Source: Dipteris shenzhenensis | Lineage: Eukaryota | Assembly: GCA_047967505.1 (NCBI GenBank) | Contig: CM106538.1 | Reading direction: 5' to 3' (one strand) | DNA length: 64,000 bases | Shown here: positions 1 to 64,000 of the stretch, piece after piece | Numbering within the stretch: position 1 is the first letter of the stretch | Layout of the letters: every line of letters begins with the position of its first letter | Position numbers and translations under genes: made by a program | The notes under the pieces: generated by a model | What the model saw: the letters and a program-made list of their open reading frames with translations, nothing else | What the model was told of the DNA's origin: nothing | Databases searched by the model: none

Positions 1-1880
1 TTGAATCCTAAGAAAGAGGTTAATGTCAAAGTCATTACAACCATCCTCAGGTTTGATGCAGCCTTTTCCTTGGCTTTATACTTTGCTTATTTTGATTAAA
101 CCCAAGAAGCTAATACTTTTTTTAAAAAAAAAGTAATGTTATAGCAAATTTTCCTCAAAATATACAAAGTGTTTCATATATGCCCGATCCTCTTATTTCG
201 GAAGTGCTTAGCAACAAAGAAGAAACCATAGAGGATGTTTGCAAGTGGTTAAAGCACGTTCCTATGAATGAGGCACGAGTTATCTTTACAGCATATTATG
301 AGAAGTAAGCATCAAACCCTACTTGTTTTTTCTATTGCATTGCTAGAATTGTCTCAAACACAGTAATTATTCTTTATTGATAATGCAGCTCACATTAGAG
401 TTTGGTAGTCGTGGACATCTTTGCTAAGAAGTGCTTCTTTGCCAACTCAATGACATCCGTCCATGGCACTGTGTTAGAGTAAGTATAGACCACTTGTTGT
501 CACTTCTTGACATGTAGATTGATATGCAATGCACATATTCACTGTTGTTATATGTTTTGATGTGTGGATCAGCTCGAAAGTTAGTAGGTGCTATCGACAC
601 AATAATGCAGCAATGTGACTTGGCACAACAAATAGAGTATATAACATGTCGGGTATCACATCAAGAGGATAGCCACATCTATAATTGTGGATGGAGGGTG
701 GGCTACAATTGCTTTTTGGTACTTGGTGAAATTTTTGAGATACAAAATGACACCACACTGTCAACATATACGGATTTGCATCTCTATGCATTTATAACAT
801 GTACCATTCGAGCAATCATTAAGGGCGACATTATGGACCCTCCCACAAGGCAAATAGATAATGGCTCAGAGGAGTGCGAATTAAATGCCGTCAAAGAGTC
901 AAAGGGGATAGAAGACCTCAACTCTACAAACATGGCTTCATTGGAAGAATTGGGAAGCTCTTTTAATGTTAGGGTTATGATTCAACATAGACCTCAGTAT
1001 CTTGAATTTGGGGGAGAGGAGATTTCAATCCTCTCTAGAGCTTCAAATGAGGTCAATAACAATGTTATGATGGCCATTCTCAGGTTTGATACAAACTTTT
1101 TCTCTGCTTGATAATTCAATATTTTGATTAAATCTAATAAGCTAATATTCATTTATTTGTTGGTGCAGTATAGTTATCTCACGATTTTGTAGAGCCGTAC
1201 AAAACCGTGTGTATATGTTGGACTCCCTCCTTTCTCCTATACTTAGCGATAGCAGAAAGACGATAGCCGATGTTTGTAAATGGTTACAGCCTTTACATTT
1301 ACATGGCGTGTGAGTCCTATTTATGGCATATCACGAGATGTAAGTATCATGGCAACCTTTATTTTCATCTTATACAGGCAACATTGTGTTAAATAATAAT
1401 GGTTCTTGATTATTCGTGTAGGGAACATTGGAGTTTGGTGGTTTGGGACCTTGGAGACAACTATTGTTGGTTTATCAACTCGATTGCAGGCTTTCATGGC
1501 TCAGTGCAAACGTAAGTATTCTATTAATCTGTTGTTACTTCTATATTATGTACCTTATGTAATAGACACACTAAGTTTTTTTAATATGTCATGATGAGCA
1601 GGTCGATTGAGAAGTTGGTATCTGCTATCAGAGAAACAGGACAGTACAAAGACTCGCTAGACTTCTAAAAGCGTTTAGTAGTAGAGCAGGAAGATGGGCT
1701 TAGTTGTGGGTGGAGAGTTGCCTATAACTGCATGTTGATTTTCAAAGAAATTTTCTCATTTAAGCCACAGGTCTCATCGGAAGACTCTTTGGAGCTCAAA
1801 TATTCAGAGGAGGATATACAATTGTTTAGGGCTGAAATCATTTGAGACCTAATTGCTGCCATTAGAATACAACGTGCAAC
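1..1880 (+). pseudogene. Tandemly duplicated Ulp1/SENP-like (peptidase C48) domain relic, multi-exon, probably transposon-borne
   Basis: Two ~1.03-kb units share exon/intron layout. Unit 2 reads EHWSLVVWD (~1422) and EQEDGLSCGWRVAYN (~1684). Unit 1 reads H*SLVVVDI (~393) and QEDSHIYNCGWRVGYN (~662). GTAAG donors and CAG/TAG acceptors sit at equivalent positions. In-frame stops present. Confidence 0.6.
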
Positions 1881-1896
1881 TGAAGCAATATCAGAG

Positions 1897-2175
1897 CTTG
1901 CATTTAAGGAAGAGGATACTGAGTCTACTTGAAAGCACTGCACACTATAGAATTAGAGACTCAGTGTACACCTACAACACCACAGCCTCCACTGGAAGCA
2001 TCAGAAGAGTCGCCACAGCCTCCGCTTGCATTTAAGGAAGAGGATACTGAGTCTACTCCGAAAGCACTACATACTACAGAAGAAGTAGAGACTGAGTGTA
2101 CATCTAGAGCACCACAGCCTCCATTGGAAGCATCAGAAGAGTTGCCACAGTCTCCACTAGAAGCATTAGAAGAGT
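1897..2175 (+). repeat. ~128-bp coding tandem repeat (2+ copies), Pro/Glu-rich
   Basis: CTTGCATTTAAGGAAGAGGATACTGAGTCTACT occurs at ~1897 and ~2025, and PQPPLEASEE is repeated in the 1929-2180 ORF. Confidence 0.85.
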
Positions 2176-2850
2176 TGTGATGCATGTATGATGTTGTGTT
2201 TGTATATATACATGAGGAGCGTATTCTCATGATGTTGTTTATTCCATGAATATTATGGTTGACATTTATTTGTTGCAATGTATGAATCATGATGTAGTTT
2301 TTGTTGATTATATACCAATTTGTGACTTATTACTTAAGTGGCATTTAGTCATGATATTTATATATTTATTTCATGCACATAATTTTATGATATGAATGTG
2401 TGATGATGTGATTATTTGGAAATATAACCTTCTGTGATGAGAGTTTTGATATGAATATGTGATGATGTAATATATTTCACTCCAAAGTATCAATTCCCAA
2501 TGCTCCACTCACTTAAAGTACAGCATTCCCAATGCTCTACAAAATTTTATTCAGTTGGACAGTCTCCACTCACTTAAAGTAGAGCATTTCCAATGCTTCT
2601 CTCACTTTATTCCAACCCTTATCCTTATCATAGCGAACACATCGTGCCTTAGTGCACTTGTATTCTTCCATCGTAGTCCTTCCACAAACACTCTCTTATT
2701 TCTTACGTCCTAGTCCTTCTGATTAACTTGTATTCATCTTTCACTTTACGTCTTCCCTCACTTTCTATCACTTTTGAAGGAGGGGCAGCTCACTGTGCAT
2801 CCCTTCCTATCGCTCCCTCACTCTCCTTCTCCCACTTTCCCTCTAAGACA

Positions 2851-3307
2851 ATGACTAGTTACTACCCGACTTCATTTACTGAACTCAAATTCTGTCTTAG
2901 ATCTCTTTTGTATGGATCAATGAAGAGAAAATCATTCGAGGAGGATATGTTACACACATGGCTGCTTGATTTGAACTCAGCAGAAGAGGTGAATATCCCT
3001 AGCTTTCTTTTTCACTTCTTTTAATCATGTACTTCTTATGCTAACGAGTTAAATTTTCGTACAGGATATGGCGGTGGCTAGAAGCTGTATTGAAAAAAAT
3101 GGTGAAGATGAGGAAAGCCAAGAGAGAAAAGAAGAGCTGTTGAATGCTTACAAGTCGGCAGAAGATTCAAAACAAGTTGTGAGGAGAGTCTGTGAGGAGA
3201 TTTGCGATGCTAGCCCTGGTTACACATGGTCTGCAAGTTTAAAGTCTGCTTGTTTTCATGAAGCCAATGCCATAGTAGGCACTTTCAAGGACATATGCTC
3301 CCTCTAA
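2851..3307 (+). CDS. Putative 2-exon gene, 126-aa hypothetical protein (exons 2851-2988, 3065-3307)
   Basis: ATG at 2851 follows a CT-rich leader. A phase-0 GT..AG intron (2989-3064, GCTAAC branch-like motif) joins two ORF-track ORFs in frame without stops. No recognised domain. Confidence 0.5.
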
Positions 3308-3539
3308 TGACTTAATAGTCAAGTGATGGAAATTTAATTCCATAGAGACTTATGTATTTTCTAAAGTGACTATAATAGACAAGAAATGAAACTACAGTTC
3401 CACAAAGACTTTTTAGTTCTCTAATGTAAAGTTGTAATAGACAAGAGAGACAAAGATGAGATCTTCTAGGCTGAGCTAATGGAAGGTGTTTTTTAACACC
3501 ATATGGCTTTGAGTTATATGATCTACTTCTTGTACAAAT

Positions 3540-3735
3540 GTGTCATGCTTTTTTTTTAATGTACTCTAGTTTTAATAACATGTCATGCCATTTTTTCTAA
3601 TTTGATTTTTTAAAATCTTACTTTTTGTCTCTTTTAACAACATGACGTCCTCTTTTTTTAATGTACTCTAGTTTTAATAACATGTCACGTCATTTTTTCT
3701 AATTTGATTTTTTAAAATCTTACTTTTTGTCTCAA
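3540..3735. repeat. ~100-bp AT-rich direct duplication
   Basis: AATGTACTCTAGTTTTAATAACATGTCA...AATCTTACTTTTTGTCTC is present twice. Confidence 0.85.
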
Positions 3736-4372
3736 AGTTTTGTTTTATAAGAGCCTCTTTTTTTTAAATGCTTTATCCAAAATTATCTCACAAAACAAAT
3801 TTGGACAGTGCACCAGTCCAAAATTAATGAAATAGGTGTTATTTGCTCCTGTTAAGGTAGCCATCCATTTCAGTACCATCAAGGGTGGCTATTCGGCAGA
3901 CCCTTGGGGAGTGCTCTCAACCACATGGTAGGGACCCATACCTTGATACTTTAGGTTATGCTTGGTATTCCGAAGACTATATAGGAGTGCCAAATCTCCC
4001 TTTGCCATGTCCTTATTCTTGTAGTTGCGATCAAACCACTTTTTATGGTGGGCCTTTTCTACCCATAGAGAGTAGGCTGCATGCAACCTTGTCTCTTCTA
4101 GCCTTTCAAGGCCAACTAGCCGTTCTGCTAATGCATTCTTTGTGAGTCTTTTCTTAACGGTAAGATGAAGGCTAGGCACGACATACTCCATTGGCATTAC
4201 CGCCTCCACCCTGAAGGCTAGGCTGAAGGGGGTACAATGCGTGGCCACTTTGTAGGACGTTTTGTAGGCCCATAGTGCTACTGTGAGCTTATGCTCCCAG
4301 TCGGTATGACTGGCTTCTACTGTATAGGTGATGATCTTACAACACGTTTTATTGGAGCTCTCAACCAAGCAT

Positions 4373-4757
4373 TGTTGAGATATGGTGCCATGTGCATACA
4401 AATTAAAGGCTGAGGTATGGTATAGGAAAGAATTAAAGTAGCCACCCTAGGATGTGGACTACATGATGTGGAGATGTGGATTAAGGATATCCACCACAAG
4501 GAGAGATGTGGATCAGAGGATCCCACAAGTGTTGACTATTCCAAGGGCACTCTCTATATAAGAGGCCTATCATGTATTGTTGAAAAAAGAAGAAATGCAC
4601 ATTCACTCAAGATTTTGTTTATGAGTCCAAGCTAATCTATCTTGGAACCTAATTGACTTGAGGTACATGTCATGAGCACTCTCTTCATTATGTTCTCCAC
4701 ATAGGTTCCATCCACCTTAGAGCGCTTCATCGATCCTGAGGCACGCATGTTTTGTCA
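4373..4757 (+). repeat. 5' LTR of non-autonomous element
   Basis: Direct repeat of 6704-7068, TG..CA ends, followed by PBS. Confidence 0.9.
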
Positions 4758-6703
4758 TGGTGGTATCAAAGCTCCCTTGCCTTCCGTTGAGGCATTGCGA
4801 TCCACACGAGAGAGATTGAGAGATCTTTCATTCCATTAATGAAAGGGGATTTCCGTCCATTGATAGAGAGAATTCGGTCCATTGAATGAAAATTCCGCTC
4901 ATTTCTTTGAGAATTTTCGTCCATTCATTTTGTGAGAGAGTTCTTTGAGAGATTGAGTGTGAGAGATAGGGAGCGACTCTTCACTAAATTTGTGAGAAAG
5001 CCTATGCTTTCTTTGCCTTGTGAGATTTCATTGTGAGGGAGAGAAACTTCTGTTCTTTGAGAGAGTTTCAATGTTCAAAGGCCCATACTTCAGCTCCCAC
5101 CTTCTACGGCCTAAATGACTACTCAAGCCTTATCAACAGGCTCCAGCAATAAGTAGCTAAGGCTTCATCAACAAGCAAAAGCCACCTCGGCTTCCTTGGC
5201 TCACTAGAGCCATAGCGCAACGAACAACTATGGCCTCACGGGACTGCATCCCTGCAACGATCTCCAGCGCAGCCCCAACGTTTCACCTATTGCACTTTTG
5301 TACGGGTCTCTATTGATGACAACACTCCAACGACGCTAGCCATTTTGCAAAGCCGCCGCCACAGACGCTCTCCACAGCTCTATCTCCTATTCGGGCTTCC
5401 TTGTTAGCCCAGGCTCATCTCCTAGCGGCTCTTCCAGCCATCCATAACCGGCAGCTCACAGCCAGGCTCGGCTGGACACCTTCAGCAACAACGGACGAGC
5501 CCTCTATAATCCGATTAGTTGTGGCAGACAACTCAGCCAACGATCCGCTCAGTCGAATGGAAGCTCCAGCGTACTCAGCAGCGCTAACAACAGCACCACA
5601 AAGCGCCTTCAACGGGATGGATCTCCAAGCTTCTTCACGAAACACTTGGGTGGCTACTCCAACAGCAAAATAGATGCCAACCTCCACTCCACCAGCCAAA
5701 CGACGTCAACGCAAGCTCCTACGAACAAAGAAGATGACAGCCCGCGTGACACCTCTAGCAAACGAACCGCCTCTCACATGATAGACCAGAAAAAACTGCT
5801 CGGGCTGCTCCACTGACACACCGCGCCATCGCGTCGCCTTCTCCACCACGTCATCGATGATTCTCCACCGCGTCGCCGTTGTCTGCAAAGAAGCTTGAAA
5901 GCTTCCATTTCTTTTTTCTTGTTGGCAGATAGCATCTAACCAGGGTTAGGTGAAGCTAACCCGTGGTTCAAAGTCTTGGTCAGTTTTTTGCCATGTGGCA
6001 GACAGATTCTAGCCTTGGTTAGTGCAATGGTTAAGTTTAGTTAACCTTGAGTTCAAACGGTTTGGTTAGGTTACACAGGGTTTGGTTCAGTTACAGGTTG
6101 GGTTTGGTCAAAGTTGTGCCAACACAGCTTCTTGCTAAGCATTCTTTGTAAGCAGCATGTGACTCCCTATGCCACATCATCAATTGCCCTTCTTCGCGAT
6201 CAAAACTTCAACAAGTCGTAACTTCCAATCTAGGAAGAATTTGCACAAGCTCCAAAAATGAAAAGTGATCGTCTTTTCGAGCTCTACGCGCTTGTCAAGT
6301 TAGAATAATTGTTAGCAACTAGACACTGCCAATATTGAAAGAAATCAATTAAAAGCACAAGTGTATGAGATGATCATAGCATGAAGCATGGCATCCACAC
6401 ATAAAGCATTAAGGCACATGGAAGAACAAAGTATCATGCATCAAGCTACATCAAGCAAAGAAGAGAACGCCATCGACATCAAGCATTGAGAAGCAACCAC
6501 CTTGTCACCTTTAGCCCACACGTTTGTAAATCAAACCTGACCACCTACAAGTAGCCATGTAGGCACTCAGGGGAGGTATTGACATGTAAAAGCCACACTT
6601 GACCACCTTATATAGCAAGGTATGCACTAATGGGAGGTGATGGAATGTAAACTCACATCTGACAACCTTACGATAGCCAATGGATCATGGCACCAAGGGG
6701 AGG

Positions 6704-7068
6704 TGTTAAGATATGGTGCCACGTGCACACAAATTAAAGGCTAAGGTATGGTATAGGAAAGAATTAAAGTAGCCACTCTAGGATGTGGACTACATGATGT
6801 GGAGATGTGGATCAAGGATATCCACAAGGAGAGATGTGGATCAAAGGATATTCCAAGGGCACTCTCTATATAAGAGGCCTATCATGTATTGTTGAAAAAA
6901 AAAGAAATGCACATTCACTCAAGATTCTGTTTATGAGTCCAAGCTAATCTATCTTGGAACCTCATTGACTTGAGGTACATGTTATGAGCACTCTCTTCAT
7001 CATGTCTCCACATAGGTTCCATCCACCTTAGAGTGCTCCATCGATCCTGAGGCACGCATGTTTTGTCA
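6704..7068 (+). repeat. 3' LTR of non-autonomous element
   Basis: Direct repeat of 4373-4757, preceded by PPT. Confidence 0.9.
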
Positions 7069-9017
7069 GCCATTTGCCCTAGGGTATTATGGTGTTGACT
7101 TCCTATGTATGATCATAAACTCAGTAGTCAGTATTGCTATCGTTTTGTTGAGGAATTGAGTTCCTTGGTTTTGCTGACTAACTCCAAGGGACATCCGAAC
7201 CGCATAATGACTTGTTCATATAAGAATTTAGCGGTGGATCTTGCATCAGCCTTCATAGTGGCTCTCCCTTCTACCCACTTGGTGAAGTAATCTATGGCCA
7301 GGATGATGTATCTAGCCTCGATTCCCTTAGCTGCTGCTGCTGCTAGGCTTATGGGTCTAATGAAATCGATGCCCCATTTCTCGAAGGGTTGATCGGCTAG
7401 GATTCCGATCAAGGGCATCATGTCCGCTTTGTGTGGGATTTGGATACGCTGGCAGGGGTCGCATCGTTTGATGAATTCGGCCACATCTCTGAAGAGTGTG
7501 AATTCGGTCACTATGAGCATGTATTTGGGATTCATAGGATAGGGGTGTTGACGTATCGGCCTGGCATCATCTAGCATAGGGATTGTGTGCTGCACTACTT
7601 AGGAAGGCACCCCTTTCATCTCGATGTACTTCTAGGCCATGAAGTTGTTGTACTCTTGTAGGAGAGCTATTAAGGCATTCTCCTCGTTGGGGGTGAGATC
7701 ATCGACGATGATGAATACGGGTTGGGGTTCCTGCCCTTTCGGGGCTAGGTTTACCTCCTTGACTGGGGCTAGCCCGTCATACTCTTGGGAGCATCTGTCT
7801 TCCCAAGACCTTTTAGCCTGTTAGTATAAGATCTTGCGATCCTCAATCGTGTAGTCCTTGTAATGGGCTGGTACTTGTCGTAGGTCCTCTTTTTCTTCAC
7901 TTTCCTCTATTTCTATCAAAGCAATGGTCCTTTTGGCCTTAGCCATGCTTTTGGATAGAGGGGGTTTGGGACTTGAAGGGGGCTCTTCCATTGTGCTTAT
8001 AGAGCTGATGGGGGAGGTTATCTTACTCGCCCTAGTCCCCTAGTTGCAGGAGAGCTCGTGGTGCGAAGTTGTGGCCACCATGTATGAGAGCCAATGGAGA
8101 TCTGATTTTACCCTCATGGTTCCCTTGCTTACCTCTCGGGGTTTGAGCATGTTAAACATTCTTAGGGGAGCCACCGAGGTCAGGCCCTCAAGCTCTGGGG
8201 TGGTGTTGATCTGAAACCCTATCCTCTCTGGGACATCTATATTGGCTAAGATGTGCATCCAATTCCGCGAGAATTCTGTCTTGGGGAGAGGTGCATACCA
8301 GAAGTCATCAGGCTCCTTCTCATCCTCTTCCTTGTCACTCATAGGGTTGGAATAGGTTCACGGACATGGTTTGGGCAGTGGTGTTAGATTCTGTGCGACA
8401 AAGAGGTGTCCGGACAATGGGTGGGCCTTGTAGAGGTGTGCAAGTCCACTCTCATCGTGGTTTGCTCTAGCTTCATATCCCAGTTGCCGAGTGAAGTCCA
8501 TGACTAAGAACCTGACGGGGTACGTGAATCCAAATACCTTAATGTTTATGCCAGTAAGCACTCCCAAGGGCTCAATGGTTCCCAAGGCCTCAACCTTTTG
8601 GTTTTGATAGATTATGGGGATAGCGGCGTTTGTGTCATCACCCTCGAGGTACTAGCCTAGCTTGTTGATGGGAACCTTGGGTAGGTTCTTCCCCTTTTTT
8701 GATGACAATTGGTTGGGCTTAGGGCGAGCACGGACTGGGGGCTGGGGGCAAGAGTGGTATGTTCATCTAATTGGATAGATCGTGCCATAGGATGGGATTT
8801 CCTCTTAGCAGGGAAGCGGTTGGCATTTTTACCTCTGTCGGTAGGAAGGCAGCCAACCTAGCACCATCACAAGGTTCTTGTGAAGCCTCTTCTTCCATGG
8901 ACAATAGGTCCTCGAAGCCATACAGGTCTCCTTCCTCCTGCAGGTTTTGCAGCATTGGGTCTTCCTGGAACATTTTTTGCATCAGATCCGGAGCTTCTGA
9001 CTGATCGAAGCTGAGGT

Positions 9018-9747
9018 TGTTAGATATCAATGCTCCACTCTCGTGTAACTATGTGGGAACCAGCTAACTCTACTTGTAAGCCCCCCATATGAGGAGAAGG
9101 CATTTGAGTAGCTTGGTTATTCGGTAGGTCCTGGTTTGGACACCAGATGGGGGCCATGTGGGCCATGTGTGGCCTGATGGCTGGACGGCTTTAGATAGAG
9201 TTGGCACACCGCCAACTAGGCTACATGCAAGTGCGGGAAGGCATCCCTTGATCGCACTGAGGGTAGACGGAGCATTTCTCAAGGCATCCCACTCTTGGGT
9301 TGCAGGGCCCATTTGGAGCCTCAGATGATCTGGGATGGCTCTAGGCCGGAACGGTAACCATAGGTCTGTTGCTCTATTTTGCGCACCAAATCTATCATAT
9401 GGTCGATGGCCTACCGACCCCCAGTCGACCGTTTTGGGCGGATTGGATCGGTCACCCTATTGAGCCTAACCGACTACAACTGGTGACTATATAAGAGCGA
9501 TCCTGTGAAGCCCATTTCATCACTGGCTACAGCAACCCTGATTCCTTAGCATCCAGCCTCTGTCTTCTACTATTTCCAGCATGCCATCGAAGCTTCTTTC
9601 ATAGGAGCGCACAGTTGGGAGGCAGCGCCATCTATTGTATCAGTTCTACATTAATCAAATTTTTGATTCTCCATACTATCTTGTTTTCTCTCTTGTGTAC
9701 GAGATCCTGTTATCTGTTGAGCACAGATGTTGTATTATTTTCTTACA
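9018..9747 (+). repeat. Copia 5' LTR
   Basis: Repeat of 13512-14513 without the MITE. Confidence 0.95.
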
Positions 9748-9760
9748 TGGTATCAGAGCC
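9748..9760 (+). promoter_or_regulatory. Primer-binding site (initiator tRNA-Met)
   Basis: TGGTATCAGAGCC immediately after the LTR. Confidence 0.95.
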
Positions 9761-9816
9761 TGGACTCTAGCAAGAAGATTTGGTAGTGTGTTTTCTATTT
9801 GCAAGCAGATTGTGAG

Positions 9817-12800
9817 ATGGCCCAGCCCGCAAGACTGCGAATCCCACCGTTCGGTGAGAGCGAAAAGTTGGACGGCTCTAACTATCCACTCTGGAAGTAC
9901 AAGATGAAGACCATCCTAAGCGCATACGAGATTTGGGACACTGCTACTGGGATGGATGTGAGGCCGGTTGCGAGACCGGATCCAGCCAATGCAAGACAAT
10001 AGATAGTACCAACTGTGGATGAGATTCTCGCATGGACAAGAAGAAATGCTTTGTGTTCTATTGTCTGCAGTGTTAGTGATTCCATCATGGCATTAATTCA
10101 ACATGTCACCGCAGCAGAGGGGGCATGGATGGTCTTGAAAAATCAGTACAAGACCACGAATCAGACGCGGATTCAAAATCTGGAGACTCAACTTGTGAAT
10201 GAGAAGTTGTCTGAGTCTGAAGCGGCAAAGAAGTTCATCACCAGGGTGAAGAATCTGTGTGATCAGATGACTGCGATTGGCATCACCATCACCAGTGAGA
10301 ATCTAGCACGAAGGTGCATACGGATTCTCCCACCAAAGTACGATGGTCTTGTTACGGCGCTAAATACGTAGAACAAAAATCCGCCCCTCAACTTTGAGGA
10401 TTTCAGTGTGATGCTTCTGGAGGAGGAGATGCATCAAAAGATGAGGATTGGAGAAGATTTGGCTTTCTGGACCGGATCAAAGAAAGGTAAGGGTAAGGAC
10501 TCTGGTAACCCATCTTCTTCTGATGATAAAAAGAGAAAGAAGAAGATCAAGTGCTTCTATTGCAACAAGGAAGGGCACAAGCAGAATGAGTGCTAAAAGA
10601 AGATTGCAGATGAGAAGAATGGAATAAAGAAAGAGTCCAGCAACATTGCATAGGCAATACCAGTAGAGTTGTTCATCGCAATTGAGGAGATCTACACGGA
10701 GGCAGTTCATGTACCTGCGGATGAAACGTGGATCATTAACAGTGGTGCATCGCGCCACATGACCAGTCGAAAGGATTTGTATACCTCTCTACAGCCGGTA
10801 GGGAATGACATCCTGGTAGCAATAGGCAATGATGCAAAATGTCCAGCAAAAGGAAAAGGTACGATTGCTCTCAAGTCAGATGGAGTTGTAAAACAGTTGT
10901 CCGATGTTCTTTATGTGCCAGATATTAAGAGGAACTTGTTGTCCATTTCTACGATCAATATGGATCGGGACCTTAAAGTTCAATTTGATAACAATGGCAC
11001 ACAGATTCTAGATCTTCAAGGGAAGGTCGTTGGTAAAGGTACACGGCGCAACAACATTTATGAACTCTCAGCTTTCAGTGCTCGAGTGGATGTGAAGAAC
11101 ACTAAGGTGTGGAATGAGAGGTTTGGTCATCTAAACCTTAGTTCTTTGAAAGACATGCATAAAAGTGGAATGATTGCAAACCTACCAGAAATTTCAAATC
11201 TGCGCGATGTATGTGAAGCTTGCATGATGGGCAAGCAGCATCGGCATCCCTTTCCTAAAGAGGCCAGCAAGGCAAAGGCTTCTATAGAGCTCATTTACAC
11301 GGACCTTTGTGGAAAGATGGAGACAGAAGCTTTGGGTGGTTCATAGTACTTCATGACGCTGATCGACGACTACAGTAGAAGGATACGGATATACTTCCTA
11401 AAGACTAAAGACGAGGCTTTTAGTAGGTTCAAGGAATGGCATGTACTGGTCGAGAAAGAAATGGGGAGGAAGGTGAAGAAGTTGAGATCAGACAGAGGTG
11501 GAGAGTTCACAACTGAATTTGAAAGTTACTGCAAAAGTCACAGAATCAAGAGGCAGAAACCGCCGCCACATACATCACAGCAAAATGGAGTAGCAGAACG
11601 CCAGATGCGCGTCATCTGCAAAATGGGCCGAAGTATGATGAAAGGGAAAGATTTGCCAAAGTATTTCTGGGCTGAAGCATGTAACACTGCAGTTTACATC
11701 CTGAATCGTAGCTACACGAAGGCTGTGAATGGGATGGCTCCACTACAAGCCTTTTCTGGTAAGAAACCTTCAGCTGCACATTTCAGAGTTTTTGGATGTG
11801 ACTGTTTTGTGCATGTCCCTGATGCTACCAGGACCAAATGGGAACCGAAGAGCCGGAAGTGTATTTTCTTGGGCTATAGTGAAGAGGCGAAGGGTTACCA
11901 TCTCTATAACCCTATTACGAAGAAGGAACACTTGGTCAACTATGCTTTGATGATAGAAGTGATTCGTGCTGATGAACCCAAGTGTCTTGAAGAGGCACAG
12001 GGTGATGATAGGTGGATGGAGGCTATGCAGTCAGAGTATGGCTCCATAATGAAGAACAACACTTGGGATCTTGTGGATCGACCACCAAAATGCAAGGTAA
12101 TCGGAACCAAGTGGGTGTACAAGTCCGACGGCACGTTGGATAAGTACAAGGCTCGGCTCATGGCAAAAGGATTTGCACAGGTACATGGTTTTGATTATCA
12201 AGATACTTTTGCTCCCATAGCTCGACTAACCACAATTCGTAGTGTTTTGGATTTAGCTGCCTAGGGAAGTTGGCCCGTGTTTCAGATGGATGTGAAATCT
12301 ACCTTTCTGAATGGAGATCTCAAGGAGGAGGTATACGTGGAACAACCACCAGGTTTTGAGATCCCCGGTTCAAAAGGTAAAGTCTGCAAACTGAAGAAGG
12401 CACTTTACACGCTGAAACAGGACCCACGAGCATGGTACCAGTGAATTGATGCCTACTTTCTGCAAAACGGGTTCAAGAGGAGCCCATCTGATGCAAATTT
12501 GTATATCTTCAAGGAAGGAGGCAGGTGTATGATCGTGGTCCTTTATGTGGACGACCTTGTCATAATAGGCAACCATGAAGAGAAGATCTCACAAACTTGC
12601 TAGGAAGAGAGTTTGAAATGAAAGACCTCGGACTGATGCATTTCTGTTTGGGGATTGAAGTTTGGCAGGAGCCAAAACAGATCTTCATTTCAGAGCTGAA
12701 GTATGCTGGCGAGATACTTAAAGCATTTGGCATGGCTGAGTGCAACAAGACAGTTGGTACCCCTATGGAGGTTGATGCGAAGCTCTCAAATGAGGATTCA

Positions 12801-13481
12801 TCACCACTGGTGGATGAAGCGAAGTACAGAAGGCTTGTGGGCAGCTTGATTTACCTGTGCAACACATGGTCGAACATCAGTTTTGCGACTGGTGTACTAA
12901 GCAAGTTTTCCAATAAGCCCCGGGAGAACCATTGGAGGGCAGGGATGCGGGTGCTGAAATACATCAAAGGCACACTTGATTATGGCATCACCTATACCAA
13001 GGGCAACATCTTGACCAGATTTTGTGACTCGGATTGGGTAGGAGACGTGGATAGCAGGAGATCAGTGACAGGGTACTGTTTCTCACTTGGATCTGGAGTT
13101 GTGTCATGGGTCAGCAAGAAGCAACCCATAGTTGCTCTTTCTTCTACCGAGGCCGAGTACAAATCTGCATGCTTTGCTTCTTGCAAGGCAGTGTGGTTGA
13201 GGAGGATTTTGGGGGACATGGGTGCAGTGCAGAACAAGCCTACGTAGTTATCATGTGATAATCAGAGTTGCATGGCGATTGCAAAGAACCCGGTGTTCCA
13301 CGCTCGCACAAAACACATTGAGATTCAATATCACTTTGTACGCGAGCTCATCATGGATGGAGAGGTCGACTTAGTGTACTGTCCGACTACAGAGAATGCT
13401 GCGGACATCTTCATGAAGGCTCTTGGAAGAGACTTGCTGGAGAGGCATCTTCATCGACTTGGCATTGGGCTGAAAAAGTAA
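9817..13481 (+). pseudogene. Copia gag-pol polyprotein with stops, a frameshift and a short INT-RT linker
   Basis: KLDGSNYPLWKYKM (gag); CFYCNKEGHKQNEC (zinc knuckle); WIINSGASRHM (PR, catalytic D appears as N); LRSDRGGEF and QQNGVAER (INT); YKARLMAKGF and LYVDDL (RT); FCDSDW and TKHIEIQYHF (RNase H). Confidence 0.95.
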
Positions 13482-13511
13482 GTTCACTTGCGGGTGGACA
13501 TTGAGGGGGGT

Positions 13512-14513
13512 TGTTAGATATCACTGCTCCACTCTTGTGTAACTACACGACGAGAACCAACTAACTCTACTTGTAAGCCCCCCATATGAGGAAAAGGCAT
13601 TTGAGTAGCTCGGTTATCTGGTAGGTTCTGGTTTGGACAACAGATGGGGGCCATGTGTGGCCTGATGACTGGATGGCTTAGATAGAGTTGGCACACCACC
13701 AACTAGGCTACATGCAAGTGCGGGAAGGCATCCCTTGATTGACTGCACTGAGGGTAGACGGAGCATTTCTCGGGGTAGCCCACTCTCGGGTTGCAGGGCG
13801 CGTTTGGAGCCTCAGGTGATCCCGGATGGCTCTGGGCCGAACGGAGTCCGTAGGTTAGTTGCTCTATTTTGCGCATCGGTTCTATCGTATGGTCGGTGAC
13901 CTATTTCAGGACCGACCCCCAGTCTCGGGGGGGTCACTATGTATAAACCCTCTATACCACGTGTGTTCAAGGCATATTTCTAGAATCCCTTTTCTGTAAA
14001 TTTTTCATTAATAAAATGTACCCCTTTTCTATACAAATCTGTAAATTTTTTCCAAAACTATTTTAAATAGTCCCTTATGTATATTTATTTTTTTAAATTT
14101 TAGAAATAAAAAATATCCTTCTGTTGAACTCACGTGATAGGGGTACATATGATGAGTGACCCCCCCGAGCCCCCAGTCGACCATTTTGGGCGGACTGGGT
14201 CGATCACCCAATTGAGCCTAACCGACTACAACTAGTGGCTATATAAGAGCAAGCCCGTGAAGGCCATTTCATCACTGGCTATAGCAACCCTGATTCCTTA
14301 GCATCCAACCTCTGTCTTCTACTATTTCCAGCATGCCATCGAAGCTTCTTTCACAGGAGCGCATTCACAGGAGCGCACGGTTGGGAGGTAGCACCATCTA
14401 TTGTATCAGTTCTACAGTAATCAAATTTTTGATTCTCCATACTATCTTGTTTTCTCTCTTGCATACGAGATCCTGTTATCTGTTGAGCACATGCATTGTA
14501 TTATTTTCTTACA
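13512..14513 (+). repeat. Copia 3' LTR (contains MITE)
   Basis: Repeat of 9018-9747 plus a 246-bp insertion and its TSD. Confidence 0.95.
13924..14169. mobile_element. MITE, 15-bp TIR CTCGGGGGGGTCACT, 8-bp TSD CCCCCAGT
   Basis: TIRs at both ends. TSD at 13916-13923 and 14170-14177. The 5' LTR (~9417) shows the empty site. Confidence 0.95.
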
Positions 14514-16799
14514 GAGGTGTTCCTCTTCCTCCACCCTTTCCAGCAGCTTGAGTGATTTCGCCCCTCAGTGGCCCATTAGGTGGGCTGGATGAATAGTATC
14601 TAACCCTCTACTTGCCTTGAGTTAATGCTCAAACTTCTCTTGGAAGTCTTGTACCAAGTTTTGGGCATCTTTTACGTATTGCTTTTCTAAGACCGGGTCA
14701 GGATAGGTTTCCTTATAGGAGGGCGAGGGTGCTAGCCTTGGGCCTGTATTGGATTGTTTACCTCTGGACTCAGAGGCACTTCGGGGTCACGTTGGGTGGA
14801 AACGTTATCGAAATCGGAGGAGGTGGCGAGAGTAGCTGTCTCCTCATCAGAACCATCTTGGATGAGCACCTAGTCGAAGCCATCACCTACCTGAATGGCC
14901 TTCTTGGACCAAGTTAGGGGGTGTGGAGCGAGATCTCGGGGCTAGGCAATAAGGACCCTTTATCCTTCCTTACCAGCTTCCTCATGGTCTCCTTGTGGGA
15001 TAGTCTTGGAACAGATGCTCAGTCCCACACCCCGCACACAAGGGTGTGGAGTTGGTCATGGTTGGAGCGGCAGGGGTACGATCCTTATATGGATATTCCT
15101 TCAAGAAATGTGGCCCATGGCATTTGAATCAAGACACCGGAGGGTTTGAAGTACCTCCATAGGGGCATTCACTTGCTCTTTGGGGACCCTGGCAGGTGTA
15201 ACATTGGAGCAGAGGTCTTCGAGCGATTGAGTTTAGGTCTCTTGCCGTTGTGTTGACAGGATCGGTTTGGAATACGAGGACCTATTGATCCTCTGGCAGG
15301 AGTTAGTGGCTCAGGATGCCACTTCCCTCCTTGTAGGGGTAGTAATCATGAGGTCCATGATCTGGATTCGTCTCCTCCTAGTCATTGGGCACTTCCTCTA
15401 CCAGCACCTAATTTACTGGTGTTATACGAGGTAGTGGGGGTTGTGGGCCCAATATGGGTGGTGGTAACAGGATGAGCTTTGTACTAGCTAGAACTACCCA
15501 CAGGACCACCCTGTGTGATCATGGGGTTAGGCAGGGCCCTTAGGGTTAATGGGGGTTTCATTTGATACATGGGTTGGGGAAGGGACTTCAAAAATTGACA
15601 TTGGAGTATCATGGTTTCATCACTTATGGCAGTGTGCACAGTAGAGTGTTGGCTTTGCCCTTAGGCGTAGACATCATTGGAGGGGTGGTTGCCATTACAT
15701 ACCCCACACCAGATGTTGTCTCTTTGTGGAAAAAAGTGGGGGTTGCTTGGCACGTCCTTGGAGGTTCCTGTCCTCCACTATTGGCCTAGTCGATCTAGCA
15801 AATTGGAGGCCAGCTCACTCATATCCAAGCTCTTGGGCTCATTGGTCTCCTGCTTGATCATTTCTACACTTGAATACCTAACCGATGGAGCTATTTATGA
15901 GGGATCCGGGGTTTTATCCGAATGCGCCTTGTCCATCATGTTGTCACATATGCAGATGGCCACCTTGCTGCATAAATCGAAGGAGGCAGGATTCATCAAC
16001 ATTAGGTAGTCGTGCAGCTTTGGGTCTGCCAATCCGATAAGGAAGCGGGGCAACAATCATTTGTCACTCATTCACTCGTACAATTCACAATGAGCATTGA
16101 GGTGCTTGATTCAGGTAGTGTAATCCCTTAGGGATTCCTTATCGCTCTACTTTACCCCATACAATTGATTAATCGAGGTCCATTTATGGTCATTGGTGGG
16201 GGCGAACGCCACAATGAAGGCCTTTCTCAATGTCTCCCAGTTGATTTTCTCTTTTGAGGTAAGAGCCCTATACCATTGGCTTGCTTTGCCATCCAAGCTA
16301 AGACCAAACACATTGCCCATTTCTAGGTCCCCGAGAGCACCAAAAGCTTCACAAATTTACTCAAATTGCTCCATGTGGGAGATCGAGTCTCCTTCTCCAA
16401 GGAACTGTCATTTGAACTTGGAGATTGCTATGGGTTGACTCCTCAAGGGATTCTCAATCCCTGCAGTAAACACTAGGGCAGGCGGAGGTGGCATGGCCCC
16501 CCTTCCTAGGGCATTCACCAAGATGTGCATTGCCTCATCAATTAACACTGTGGCAAGGGTGGTGTTGCTATGGGCCTAACGGGATGCAGGGCTGGCCTTA
16601 AGCCTAGCCCTGGTGGTGGTATCCACGTAGTTGCAAGTACCGGCATTGGAACAAATGTACCAAGGCCTGCATTCATCGGTGCAAAAAGTACAAGAGCATG
16701 TACATCAAGCCTTTGAAGGTCATATATTCATGTCCAAGTTTGAGATGAAAAAAGTTAATGAAGAGCATTTACATCAACGGCTTCAATTCTAACGCGCCA

Positions 16800-19700
16800 A
16801 CACAATAACAAAAGCAACTATAGACGTGCTTGGTAGACACGCAAAATAGCGGGCACGTCTATAGGCATTGCTTGAATAGAGAAATTATGAGTGCATCTAA
16901 TAGCTCGTCTATTTGTGCGTGTATTAACATGTCTATTTGCGTGTCTACACTGAGAAAATACAGGCCCGTCTAACATTGCATTTATCAACGCATCTATTTA
17001 CGCGTGTATTAGCGCGTTTACATTGGGAGTTAGACGCATATTTAGACATGTATTTAGACGCAAACTAGAGAATACAGAAAGTGAGTTTTTGGTGTACATC
17101 ATTGCTTTCCAAATATTGCCCATGATTACCAAAGCACATAATTTTAACAAAAACATCAATGCTTTTTTGCAAGCCCACATATAAAAGAATTAAGTGAGGT
17201 GAGGAGAATGAGACAATATGTAAAATAGTTTTGCCAATATTAATGATGGGCTACGGTTCAATCTCATCCTCAATGAGATCAACCCTTGCCAAACTATCTA
17301 CTTCAAAATCCAAACAAGTGTTTAGATCTACAAATACATTCAACCCACTACTACTTGTGCTACTCATGTGCTCCATATGCTCCATATTAGTAAATGTACT
17401 ATACATCACTTTGGAACGTGGCATAATAGGTATGACATGACACCATCTATTATTATCCACCATTGGTGTATAGACAACCTAATTCAAACACAAATACAAT
17501 CATGTTTTTTTTGTTGCATCAAATATTTAAAAGCGAGTATTTTTATATGTGTGCATAGTACCTGTTCACATTGTTGTGGTAGTACTAGTGTGTCCTTCCT
17601 CCTTTGCCAACACTTTATGGAGTCAATAGTTACAAAGCCACTTGCATGGCATTTGATTGTTGCATTAGGGGCTCTTTCCACCACGTCCTTAAACAAATTT
17701 ACATCCAAAACATACACAAAGAAGCGTCGAAAGTCAAGCTTAATAATATCTTGGATTATGCCATAATAATCATCCATGGCTCCATTGGCTCCCTCAAAGC
17801 TAGCAATGACGCTGCAATCTTGTGTGTTTCTCTTATCATCAATCCGTTGTGTTCGAAAATGCTTGCCCTCACACCATATAGCATTGAACATAGTGCACGA
17901 TAAAAGATGGAGTATCTAAACAAAATAAAGTGTTAGCGGGCAATCTTTATTTCCAACCAATATAGCACACAATAGTTACAAACCTTACCGGCTCATGCCA
18001 AGTGGTGGAGTCATGGAACCGTCACAAATTCTCATCCAATCTCCTGCGGTGAGTGATTGTGGGAGGACTTCATTCCCAGGGGCAACATATCTAGGATGAT
18101 CAGGTGGGAGAAATCGATGGTGATTCTCATATATGAACTTATTCAATGCATCTGCCCATGAGGCAACTAGCGAAGGACCACAAACAGGACATGCATGGTA
18201 ACTGGATGTAGTGAGACCTGAACAATAGATGCAATTAAGAGTTGAAGGTGCCATATCCTTTGCCTATTCATAGCGACAGCATAACATGTCCTTTCTAAAT
18301 AGCCATAGAGGGTGGAAGATTACAATTCACCAATATCACTGGCCATACACTGTAAGAGGTGCTTTTGAGACCAAATGGGTTCACACCATCCATACCCAAC
18401 CCAAGTCTCAAGCTCCTAGGTTCTTCCCTGAAGCTTGGCCATGTGTCTTCAATATTATGCTTCCACGCAGGAGAGTCTGTGGGAGTTCTCCACTTGCCAT
18501 CGGTTGATCAATGGGAGGAATGCCATGGCATTAAAACTTGCATTGCTCCATCCATATATGGTTTGCAAGTTTAGTAACTCAATGGAGGCACGTAGAACAG
18601 AGAATGTGCATCCCTCAAACAGTGCAGTCGATGCTGTAGTAAAAAGATCATCCTGCTCCATGCTATCATCCCTCCCTTGATGGACATATAAATCCCGCAT
18701 CATATCATCAAACACCTCCTCCTCCATGGCTTCATGAGGTAATGGTGGAGGGCTACTATCACCATCACTCCATGCATCCGTAACGGTCCCTCCTGAAGAT
18801 CCCACCTCATATCACTAATGCTTCTCCTCCTCATGGCGAGCATAGGGCAACATATGCAGGTGGGGCACTGCATCCTATATCAAATTAAAACAGGATCATA
18901 ACTCAAACATATGAACACCCATAGGTATCTCAATCAACCTTAACTCTTTAACACTTACCATGTTTATGGTCGCATCCCATTCTCCATACTTTGAGATGTG
19001 ATTGAGTGTAATCCTGTGTGCATGATACATGTTTCCTCGACATCGATCACACATACATTTGATTTTTTACTCCAACCACATTTCGCGACGGTGGATATGG
19101 AGGGATTCATCCTCACTGGAGTACTTGTTCAAGATGAAGACATCCTATAAACAAACAACCCAAAAAATTTTTCTTTTCTTCAAATATTTAATTTTAAACT
19201 CTGTGGCGCGTCTAAAGGCACATCTAAAAATGCAACTGTATGTTCTGTGGTGCATGTCTACAACCGCATCTGCTTTGTGTATCTAGACGTGCAATTACAT
19301 GCATATTTAGATGCGTGTATAGACGCACTATTAGACGCGCTTATAGATGCGGTTTTTAAATCTTCTTTTAGCGTGCTCGATTTGCTTTTCTTCACATTAC
19401 TTATACTTCGCGCGGCTTGCTTGCTTTGCTATTAGTAGATCCATAGTTTCGACGCTTAAGAGGAAGGCACCCACACTTACTTCTAAGCTTACACTTAAGA
19501 GGAAGGCACCCACACTTACTTCCAAGCTTAAAGGAAAAGAGGGTGAACAAGGAAGAGAAGCAACTTTGAAAAAGGAGAAGCAGCTTCCATACCTCTATCC
19601 AAGGTAAGTTTTTTTACAGTTGATCTTTTTTGAAAGTTGCTCTCTTTGGATTTTTCCTTTGTCGTATCCAAGAAACGCATGATTTTGGTATCAGCGTTAT

Positions 19701-22080
19701 GTTTTTGTGTCGAGCACATGTCCTTTTCTACTTTTTAGAAAAGTCTGTCTGTCAGAGCGCGTCTATAGATGCGTCTTAGAGCGTGTCTAAAAATTGCATC
19801 CATAGGCGTGTCTAGATGCGCGTCTAGCCTGTTTGCAGACACAAACAGCCACATCTATAGACACACTATTATACGCAAAAATAGATGCACTTCTCAGATG
19901 CGTCTATAGATGTGCTCCAACAGTAATCTTTTCTTCCCTTCCCCTTTCTTCTCAGCTCATTCGTAATCATCTTTTTTTCTTTTTTCTAGTTCATCATGTG
20001 GCCAGGAAGCTCTTCGGGCTCACCTGATCTTCGGGAGTCTATTTTTAGGAACTTTTAAAATGGAGTCCTGCAGAGTTATACGGGTATATGACGGGTACTC
20101 TAAACACCTCCCAGGAGTCGGCACTACATACTCCAAACTACCCCACACCAACTGAGATTACCCCAGTGGAGTCAGCACAACCCAGCCAGCTACACAACCG
20201 AGGCTCTTCTCCCATGCCGTCTTATCCCCCTTCCCCCATGCCATCTTATGCCCCTTCCCCCATGCCATCTTATGCCCTTCCCCCATGCCATCAGGAGGTC
20301 CTTCTATCTCACAGAGCCGTCGGCGTAGTACTCCTGTGCAGTTGAGACTGTGCAGTTGAGACTCGATTCTCCAGCTACGAGTGGTCCACCTAGTCCCGTG
20401 CAATCTCCAGCTACGAGTGACCAGCGTACTAGCTCGACATGACACGGTAGCAGGCGTAGTAGCAGGGAGAGTGGTGGAGGATGCATGGCATAGTGCTTTG
20501 GGAGGGGTGGTGGTGGGGACGATGATGATTCAGATGATTTAGACGTGGCTCTGGGTGATGGTACGATGTTCTATGACATCACTCAGACAGGAGGCATCTT
20601 GATGGATGCACGGGGGAAGGACATCATGGCCTTCATGCACTTTGTAATTGCTAACAATTACATAGATTGCTTTATCTAGTACAAAGACCAGCCAAAGAGG
20701 TTGGCTGATGAGACCCTTGCTGCTGTTCGCTCTAGGTATCCTAACCCCCCCAATTGTCAGTTCACAGATAAATGGGCCAAGTCAAATATTGTTACGATAC
20801 TTGGTAATAAAAGATCTTCACTTAAGAGGCAGGCACTAGTGAAGCTTGCCAGGCTCAAGGGAGGTCAACCACTAAGGGGCCCGCCCCACACCGCTCACAA
20901 GCATGAGTGGAAGAAAGCAATGAAGTCAGCGAGGGAGGACCCCAATCTACAGCATGTGGAGGCATGAAGGATACAGATGGAGCAATATGGAAGCATGCAT
21001 TTTAGAGTAGGGGGTGTTGAATCATGGGAGGCCCAATTTGTAAGTATCGATCTCAAATTATATTGCTTATGTAGTTTATTAGGAGGTTGTTTCTTTGTAC
21101 TAACCCCTCCGCAAATTGTGTCATCTTGCAGCTTGATATCGTGGGTAGATAGCCTACTCCTATCAAGACAGCCTACCACCACCACCATCGAAGAGGAGAT
21201 ACATGGAAGCACTTCTATCATGACGGGTTGATTATTGAGGAGTAGTATATCCGGGCTACTGGAGCGGCCCTCGAGGTATTTGAAAGTAATTAAATAATGT
21301 CAATATTATAAGTAAAGATTTGATTTTTCATACATTGATATATGTTGTCCCTTGTTTACAGCTCCCTGCACAAGAAGACGAGCAAGAAGACGAGAAAGGA
21401 GGCAGAGAAGGGAGCATAGAAGGGAGCGTAGAAGGGAGCGTGGAAGGGAGCGAGGACGTAGAGAACATAGATTAGTCATAGAAGTAGTGCTGGTGGCTAC
21501 TCTTTTTTGTACTTAAAGCCACTAGCTTGGCTTCGTGCCTCTTGTATATACACTCCTCTTATTTTTTGTACTTGAAGCCACATGACGTGGCTTAGCTTCG
21601 TGCTATATGTACATACAAGCACTTTTTGAGCTTTCAATTTTATTGCATTTTGGAGTTGTAATGTTTTATTTGGAATTGTAATTAAAATGGGGTTGGCTAT
21701 AAGAATTGAATTACACAATGTGGAAATGGGATTCTTGTAACTATATAGCATACACAACATACATAGCATTATGTAAATTTTAAAAAAAATATTATGTAGT
21801 GCATCTATTAGTGCGTCTATAAACGTGTCTATATACGCGTCTATCTATTCGAGAAGCATCTATTTGCGCATCTATAAGACCGTTTATAAATGCGTCTATA
21901 CATGCGTTTAACTATGCGTCTGTCTGTCTTTTAAATTTTTTAGCAAAGCATCTATTTACGAGTCTAGATGCGTGTCTATACATGCGTCTGTCTGCTATAT
22001 AGACGCGTTGTTAGACGTGGGTCTCTAGACACAAAAATAGACACGCAAATAGACGTGCCCGTAAACTTTTTTTTTTAGTT
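16800..22080. mobile_element. CACTA/En-Spm element A: internally deleted transposase on the minus strand (~19140-17230) plus a divergent second gene
   Basis: Minus-strand CMCDRC Zn motif (~19050), GMDGVNPF, GYHACPVCG, DDYYGIIQDI..LVLPQQCEQV. Clusters of AGACGCGTCT-like subterminal motifs. TTTTTTTTTTAGT at ~22067-22079 resembles a CACTA end. Left end not found. Confidence 0.8.
20088..21470 (+). pseudogene. Second CACTA gene (TnpA/Ptta-like candidate), multi-exon, decayed
   Basis: Pro/Ser-rich N-terminus, then RSRYPNPP..WAKSNIVTILGNKRSSLKR..HEWKK..MHFRVGG, reminiscent of the En/Spm second protein. GT-AG introns at ~21041-21132 and ~21276-21361. Confidence 0.45.
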
Positions 22081-22084
22081 CAGT

Positions 22085-22993
22085 AAACATGTCTGTGTGT
22101 GCGTCTGAGGGTGCTTTGTCTTGTTGTGTTGCTTGTAGACATAGTTGATGAGGTGGCCATTATAGGTACCTTCATAGTTGGTGGATTTTTTTCTCGAGCA
22201 GTTTATGAAAATTTTGAAGGAATTTGTAAGACAAAGAGCAAGACCAGAAGCAAGCATGGCAGAGGGATGGCTTGTGCAAGAGTCATTAGTATATATCATG
22301 GAGTTTCTTGTATCCACGGATCTTGATATGCCGGAAGCTTGGCATAACAAGGATGATGATCGCATCATTGGCAAGGTTCGCCACGAAAAAGGGATTGAAA
22401 GAAAGATGAGCGACGAGCAAATGGAGAAATTCAATAAGTTTTGTATCCTCAATAGCAAGGAGATGCAGAAGTGGATTGAGAGATATGAAGCAGCCAAAGC
22501 AGAAAGAATAAATGCAAGGACAAGATTCAGAGTAATGTATAGGCAATAACAACCATATCCTCCGGATATCGCCCTTCTCCCCACTCACATGTCACTTGAT
22601 TGGCTACAACTGGCTCTACGTCTACGTAAAGCTGAACACGATGGAGAGACAATAAACGAGCACAAGCGAGAGTTATCATCTGGATGTATGATGCATGTAA
22701 GTTTCTTACCTCTTGATGTAATTAAGTGATTATTTGTTGGCAATATACGCTATAAAATAGATGCATCTTCATTGTTTTAATGAAGCTCTTTTGCAGTACA
22801 AAAAGTACAGTCCATTATGGTCATAATATGGACGACATTTTCGTGTGGAATGCATCGATTCAAAGAGAGTCATGTATGATTGTGGAGTCATGCCTAACTT
22901 CACACAAGGTAGTCGAGCAAGTGCTTCGGATAGCAATCTTCTCTCCTCACAGCTAGATTATTGTGGAACCATATGCGAAATCTATGAAATTGA
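22085..22993 (+). pseudogene. CACTA transposase C-terminal fragment (different subfamily)
   Basis: FLEQFMKILKEFVRQRARPEASMAEGW and QLDYCGTICEIYEID. Confidence 0.85.
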
Positions 22994-25900
22994 TGCCACA
23001 ACTGCATATGTTGCCCTATGCTCACCGTGAGGAGGCGAAGCGTCGACGATATGAGGTGGGATCTTCAGGAGGGACCGTTACGGATGCATGGAGTAATGGT
23101 GATAGTAGCCCTCCACCATTACCTCATGAAACCATGGAGGAGGAGGTGTTTGATGATATGGTGTGGGATTTATATGTCCATCAAGGGAGGGATGATAGCA
23201 TGGAGCAGGATGATCTTTTTACTGTAGCATCGACTCCACTGTTTGAGGGGTGCATATTCTCTGTTCTACGTGCCTCCCTTGAGTTACTAAACTTGCAAAC
23301 CATCTATGGATGGAGCAATGCAAGTTTGAATGCATTACTCAAGTAAGCTTTAAAGTCTATTTTGCTAGTGGGTCAATTACTCCAATGCTTTTCCTCATTT
23401 ATGGTCTTCACGTGTAGGCTATTGTGTAAAATGCTTCCAAGGGAGAATAAATTACCAACCTCAAGAGATGTGGCGAGGCAACATGTGACCTCTCTTGGAG
23501 GATTAGATTACAAGCGCATCCATGCATGCGTCAACGATTGCGTTTTGTTTTGTGGACTACATAAGGATGCGAGAGAGTTCCCTACTTGTGGAGAGGCAAG
23601 ATATAGAGTAGATCTCAAAACTTTGGACGTGTGTCGTAAGGTTTTGCGACATTTTCCCATAATCCCTTGCATCCAACATATGTTCAAGTGCAAATCCATT
23701 GCAGAGCTCATGTCATGGCATTCCTCCCATCGATCAACCAATGGCAAGTGGAGAACTCCCACAGACTCTCCTGCGTGGAAGCATATTAAAGACACATGGC
23801 CAAGCTTCAAGGAAGAACCTAGGAGCTTAAGACTTGGATTGGGTATGGACGGTGTGAACCTATTTGGTCTCAAAAGCACCTCTTACAGTGTATGGCGAGT
23901 GATATTGGTGAATTATAATCTTCCACCCTCTATGGCTATTAAGAAAGGACATGTTATGCTATCCCTTCTAATTCCAGGGAAACATAAAGTAAAAAATCCT
24001 AATGTTTATTTTAAGCCTTTGATTGACGAGCTAGAGATACTTTGGAGAGGTATCGAGGTGCATGATGTGAGCAGGCCTCCCTCATCATGAGACTTCAACT
24101 GCAAAGCAGTCTTGATGTGGATGATGCATGACTTCCCAGGCTATGGCAAGTGTTCAGGTAAGCATTGCACTTCTAATTATGAATAGGCAAAGGATGTGGC
24201 ACCCTAAACCCACCTTCAACTCTTAATTGTGTCTATTGTTCAGGTCTCACTACATCGGGTTACCATGCATGTCCTATTTGTGGTCCTTCACTAGTTGCCT
24301 CACGGGCAGATGCATTGAATAAGGTCATCTATAAGAATCACCATCGATTTCTCCCACTTGATCATCCTAGATATGTTGCCCGTTGCAATGAAGTCCTTCC
24401 ACAATCACTCACCACGGGAGAGTGGATGAGAATTTGGGACGGTTCCATGACTCCTCCACCACTTGGCATGAGCCGATAAGGGTTTGTAACTATTGTGTGC
24501 TATATTGGCTGGAAATAAAGATTGCCCGTTAACACTTTATTTTGTTTAGATACTCCATCTTTTATCATTTACCATATTGGTCCCACCTCAAGATCAATCA
24601 CTTGCTTGATCCCATGCATATCTTCAAGAACGTGGCATCTACCATTTGGGAGCATTTGAATGGGACACGAGATTCCGTAGGCATAAGGGAGGATCTACGT
24701 ACCACAGGGAGGATGCATGAAGCTTGGCCACAAGAGAGACCAAATGGGCGTGTTTTTTTACCTCGTGCACCGTGGAGGTTATCAAAGCTAGAGATGGCGA
24801 CGGTGAAGCGTGCTATTACTACAATTCATACTCCCACTGGATGCATGAGGTGTTTGAAGGGAGCCTTTACAAAGAGCAAGAAAAGAGGTGTAGAGCAATT
24901 ATATGGCTTGAAATCTCATGATTGGCACAAGATGCTTCAAGTAAGTATTTTATGTGCATAATATCTATTTCCTTTCAAATTTGTGAGTGAATAATTATAA
25001 GCAACTAATAAATCACCTCCTCATGGGTTTAGTTCATACTACCTACTAGCATTTCACGTAGTGCATCGAAGGACGTGAAAGATTGTATTTACAAGATGGG
25101 CGAGCTTGTGAGGTACTTTACATGATACAAAATATGATGCGTATCAATGCTCCATGCAAGGTCTTCATATTGCTAATATGGTGTACTTTTTCATTTCTAG
25201 GTATGTGAGCTTAAAGGAAATAGATCCCACCACACTTGAGAATGCTTGAGTTATGTTAGTGGAGGTGGTTCTGGTTTGTTTAGTGGAGGAGATTTCCACA
25301 TTCTATTCTCACAAGGCAACTACATCTTATAGTGCATTTGGTGGATGAGATTGCTATATGTGGTACTATACATGCACGATGGTTGTTCTTCCTCGAGCGC
25401 TTCATAAAGACCTTGAAAGGCTTCGTGAGACAAAATGCAAGACCCGAAGGTAGCATGGCCGAGGGTTGGTTGGTATAAGAGTCACTTGTATATATTTTTG
25501 AGCTTCTTGTCTCCTTCTTGTTGATGTGAATAGCTCTCTCGCACGACTATGGAGAGATGATGAAGACCTAAGGATGACCTCTATTGTGCCTCAAGGGAAA
25601 GGACACAACAAAGTAATAGACATGGAGTTGCATAATAGTATCAACCTCTATTGCGTGCTTAATAGTGATGTGATCAAAAGATGGGTGACAAGATATGAGG
25701 ATGCAAAGGCAAGAAGACAAGAAGAAAGGGCCCTCTTTCGTACACACCACGGATCTCGTGTGCCATACCCTCAGTATCTAAGAGCACTTCCAAAGGATAT
25801 TCATGTGGATTGGCTACTTAATAAAATGGAGAAAGCAGAGAAAGACGAGGGGATGCATATCACAATGGAAGAATGGGAGTATGCTAGGGGATGCATGAGC

Positions 25901-28900
25901 AAGGTCGGTATATAGAATGTTATGCATAAGTTAGGAACTTTCCATAATTTAGATTGCTTATTTAATTGATTTTTTCTTGGTGTAGTGCACTATGTTCAAT
26001 GCTTTATGGTGTGAGGGCAAGCATTTTCGAACACAACGGATTGATGATAAGAGAAACACACAAGGTTACGGTGTCATTTCTAGCTTTGAGGGAGCCAATG
26101 GAGCCAATGGAGCCATGGATGATTATTGTGGCATAATCCAAGATACTATTAAGCTTGAATTTCGACGCTTCTTTGTGTATGTTTTGGATGTAAAGTGGTT
26201 TAAGGATGTGGTGGAAAGAGCCCCTAATGCAGCAATCAAATGCCATGCAAGTGGCTTTGTAACTATTGACTCCACAAAGTTTTAGCAAAGTAGGAAGGAC
26301 ACTCTAGTACTTCCACAACAATGTGAACAGCCCGGGGGATTCACAGGAGGAAACTTATGATATCACGTTGGATGGACAAAAATAGTAGAGCCTAACCCAC
26401 CTTCACAGCCACACTCATCCACGTTTAAAACACCCGAACAACACTATCACAAGGCCAAAGGAATTCATTCAACATCCTTCTCTCTACACATTTCCAGACA
26501 CAACTCAGACTCTGGTTACATTCTTCGAGAAGCCACACAACCTCAGAAAGAAAACCAGTGGACTACACAGCCCAACATGATGCTCCTACCACTGAGCTCA
26601 AGCTCACAAAGCATACAAAGACATAATGCATCCAATCCCACAATTCATCGGACAACCATCCACAACTTCCTTATAGATTAAAGGAAATCTGACATGCACT
26701 ACGCTCCCGTATCACAGCTCACCACCCTTGGAGATCTTGATATACTGCCTGGCAAGGCCTCTCTGTTCTCAACACTAGAGTATTGGTGTGCATTCAACAA
26801 CTAGCTAGCCATAAGCATGTTATTCCATCCTCGTTATTTCTTCCTTTATGAGGACCACCTTTGGCTTCATAGCTCAAACACCTCATGGAGCACATATACG
26901 TCCTTCCAAAATCCACCCAGTCGACAAAATGATGATGCCTCTCGCCATGTCCCAAAGCTCTGCCTCCGAGCAATGGTCGACCTCCCGACCGGATTACACC
27001 TCCTCTCCTCCTTAGTAGAGATCCCCCTCTGCTGCGTACCCTCCACAGCCAAAGGCCTCTTCTTCACCCATATATCCTTCAACCTTCATCTCGAACCATG
27101 CAGCCCCTCTTCTTTTCGTGATGATCTCCCTTCCAAAGCTCTCCTTCTGTTGCTCGTCCACGCACATAACCTCCTTTGTCATCAAGCCTCAGCACCCATA
27201 GCTTCTTTCCTGTTGGTCCTTTTAACAAGCTCCTCCTTGCTCACGTTTTGCTTTTTTAACCAAACTCCCCTCTATCCTCTTCTGAGAACCTTTCTGTAAG
27301 GGCAACGGCCCTCGAGCCAGATCCCTCAACCTCTAGTATGGACAGTCGTCCTCTTCATCAAACCAGTCGCTCCCAGCTAAGGCAACGACTGCCCTTCCGT
27401 CACCCCTCCAGTGATCACAGCCAATAACGCAGCTTCCCCTTCCGCTCCTTCTAGCCGTCGCCTTCACCCTTCAGAGCCCCTTCTTCACGTGAAGCTTTTG
27501 AACCAGATCCCCAGCTCGCAGAACAAAACGACCCCCATTGCCTCTCTGAGCTCGCATCATCGCGACCACAGTCAGGAATTTACAGGACTTCAATAAGTGC
27601 CACTTCGTCACACACAACGAACCCACAGCCAAAACTCTGCTCTTTGTTGCACACGAGCCTCACTACGCCTTCCGCTCTCGAGCTCCTTGAAGCTCTCCAC
27701 ATACCCGTCATTAAGCAACCTCTCTCCCCAGACCTTCAATCGCTCACGGTTTTCCTTCTTCCTTGGAACTCTCTTATTTTTCAACTTCCTCCCATCTACT
27801 ACGAGCCACTCACGCGATCCCCCAACTCACTTATGTGCAGCTCGTCCTCCTTCATCAGCATATTGCGATCCTCATCGACTCCTTCTCCCACTCAAGTCTC
27901 TCCCAGATCCCGTCGCCTTTCATCTCCAACCTACAAAGAGCGTCGCCCCCAATTCTCCAAACTCCCTCTCCAACGCAGTCCTCTTCCCAAACCCTTCCGT
28001 TCGTGTTGTTGCAACGCCCGCCCCCTCTTTCAACTTCCTTGCCGTCTCCTTTATCCAGAAGCCTCCTCTGCTCCACCGAGCACTACGAACCTCTCCTGCT
28101 CACTGAAACTCCCCCACACACACCTCCTCCCTCCGTTGAATCCTCGTCCCCCTTCATCGTTGCCATCCTCGCGAGCTCATGACCAGAAGCTTCCTTCATC
28201 ACGTAGCCACGTGCATGCATGCTCCTTTCCAAATCAATTTGGCCACCTTAGCTTTATTTGCCACCTCATCAGTGACATTTTACCACTCTCAAGACATTTC
28301 CCCCAAGTCACACACCAAGGCACTTAAGCACATATTCATTGACTATGTGCACACAATTGCATGCCACCAGTCGTTTGGCATTTGATTGCCCACTGACCAT
28401 CCACATATGATGAACACCATCCCGTCCCTGGTGGATACCATGAAGTGCTCGAAAGTTGCTCACACAAAATCTGATTGAACGCCAGCAAGCACACACACAG
28501 GTTGAACATCACACATGTACATATGTTCAGACGAGTTTGGGGTTTTCAAAAATCTTCACACAACGTGAGTGTACAATAGGGGTTTTTTTTTTAATGAGGC
28601 ATAAGCTTATACATTAGGGGTGGGGGGCCTTTTATTTTTTCCCAATATTGAATTTAAGTTAGGGGGGCCATGCCATATTTAAGAGGGGGGGACATACTAT
28701 AGGCTATCTTGGGTGACTAGTCCAAACAAGTTTGGTTTTGTGTATGGTTTTAAATCGTCATAGGGAAAGTAATCTAAATTTGCTTATTGTGTGATCTAAA
28801 TGCTTGAGAAAGAACGTAGATTTAAGGAAACGGGGGACATAATAGAATTTTGGTGGTATCTTATAAGCTTAAATAGGGGTGTTTTATCATCCTACATGGA

Positions 28901-29845
28901 TCTTAAATAGGGGGTTTTCTTGAAGTTCATGCACACAGGTGACGTCCCCCTTTCATGAAGAGTGAATCCCCCGAGGTGAACAGGTACTGTGCACACATAT
29001 AAAAATACTCGCTTTTAAATATTTGATGTAAGGAACATAACATGATTGTATTTGTGTTTGAATTAGGCTGTCTATCAACCAATGGTGGATAATAATAGAT
29101 GGTGGCATGTCATACCTATTATGCCACGTTCCAAAGTGATGTATACTACATTTACTAATATGGAGCGTATGGAGGATGATCATGGACATGGATGCGATGA
29201 TGACCGTGATACGAGAGAGGAGAATGATCATGAGATAGGAGATATAGATATTGAGGCCATTACCCATGAGGACGAGCCTACCATTGGTGATGCTGATTTC
29301 GATGAGCACATGAGTAGCACAAGTAGTAGTGGGTTGAATGTATTTGTAGATCTAAACACTTGTTTGGATTTTGAAGTAGATAGTTTGGCAAGGGTTGATC
29401 TCATTGAGGATGAGATTGGAACCGTAGCCCATCATTAATATTGGCAAAACTATTTTACATATTGTCTCATTCTCCTCACCTCACTTAATTCTTGTATATG
29501 TGGGCTTGCAAAAAAGCATTGATGTTTTTGTTAAAATTATGTGCTTTGGTAATCATGGGAAATGTTTGGAAAGCAATGATGTATTCCAAAATCTCACTTT
29601 CTATATTCTCTATTTTGCATCTAAATACGCGTCTAATTCCCAATATAAATGCACAAATAGACGCGCTGATAAACGCAATGTTAGACGGGCACGTATTTTC
29701 TCAGTGTAGACGTGCAAATACGCGAGCTGTTAGACGTGCTATTAGACGTGCCCGTAATTTCTCTATTCAAGCAATGCCTATAGACGTGCCCACTATTTTG
29801 TGCATCTATCAAGCACATCTATAGTTGCTTTGTGTTGTTGTGCAA
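22994..29845 (+). mobile_element. CACTA element B: near-complete decayed multi-exon TnpD-like transposase, inverted homolog of element A
   Basis: IHACVNDCVLF, KVLRHFPI, DSPAWKH, LGMDGVN, KPLIDEL, HDFPGY, HLLDPMHIFKNV, GLKSHDWH, RPEGSMAEG, DYCGIIQD. Colinear with the reverse complement of 16800-18867. Confidence 0.9.
26331..28975. mobile_element. 2.6-kb TIR element, TIR C(C/T)CGGGGGATTCAC, 8-bp TSD GTGAACAG; no recognisable transposase
   Basis: TSD at 26323-26330 and 28976-28983. The empty site is visible in the inverted paralog at ~17560-17570. Confidence 0.92.
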
Positions 29846-29859
29846 ATGCACTTGAGTTG

Positions 29860-32800
29860 TCATAATGCTCGAGGGAAAGTGCTTCTCAAGCAAGCATACC
29901 ACTTTGATGGATTCCACCCTAGCCTTCTTGATGCTCGATATGGAGATCTCTTTTTGAGATATCCACCTATTTCACATGTCCATGTAAGATATATTCATAA
30001 TCAGTCTACAGATTATTCATACTAAATTGAAGAAAATGCAATCAATGCGATTTGATAGTAAGCATACCTCACAATACCACTGATCTTGAATATAGCGTTT
30101 CTAACATTTTCTTGTAAGCACCCTTTTATTATAATTGGAAGGATGAACTATCACAACAAAGAAGTCATGTCAAGAATATAACATAATCATAATTACACTA
30201 ACGCATCACGATCATCAGTACACTAATCCTACAACTTAGAATACTTGTAAGACCTTGTGCCAATCATGGGACTTAAGCCCACTAAGCTTATTGTCCTTTG
30301 AAAATGCTCCTTTCAAGCAATGCATGTACCTTGTGGGTGTTCGAAAAGAGGGAATGTCTGCCTTGATTGCTACCTCCTCTCTCATGGAGAGGATCCATGT
30401 TGCTTTTGGGAGGATAACTTTTCCTGAAGCATGCACTCAAGGCCACAAACGAGACATCCTATTCATAGCACACAAGTCTTCTTGCACTCCTCTCAAGTCT
30501 TTGGAACCAACCAAGTGTGCCCAAATAGTACCCACATTTTTGAATATATGCATGGGATCCAAGAGGTGATTGATTTGTAACTGACCCCAATAAGGAAGCT
30601 CGTGAAAGATGGATAGCCTCTTCATACCATGAGGAGGTTCCTCTCCATTTTCCCTCCAAGCCTGAATCCAGTCACTTGCCTTCAAATATGGTGGTGGTGG
30701 ATCAAGCTGACCTCCACGCGAGAGATGGTCCATTGGAAGGTATCGAGCATGACCTTCATAAACATTTTTCCTCATATTTTTGGAGTATTGTGCAAGCGAT
30801 TTCAAACCCAGTCCACAAATAGGACAAGCATGGTACCCACTTGTAACAAGTTCTGCATGCATGCATGAATGTGTTAGTATAATACATGCGTGCGAAAGAG
30901 AGTCATAAAAGCATAATCCTATATTATACATGTAAAGACACAACCACATACCTAGGCACTCTCCATATCCTGGGTAGTCATGCATGGTCCACATCAAGAT
31001 ACCATTGACCAAAATATCATTGGTATGTCTAGGAGCTCTGGAAATATTAAAGACCCCCACTCCTCTCCATAAGATCTGTAACTCCTCTATCAAAGGTGCC
31101 ATGTATATGTCCATATTTTTGGCCTTGTACTTCCCTGGCACAAGTAGTGCAAGCATGAGGTGTCCCTTCTTTATTGTTAGCCATGCTGGGATATTGTAAT
31201 TCACCAAGACTATGGGCCATATCGACCAAGATGTCGAGCGTAACCCGAAAGGATTCACACTGTCCATGGAGAGCCCAAGATGTAAGTTGCGTGGCTCCCT
31301 CGCAAAGTCTGGCCACTGATTGTCCATGTGCTTCCAAGCTGAACAATCTATGGGAATCCTCAATGTGTCATCAGTGGACCGATGACATGCATGCGAAGTC
31401 ATCAACTCCGCTATGGATTTGCATCGGAACATGTGCTATATTCTTGCAATGATGGGACAGTGTCTCAAGACCTTTATTGGTATTTGCTCACCCCACAAGT
31501 CATCTCTATATCGTTGTTCCCCACACTTCAGACAACTAGTCAAATCTCCATGCTCACGACAAAAGAGAATACAGTCATTACAGCAAGCATGGATGGTATC
31601 ATAATCAATATCCACCATTGTTAGCATCTTCTTCGCTTCATCTCTTGATGCGGGCATGGTATTTGGTGCAGGCAACATCTTCTGGAGCAACCTATCACAA
31701 TTCAAACATACATAGGCTTCGAATAATGATGATTCTCAAACATACATGATGATTCTCACCTCTCTTTTCCCCTTTTCTTTCTCTTTTTCCCTCTTTTAAA
31801 GCAACAAAGAAGTCATGTCACTAATCCTATAGCTTAAAATACCTGTAAGACATTGAGCAAGCTTAGAATCCTACAGCCTAACATTGAGCAAACATTTACA
31901 TACTCTTTCATTCTTTGAATTAGAGTGACAAAAATCTGTATCTATTTGCTGAATGGTAGGCTATTGAAGCTTCGCATGGGGAAAAAGAGAGAAGAAAAGA
32001 GAGGAGAACAAAGAGAGAAAAAGAGAGGAGAAAAAGGAGAAAAGAGAGGAGAAAAAAGATAAAAAAAGAGAGGAGATAAGAGAGAAAAAGAGAGAAAGTG
32101 AAAATATAAAAAGTGGGGATAAAAGAGAAAAAAAGAGAAGGAAAGAGAGGAGAAAAGAGAGGAAAATAGAGGAAAAGAGAGGAGAAAAAAGAGAGAAAAA
32201 GAGAGGAGATAAGAGAGAAAAAAAGAGGAGATAAGAGAGGAAAAGAGAGGATAAAAGAGAGTCACAATTCAAACATACATAGGCTTCAAATAATGATGAT
32301 TCTCAAACATACATGATGATTATCAAAACAAACAATATCCAAATAATGAGTCAAATTAATGTGGGAGCTAATCTCATTAAGGCCAAGACACTTGTATCCG
32401 ACCACCCATACTTTGCTTGCCGATTCAAGATTGAGAGACAAGCCCACAGTTTAGACATCCTAGCACCCTCATACAACTGTGTTGATTACAACTCTCGCAT
32501 ATTGACCTGAGACTCTGCCATCACATGTACATGTGATGTAGTGCCTCTGAAAATAGAATCCATCATGTCCACCATACCCTCGTTATCATCTGGCACATCC
32601 GGGAGACTATAGTCCTACCCAAAGTATGAAGGTATATGTGCACCCTCGCCACTCTCCTCATCCTGTCTCAAGATTTTGTGTAAATATAAGATCTTGTCTC
32701 AAGGATTCGTGTCATAATGGTATCCAATATTAATCACAAACTCAAATAGGATTGACTTATTGATGATCCATCACCATGTGCAACACCAACGATTGGTACT

Positions 32801-32960
32801 GGTTCGGGCTCCTCCCCATACATCCGCAAGTGGCACATGATGATATGATGTTGATGTCGTACTTCTTACTTGCAATGAGTGCAATGAGAATACAACCTCT
32901 CTGTAAGCCACTCTGTGCTCCTGGGCATTGGCGCATCATCTGACGAGCTTCCACTCGTCC
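29860..32960 (-). pseudogene. CACTA transposase, third subfamily (element C), 3'-truncated
   Basis: IHACCNDCILF, KVLRHCPI, DCSAWKH, LSMDSVNPF, WTMHDYPGY, HLLDPMHIFKNV, LSGLKSHDWH; N-terminal CATC motif near 32830. Confidence 0.9.
31975..32261. repeat. Degenerate GA/CT-rich simple repeat
   Basis: AAAAGAGAGGAG-type units. Confidence 0.9.
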
Positions 32961-34261
32961 CTTCCATCTACACACTTCCAAAATCACAACATGAGCTGCA
33001 AGGAAATCTATTAAGATCCAAAAAATAGCCACCCATGAGCACCTTTTCTCTCTTTTGACAATAAGTGCCCTAAACCGTCGCTATATAGCGACGCTTTGCC
33101 CTATTCCATCGCTATATAGCGATGTTTTTTGGATATAAATGTTGCTATATAGCGATGCTGGGGCTTGAACTCGAAACCCCATGCGACATCGTCTTTCACA
33201 TCTCTATTGCGGGAAAAGCAAAAATCTCTCCTCCCACCTTATATTCAACGATCTCGCTTTCCTCTTCTCTATTGCCCACTCCTCACCCCTACCCAGCCCC
33301 TCTCCCAACAGTTGTGCTCCCTCTCTGCTTGTGTGAAAGGAAGTTTTTCAAGAAGGTGAGCCTCTTTAAGCAATATAGGTTCATTTTTTGTGAGATTTTG
33401 TTTTGTGAGTGTTGAAACATGTTTCTCCTTGTATTGTTAAGGCTATGTGCTAATTTTCATGCTTGATTTTTAGAGGTTAAGGAAAAAAAACGAGATTTGG
33501 TGAAAGAAAGAAGACTCACCTCTTCTCTTTTTGGTATTTCTCTTCCTCCTCTTTCTCCTTGTTTGTAGGCTTATGCTTTCTCCTTATAGGCTAATGCTTG
33601 TCTCCTCAATCCAATCCCTTTGAGAAGTTGCTTCTCTAAACTCCTCCTTCCTCTAACTAGTTATCTAAAAGATGGTATGTTCCCTCTCTTTTATAGATCC
33701 AGTCCACAAAACACCCGAGCGGGACTTTTCCAGGTAAGAAAGTGCTTTCTCTTTTTTCCTTTTGTTATTTTCGTTATTTGCATTGGTGTGACGCTCCCAT
33801 TTTGTATATGAAATATTTTGGAATATATATCACAGATAGTGTTCAAAAAGGATGGTTTTGATGCTTTGAATGTTTTGGGAAAGTTTGGTGTTGGTCAAAA
33901 AATTTTGGTTTTTGTCCATTATGGTGTCGGCTGGATTTTGCAGCTTGATTTTGAGTTGGTTAGAGAAATAATTTGAAGAAACTCTGTATGAGAAAGTTTT
34001 AGATCTTATTGAGTAGAAAAACTTTGTTCTAGTGAAAAATTTGTGGTTCACTCATTTGCATGCCTGTATGGAGGTCAAAAGTTGCTAACAAAGTGGTTTT
34101 GAGCTAAAAGTGCATCTAGATTTCCATGTCGAGTTGCAGGCATTAGATGGAGGTCAAGATGGAAGAATTAGACATGAAAGGTCAAATGCAAAGGGAATGA
34201 AGACGGTCTGATCTTCGAGATGAGCTATTGAGCTTGTTTATTGGATCTATGAGGCGGGCGT

Positions 34262-36220
34262 TGTGATACTCCGAACAGGGCCATTTTCATGCCTTTTATA
34301 AAGAGAGACGTCCAGATTTCGTACGCGTTCACTATCAAAAGAGCACGCTAAAAGAAGGTGAAAAGCACACGCACGCTTTTTGAGAAAAGCTATTTTTGGC
34401 CGAATTTGGGGGCTTTTGGCCGTCTTCTTTTGGAATCATGAAAGGCTATAAAAGAAGAGGAGATCGTGAGAAGAACACACAATCCAACGCATGCATATCG
34501 AGGCTACGTGAAAGAGAAGAGAAGGCACGCATATCGAGGCTGCGCGAAAGCGAAGAGAAGGCACACATATCGAGGTTGCTCGAGAGAAGAGAAGGCACAC
34601 ATATCAAGGCACTGCGGAAGTGACAATTAGCGCACGCGAATCGAGGCAGTGCAAAGAAGAAGATAAGATCAAGATATTTTGAGAGTGAGAGTGTGATTGA
34701 GATTTGATCATTTGATTTGAACATCTTCATGCGAGTGAGAGTGAGAGTGAGATAGCTCGGGGGTGGACGGGTGGTATCGAGCTCCTTCACGGAGTGATTC
34801 TTCTCCAAAATTATTGTAAAGACTCATCAGTTTGATTCATACTGCAATCTCTCTTCTTGTTCATTCGTGATTATTATCTTGCTACAATTTTGATCGTGAT
34901 TGTGAAAGAACAGTGCGTGACAAGTGGTATCAGAGCCCAATTTCGATGGCAGACAACGAGGCAATTATGAAGAAACTAGAAGAACAAGATTCATTGATTC
35001 GAAGGCTAACCATGGAATTAAATAGATTGTCCAAAGGAAAAGGCGTAGCGGATGATGGAGCTAGTGGTGGTGTTGTTGGCAGAAATTTAGAAGATGAAGA
35101 GGTCTATGTCGGCGTACCGAACCGAAGGAGACAAACAGGTGAGGAAGATGTTGCCGAATCTACTCTTTTGCAATTTTTTAAGAAAGCGAAACTATTTAAA
35201 TTTGATGGTGAGAAGAAGACCAGGGAAGATTTGGAAGTGTAGCTTGAAGAACTTGAAGATTTCTTTGCTCTACAAGAGCTTGATGAAGCGGGAAAGGCTA
35301 AGATCGTAGCACTACAATTACGTGGAGTTGCAAAACTATGGTCGAAGTCGCATGTGCAAATCCGACAACATCAAGATCAACCCATCACATGGGCTAAATT
35401 CAGAACTGCAGCTGAAAAGAGGTATTGTTCTCCACATTATTATATGGAAAAGAAGATGGAGTTCTATAATTTTAAGCAAGTATAAGAGGGAAAACATAAT
35501 CTCTCTGTGGATGAGTATAAAGAGAAGTTCCTACGATTACATAAGTACGTACCTGAGGTCACAGGTGAAGCTCTTACTCACAAATTTGTGGAAGGGCTTA
35601 AGGAAGATCTTTTATATATCATGAAAGGAACACGATCAAGTGATTTCTTGGATGCTGTGGCTAAGGCCGAAAACTTTGAAAAGATGGAAGAATATAACCT
35701 AAGAAAGATAGCAAAATCAAAGTTCATTCCAACAGGTCATCGTTCTCAAGGGTCACAAGGTTCAGGTATGCCTCAACGAAAACGTGATTATTCGAATATG
35801 CCTATATTTCAAGAGAGGAGTAGCCAACCTAGGTACAACCAAGTGGGAAGGCCAAACTTTAATAACCAAAATCAGAATCAGAATCAAAATCAAAATAAAA
35901 GAAATAAAGGAGTTTCAAATCAGAAAACCCAAGAAAATGCACCTTGGAAAAGTGATCAAGAGATTATTGAATGGGCAAGAAGATTGGGATTATGTTTCCG
36001 ATGTGGTGAGCAAGGTCACCGAACATTTGAGTGCCCGAATAAAGCAAAATTTAATTTTATGAAAGGACCAATTATGGGAGCAAAGACGAATTAGATGAAT
36101 CCAACCATCGACGAAGCGGGGACAAAGGTAAGTGCTTGGAACCTATGAAATGTATGGCATCTTCCACAACTCATATGCATGCATCTGTGATTAAAGTAAT
36201 GGGGAAAATTGGGAATCAAT
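34262..36220 (+). mobile_element. 5' part of a Ty3/gypsy element: LTR 34262-34922, PBS 34925-34936, gag ~34946-36094; truncated near the protease
   Basis: TG..CA LTR followed by TGGTATCAGAGC. Gag SVDEYKEKFLRLHKYVP..KFVEGLK and zinc knuckle LCFRCGEQGHRTFECP. The LTR 5' boundary is inferred because there is no second LTR. Confidence 0.85.
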
Positions 36221-36614
36221 CTTGAGGGCGAGCACCTTTGGCCATAGTAGAGTTCTGTGTGCGATTAGCACTCTGCTTCCCTGTGTTTTGGAAATTTGTA
36301 ATGCGCTCTGCGTAAGCAATAGCGCCAGCTGTGGTGGTGATGTTTGCTTTAAGGACATCATTCTCAGTTAAACCATCAATCTCCAGCACCAATGTGGTGA
36401 ACTGAGAGATGTAGGAAGACAGGGAGCCTGTTTGCTCTAACTGTTGGAGTTTTGAGCATGCTTGGAAGTCCGCATTGGCAGGTATGAGTCTAAAGGATAG
36501 TGAGACTGATGCTCTTTGGGCTTGGAGTGGGGTCGTGCACCTCGTAGCAATTGATTGGATGATTCCACTAGGTCCTTTGTATACAACAGTTTTGGGAGGA
36601 GCATTGTAGAGCAT
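36221..36614 (-). pseudogene. Ty3/gypsy gag fragment (different element)
   Basis: ACSKLQQLEQTGSLSSYISQFTTLVLEI resembles the retrotransposon gag homology region. Confidence 0.65.
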
Positions 36615-36619
36615 CCCCG

Positions 36620-38602
36620 GTGTTCAAGAAGGCATTGTGGAAGAGGGTGTCATGCGGTGTGTACATTGAGCATGGTGCATGTTTTTTGGAGTGTACCCAG
36701 ACTGAGTTGTACACTCAGTTTGTAGAGGCACACCTGGAGTTCAGGATTGGGCAGAGGTCATTTGAGCGATGCAGGCCATGGTTTGTGCGATGCTCTCAGG
36801 AGCATGACACATGCTGTTGTCGCTACCATGTGGATTTTGGATTGATGTATGACGTATTCTATTTCCTTGATGGTCATAGGGGAGTGGTTCCTACTAGCCC
36901 TCACGACTTCATTCATTCCATATTGTGTACATGAGATGGCGATGCTTTATTCCACTCCCTTGATTGTGTGGAAGGCCAGTTGCACTAGATACTTGTGATG
37001 TGCAAATGGTTCATTGGCAGCAGTATGAGTACAGTACCCTAACATTAGATGGTGGTGCACAGTCGAGGAGGTTGCAACTTGTGGGGAAGGAGACACCACG
37101 TGTTGTATTCATTGATAGTTTTCAAGGGAAGCTGTACCGCTACATACGCCACTCGCACACTACGAAGTGGGAGGATCATCAGTTCCGTGCATGTTTGAGG
37201 ACATTTCCTATAGGGGTGATTGTCTCAGTGGTGGACCTTGTGGAGAATTATACCTTTGCATCATAGCATGAGATCCAATTGGAGTATTATTTCTCCGAAC
37301 AGGTGACGTGTGATTGAGTTATTGGTTTTTTTATGGCCTCATTATATTGAATTATTTCAATAGTCATATTTTTTTTCAATGCCATATTATAGGTTGCTAT
37401 ATTTGTGCACATTAGCTATCGTCATGCACAGGCTCATGTGGATGGCATTGATAGCACCATGGACTCACGCGTCATTGTGCGAGAGTATCACTTCTACATT
37501 AGTGATGATCGATCGAATCTCGATCGCATGATGCCCATTTTGTGTAGCATTGCTTCACTTTGCATGATAGTTCTTGAGGGATCATGGTGTCACATGGCAG
37601 CAGCACTGGATCTAGTCAGATGGCTATGGTGGTCAGTTCAAATTTGCTAGATAGTTTTATTGGTTCTGCAGATGGCACCGTGAGACAGGCATTCCGATCA
37701 CATGGAGCTACTTCGAGACAGGGCACGGTAAGGGAGAGCATGATGGTGTAGGTGCTTACATGAAGCGTGCTTTGCATCGATACTAGTTGTGTCACAGTGC
37801 CGATCACTTCAAGGATGCACATGATGTGGTGCGGTGGTGCAGCCAGCACTTATCCACTAGTGCTATCTCCTTGTTTCAGTCGCGTGACGATAGGGTGGTG
37901 AGCTAGTATTTTTGGTGCGTGGACATTGGGAGTCTTGATCAGTCTAGGCCTTTTGATTGTCCTTCAGTGTCTAGCACTCTTTATTTCCATTCCATCAGGA
38001 GCATAGGTGAGTCTCACCCCACGATCTTTTCTCGACGGTTTGCATGTTTTTGCTCCGCATGCATTGATGATGATTGGGGAGGGTGCTCCATGATACCATG
38101 GGCCGATCCATGGGCACGGCGATTGCTTTCTCCCTTCCAGCCTTGGGAGGAGGTACATGATGATCAAGATGCGGGATTCAGTTCCTATAGAGATTATGAC
38201 CAGCTTATAGATATGTTGCGTATTGGTGATATCTTCGCGGTCATTGCTCCGGAGGGCAATGAGGAGGGTGTGGATTATTACTTGTTGCGATGCTCTATGG
38301 TGAAGAGTGTGCTAAATGAGGATACAGTGGATGGGCATGGGATGCACTTCAATGCTCATAGCATGATCGTAGGTGGCCACTATTTTCAGTAGATACAGAG
38401 GCATGGTTGCTATATTGAGTTCCAGTAGTACATGGCGGATTAGGAGGCATACATGTATTCTCATCTTGTTGTCGCGATCAAGATTACTATGAGTCGTGTT
38501 CGCACTCGCAAGGTGACATCCACTCCACAATGGTGCCTTGCAGTGGAGGATCATGAGAGCATACTTACAACTATTGGCATGAGAGCCGATCCTGAGGAGT
38601 AG
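36620..38602 (+). pseudogene. Sola2-type DDD transposase relic (intron 37303-37392)
   Basis: RPWFVR..TCCCRYH; VDLVENYTF..EIQLEYY..QV; YISDDR..HD; SDGYGGQFK; WSYFETGHGKGEHDGVGAYMKRAL; FHSIR..RRFACFCSAC. Stops and frameshifts present. Confidence 0.72.
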
Positions 38603-38929
38603 CACATTACATATCATAGTTTTGGGATCATCAGTTGATCAGATAGATTTTTATTGAGTATCACTAGTTGATTACATATTTTTGTATTCAATATGTATAG
38701 GCTCATTGTGTGACCGTACCATTGTAATTTTCATGGACTCATATTTTGTATTTCACTATGATGGTTTTATACATGTTCATACACATCATTGTATTAGATT
38801 CTATTTTACACATGATGTCCGTTGTCTTCTCAATGGGATTTGTTGTTTCTGTAAAACAAAAAATTGTTTATTAGTAGTAATGTTGTAATTGTGTTTTGTG
38901 CTTTAGGACATTTAAAAATGTGACTAAGA

Positions 38930-40846
38930 AAATTCGTGCACGTACTAACCAAATACGCATGTGGACTTATCTGTTGGGGATGAAACTCTGCACGGCTCTT
39001 AGGCTACCCTAGACCTACATCCATGCAAGATTTGGTCTCTGAATGATTTGGTATGTGCCATGTGGAAGGTATAATGCATACATTTTTGCATGCACTCACT
39101 ACTAGTGATGACTACGTATTAAAAATGGTGCATGTACTAACCAAATATGCATGTGGACTTATCTGTTGGGGATAAAACTTTGCGCGGCTCTTAGGCTACC
39201 CTAGACCTACATCCATGCAAGATTTGGTCTCCAATTGATTTGGTATGTGCCACGTGGAAGGTATAATGCGTACATTTTTACAATCCCTACTAGTGACTAC
39301 GTATGAAAAATAGCACACGTACTAACCAAATATGCATGTGGACTTATCTATTGGGGATGAAACTTTGCACAGCTCTTAGGCTACCCTAGACCTACATCCA
39401 TGGCAGATTTGGTCTCCAAATGATTTGGTATGTGCCACATGGAAGGTATAATGCGTACATTTTTGCATGCACTCACTACTAGTGACTACGTATGGAAAAT
39501 GGCACACGTACTAACCAAATACGCAGGTGGACTTATCTGTTGGGAATGAAACTTCGCATGGCTCTTAGGCTACCCTAGAACTACATCCATGCAAGATTTG
39601 GTCTCCAATTGATTTGGTATGTGCCACGTGGAAGGTATAATGCATACATTTTTGCAAGCACTCCCTACTATTGACTACGTATGAAAAATGGTGCACGTAC
39701 TAACCAAATATGCATGTGGACTTATCTGTTGGGGATGAAACTTTGCACCGCTCTTAGGATACCTTAAACCTACATCCATACAAGATTTGGTCTCCAAGTT
39801 ATTTGGTATGTGTCACGTGGAAGGTATAATGGGTACATTTTTACAATCCCTACTAGTGACTACCTATGAAAAATGGCGCACGTACTAACCAAATACGCAT
39901 GTGGACTTATCTTTTGGGGATGAAACTTTGCACAGTTCTTAGGCTACCCTAGACCTACATCCATGCACGATTTGGTCTCTAACTGATTTGGTATGTGCCA
40001 TGTGGAAGGTATAATGCGTACATTTTTACAATCCCTACTATAGTGACTACGTATGAAAAATGATGCATGTACCAACCAAATATGCATGTGGACTCATCTG
40101 TTGAAGATGAAACTTTGTGCAGCTCTTAGGCTGCCCTAGACCTACATCCATGCAAGATTTGGTCTCCAACTGATTTGGTATGTGCCACGTGAAAGGTATA
40201 ATGCATACATTTTTACAATCCCTACTAGTGACTACGTATGAAAAATGATGCACGTACTAACCAAATACGCATGTGGGCTTATCTGTTGGGGATGAAACTT
40301 TGCATCACTCTTAGGCTACCCTACACGTACATCCATGTAAGATTTGGTCTCCAACTGATTTGGTATGTGCCACGTGGAAGGTATAATGCGTACATTTTTA
40401 CAATCCCTACTAGTGACTACGCATGAAAAATGGCGCATGTACTAACCAAATACGCATGTGGACTTATATGTTGGGGATGAAACTTTACACAACTCTTAGA
40501 TACTGTAGACGTACATCCATGCAAGATTTGGTCTCCAACTAATTTGGTATGTGCCACGTGGAAGGTATAATGCGTACATTTTTACAATCCCTACTAGTGA
40601 CCGTATAAAAAATGGCGCACGTACTAACCAAATATGTATGTGGGCTTATCTATTGGGGATGAAACTTTGCATGGCTCTTAGGCTACCCTAGACCTACATA
40701 CATGCAATATTGGGTCTCCAACTGATTTGGTATGTGCCACGTGGAAGGTATAATGCGTACAGTTTTACAATCCCTACTAGTGACTATGTATGAAAAATGG
40801 CACACGTACTAACCAAATACGCATGTGGACTTATCTGTTGAGGATG
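38930..40846. repeat. ~185-bp tandem satellite, about 10 copies
   Basis: GTACTAACCAAATA..GTGGACTTATCTGTTGGGGATGAAAC recurs near 38942, 39134, 39319, 39508, 39697, 39882, 40069, 40254, 40439, 40621, 40806. Confidence 0.97.
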
Positions 40847-41045
40847 ATTTTGGACCAATCGTACATAATCATGTATTAATATTTGACACATGTTACTACC
40901 AATGAGCACCATTCCATGCTAAACATTGACATTTTTTTCTTAATCTACAATTTACAAAAATTAGGTACAATATTAGTGTAATAATTGCAAGCATTGATGT
41001 ATACGAAATTCAATATGATATTCAAAATGATCAAGTTCATGGCAC

Positions 41046-41048
<3 letters not shown>

Positions 41049-41088
<40 letters not shown>
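41049..41088. repeat. (AG)n microsatellite
   Basis: Perfect AG run. Confidence 0.95.
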
Positions 41089-41092
<4 letters not shown>

Positions 41093-41459
41093 TACTTGAA
41101 CACCTTTTCAATGCTTAATGTTTACAATTACTTCACACGGCATTATTTTTTAAATACCTTATGTATTAGATGTGTGAATTGAGATATCTGAAATTCAAAA
41201 TGATACTCCTAATTTTAAATGTTTATGTTAGATTTGATCAAACTATAAACTGAGATAAACAAAGTAAGAAGAACATCATGAAAGTACCAAAATGCTTATA
41301 CATCATAAAAGTAAGAACAACATCATGAAAGTACCAAAATGAATGTGTACATCATCATCATCATCGTGCAGAAGTGCATCCCTAAACAAGATATGTGTGA
41401 AGCCTAAACAATCATCCTGAATTAGAATCTGATAACTCCACATATGATCCTCTAGTCGT

Positions 41460-43675
41460 CCTTTCACGTGGCTCTTGTATGACCTGTTGCCAAACCGTCC
41501 TGTGTGCCCTCAGGTAAAGCCGGATCAGATGGACCAGCCTCAGCTCCTGGATCAGATGGGCCAGCCTCATCCTGATAAAGAGGAGGGCATGCTACACGAG
41601 CCACCACTGCCATCTCTGCCTCCCACGCCTCCTCTATGTATGCGCACCTTAGCTCCCGAAGTCGTGCATCTGCAAATACTCGTGCCTCAAATCCAGTGCG
41701 AGTAATCATCTCTACATGTAGAAGACACTGGTCTCGACCCCACCCAAGCTGTTGCTCCACCCACTACTATAATTATATATGAAGCTCTACCTCTTGCTCA
41801 ATACGACGTGCCTCCTCTGCTCGTGCCTCGTCATCTGGCATGAAATCACCATATGAGAAGCGTCGCGAAACACACGCTGCAACCACTGAAGTATCAGCAC
41901 CCTCCTGTTGCAACAACACTCTCTGTGCCTCCTCCCTGTAGTGCTCTGTCAAGACCACGTGGGCAAATGGATCAATGGCCTAACAATGATCAGGATATAG
42001 ATCATCCATGCCTAGTCCTTTGTATGTGGCCATATCAATGTCAGCAAAGCATACAGGGCAGACTAATCCTACCACCATGTGGCGGGTCATGCAATGGAGA
42101 TGTGCAATGTGGCCGCACCCTAGTCCAAACCACCCTATGGTGTCAAAATCCTCATGGCAAAGGATGCAGGTGGTGGTAGGAAGCTTGGCTATGACTAGTG
42201 CATCTATGGGTGTCCTAGTCAGCACATCTATAGGAGGAGCGGGGTACAGGGCCACACTGGGGTTGATCCTATGGCGAGATGGATCACGACTAATATGTCT
42301 CAACTACAAAATATAGTGCTCCGCTCGATGGTAGGCTATGCATGTCCGAATCCTCTGCTCCTCCAAATCTGCCTCCAATTGTCGTACATGAGACTCCATA
42401 TCTTGTCGCAATAGATGTGCCTGCCAAGCAAACATGTCGCATACATGGTGAGAATGAACCAAAAAACTTCAGTTCAAAACATGCAACAAAAAAATACACT
42501 AAAATAATCAGAATAACTAACCTCAACCCTCGACTCAGCCAACAATGCCTCCAACTCTGTAATCCATGCATCTCGAGTATCCAACTCATGCTGAGGCGGT
42601 GTAGATGTGGGAGGTGGTGTAGATGTGGGAGGCTCCATAGATGTGGGAGGTGGAATTGAAAGTGATCTCGATAGGGCAGAGACCATGTCGTGCAAGGATG
42701 AGGCCACTGAATGAACATCCCCCCTAATCCATCCTCCAATAGCTCGCAATGTTTGTGCAGCTTCTGTGCCTCGCGTTGACGCCAAACACCTATAGTCTGA
42801 CGCTCCTGATGCCCCATCCTACCATGTCCCGCTCTTGGGTACTAAGGTAGTCTACCAGATGACCAAGCATAAATTCGGCGTATAGCTGCATGGCAAATGA
42901 CCTGGCTATCTGACGATTATTTCATTTTCAAAGAAATTTCAAACTTTGTGTTAAAGATGCTACACTTCCCTAATTTAAAAAATAATATAAAAACTACTTT
43001 AATCTCTTTTTTAAAATAAACGAAATAGATTATTTTAAAAAACAAAATATATACATTTTGACATTTAAATAAAAATTTCACTAACTTGACAAATAATATA
43101 AAAGCTACTTTAAACTCTTATTTTCTTTTTTTAAATAGATGATTTCTGAAAACAAAATATAAATATTTTTATATTTAATTCAAAACTTCACTAATTTAAA
43201 AAATAACATAAAAACTACTTTAATCTCTCTTTTTTTTAATAGATGATTTTAATAAACAAAATATATACATTTTGACATTTAAATAAAAACTTCACTAACT
43301 TAAATAATATAAAAGCTACCTTAAACTCTTATTTTCTTTTTTTTAAAAAGATGATTAAAAAAATAAAATTTAAACATTTTTGTATTTAAATAAAAAAAGC
43401 ACTAATTTAAAAAATAACATAAAAACTACTTTAATCTCTTTTTTTTTAATAGATGATTTAAAAAAACAAAATATATACATTTTCACATTTTAAATAAAAA
43501 CTTACGTAATTAAAAAAATAATTTAAAAAAACTTTAAAATGCATTTAAAATTTTGAAATATTTTATAATTAAATTAGATATTATTATAAACTAAAATTTA
43601 AATAAATTTTCACAAAAAAAAAAGCTACATAAAAAAAACCTTACGTGGAATCTCCTGCTCCGTCCATCTCCATCG
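41460..43675 (-). pseudogene. Decayed 3-exon gene encoding coiled-coil + RING-H2 finger protein
   Basis: CILC-x12-CGHIAHLHC-x10-CPVC (C3H2C3) at ~42175-42045. TATA-like motif at rc ~43780, MEMDGAGDS then GTAAG donor (~43645). Second intron ~42520-42421. In-frame stops present. Confidence 0.7.
42965..43560. repeat. AT-rich ~107-bp tandem repeat (5-6 units, alternating A/B types) inside intron 1 of the RING gene
   Basis: CTAA(T/C)TT..AAATAA(T/C)ATAAAA(A/G)CTAC recurs near 42970, 43079, 43189, 43293, 43400 and, degenerate, 43505. Confidence 0.85.
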
Positions 43676-43739
43676 CTCCGTCGTTGTCCGTCGGTCCTTG
43701 TCTGTCGCTCTCGCAATTTCGTCGATTTTGATGAGGAGG

Positions 43740-44482
43740 AGCTCGATCGAGGTTTGAAGAATGATGGGGTTCCTCTCTTTATATACGAAAATTTAGGGTT
43801 TTAATACCACGATCGAGGAATTGGAATGCCACATACCTCGATCGTGGTATTGGACATGCAACATACATCATCGGTCCAGCATACCACTTGCGATGCCATA
43901 TACCTCGATCGTGGTACTTCACATGCTACATACATATCGGTCCAACATACCTCGATCGTGGTATAGACATGCCACGATACCTCAATCGAGGTATCTCAGC
44001 TGCCAGCATAGTAGATGTCGGATGCCACATACCTCGATCGTGGTATTTGACATGCCACATACGCATCGGTCCAACATACCTCGATCGAGCTATAGACTTG
44101 CCACGATCCCTCGATCGAGGTATGTCAGCTGCCAGCACAGTACATGTCGGATGCCACATACCTCAATCATGGTATTTGACATGCGGCCAAGTCATCGGTC
44201 CAGCATACCATGATCGAGGTATGTGGACTTGCCACGGTACCTCGATCGAGGTATGTCATCTGCCATGTCGGATGCCACATACCTCGATCGTGGTATTTGA
44301 CACGACCGATGTCATCTATCCACGATACCTCGATCGAGGTATGTGGACTTGCCACGATACCTCGATCGAGGTATAGGCTCGGTTCGGTGAAAGAAAGTCT
44401 AGGACCTCGATCAAGGTATTGGCTTGGTTCAGTTGTCCTCGTGTGCAAATTTCATTGGAGACGATACCTCGATTGAGGTATT
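43740..44482. repeat. Array of ~20 copies of the palindrome ATACCTCGATCGAGGTAT (subterminal repeats)
   Basis: Exact copies at e.g. 44357 and 44326, with many 1-2 mismatch variants separated by variable spacers. Confidence 0.92.
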
Positions 44483-44573
44483 TCACACCAAAGCAAAACC
44501 TTTCACTCGAGGGGGTGTCACACTCACCCGCAAGTGGTCCGAAAGTGGACACCCTTAGCTTGCTACCTCCCTC

Positions 44574-47500
44574 TTGGATGACATCTATGTGAACTCAACG
44601 TGGGATGACCACATGAAGTACCTTAGGCTCATCCTCGAGAAGTGCTGCTTATACCGCATATCCCTGAATCCTCTCAAGTACTAGTTCTGGGTCAAACATG
44701 GTGTCATTCTTGGCCACATAGTGTCCCGGAATGGAATCTCTATGGACCACAATAAAATCAAACTCATCTTGGAGTTACCACCCCCACCAAGGGAGTCTAA
44801 CGATTTACTGGCCACATGGGCTATTACAGAAGATTCATCTTATTCTACAAAACCATAGCCCACCCATTATATGAACTACTAGTATCCTTTGAGTGGACCG
44901 AGGAATGCCAAGAATCCTTCGAAACCCTCAAACTAGCTCTAGCCACCACACCAGTGTTGAGGTCACCCTACTGGAATTTAATATTCCACGTCCATATCAA
45001 TGCCTCCAACTTTGCCATCGGGTGTGTGTTAGCCCAACCCAGGGAGCATAATTTGGATTACCCAGTATACTTTGCGAAGTGCCAACTAATCGAGGCTGAG
45101 GTTAACTACACCACAACTGAGAGGGAAGGTCTACATGGTCTAGTCAAGAAGTTCAGGAACTACCTATAGGCTAACAAGTTTGCCTTCTTCATGGACCACC
45201 AAGCATTGCTATACTTGGTCAACAAGCCCTGCATGACTGGATGCATCACCACATGGATGTTAATCCTTTTAGAGTTTGACTTCATAGTCACTGTACGTAA
45301 AGGGAAAACCCACGTCCTAGCTGACTAGCTATCAAGAATCCCAAATGCTAAAGCCCCAACGGGAGTAGAAGATGATCTCCCAGATCCTTCTCTCTTCTTC
45401 CTTGACATCATCCTTGAATGGGCCACCGAAATCAGCCACTACTTGGCAAACAAATTACCCCTGGGCCAGCCCCTTAAGAAGGATTGAGCCAGTAAACTCA
45501 TTAAGGATGCAATGCCATACCAATTGATAGAAGGCCAACTATACCGTAAGGGCAAGGATGGCATCCTACGAAGATGTGTGTGCGAACATGAATACATGGA
45601 TGTGCTTGAAGAAGCCCACCTAGGAATCGCAGGAGGTCATTTTTCCACTGATGTTCAACGTAAAGTGCTGCAAGCTAGTCTTTGGTGGCCGACACTCTTC
45701 AGAGATGCGGCTAAATTCATCAAACGATGTGACCCCTGCCAGCGTATCCAAATCCCACACAAAGCGAACATGATGCCCTTGATCAGAATCTTGACCGATC
45801 AACCCTTCGACAAATGGGGCATCGATTTCATTGGACCCATAAGCCTAGCGACATCAGTAGCTAAGGGAATCGAGGCTAGATACATCATCCTGGCCGTAGA
45901 TTACTTCACCAAGTGGGTAGAAGGGAGAGCCACTATGAAGGCTGAGATCCACCACCAAATTCTTATATGAACAAGTCATTATGCGGTTTGGATGTCCCTT
46001 GGAGTTAGTCAGCAAAACCAAGGAACTCAATTTCTCAACAAAACGATAGCAATACTGACTACTGAGTTTATGATCATACATAGGAGTCAACACCATAATA
46101 CCCTAGGGCAAATGGTTGACAAAACATGCGTGCCTCATGATCGATGGAGCGCTCTAAGGTGCATGGAACCTATGTGGAGACATGATGAAGAGAGTGCTCA
46201 TGACATGTACCTCAAGTCAATTAGGTTCCAAGATAGATTAGCTTGGACTCATAAATAGAATCTTGAGTGAATGTGCATTTCTTTTTTTTTCAACAATACA
46301 TGATAGGCCTCTTATATAGATAGTGCCCTTGGTATATCCTCTGATCCACATCTCTCCTTGTGGATATCCTTGATTCACAGCTCCACATCATGTAGTCCAC
46401 ATCCCAGGGTGGCTACTTTAATTCTTTCTTATATACCTTAGCCTTTTAATTTGTGTGCACGTGGCACCATATCTCAACACCTCCCCCTGGTGCCATGATC
46501 CATTGGCTACCGTAAGGTGGTCAGATGTGAGTTTACATTCCATCACCTCCCCTTAGTGCATACCTTGCTATATAAGGTGGTCAAGTGTGGCTTTTACATG
46601 TCAATACCTCCCCTGAGTGCTTACATGGCTACTTGTAGGTGGTCAGGTTTGATTTACAAACGTGTGGGCTAAAGGTGGCAAGGTGGTTGCTTCTGAATGC
46701 TTGATGTCGATGACATTCTCTTCTTTGCTTGATGTAGCTTGATGCATGATACTTTGTTCTTCCATGTGCCTTAATGCTTTATGTGTGGATGCCATGCTTC
46801 ATGCTATGATCATCTCATACACTTGTGCTTTTAATTGATTTCTTTCAATATTGGCAGTGTCTAATTGCTAACAATGATTCTAACTTGATAGGCGCGTAGA
46901 GCTCAAAAAGACGATCACTTTTCATTTTTGGAGCGTGTGCAAATTCTTCCTGAATTGGAAGTTACGACTTGCTGAAGTTTTGATCATGAAGAGGGGCAAT
47001 TGATGATGTGGCATAGGGATGCTTACAAACAATGCTTAGCAAGAAGCTGGGTGCTTAGGTGGTACTTGGTGATGTGGCACAGCTTTGACCAAACCCAACC
47101 TGTAACTGAGCCAAACCCTGTGTAACCTAACCAAACCCTTTGAACTCAAGGTTAACTAAACTTAACCATTGTACTAACCAAGGCCAGAATCTATCTGCCA
47201 CATGGCAAGAAACTGATCAAGCCTCTGAACCACGGGTTAACGTCACCTAACCCTCGTTAGATGCTATCTGCCAACAAGAAAAAAGAAATGGAAGCTTGCA
47301 AGCTTCTTTGCAGACAACGGCGACGCGGTGGAGAATCATCGATGACGTGGTGGAGAAGGCGACGCGATGGCGCGGTGTGTCAGTGGAGCAGCCCGAGCAG
47401 TTTTTTCTGGTCTATCATGTGAGAGGCGGTTCGTTTGCTAGAGGTGTCACGCGGGCTGTCGTCTTCTTTGGTCGTAGGAGCTTGCGTTGACGTCGTTTGG

Positions 47501-49051
47501 CTGGTGGAGTGGAAATTGGCATCTATTTTGCTGTTGGAGTAGCCACCCAAGTGTTTCGTGAAGAAGCTTGGAGATCCATCCCGTTGAAGGCGCTTTGTGG
47601 TGCTGTTGTTAGCGCTGCTGAGTACGCTGGAGCTTCCATTCGACTGAGCGGATCGTTGGCTGAGTTGTCTGCCACAACTAATCGGATTATGGAGGGCTCG
47701 TCCGTTGTTGCTGAAGGTGTCCAGCCGAGCCTGGCTGTGAGCTGCCCGATTATGGATGGCTGGAAGAGCCGCTAGGAGATGAGCCTGGGCTAACAAGGAA
47801 GCCCGAATAGGAGATAGAGCTGTGGAGAGCGTCTGTGGCGGCGGGTTTGCAAAATGGCTAGCATCGTTGGAGTGTTGTCATCAATAGAGACCCGTACAAA
47901 AGTGCAATAGGTGAAATGTTGGGGCTGCGCTGGAGATCGTTGCAGGGATGCAGTCCCGTGAGGCCTTAGTTGTACGTTGCGCTATGGCTCTCAGTGAGCC
48001 ACGGAAGCCGAGGTGGCTTTTGCTTGTTGATGAAGCCTTAGCTACTTATTGCTAGAGCCTGTTGATAAGGCTTGAGTAGTCATTTAGGCCGTAGAAGGTG
48101 GGCGCTGAAGTATGGGCCTTTGAAGAAACTCTCTCAAAGAAGAGAAGTTTCTCTCCCTCACAATGAAATCTCACGAGGCAAAGAAAGCATCAGGCTTTCT
48201 CACAAATTTAGTGAAGAGTCGCTCCCTATCTCTCACACTCAATCTCTCAAAGAACTCTCTCACAAAATGAATAGACGGAAATTCTCAAAGAAATGAACGG
48301 AATTTTCATTCAATGGACCGAATTCTCTCTATCAATGGACGGAAATCCCCTTTCATTAATGGAATGAAAGATCTCTCAATCACTCTCTCAATCTTTCTCA
48401 TGCAGATCGCAATGCCTCAACGGAACACAAGGGAGCTTTGCCAGTCATACCGACTGGGAGCATAAGCTCATAGTAGCGCTATGGGCCTATAAAACGTCCT
48501 ACAAAGTGGCCACACATTGTACCCCCTTCAGCCTAGCCTTCAGGGTGGAGGCGGTAATGCCAATGGAGTATGTCGTGCTTAGCCTTCATCTTACCGTTAA
48601 GGAAAGACTCACAGAGAATGTGTTAGCAGAACGGCTAGTTGACCTTGAAAGGTTAGAAGAGACAAGGATGCATGCAGCCTACTCCCTCTGGGTAGAAAAG
48701 GCCCGGCATAAACAGTGGTTTGATTGCAACTTCAAGAATAAGGACATGGCAAAGGGAGGTTTGGCACTCCTATATAGTCTTCGGAATACCAAGTGCAACC
48801 TAAAGTATCAAGGTATGGGTCCCTACCGTGTGGTTGAGAGCACTCCCCAAGGGTCATGCCGAATAGCCACCCTTGATGGAACTGAAATGGATGGCTACCT
48901 TAACAGGAGCAAATTAAAAAGATACTATGGGCCACTCACTCTTTCCACCCTTCAAGCTGTGTATAGAGAAAAAGAACTCAAGGGCGAGGTGGCCAGGATG
49001 AAACGCCAGGCAATGGAGGAAGCTAGAGCTCGTAACGCTAAGCTCCGATAG
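44574..49051 (+). mobile_element. Ty3/gypsy pol (RT C-half, RNase H, INT), split by non-autonomous LTR element copy 2
   Basis: LDDIYV, MGYYRRFI, HINASNFAIGCVLAQ, NYTTTERE, AHLGIAGGHF, CDPCQR, WGIDFIGP. Segment 45692-48914 is the inverted paralog of 3841-7499. Confidence 0.92.
46117..48440 (-). mobile_element. Non-autonomous LTR element, copy 2 (3' LTR 46117-46479; 5' LTR and most of the PBS deleted)
   Basis: Reverse complement of ~4767-7068 at the identical integrase position. A deletion joins the PBS remnant to INT at 48440/48441. Confidence 0.92.
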
Positions 49052-49109
49052 CATAGGCAAATGACAATACTTAAGGCAATGACTGAATAGATGTGACTAA
49101 CGAATGAGC

Positions 49110-49490
49110 TAATAGTACAGCCAGCTAGGTTGCTTGTTCAACTGCAGGTTCCATGCATGCACATCAAAGCACTCGTAGATCTAGAAGCGAGCCACAACTT
49201 CATCTCCCACGAGGTATGGGAAAAGCTACAGGTACCCCTAACCCTCACCGTCGCTTCAGTAAGAGCTATAAATGGCCAACTTGTGCAAACCTTGGGTTTT
49301 GTGAATTTAAGTCTAACGGTTGTTTGTCAGGCAGTGGAATTCGAAATATGGTTTTATTTCTCCCCACAGAAGCAACTGTGACGAACAAATTATATTGGGA
49401 AGGACCTCGTGCTACACCATGAACTGTCAAATTGACTAGCATGCCTAGACTACTTCACTCACAAATGGTGGCAGAATGGCAATAGTCCCA
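49110..49490 (+). pseudogene. Retropepsin-like aspartic protease domain downstream of integrase
   Basis: IKALVDLEASHNFIS..VRAINGQ..TLG.., then, after a frameshift, QIILGRT..NCQID*. Confidence 0.75.
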
Positions 49491-52069
49491 CTGTGTGAAC
49501 CAGGTCCTGCTCCTTCAGTTCCACTCTCGCCGGTCCATGACAACAAAGCTACACAAGAGGGCGGACCAGAAGCCCTAGACACCTCCAACACCCCAACAAA
49601 AGTCCAACCCATAAGGGAGAAGAAAGCCAGCCGCAATGGTAAACCGGTGCCATTGCCCACTCCACTGGCATTACCATCCTCCACTCAGAAAATTCATGAG
49701 CAACAAGTACAAGAGGCTATCCTCTATGCCCAATGCCACTTTAATCGGACCCAACGCCCAGGGGAAGTCCAAGAAGCACAGAAGACCCCAGTTTCTCAAA
49801 ACGTCTCTTCCAAAACCATCCGTTCCAAGAAGGGGACCACACCACTAGCTCGCACTCTGAGCTTCAAGCTCTAATCCACCTCCTCCACTGCCACATTCCC
49901 CCAATAGCTCTGTCAACACCAAACACTTGGGAGGCCAAGGCAAGAAGGTTGCCTAGATCTCGAAGATGAGGATACAAGTTGCAAAGGTTCCGAAGGTAGC
50001 AACACAAGAACATGTGTCGACCCGAGATGCAGCACCACAAGAACCTACCGATGAGCTGAATGTAGCAGACTAGCTCCAAAGTACCGGGTACATACTATTA
50101 CCCCAAATAGTCTGACTCAACACAAATATCGCCAAGGGCAACCAAGGAGTAATGCAAGGACCGACCCCTCCCTTGCGAGGTGTAATACAAGAACCTCCCT
50201 CTAATTCCAAAGGAAAACCCTCGAAAGTAATTGTGATCATATCACCTCCGATGGTACCGGCCTACTCACGAAAGCAAGGGTTTGTGCCAAGGGCGGTCAC
50301 ACAAGAACCCGCTTCCCCCTCGAAAATGGACCATGCCGCAGCAAACTAGGCCCAACGCCAATGTGCCTCTAGCATACAAGGTAAAACACAAGCTGGACAC
50401 TTACTCTATGTGGCTTTTAACATGCTATGCGGTAGCATGGCATCCGCCCACACCGCATTTCTCATAATCATCAAGTCTAGGTCTAGGTGAGTAAGTATGG
50501 TAGGCATCTCACCCGACGCACCTGCAACCCACAAGTCACTACTAAACACACACACACACATCCACAGTCATAAGCACTAGGTGATTAGGGTCAATACATC
50601 CATATTTTCATTTGTTCACCATCTTGCACCCTGGCCTCACAATCAATCCCACACCACACAAATGCAGTCCACTCACTCCCTCTCCCACTCACCTTCACAC
50701 CCCCCCTCTTTTACTTCTCTACATAGTCAGTATCCCATTGGTCGTTGCTATAGAAGTATCTCGATGACCATTGCCATCCCGGATCCCGTCGAGCAGCGCC
50801 ATCAAGTATCCCACCGATCGTTGTTGCCATAGAAGTATCATGCCAACCATCGTGATTCCAAATCCCATCGACCATCGCGATCCCAGATCACACCAACCAT
50901 CGCCAATGTCATATCACACCGATTGTCAGGATCCCAGATCACACCGATCGTCACCAATGTCAGATCACACCAACCATCGCCATCCCATACCATGCCGGTT
51001 GTGGTCTTTCTCATATCACACTGACCGTCGTCGCCATCGACTTACCCCACCGATTGTTGCCATCAAAAGATCCTGCCAGCCATGGGGATGCAAAATCTAT
51101 ACAAACATGCCTTATCTCGCTGTGTCGTCGCCATAATAGTTTCCCCTAGACTCTTGCAAAATTTCCCCTACTCTCTTCCATTGCCATCCAGAAAACCTAT
51201 TTATGTCCTCTCGCTCTTCCTCGTCCACCGACTCCCTCATCACTCAATTTCCATCAATCTTTCTGATGGATCCCAAACATGAATTCTTCGAGTTTGAAAT
51301 GGGGTCGGGACTCCGTCCCCATTCTATTCCACAAGCCAATGGCCCCTCAGATTCCCAAAGCACTTCTTTTGCAACAATCCATATGCCTTTCGAGTTCCCC
51401 ATAGAAGATTTGCAAGGGGAAGAAGAAGTGTCCTACAAATAGGCCACCTAGGAGGGTACAACAATATCTGGTATGCCCCCCTCAAGATCAAGCCAGTGCA
51501 CCCTAGCTCCAACAGCAAGCGAATACAAGGTCGTGCTCTCCCAATTGCACTCATCGCTTGGAGAAGCATGGCTCCAAGAATTGGACGCGTGCATTGTGCG
51601 CTCGCACTTCACTTACAAGGGTCACGACTACACCCTCCACCACCATCATACAGCAGCAGTCTATGCAGCACTGAAGGAGCCAGGGATGGAGGATACATTC
51701 AGAGTTGTTGGCCTGAGTAGAGTGGCAGACCGCCCGCCTCCCATGCCACCTAGACCTGAAACTACTGGCATAATTCCTCTAGGCGTATAACAGCAACACC
51801 AATGTTGGCATCCTATGAGATGCAAGAGGCACTCCCTACCACTACCAGATCAATCATGATGTGGTACGTGCGCCTTTGGCCTGTCAATCATCAGCGAGAA
51901 GTACTCCATGAAGAAGAAGCTAGATGCCCTACGCAAGGTTTGCCACTATGACTGATAGAAGAGCAAGGGCCGAATCCACTTCATCACCATTCACAAGCTC
52001 GAGGTGGAAAGACTAGCAAGCCCCCAACTCCGAGGCTAAATCATGTTCCCATTCGGACACAATTCCCAC

Positions 52070-55000
52070 AATTACTCAGGAATCCGAATCCATGACCATA
52101 TCCAAGAGCACCAAATCCAGCTCCTCAGGCAGTTCCAATACATCAATTACAAGCCAAGGAAGTAGACTCGCCATTTGAGTATGAAGCAGAGTACCCAGTG
52201 TACTATGTAGAAGGTGCAGAGGGTCTAATACTAGTTTATGCAAATCAAGTACTTCCCAACACATATCAAGCACCAATCAAGTGCTACGGTTGTGGAGAAA
52301 ATCACCGGATCGCAGAGTGCCCTCATTGTGGTAGCCCTGCTACTTTCCAACCACTCTACAGAGATTGTAGCATAGGACATGCCTGTATGGATTGTCCCAT
52401 GAAAAATAAGGTCCCACACAAAACAGAGGTTAAGCCTGGCATCCCAATCGGCATCATTGGGGTGGACCATCAAAGTCTGGGGCTGACAAGCGTAATATCA
52501 TAGCCTGTGAATGTAATTACACGCCAACAGAAAGAGGCCACCAAGGAACCTAACATTCCAATCCAACCAAAACGACTTCTTAAAAAGAAAGCACAAGTGC
52601 CTCCACCTCCGCCAAGCAATGAGCAGCCGAGCCCATCCACATCAACTCCCAAGCCTCAAATAAAAGAAACTTCATACCCAAATGTAGAAGTGGAGAAGGC
52701 TCGTTTTCAGGCACTTCAACAATGGGTACAAAAGGAAAAATCTCAATTTGAGACTGAGAAACAAGCTCAAGATCCAATTCATGACTTGGCCCCACAAAGT
52801 ATTGATACTGTACTCGAACCTCTATTCCAACAACAGACTCACAACATAATGTACTGCCACTTCAACTTGAAGGAGCCACACTCTCTAGCATCTTGAGTTG
52901 CCCTGCGTCAATTCCCATCGGAATCCTCCTACGGAATTGTCCCAATCTCTGGGAGAGTTTCAAAGGATGGATTGAACTCGCAAATCCCTCTCCACCTATG
53001 AATGACATCGAAGATATCCCTGTGCGGATGGGTGAGAGAGATGACATACGCAACATTACTATGCCTTTGATCCACAAGGCATATAATGAAGTACAAGCCA
53101 TAGTGGATGGTGGAGCAGGTGTAAATGTCCTATCAAAGGAGCTCTATGATGAATGGGGTCTCCCACCAATGCAAAAGGCTTAGAATTTCAACATATGCCT
53201 TGCTAATGATTCACGGGCTGAACCCTTGGGAATAGTGAATGGCATGTCCACAAAGGTCGCAGGAGTCCGATTTTCCCTTCAATTCACAATCTTGGATATT
53301 TTAAATAAATCCTATCAAATCTTACTTGGACGTCCTTGGTTACAGGAAGCATTAGTCCTCCATGACTGGGGAACTGATAGACTGACAATCCAAAATCGCA
53401 ACACCACAGTCAAGGTGAATGTGGGGACATGAGCTATAAAACCAATTGTGCCTAGAGCATTGGATGACACATCGTCAATGATAATATCAAGCAGATCAGC
53501 TCCCCTACAACAGCATGCCATTGCGGGTGATTCACAAAGGAATGTCAGTAACTAGATACAAATATTGGCCACCATCGACAACTGCCTTTCATTACACCCC
53601 ATCTTCTCATAAATAGATGCTAAGGTGCTACAGGTAGATCCTCCACTCACACATGAAGAACCAATCGATCTAGAGATACCATTCTTTATGGCTGACCTCG
53701 AGTGGGATAATGAACCTGAAGAAGGTACCCATACCAATGATGACTCAGATTTTCCTTGGGACCTTGAAATTGAGGCTGAGAATGCTAAAATTGAAGATCA
53801 AATATTTGATAATGACTTAGCCATTCTGCATGCCCTAATGGCAGTCGAGCTCCCAAAAGTTGAACCTCCAAAGTTGAATAACAGGGAGAAGATCCCGCAA
53901 GTAAGCTGCTGAAGGAGGAAATCACAGAAAAGCCAAGGCCGCACACTTCAATGAATTCGAACAAGTCCAAACAAGGATTGTCGAATTGTATCTTGCAAAG
54001 CCAGCTCCCTCAGAATCAGAACCACCACCTCTTGAATGGTCCCCTGAGGGACTGGAAGGAGTATGCGCAGCAAATGAACCCTTACTAGGAAACACCTTAC
54101 TAGTGGAAAAGTTACCCCACAGTTCCCAATGTAAGAAGTTTCGAAAATATAAGCCACATGTGCGGATGAAGCTCGATCAAGATACTTTAAAAAAAGAAAG
54201 TCAAAAAGAGGCTAACAAATTGGTAAATGAAACTATGCTGCCTAGTACACATGGCACATGTTAGGCGAGTTCAACACCATCGGAGATCGATCTTCAAGAA
54301 GTGTCAGAGTACTTGAAGAATTACACAAGTGGTAGTGCCCCAATAGCAATGCCAAGACCACTAAGAGAATCTGAAGTTCAAGAAACTGATAGCATTGGAG
54401 AAACTCCAATCTATGAGGGACTAGCAAAAACATGCACAATAAACTCGCCCTTCAAGGGGAGGAAGAAAAACTGGTTTTCATTAGGAAACAGCTTCGACAG
54501 GAAGATGAAACCAAACTCAAAGCACTTCTAATGGAATACCATGACTGCCTAGCATGGTCATACAAAGAGATGAAAGGAATTTCATTAGACATGGCAGTAC
54601 ACACGATTCCTAAAAGGGAAGGTGCTCACCCTAAGGTATGTGGACCTTATCACACAAATCCTAAGTATGGCACCGTGGTTTATGACAAGCTGGAAAAACT
54701 CTTAGATGTCAGATTCATCTACGAGATAGAGCACACTGATTGGGTTTCACCCATCGTCATTGTGCCTAAACGCAACATGAATCTCAGAATATGTGTAAAC
54801 TTAAGGAATGTGAATGCCGCCACAATTAGGGATCACTATCCCCTACCCTTAATAGAAACAGTGTTGGAAAAGGTGGCAGGCTCTGAAATATATAGCTTCT
54901 TGGATGGCTTCAGTGACTATAATCAAGTGCAAATTGCTCCTAAAGACTAATCAAAAATAGCATTTGCAATAGAATGGGGTATTTTTGCATATAGACTCAT

Positions 55001-56625
55001 GCCATTCGGCCTTTGTAATGCCTTGGCCACATTCCAACGAGTCATGTTCACAGCTTTCCAGTCATTTCTGAATAAGTTTTTACAGGTGTTCTTAGATGAT
55101 TTGTGCATCTATTCAAACAAAAAATACCACTTCAAATGCCTTGAAGCAGTACTAATCCAATGCAGGGAGTATGGCATCTCCCTAAATCCAAAAAAATGCC
55201 AGTTCATGGTCACCCATGGAGTTGTTTTAGGATACATCGTTTCGCAACATGGGATTAACCTCGGGGGGGTCACTCATCATATGTAATCCTATCACGTGAG
55301 TTCAACAGAAGGATATTTTTTATTTCTAAAATTTACAGAAATAAATATACATAAGGGACTATTTAAAATAGTTTTGGAAAAAATTTACAGATTTGTATAG
55401 AAAAGGGGTACATTTTATTAAATGAAAAATTTACAGAAAAGGGATTTTAGAAATACTACCTTGAACGCACGTGATATAGAGGGTTTATACATAGTGACCC
55501 CCCCGAGGGATTAACTGACATGGAAAAAAACAAAATCATCATGGAATTACCTCCTCCTACAAATTCCAAAGGTGAACAGGTCTTTATGGGACATGCTGGC
55601 TATTACAGAAGATTTATATTGCGGTATGCCATGATAGCTAGACTACTTTACAAACTATTAGTGGAATTCTTATGGACAGAAGAGTGCGACCAAGCCTTTG
55701 AGCTTTTAAAGTGGTGCCTAATCATAGCACCCATCCTTATATCTCTCAATTGGGATACTGATTTTCATGTTTATATAGATGGATCCAAGTATGCAATTGG
55801 GAGTGTGCTTTGTCAACCTGGTGAACATAAGAAAGACTACCCATTCTACTTCTCCAGTCGACAACTCAATGATGCTGAGATCAACTATAGAAAGAGAAGC
55901 CCTAGCAATGGTGTATAGTGTTAAGAAATCGCGGCACTATCTACTGGCAAATGATTTTGTCTTCTACACCGACCATCAAGCATTGCTTTATCTTGTGAAC
56001 CATCCGTGTATAATAGGAAGAATAACCAGATGGCTCCTCTTGCTTCAAGAATTCAACTTCAAAATAGTGGTCCGCAAAGGTGCCCAAGACTACATTGCCA
56101 CTCACATGTCTCGTGTCAAGTCGGGAGAAGAAGCCACTAGAGTTGAAGACGACTTACCAGATGCCACACTATTTCAAATAGATGCTGTTCTAGAGTGGTA
56201 TGGAGATATCATTGGGTACTTAATGGCAGGAAGACCACCCCTTGAAATGAAAGCAGTCGATGCCAAAAAACTAATTCTAAAGGCTGCACCCTATCAACTC
56301 ATTGTAGGACAACTATACAAGATGGGCAAGGACCAGGTATTAAGATGTGTAATGCCTCATGAGATCATGCCAATCCTGAGTGAAGTCCATGAAGGCATTG
56401 CAAGAGGACACTTCCAAGGGGAAGATGTATGCCAACGGACTACTAAACCACAACACAAAGACTTCAATCCCCTAACAATAGTTGTTGCACAAAAACCATT
56501 TGAAAAATGGGGATGGGTTTTAGCTAAAGCAGTCAAAAAGGCAGATGCTAGAAGCATAGCAAGATTCTTATATGAAAATGTGATCACCCAATTCAGATGC
56601 CCCATTGAAATTGTGTCGGATTACC
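52070..56625 (+). mobile_element. Decayed Ty3/gypsy gag-pol (related but distinct element)
   Basis: CYGCGENHRIAEC knuckle; AIVDGGAGVNV and ILLGRPWL (PR); WVSPIVIVPK, FLDGFSDYNQV, MPFGLCNA, VFLDDL (RT); YIDGSKYAIG (RH); partial INT. Confidence 0.92.
55260..55507. mobile_element. MITE, second copy in opposite orientation, TSD GGATTAAC
   Basis: Same TIR as 13924-14169. TSD at 55252-55259 and 55508-55515. Removing it restores the RT reading SQHGI-TDMEK. Confidence 0.95.
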
Positions 56626-58879
56626 ATAAAGCCAGACAAGGGTTCCACTCTGCACATTTGTTTTGCTGAGTAGGAAGCTAAAGCAAGACTGGATCCAGCA
56701 CTTAGTCATCTTCTTTACAAAAAAGCTAGATGATTCATCAGGCCAAAACTACAAGAAGGTCTAGCATGGCATAAGCCATTATTATCCTACCTGGTCATAA
56801 TTGGGTAACACATGTGACATTTACAATACTTTGGGAAAGCAACAATGAAAGCAAAGCTATAGGAAGCCCAAGACAAAAGAAAGAGAGTAACATCATGCCT
56901 GGGAGCCGGATAGGTGCAAGCAAATTGTAAAGAGAGAGAATCGAGGGAGTGCAAGGATGAAAAGGGTCGTCCCTCCCTCAAAAAGATGAGATGTACATAT
57001 GACCAAAAGCTTGACTTTGGTCTTCACTTGTTGTGTTGCACTTTTGGAATACAGGCTCTCTTTCTCTCTATGAGTTGTGAAGGATGTTCTTGTTTCCATG
57101 TTGTGCCTTTGTGATTGCCACTCTCCTCTCTCTCTTTCCTTCTCCCCACTCCCTCCCCCTCTCTCTCTCGTCATTCCCATCCCCCCCCTCTTGTAGAATC
57201 ATTGCTGATAGCTGTTAGAGTGACACTAAATGGTTGACCATCACTTGCATTTCTCCCTACTTGTAGTAGAGTAGAGTGGACATCATCAACATATCGGCAA
57301 CAACCTTGCAAATGTGAGTCACAGTAACCAAGATCACACATCTTTTGTAGCAATTTTAGGGAAATCTAGGTACTCTTTTGCATTGTGTCTTGTCTTCTTC
57401 CATTATCTACTCATTTCCCAATGCTTTTTAGCTTAACTAAGGAGTGTTGGTTTTGGATAATAGAAGTTGGTTGTAAAGAAGAAGAAAGAAGAAAGGTGTC
57501 TTTTCATATTTTTGAAGCATTTAGGTGATTGTGAGTTGTTTTTTGGTGTTTTTGGTTGTTAAACTTAGTACAAGATAGCTTAGGAGATTGCTAAGATGTT
57601 TGTACAATCAAATCCCAAGAAAAACTCAATGAAATTAAGATTTTTCATGAATTTTGAGTTCTTGGGAAGGCCAAACCTGTCACATCGTGGAAAGATTCCC
57701 ATTTTTTCCCCATGAATGTGTTTTTTGATGTTGTTTTCAATTTTCAATAGGTATAATAGGTAGCCTAGGACTCTGAGAAGCTCAAAAACCCTGCACAAAA
57801 ACTCAAAGTTATCAAAAAAATCATCAAACTCCCATTAGTGAACTGTGTGCAAAGAAGACATTGCAATAATCCTTAATGTGGTGTCACATTGCAATAATAA
57901 TAACATGGTGGGATGTTGTAGTATAATGTACCAGATGTTATAATAACTCACCTAACTCTGACATTGCCAATTGGCATTTCATGCTATTAGCCACCTACCC
58001 ACATTGCATTAGAAAAATCAACTTAGACACTGCAATATTATCAACATAGCACTCGTTAGAATTAGATAATGTAGCGCATGGTGAGATGGCCATAATGTAG
58101 CATATGGTGGGATGCGCCTAGTGCAATGTAGGCAAGTTAGCCACATAATGCTATGCATGGAGAGATAGCCTTAAGTAATGCATCATCTAGCCAGTACTTG
58201 CATCATACCTAGTGCAATGTAGGCAAGTTATCCACATAACGCTATGCATGGAGAGATAACCTTAATGCATCACCTAGCCAGTACCTGCATCAGCTAGCCA
58301 GTACCTGCATCAACTAGTACCTACATTGCATCCAGTACTTGCATCGCTAGCAAGTACTTTCATCGTCTTAGCTCGTATGTACATCACAATGTTGTAGCAT
58401 TAGCCTTAATGTATTGCTAACGTATTGACCATAACATAGCATCCAAGAAATGTGGTCTATTGGGCCCTTGTGTGGACATCTGGACTAACCAATTGCCTCA
58501 CCTACATGCACTTGAGGTTCATAAGGGTTCTTGCATTTGAATTGGAACCAAGGGATGGCACTTCTAATAACATCTTATCCAGCCAATACCCACCTTAGCA
58601 TCATCTCCGTTTGGGAATTAAACCCTGAGCTTGCACTCTATACACAGGCCTCCCCAAGCTCATATTATGAACTTTGAGGATTCCATGAGCTTTGAAGGAA
58701 AATGGGTGAGAATCCAAACCTCAGAGCCTCTATGGCTTCCAAATCTAGTTCAATCAGACATTAGGGGGACACATTACCACAAACCATAGCTTCTTGCCCC
58801 CCTCTATATCCAAGTTAGGGAGGAGGCTCAAAAGGCACTCCCTACCCCTATAGACCAATGCCCAATATAAGTGTGACTT

Positions 58880-59720
58880 TGCCTAGGCCATCACACCGGT
58901 GCAACTAGTAAGGCCAAGCCCACCTTGAATGCTAATCCGAGGGTTAAGTGGGTTAAGAACGTCCAATCATACCTTTGTCCAGCCAACAACATCCTATAGT
59001 CCACCCCTAGTGTAGCCTAGCTATGGTACAGTTCCCTCCCTATGGTACAGTTCCCTCCCTATTAGTAAATCCAATGTACTACATAGAGACATTTAGGGAC
59101 ATCGATGACTTGGACAAGGTCAATTACTTTGGACTAAGCCTAGATGGCAAGGCAGGTCATTGTATAGGGATTTGAATCCTAAGAAAAATTTCGATTGGGA
59201 CATGCCAGGAAAGCCATTCATCCCTGTCAATCAATTGTACAAAGTTAAGCAAAAGGAGACAGAGTACCTTTGCGACTACATCACCCAGGTTAAGCACCTA
59301 AATTCATGGTGCAATCCACATGAAAGGATGGTTTGAGGTATGTAGGAAGACCACTATATGCCTAGGGGATAATATGAAGGAGAAAACTCAAGGATACAAG
59401 ACCCAAGTGGCTTCATTAGACATGTCCCAAACTACTAAAATAGCAAGTGGTATTGAAGCCAAGGAGACACTTCCACTTACCAAGGACATAAACATGGAAG
59501 AGTTGGCTACCAACTTCCTAAGTCAGCTAAGCCAATAACTAAAGGGGAAATTGATGAAGGAAGGCCCTTGAAATCCTCACCTAGTTGCTAATACTAGGAT
59601 ACATGAGATTCTCAGGCAATGTTCTAACGATCAAGACTTTGAGGAGGACCTATCCTTTATCTTTCAAATGCCAAATCTAAGGAAGAAGCTATTCTCTAGA
59701 ATAAGAGAAGGATATCAAAG
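58880..59720 (+). pseudogene. Highly decayed gypsy gag relic related to the 16.3-kb gag
   Basis: YFGLSLDGKAG (~59125) and QLYKVKQKETEYLCDYITQVKHLNSWC. Confidence 0.65.
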
Positions 59721-60064
59721 ATGGGACTCCAATTCAAGTGCCTACTCTTAGGAAAAAGAAGAAAAGAATGGTATATAAATCTATAACTTGCATGAATTTT
59801 GAATATGTGTGGGCTAGTTGATCCTAGTAGGAGCCTGGAAATTGCAAGCTAGTTAAGAGACAACACACCCTCTCCTTCTTTGTTAGCGGTTTGAGAAGTT
59901 AAAGTTAAGAATGATCCATTGATGTGTAGACTTGAAGTAGTGTTGATAGAAGAAGCAATCAGTTTTTGCACTCCCTTTTAATCTCTCTCAAGGTATAACG
60001 TTTAAAAAAACACATATTGTGGCGGGGGGGGGCTTGGCCTTAAGGTTTGGTGTGAATGGGCTTT

Positions 60065-60400
60065 AAGTCTAACTGAGGGGTAGTAACTGACCTAGCTCAA
60101 TTGATCTAACTGGCTTAGTTAGTCTAACTAACCTAACTATCTAGTTAGATGCCTAACAGTTAGTCTAACCTAACCTAGTTATGGTTAAACAAACTGTAGC
60201 TAACTAAACTAACCACAATTAGTTGAACTAACCTAGTACAATCAAAGTAACCTAATTATTGAGTTACTGTAACTAACCAATAGTTAAACTAACCTAACTG
60301 CATGTAACTAACCTAAAGTTAACTTAACTAACCTAGGTTAAAGCTAACCTAACCTAGGTGAATGTATCCTAACCAGGGTTAGTTCTAGGTTTAGGTTAGG
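60065..60400. repeat. Degenerate CTAAC/GTTAG short-motif array
   Basis: Dense TAAC(C/T)/(A/G)GTTA motifs in both orientations. Confidence 0.75.
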
Positions 60401-60409
60401 TTTTTTTTT

Positions 60410-61109
60410 TTGGGGGTAAAGGGGGGGGCATCGACGGCAGTAAGCGGTGGTCTGAGGGGATAGAGGGGGCGAATGGAGGAGGGGAGGGTGGGGGGGGGGA
60501 AAGGGTGGTGGTGGAGGGGAGGTGAAGGGTGGAGGAGGGGGGTTTGGAGGCAGTCGGAGGCAGAGGGGGGTCGAAGGCGGAGGCGGGCATGGCAGAGCCA
60601 GAGGGGAGTCAGAGGCAAAGGCATGCGTGGCAGAGGCAGGCAGTGCCATTGGCTACACCATCATGGGCGGCTCTATGTGCGCCATCACTGGCTGTGTTGT
60701 CGTGGGTGGGCGCTACGTAGGGCGACCGTGCCTTAGGCAAGGATTTAGATCCCTTACTAAGGTCTTTAGACCTTAGTTTTCAATAGGGGCTTTTAGGCCC
60801 TTAGGGTAGGGAGTGGAGCAGCCGGCGAGGGGGGGTAGAGAGACAGAGAGAGGGGGGAGGGAAAACAGAGAGAGAGAGGGAGAGAGAGAGAGAGGGGGAG
60901 AAGAGAGAGAGGGGAAGAAGAGAGAGGGAGGGAGAGAGAGAGAGAGAGAGAGAGGGGGGGGAGAAGAGAGAGAAGTGAGAGAGAGAGAGAGGGGGGAAAG
61001 AAGAGAGAGAAAGTGAGAGAGAGAGAGAAGAGGGAGGTGAGTGAGGGGGGTGTAAAGAGAGAGAGAGAGAGAGAAAGAGAAAGAGAGAAGAGGGAGGTAA
61101 GTGAGGGGG

Positions 61110-61144
<35 letters not shown>

Positions 61145-61181
61145 GAGGGGGGTAGAGAGAGAGAGAGAAAGGAGGGAGGGG

Positions 61182-61234
<53 letters not shown>

Positions 61235-61490
61235 TGGGTAACGAGAGAGAGAAAGGGAGAAGGGGGCGGGGATGAAGGGAGGGGGGGGAGGGGTGGTGGA
61301 GATGGAAGGGGGTGTTGGAGATGGAGGGGAGGGTGGTGGAGAGGGGTGGTGGTGGTGGAGGGGGGGGATGGAGGGGGGGGGGGGAGGGGGTGGTGGAGAT
61401 GGAAGGGGGTGGTGGAGATGGAGGGGAGGGTGGTGGAGGGGGGAATGGTGGGGGGGGAGGGGGAAACAAGAAAAAAGAAAAAAAAACTTG
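60410..61490. repeat. Polypurine (GA)n / G-rich low-complexity tract
   Basis: About 650 bp of near-pure purine sequence at 60830-61490, plus a G-rich flank. Confidence 0.95.
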
Positions 61491-62389
61491 ATGGATGGAA
61501 AACTTTGACGAAAATCCAAAGGGAGGAAGAGATGGTCACCTGAATGCTCTCCAAGTCTTTCTCGATGTAACGGGATTGTTGAGGACCAATGGATGGTGGG
61601 TGGATGGCTAGGTTATTGCTGCGAGATGGGCTCCAAGTAACTCACCATGTGAGGATGGGAGTAGCGTGGTGGTCGATGGAGAGGGAGGAGTGTCTTGCAT
61701 AGGGCTCGGAATGGGGAAGAGGATGGAGGCAAGATGTGAAAGATGAAGAATGAGGGGGTGGAGTGGGTTTTTATAGGAAATGGGTATAGGTTTAGGCTTG
61801 AACCCTAAACTCTTCCTGAGTCATAACTTTTCATGGTTAGCTCAGTTTGCTCTTCTGTAAAAAGGTGAAAAAATCAAAATTGCAAGCACTATGCATTCGT
61901 ATCCACCACCTAGCCTGATTTGTTTATCAAGTGGCTTCTTTTTAAAAAAATTTCTTAAGGTAGTAATCTAAGGTTGATGCTTGGGGTTGATATGTTTGAC
62001 TAGAGTTGGAAAAAATTTTACTCTCCTTGCCCTTGAGTGGTATGTACATGAAAATTCGTAGTAGTTTTTCTTTTACACATACCTACGTATGTTTACTCAT
62101 TTCTTGAGGCACTAGTCTCCCCGATAGTGGCACCAAATGTTGGCTCTTTCCCATAGCTTCTACAAGAAGAGTAGGGTATTCTCAGTATGCAGGGTTCCAA
62201 GGCTTTTTGTCACCTACAGATATATCATGGTTGTTGTTTGTAGTATACGTGTATCTTAGGACCTTGAGTCCTATTTCGGTGAAAGACATAGGCTTAAGTG
62301 TGGTAAGCAAACATAGTGCATGCATGTGTAAAAGGAATGTGTATCATCATGGTTGAGGTAATGAAGGCTTTTGCCTTCATTGGGGGTTG

Positions 62390-62575
62390 TAGGGTTTAGG
62401 AGGAGTTTAAGGGTTAGAAGGGGGTTCCAAGGTTCAGAAGGAGGTTCCAAGGTTTAAAAGGAGGTTCAAGGCTTAGAAGGAGGCTCAAGGCTTAGAGAGA
62501 TATTCCAAGGTTTAGAGAGGGGTTCCAGAGTTTAGAAGAGGTTCCAGGGCTAGAAGGAGGATCCAAGGTTCAGGG
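62390..62575. repeat. ~20-bp minisatellite GGTTCCAAGGTTTAGAAGGA
   Basis: About 9 degenerate copies. Confidence 0.85.
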
Positions 62576-62659
62576 TAGAGGACATGGTGGAGAACTCGTC
62601 TCCCTTATAGATCATGGAGATTAAGGGTTGAGGAACTAAGGGTTTGGGGGGAGCATAGG

Positions 62660-62845
62660 AGTGGGAGAGGAAGAAGGTGTAAGAGCAGGGGGAAAGAAGA
62701 GGGAGGAGGAGGAGGAGGAGGGAGGAGGAGAAGGTAGGAGGAGGGAGGAGGAGGAGGAGGAGGAGGAGGAGGAGGAGGGAGGAGGAGAAGGGAGGAGGAG
62801 AGGGAGAGGATGGTTTGCAAGGTTGAGGAGAGGGGAGGAGGAGCT
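62660..62845. repeat. (GGA)n microsatellite
   Basis: Direct reading. Confidence 0.9.
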
Positions 62846-63035
62846 ATAAGGTTAGGACATGCTTTTGGATGTGGAGTGCAAGGAAGCATGGACACTTGAG
62901 ACAATTGCTTGGAATACCAAAGTAGAACTCAAGACAATGCCCCAAAGAGTGTGGGCTTCATTCCATTATGGGGTATTTATACAAGTTGGAGAGCTTCTCT
63001 CTCTGCATGTAGGAATTGTAAGAAGTTCTCTCTCT

Positions 63036-63385
63036 ACATGTAGAACTTGCATATAGAAGTTGCATGTAGAAGTTGCAAGCTGCATGTAGGAGTTGCATGT
63101 AGAACATGCATGTAGAACTCACATGTAGGAGTTGCATGTAGAACATGCATTTAGGAGTTGAATGTAGAACATGCATCTAGGAGTTGCATGTAGAACATGC
63201 ATGTAGAACTCACATATAGGAGTTGCATGTAGGAGTTGCATGTAGAACATGCATGGAGAACTTTCATGTAGAACTCACATGTAGAAGTTGCATGTAGAAC
63301 TCACATGTAGGAGTTGCATGTAGAACTCGCATGTAGGAGTTGCATGTAGGAATCATATGTAGAACTTGCATGTAGAACATGCAAG
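63036..63385. repeat. 13-14-bp minisatellite CATGTAG(GAGTTG/AACTCA/AACATG)
   Basis: More than 20 CATGTAG-anchored units. Confidence 0.9.
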
Positions 63386-64000
63386 TTGGATTTCTAAGAG
63401 GGATTATTTCTAGCCTTATGCAAGTACAAGCGGAGCTGGCTACTCTACACACACATTCTGTACTACCTAAGTCCATGTTGGCACAGAGACAATAGTTGGT
63501 GTATGGTAAAGAGCACCAAGGAGATCACAAAGTGGTAGTGTGCACATGCACTAGCTAAATTGATGGACCCACACACTTCTCCTAAATAAGGCACAACATT
63601 GATGAGGAACAAGATGTTGATACTATTATTGTGCTATTGTTGCCAATGCTAAAACAATGTACTTTAACTAATGTTGTGGGACTAGAGCCAAGGTGAGAGT
63701 GAGAGTTAGTGAGCACTTTTACCACTTGTATACACAAAGCACTATTGTACACATACATAGATAAAAATTGTTGTAATGGGCTACAACAACCCTCTTGGAT
63801 AATACAAGTTTGTGTTTCCACCTACTCTCCCTCCCTCTGGATTTTGTCACATGGTCATTTTACCCATCTCCATCTGGCTATATCCACATTACAGCAACCC
63901 GGGTTTTAGTAGATGCTCATTTCCCCCGCAACTAAGCACTACATTGGGACAACAAAGGAGTTCAAGAGAGGGCATCTTGATGAGAGCATGCACAATCTAA

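Follow-up and report, generated by a model that had tools for sequence, protein, structure and literature searches.

A probable dead and truncated copy of a Sola2-like DNA transposon with a convergent RING-H2 pseudogene in Dipteris shenzhenensis

Plant DNA transposons such as Pack-MULEs, CACTA elements and Helitrons capture genes, and the DNA transposons of the Sola2 group are characterized by a 4-bp TSD and by conserved termini, 5'-GRG..CYC-3'. Sola had no Pfam model according to a 2017 survey (PMC5751038), DNA/Sola-2 accounts for 56.7 Mb of the assembly of the conifer Cryptomeria japonica (PMC11539532), and in the dictyostelids Dictyostelium fasciculatum and Polysphondylium pallidum Sola2 elements carry Fanzor1 as an additional gene; members of the Sola2-Fanzor1 family have the transposase side in common and differ on the other side (PMC3627910). 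Sola-2 in conifers (PMC11539532) and two-gene Sola2 elements with Fanzor1 (PMC3627910) are thus already in print, and the view in the initial annotation of the present locus that Sola2 is mainly an animal, single-gene group is outdated.

The stretch of DNA analysed here (the window, 64,000 nucleotides) was compared with X1 and X2, the sequence sets of two related organisms. Positions 36486-44573 probably hold one copy of a large cut-and-paste DNA transposon that is dead, lacks its 5' end and lies within plant-genome Ty3/gypsy debris, with a transposase from the plant branch of Sola2 and a RING gene as its passenger (Table 1). Like Sola2-Fanzor1, such an element would hold a Sola2-type transposase and a second, unrelated protein gene; however, the second gene of Sola2-Fanzor1 is TnpB-like rather than a RING finger gene, and its 12-21-bp TIRs and AT-rich 4-bp TSDs have no readable equivalent in the window copy (PMC3627910). 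The likeness to Pack-MULE, CACTA and Helitron capture lies in a host-like gene that is carried in a multi-copy DNA element, decays along with it and is found in one lineage only; dissimilar from such capture, the frame is near full-length (about 320-430 codons) instead of a short exon fragment, and the carrier is Sola2-like, not a MULE. With the Sola2 group of the Sola superfamily, the locus shares a DDD transposase that lacks a Pfam model, large elements, transposases of about 700-970 aa across the family, and relatives in non-flowering plants, cnidarians and bivalves; however, the 4-bp TSD and conserved termini are unreadable in the truncated window copy. The literature search found no description of the motifs or termini of Sola2, and we cite no published Sola2 counterpart of the BAH-like C-terminal barrel or of the palindromic subterminal array.

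Table 1. Features of the putative element and its flanks (positions in the window)
Feature	Position	Strand	Basis
Flank: reversed retrotransposon gag fragment	36219..36485	-	Pfam Retrotrans_gag, E 0.004
Leftmost stretch common to other copies; break point of the truncated copy, no terminus	36486..36571	+	X1 contig match
N-terminal conserved block, IQQFWEEH..IGQRSFE..CCCRYH	36572..36976	+	tblastn; alignment A1
Catalytic block 1, first Asp in VDLVENY	37066..37302	+	Asp column = invariant D579 in alignment A2
90-nt GT..AG intron of transposase gene	37303..37392	+	Alignment to P0005
ISDD..HD segment, frameshifted, three frames needed	37393..37612	+	Reading-frame and tblastn mapping
Single-frame segment, SDG..QFK (second Asp) and GHGKGEHDG (third Asp)	37613..38599	+	phmmer, motifs
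Cys4 finger of transposase relic	38045-38089	+	Within 37613..38599 frame
Predicted BAH-like barrel of transposase relic	about 38189-38590	+	Within 37613..38599 frame
Internal tandem array, 185-bp unit, 10.2 copies, 89% matches	38938..40847	.	Multi-copy in X1 and X2
RING-H2 pseudogene, main frame 320 codons, 5 stops	41467..42426	-	Frame stop counts, Pfam, structure match
RING-H2 domain	42049-42168	-	C-x2-C-x13-C-x-H-x2-H-x2-C-x10-C-x2-C
Possible upstream RING exon: Pro/Thr-rich, then heptad-like stretch, other frame	42474..42818	-	Open frame, 114 aa
AT-rich block with 104-bp tandem array (42964-43538)	42913..43640	.	Absent from X1 copies
Array of 16 palindromes, ACCTCGATCGAGGT core	43740..44479	.	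Motif matches
Terminal stretch as far as RT junction	44480..44573	+	Junction uncertain by ~5 nt
Flank: Ty3/gypsy pol from LDDI of RT, then RNase H, integrase zinc finger	44574..45970	+	Pfam domain matches

The plus-strand DDD transposase relic described initially was recovered with all of its motifs (VDLVENY, 37231-37251; ISDD, 37498-37509; SDG..QFK, 37616-37642; GHGKGEHDG, 37721-37747), and it matched a large protein family. The relic spans 36572-38599, runs through three frames with many stops, and is interrupted by the 90-nt GT-AG intron; removing GTGACG..TATAG aligns SEQ-VAIFVHISYRH with SDQVTIFVHITYRH of protein P0005, and the transposase gene had at least one intron. In tblastn comparisons, residues 12-160 of P0120 mapped to 36572-36976 and residues 382-445 of P0046 to 36683-36868. 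The start first assigned to the element, 36620, was wrong; it falls inside the transposase coding relic, with protein homology beginning at 36572 and similarity to other copies at 36486. The frame at 37613-38599 contains 7 stops, each of them a TAG.

When this read-through frame was used in phmmer, 947 proteins were matched at E<=1e-3 and 8 at E<=1e-30. The relatives include proteins of Adiantum capillus-veneris (47% identity), Ginkgo biloba (38%) and Klebsormidium subtile (35%), with others from K. nitens, Riccia sorocarpa, Pleodorina starrii, cnidarians and bivalves, and all homologues bear the database name 'uncharacterized'; the family is thus spread over ferns, Ginkgo, a liverwort, green algae, cnidarians and bivalves, which documents a DDD (Sola2-like) family over green plants from chlorophytes to Ginkgo. 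No Pfam family was found in the top homologues (0/150, E<=0.001) or in the long homologues (0/10, E<=0.01), nor were THAP, XPG, helicase or rve domains present in the homologues scanned. In alignment A2 (11 proteins), D579, D659 and D700 are invariant in 11/11, as are D628, K666 and H694. A profile search with A2 matched the first sequence of A2 itself only, its search words coming probably from the low-complexity N-terminus, and metagenome contig scans with P0001 and with P0043 were both empty. PF25273 (DUF7869), found in 72% of one neighbouring Atlas cluster, could not be confirmed by hmmscan even at E<=10, and no mention of it was found in the literature search.

The AF2 model of P0005 (pLDDT 88.5) matched the RSV integrase core over residues 1-197 (Z 9.0, 144 aligned, rmsd 3.2), with further structure matches to IstA (Z 7.8), Hermes (7.2) and Mos1 (7.0). 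D6, D101 and D142 occupy the canonical catalytic positions of the RNase H core, after strand 1, after strand 4 and where the helix that follows strand 5 begins. As modelled, the transposase combines an integrase-like RNase H core with a Cys4 finger, and a BAH-like barrel forms its C-terminus. In a domain-only model (pLDDT 92.6), the top 7 structure matches of the barrel were all BAH-containing chains at Z 7.1-6.1, where Z <8 can mean a common arrangement only; Foldseek returned a polybromo BAH domain at E 0.055 and EBS with a probability of 0.92. The predicted arrangement resembles that of chromoviral integrases with chromodomains, in which an integrase-fold enzyme likewise ends in a small beta-barrel, reader-like domain; however, the barrel here is BAH-like at Z 6-7 only, and its histone-mark binding is putative. 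No BAH-bearing transposase was found in a limited literature search, and the TE-protein fusions listed in the accessible part of one preprint include Chromo and PHD but not BAH (bioRxiv 10.1101/2021.11.30.470311). The BAH-like C-terminus of the model suggests chromatin-directed insertion, in which the barrel may steer the element to marked chromatin.

The Sola2 name rests on motif resemblance and elimination; membership fits, and the family probably represents Sola2 in plants. Of the earlier assignment to a plant Sola lineage, the parts that stand are a true DDD transposase and a large family, devoid of a Pfam model, that is present in land plants, whereas the name Sola2 itself is putative. 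It is less likely that the transposase belongs to another superfamily (Sola1, Sola3, Novosib or an unnamed DDD group) and that the motif likeness is convergent or mistaken; two animal-branch elements that end GACGCG.. rather than GRG fit this alternative. However, the triad is DDD and not DDE, the THAP, XPG, helicase and rve domains are missing, and the length of 720-970 aa is close to the published 888-aa Sola2 transposase (PMC3627910); in addition, the hosts (bivalves, cnidarians, moss-grade plants and a Sola-2-labelled conifer) agree with the Sola/Sola2 range given in published work (PMC10294476, PMC10741241, PMC11539532). The animal genome G001 has 22 matches, and two of its elements have the common TIR GACGCGACGTCAGATATTGC; in both, one TIR arm lies at a contig end, so there is no flank pair for a TSD, and other TIR candidates in relatives are short and have no consistent TSD.

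The minus-strand RING-H2 gene noted at the outset is likewise present, with eight ligands in C3H2C3 order and canonical spacing (CILC-x13-CGHIAHLHC-x10-CPVC, residues 46-85 of ORF 41980-42303). Pfam zf-RING_2 matched at E 3.9e-5 but with 24.3 bits, below the 27.3 cut-off; the best solved-structure match was RNF38 (E 1.6e-4), and the nearest Atlas clusters of the protein are RING families (score 0.94). In-frame stops number 5 in the RING frame vs 20 and 21 in the two other frames; these 5 stops were missing from the initial annotation. The open frame at 42474..42818 had no family match in Pfam and may have been joined to the RING frame. The RING gene is convergent with the transposase gene, 2.9 kb downstream of it and beyond the 185-bp tandem array, and both genes are dead in the window copy.

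Among 2399 candidate proteins of 176-560 aa from other proteomes, none was a homologue of the RING protein at E<=1e-3. This argues against the proposal of a plant Sola lineage that stably carries the gene. In the RING frame, the 9 differences with the best support fall at 6 first, 1 second and 2 third codon positions and thus give no sign of purifying selection, in a sample that is small and selected by support. A DNA transposon with a separate RING gene was not found in a limited literature search, in which RAG1/Transib papers were among the matches.

The RING region is not single-copy, as it is repeated in both X1 and X2. In X1, 58/243 pieces were at least 99% alike, and word depth was 22-63 over 36486-38618, the 185-bp array and 41178-42912, and zero on both flanking retroelements. 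Zero X1 cover at 43182-44183 does not equal absence, because the filters drop low-complexity records. The number of X2 contigs that carry a variant site was 14-20 for the transposase, 7-12 for the RING region and 9 for the palindrome array, where nine X2 contigs cover position 44190; the summed X2 depth was about 10 times lower in the RING region (13-50) than in the transposase (160-500). No contig bridging the transposase and the RING gene was seen among the 23 pieces listed (6902 others exist). Of the two-gene transposon first proposed, the plus-strand DDD relic and the decayed convergent RING-H2 gene are real, and the RING region is multi-copy; however, both genes are dead, and no bridging contig occurs among the matches listed.

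The lack of a bridging contig in those matches, together with the roughly 10-fold gap in X2 depth, would also suit an origin of the RING segment (about 41100-42912) as an unrelated repeat or host-gene pseudogene, placed beside the transposase fragment by nested insertion or rearrangement and lying outside the transposon. The region is a patchwork with a broken gypsy element and a reversed gag fragment, and the RING protein has no detectable relatives at 176-560 aa. We nevertheless regard this origin as unlikely, as X1 covers transposase, array and RING region continuously and leaves the flanking retroelements uncovered, the X2 contig counts are of the same order in both genes, and the RING segment by itself is not enclosed by repeat boundaries or TIRs.

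Capture of a host gene, specific to this lineage, is a likelier source of the RING gene than long conservation as an accessory gene. A conserved accessory E3 ligase needed by intact copies, for example to counter silencing or turn over the transposase, seems improbable: the convergent orientation, the intact ligand pattern, the long near-open frame, the multi-copy RING region co-covered with the transposase in X1 and the precedent of Fanzor1 as a second gene in Sola2 elements (PMC3627910) speak for it, but other plants' proteomes have no RING homologue of 176-560 aa despite fern, Ginkgo, liverwort and algal transposase relatives, 0/10 long transposase homologues have a RING domain, the sampled RING differences have no third-position excess, and the window copy has 5 stops. 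Most speculative, and very unlikely, is that intact land-plant Sola2-like copies are true two-gene elements in which the BAH-like barrel of the transposase reads a histone mark and steers insertion, and a kept convergent coiled-coil RING-H2 E3 ligase ubiquitinates a host silencing factor or the transposase itself. If the RING protein were a maintained partner of the transposase, ubiquitin ligation would add a new type to the accessory functions of transposons and would offer a handle on DNA transposons vs host silencing in huge fern and gymnosperm genomes. Under the preferred reading of a truncated element with a captured passenger, the transposase of intact copies would bind the palindromic subterminal repeats, excise the element and reinsert it, and the element of this lineage would have carried the RING gene along as a passenger. 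The locus also illustrates in detail how debris of nested TEs may resemble a tidy two-gene element.

The palindromic array reported earlier was reproduced: 16 matches to ACCTCGATCGAGGT (<=2 mismatches), all at 43740-44479, vs 0.12 expected, and none of 100 shuffles reached 16. From their sequence and position, these palindromes can be read as subterminal, putative binding-site repeats. On the left, an X1 contig matches from 36486 rightward after 255 unlike letters, and a 30-mer from the X1 sequence to the left of 36486 is absent from the whole window; on the right, two X1 contigs are unlike the window after 42912, and their 30-mer is also absent from the window. Since X1 continues at both points into sequence that the window does not contain, the window copy is a fragment, and the part at 42913-44573, in which both the palindromes and the 'terminus' lie, may be of separate origin.

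A left terminus, TIR pair or TSD was not readable in the truncated window copy, and no second copy was found within the window, where the sole match was an (AG)n microsatellite; positions 35000-46000 had no match in Rfam or tRNA scans. The sharp end against an RT at ~44573 is present, but it is exact only to ~5 nt. If set at 44573, the right junction reads ..CCTCCCTC, with the same uncertainty of ~5 nt and a putative link to the transposase; where this RT has SLLDDIYVNS, a relative elsewhere in the window has VFLDDLCIYS, and the CTC at 44571-44573 may therefore be RT sequence. The right flank matched RT_RNaseH_2 (E 2.7e-22) and Integrase_H2C2 (E 8.4e-12). The gypsy element breaks off at 36219 and continues from 44574 after a loss of ~1 kb, and the loose ends of X2 at 36219 continue into a protease-like LIDSGS.

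The window is eukaryotic DNA with a high content of transposable elements, and the copy studied in it is an ordinary dead transposable-element fragment. The initial annotation, which had described a two-gene Sola2-like transposon carrying a DDD transposase and a RING-H2 gene, was largely right in its observations and is supported in part in its interpretation; the points worth follow-up are the RING passenger and a BAH-like tail on the transposase. The transposase was found as a plus-strand relic split over three frames, and all of the motifs attributed to it (VDLVENY, ISDD..HD, SDG..QFK and GHGKGEHDG), which would fit Sola2, were present. Residues 12-714 of a 721-aa homologue (P0120) mapped to 36572-38575 by tblastn, indicating that the transposase coding region is mostly present but dead. 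TAG accounts for seven of the seven stops in the long transposase frame and for four of the five in the RING frame, which would fit C-to-T decay of methylated CAG/TGG contexts.

Features of the putative element and of its left flank in the window
Feature	Position	Strand	Remarks
Ty3/gypsy gag with zinc knuckle	35486-36094	+	
Reversed gag fragment	36219-36485		
Transposase relic, N-terminal conserved block	36572-36976	+	
Transposase relic, VDLVENY block	37066-37302	+	
Transposase relic, 90-nt GT..AG intron	37303-37392	+	excision joins SEQ to VAIFVHISYRH, aligning with SDQVTIFVHITYRH of the Klebsormidium homologue
Transposase relic, ISDD..HD and frameshifts	37393-37612	+	
Transposase relic, single long frame	37613-38599	+	SDG..QFK, GHGKGEHDG, Cys4 finger, C-terminal domain
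C-terminal beta-barrel domain (predicted)	38189-38590		residues about 292-421 of P0005, the Klebsormidium homologue
185-bp tandem array	38938-40847		10.2 copies, 89% matches
(AG)20	41049-41088		
320-codon RING frame	41467-42426	-	5 stops vs 20 and 21 in the two alternative frames
Complete C3H2C3 RING-H2 pattern	42049-42168	-	inside the 320-codon frame
114-aa open frame upstream of RING frame	42474-42818		
AT-rich 104-bp tandem array	42964-43538		
Palindrome core ACCTCGATCGAGGT	43740-44479		16 copies, all in this interval; 0.12 expected; 16 reached in 0 of 100 shuffles

The surrounding plus-strand Ty3/gypsy element is interrupted at 36219, from which contigs of X2, a public sequencing run of a related organism, continue into a protease-like LIDSGS; it picks up again at 44574 with the LDDI of the reverse transcriptase (RT), beyond which lie RT_RNaseH_2 (E 2.7e-22) and Integrase_H2C2 (E 8.4e-12). 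Approximately 1 kb is absent between the two halves, namely the remainder of the protease together with the first half of the RT, and the reversed gag fragment at the left junction indicates that the insertion was not clean. A sharp end against the RT had been proposed; the stretch does adjoin the RT at about 44574, but this RT reads SLLDDIYVNS at a place where another, related RT of the window has VFLDDLCIYS, and the junction can thus be placed only to about 5 nt. The proposed start at 36620 had to be abandoned, because it falls within the coding relic and similarity to other copies extends left to 36486, where it ends. This copy is 5'-truncated, so that neither a TIR pair nor a TSD is readable, and no second copy of the element was found within the 64-kb window. 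The host Ty3/gypsy parts occupy 35486-36219 and 44574-48914, and a second partial copy of it, reversed, lies at 3841-7499 and is 94% identical to 45692-48914. The host gag reached a summed depth of about 35000-39000 in X2 and was absent from X1, another public run of a related organism.

Downstream of the transposase, the complete C3H2C3 pattern bears out the earlier report of a RING-H2 domain, and the palindromic array was likewise confirmed. The RING frame matched the RNF38 RING (E 1.6e-4) and Pfam zf-RING_2 (E 3.9e-5), the latter with 24.3 bits, under the gathering score of 27.3; the 114-aa open frame may be the first exon of this gene. Contigs of three public runs were compared with window 35500-45500. 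X1 is a very small run, with at least 99% likeness in 58 of the 243 aligned pieces; its cover began at 36486, took in the transposase, the 185-bp array and the RING region, and stopped at 42912. Word depth was 22-63 over this span and zero on both flanking retroelements. In X2, 14-20 contigs carried the variant sites of the transposase, compared with 7-12 for those of the RING region and 9 for those of the palindrome array. On these data, both related organisms have several copies of the RING region, and in one of the two its cover follows that of the transposase. Against linkage, no contig bridging transposase and RING was found among the 23 pieces listed (there being 6902 further pieces). 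Summed depth over the RING region in X2 was about 10x lower than that over the transposase. X1 contigs diverged from the window at 36486 and 42912, into sequence absent from it, so the palindromes, the AT-rich block and the supposed terminus may belong to something other than this element. A search of 2399 candidates of similar length recovered no RING homologue, and a RING domain was lacking from all 10 long transposase homologues. In the RING frame, the nine differences with the best support, which form a small and selected sample, fell on codon positions 1:2:3 as 6:1:2. The most economical reading is that the RING gene is a lineage-specific passenger, probably captured, that was amplified and decayed with the element.

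A phmmer search against 1.84 billion representatives returned 947 matches to the transposase at E<=1e-3, of which 121 reached E<=1e-10 and 8 reached E<=1e-30. Relatives were found in Adiantum capillus-veneris (47% identity), Ginkgo biloba (38%), Klebsormidium subtile (35% over residues 2-320), K. nitens, Pleodorina starrii and Riccia sorocarpa (three proteins), and further, more distantly related members populate the genomes of cnidarians and bivalves; their database names were 'uncharacterized' throughout, and no Pfam family matched any of the 150 top or 10 long homologues. An alignment of 11 longer members (A2) showed three invariant Asp residues, D579 (DYAEN), D659 (SDG) and D700 (HGKGxxDG), and D628, K666 and H694 were also invariant. 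The DDD triad and the lack of domains of other superfamilies in the Pfam comparison are compatible with Sola2, to which the family fairly probably belongs. Furthermore, transposase sizes of 720-970 aa compare with 888 aa for a published Sola2 transposase (PMC3627910), and the host range agrees with the hosts published for Sola and Sola2. According to the literature, Sola is without a Pfam model (PMC5751038), Sola/Sola2 occur in bivalves (PMC10294476), Sola occurs in a moss and is termed 'not common in flowering plants' (PMC10741241), 56.7 Mb of Cryptomeria japonica are labelled DNA/Sola-2 (PMC11539532), and dictyostelid Sola2 elements have 4-bp, AT-rich TSDs and carry a second gene, Fanzor1 (PMC3627910). 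With the conifer Sola-2 and the Fanzor1-bearing Sola2 already published, the premise that Sola2 elements are mainly animal and single-gene is dated.

In the AF2 model of the Klebsormidium protein (pLDDT 88.5), residues 1-197 form an integrase-like RNase H core (RSV integrase, Z 9.0, 144 aligned, rmsd 3.2; also IstA, Z 7.8, Hermes, Z 7.2, and Mos1, Z 7.0). Of the three Asp, the first follows strand 1, the second follows strand 4 and the third begins the helix behind strand 5. The C-terminal ~130 residues matched DNMT1 BAH1 (Z 6.5) and ORC1 BAH (Z 6.4) in the whole model; with a domain-only model (pLDDT 92.6), BAH-containing chains made up the top seven VIA rows (Z 7.1-6.1), and Foldseek matches were weak (polybromo BAH, E 0.055; EBS, probability 0.92). 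The domain is predicted to be a BAH-like (or Tudor-like) beta-barrel and is given no closer label, because Z <8 can reflect a common arrangement. Chromo and PHD, and not BAH, are among the chromatin readers in transposable elements named in the available part of bioRxiv 10.1101/2021.11.30.470311.

The 185-bp array was heavily repeated in X2, where a single site had up to 32 contigs, depth rose to as much as 781 and 'goes back' and 'skips' joints were numerous; it may also be a satellite outside the element. One X1 contig departs from this array at window 40380 into a sequence that ends in AAACCCTAAA, which resembles a plant telomere-repeat unit. The Riccia sorocarpa gene models (P0111, P0039 and P0041), one of which is named 'F-box domain-containing', show no similarity ahead of the third-Asp block, their N-terminal halves being unrelated; they may be chimeric models or domesticated fragments. 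Finally, a genome record catalogued as a bacterial MAG (G001) gave 22 matches to the transposase, located on contigs about 2.6-7 kb long, seven of these matches within open frames >850 aa, and very likely contains host (animal) DNA.
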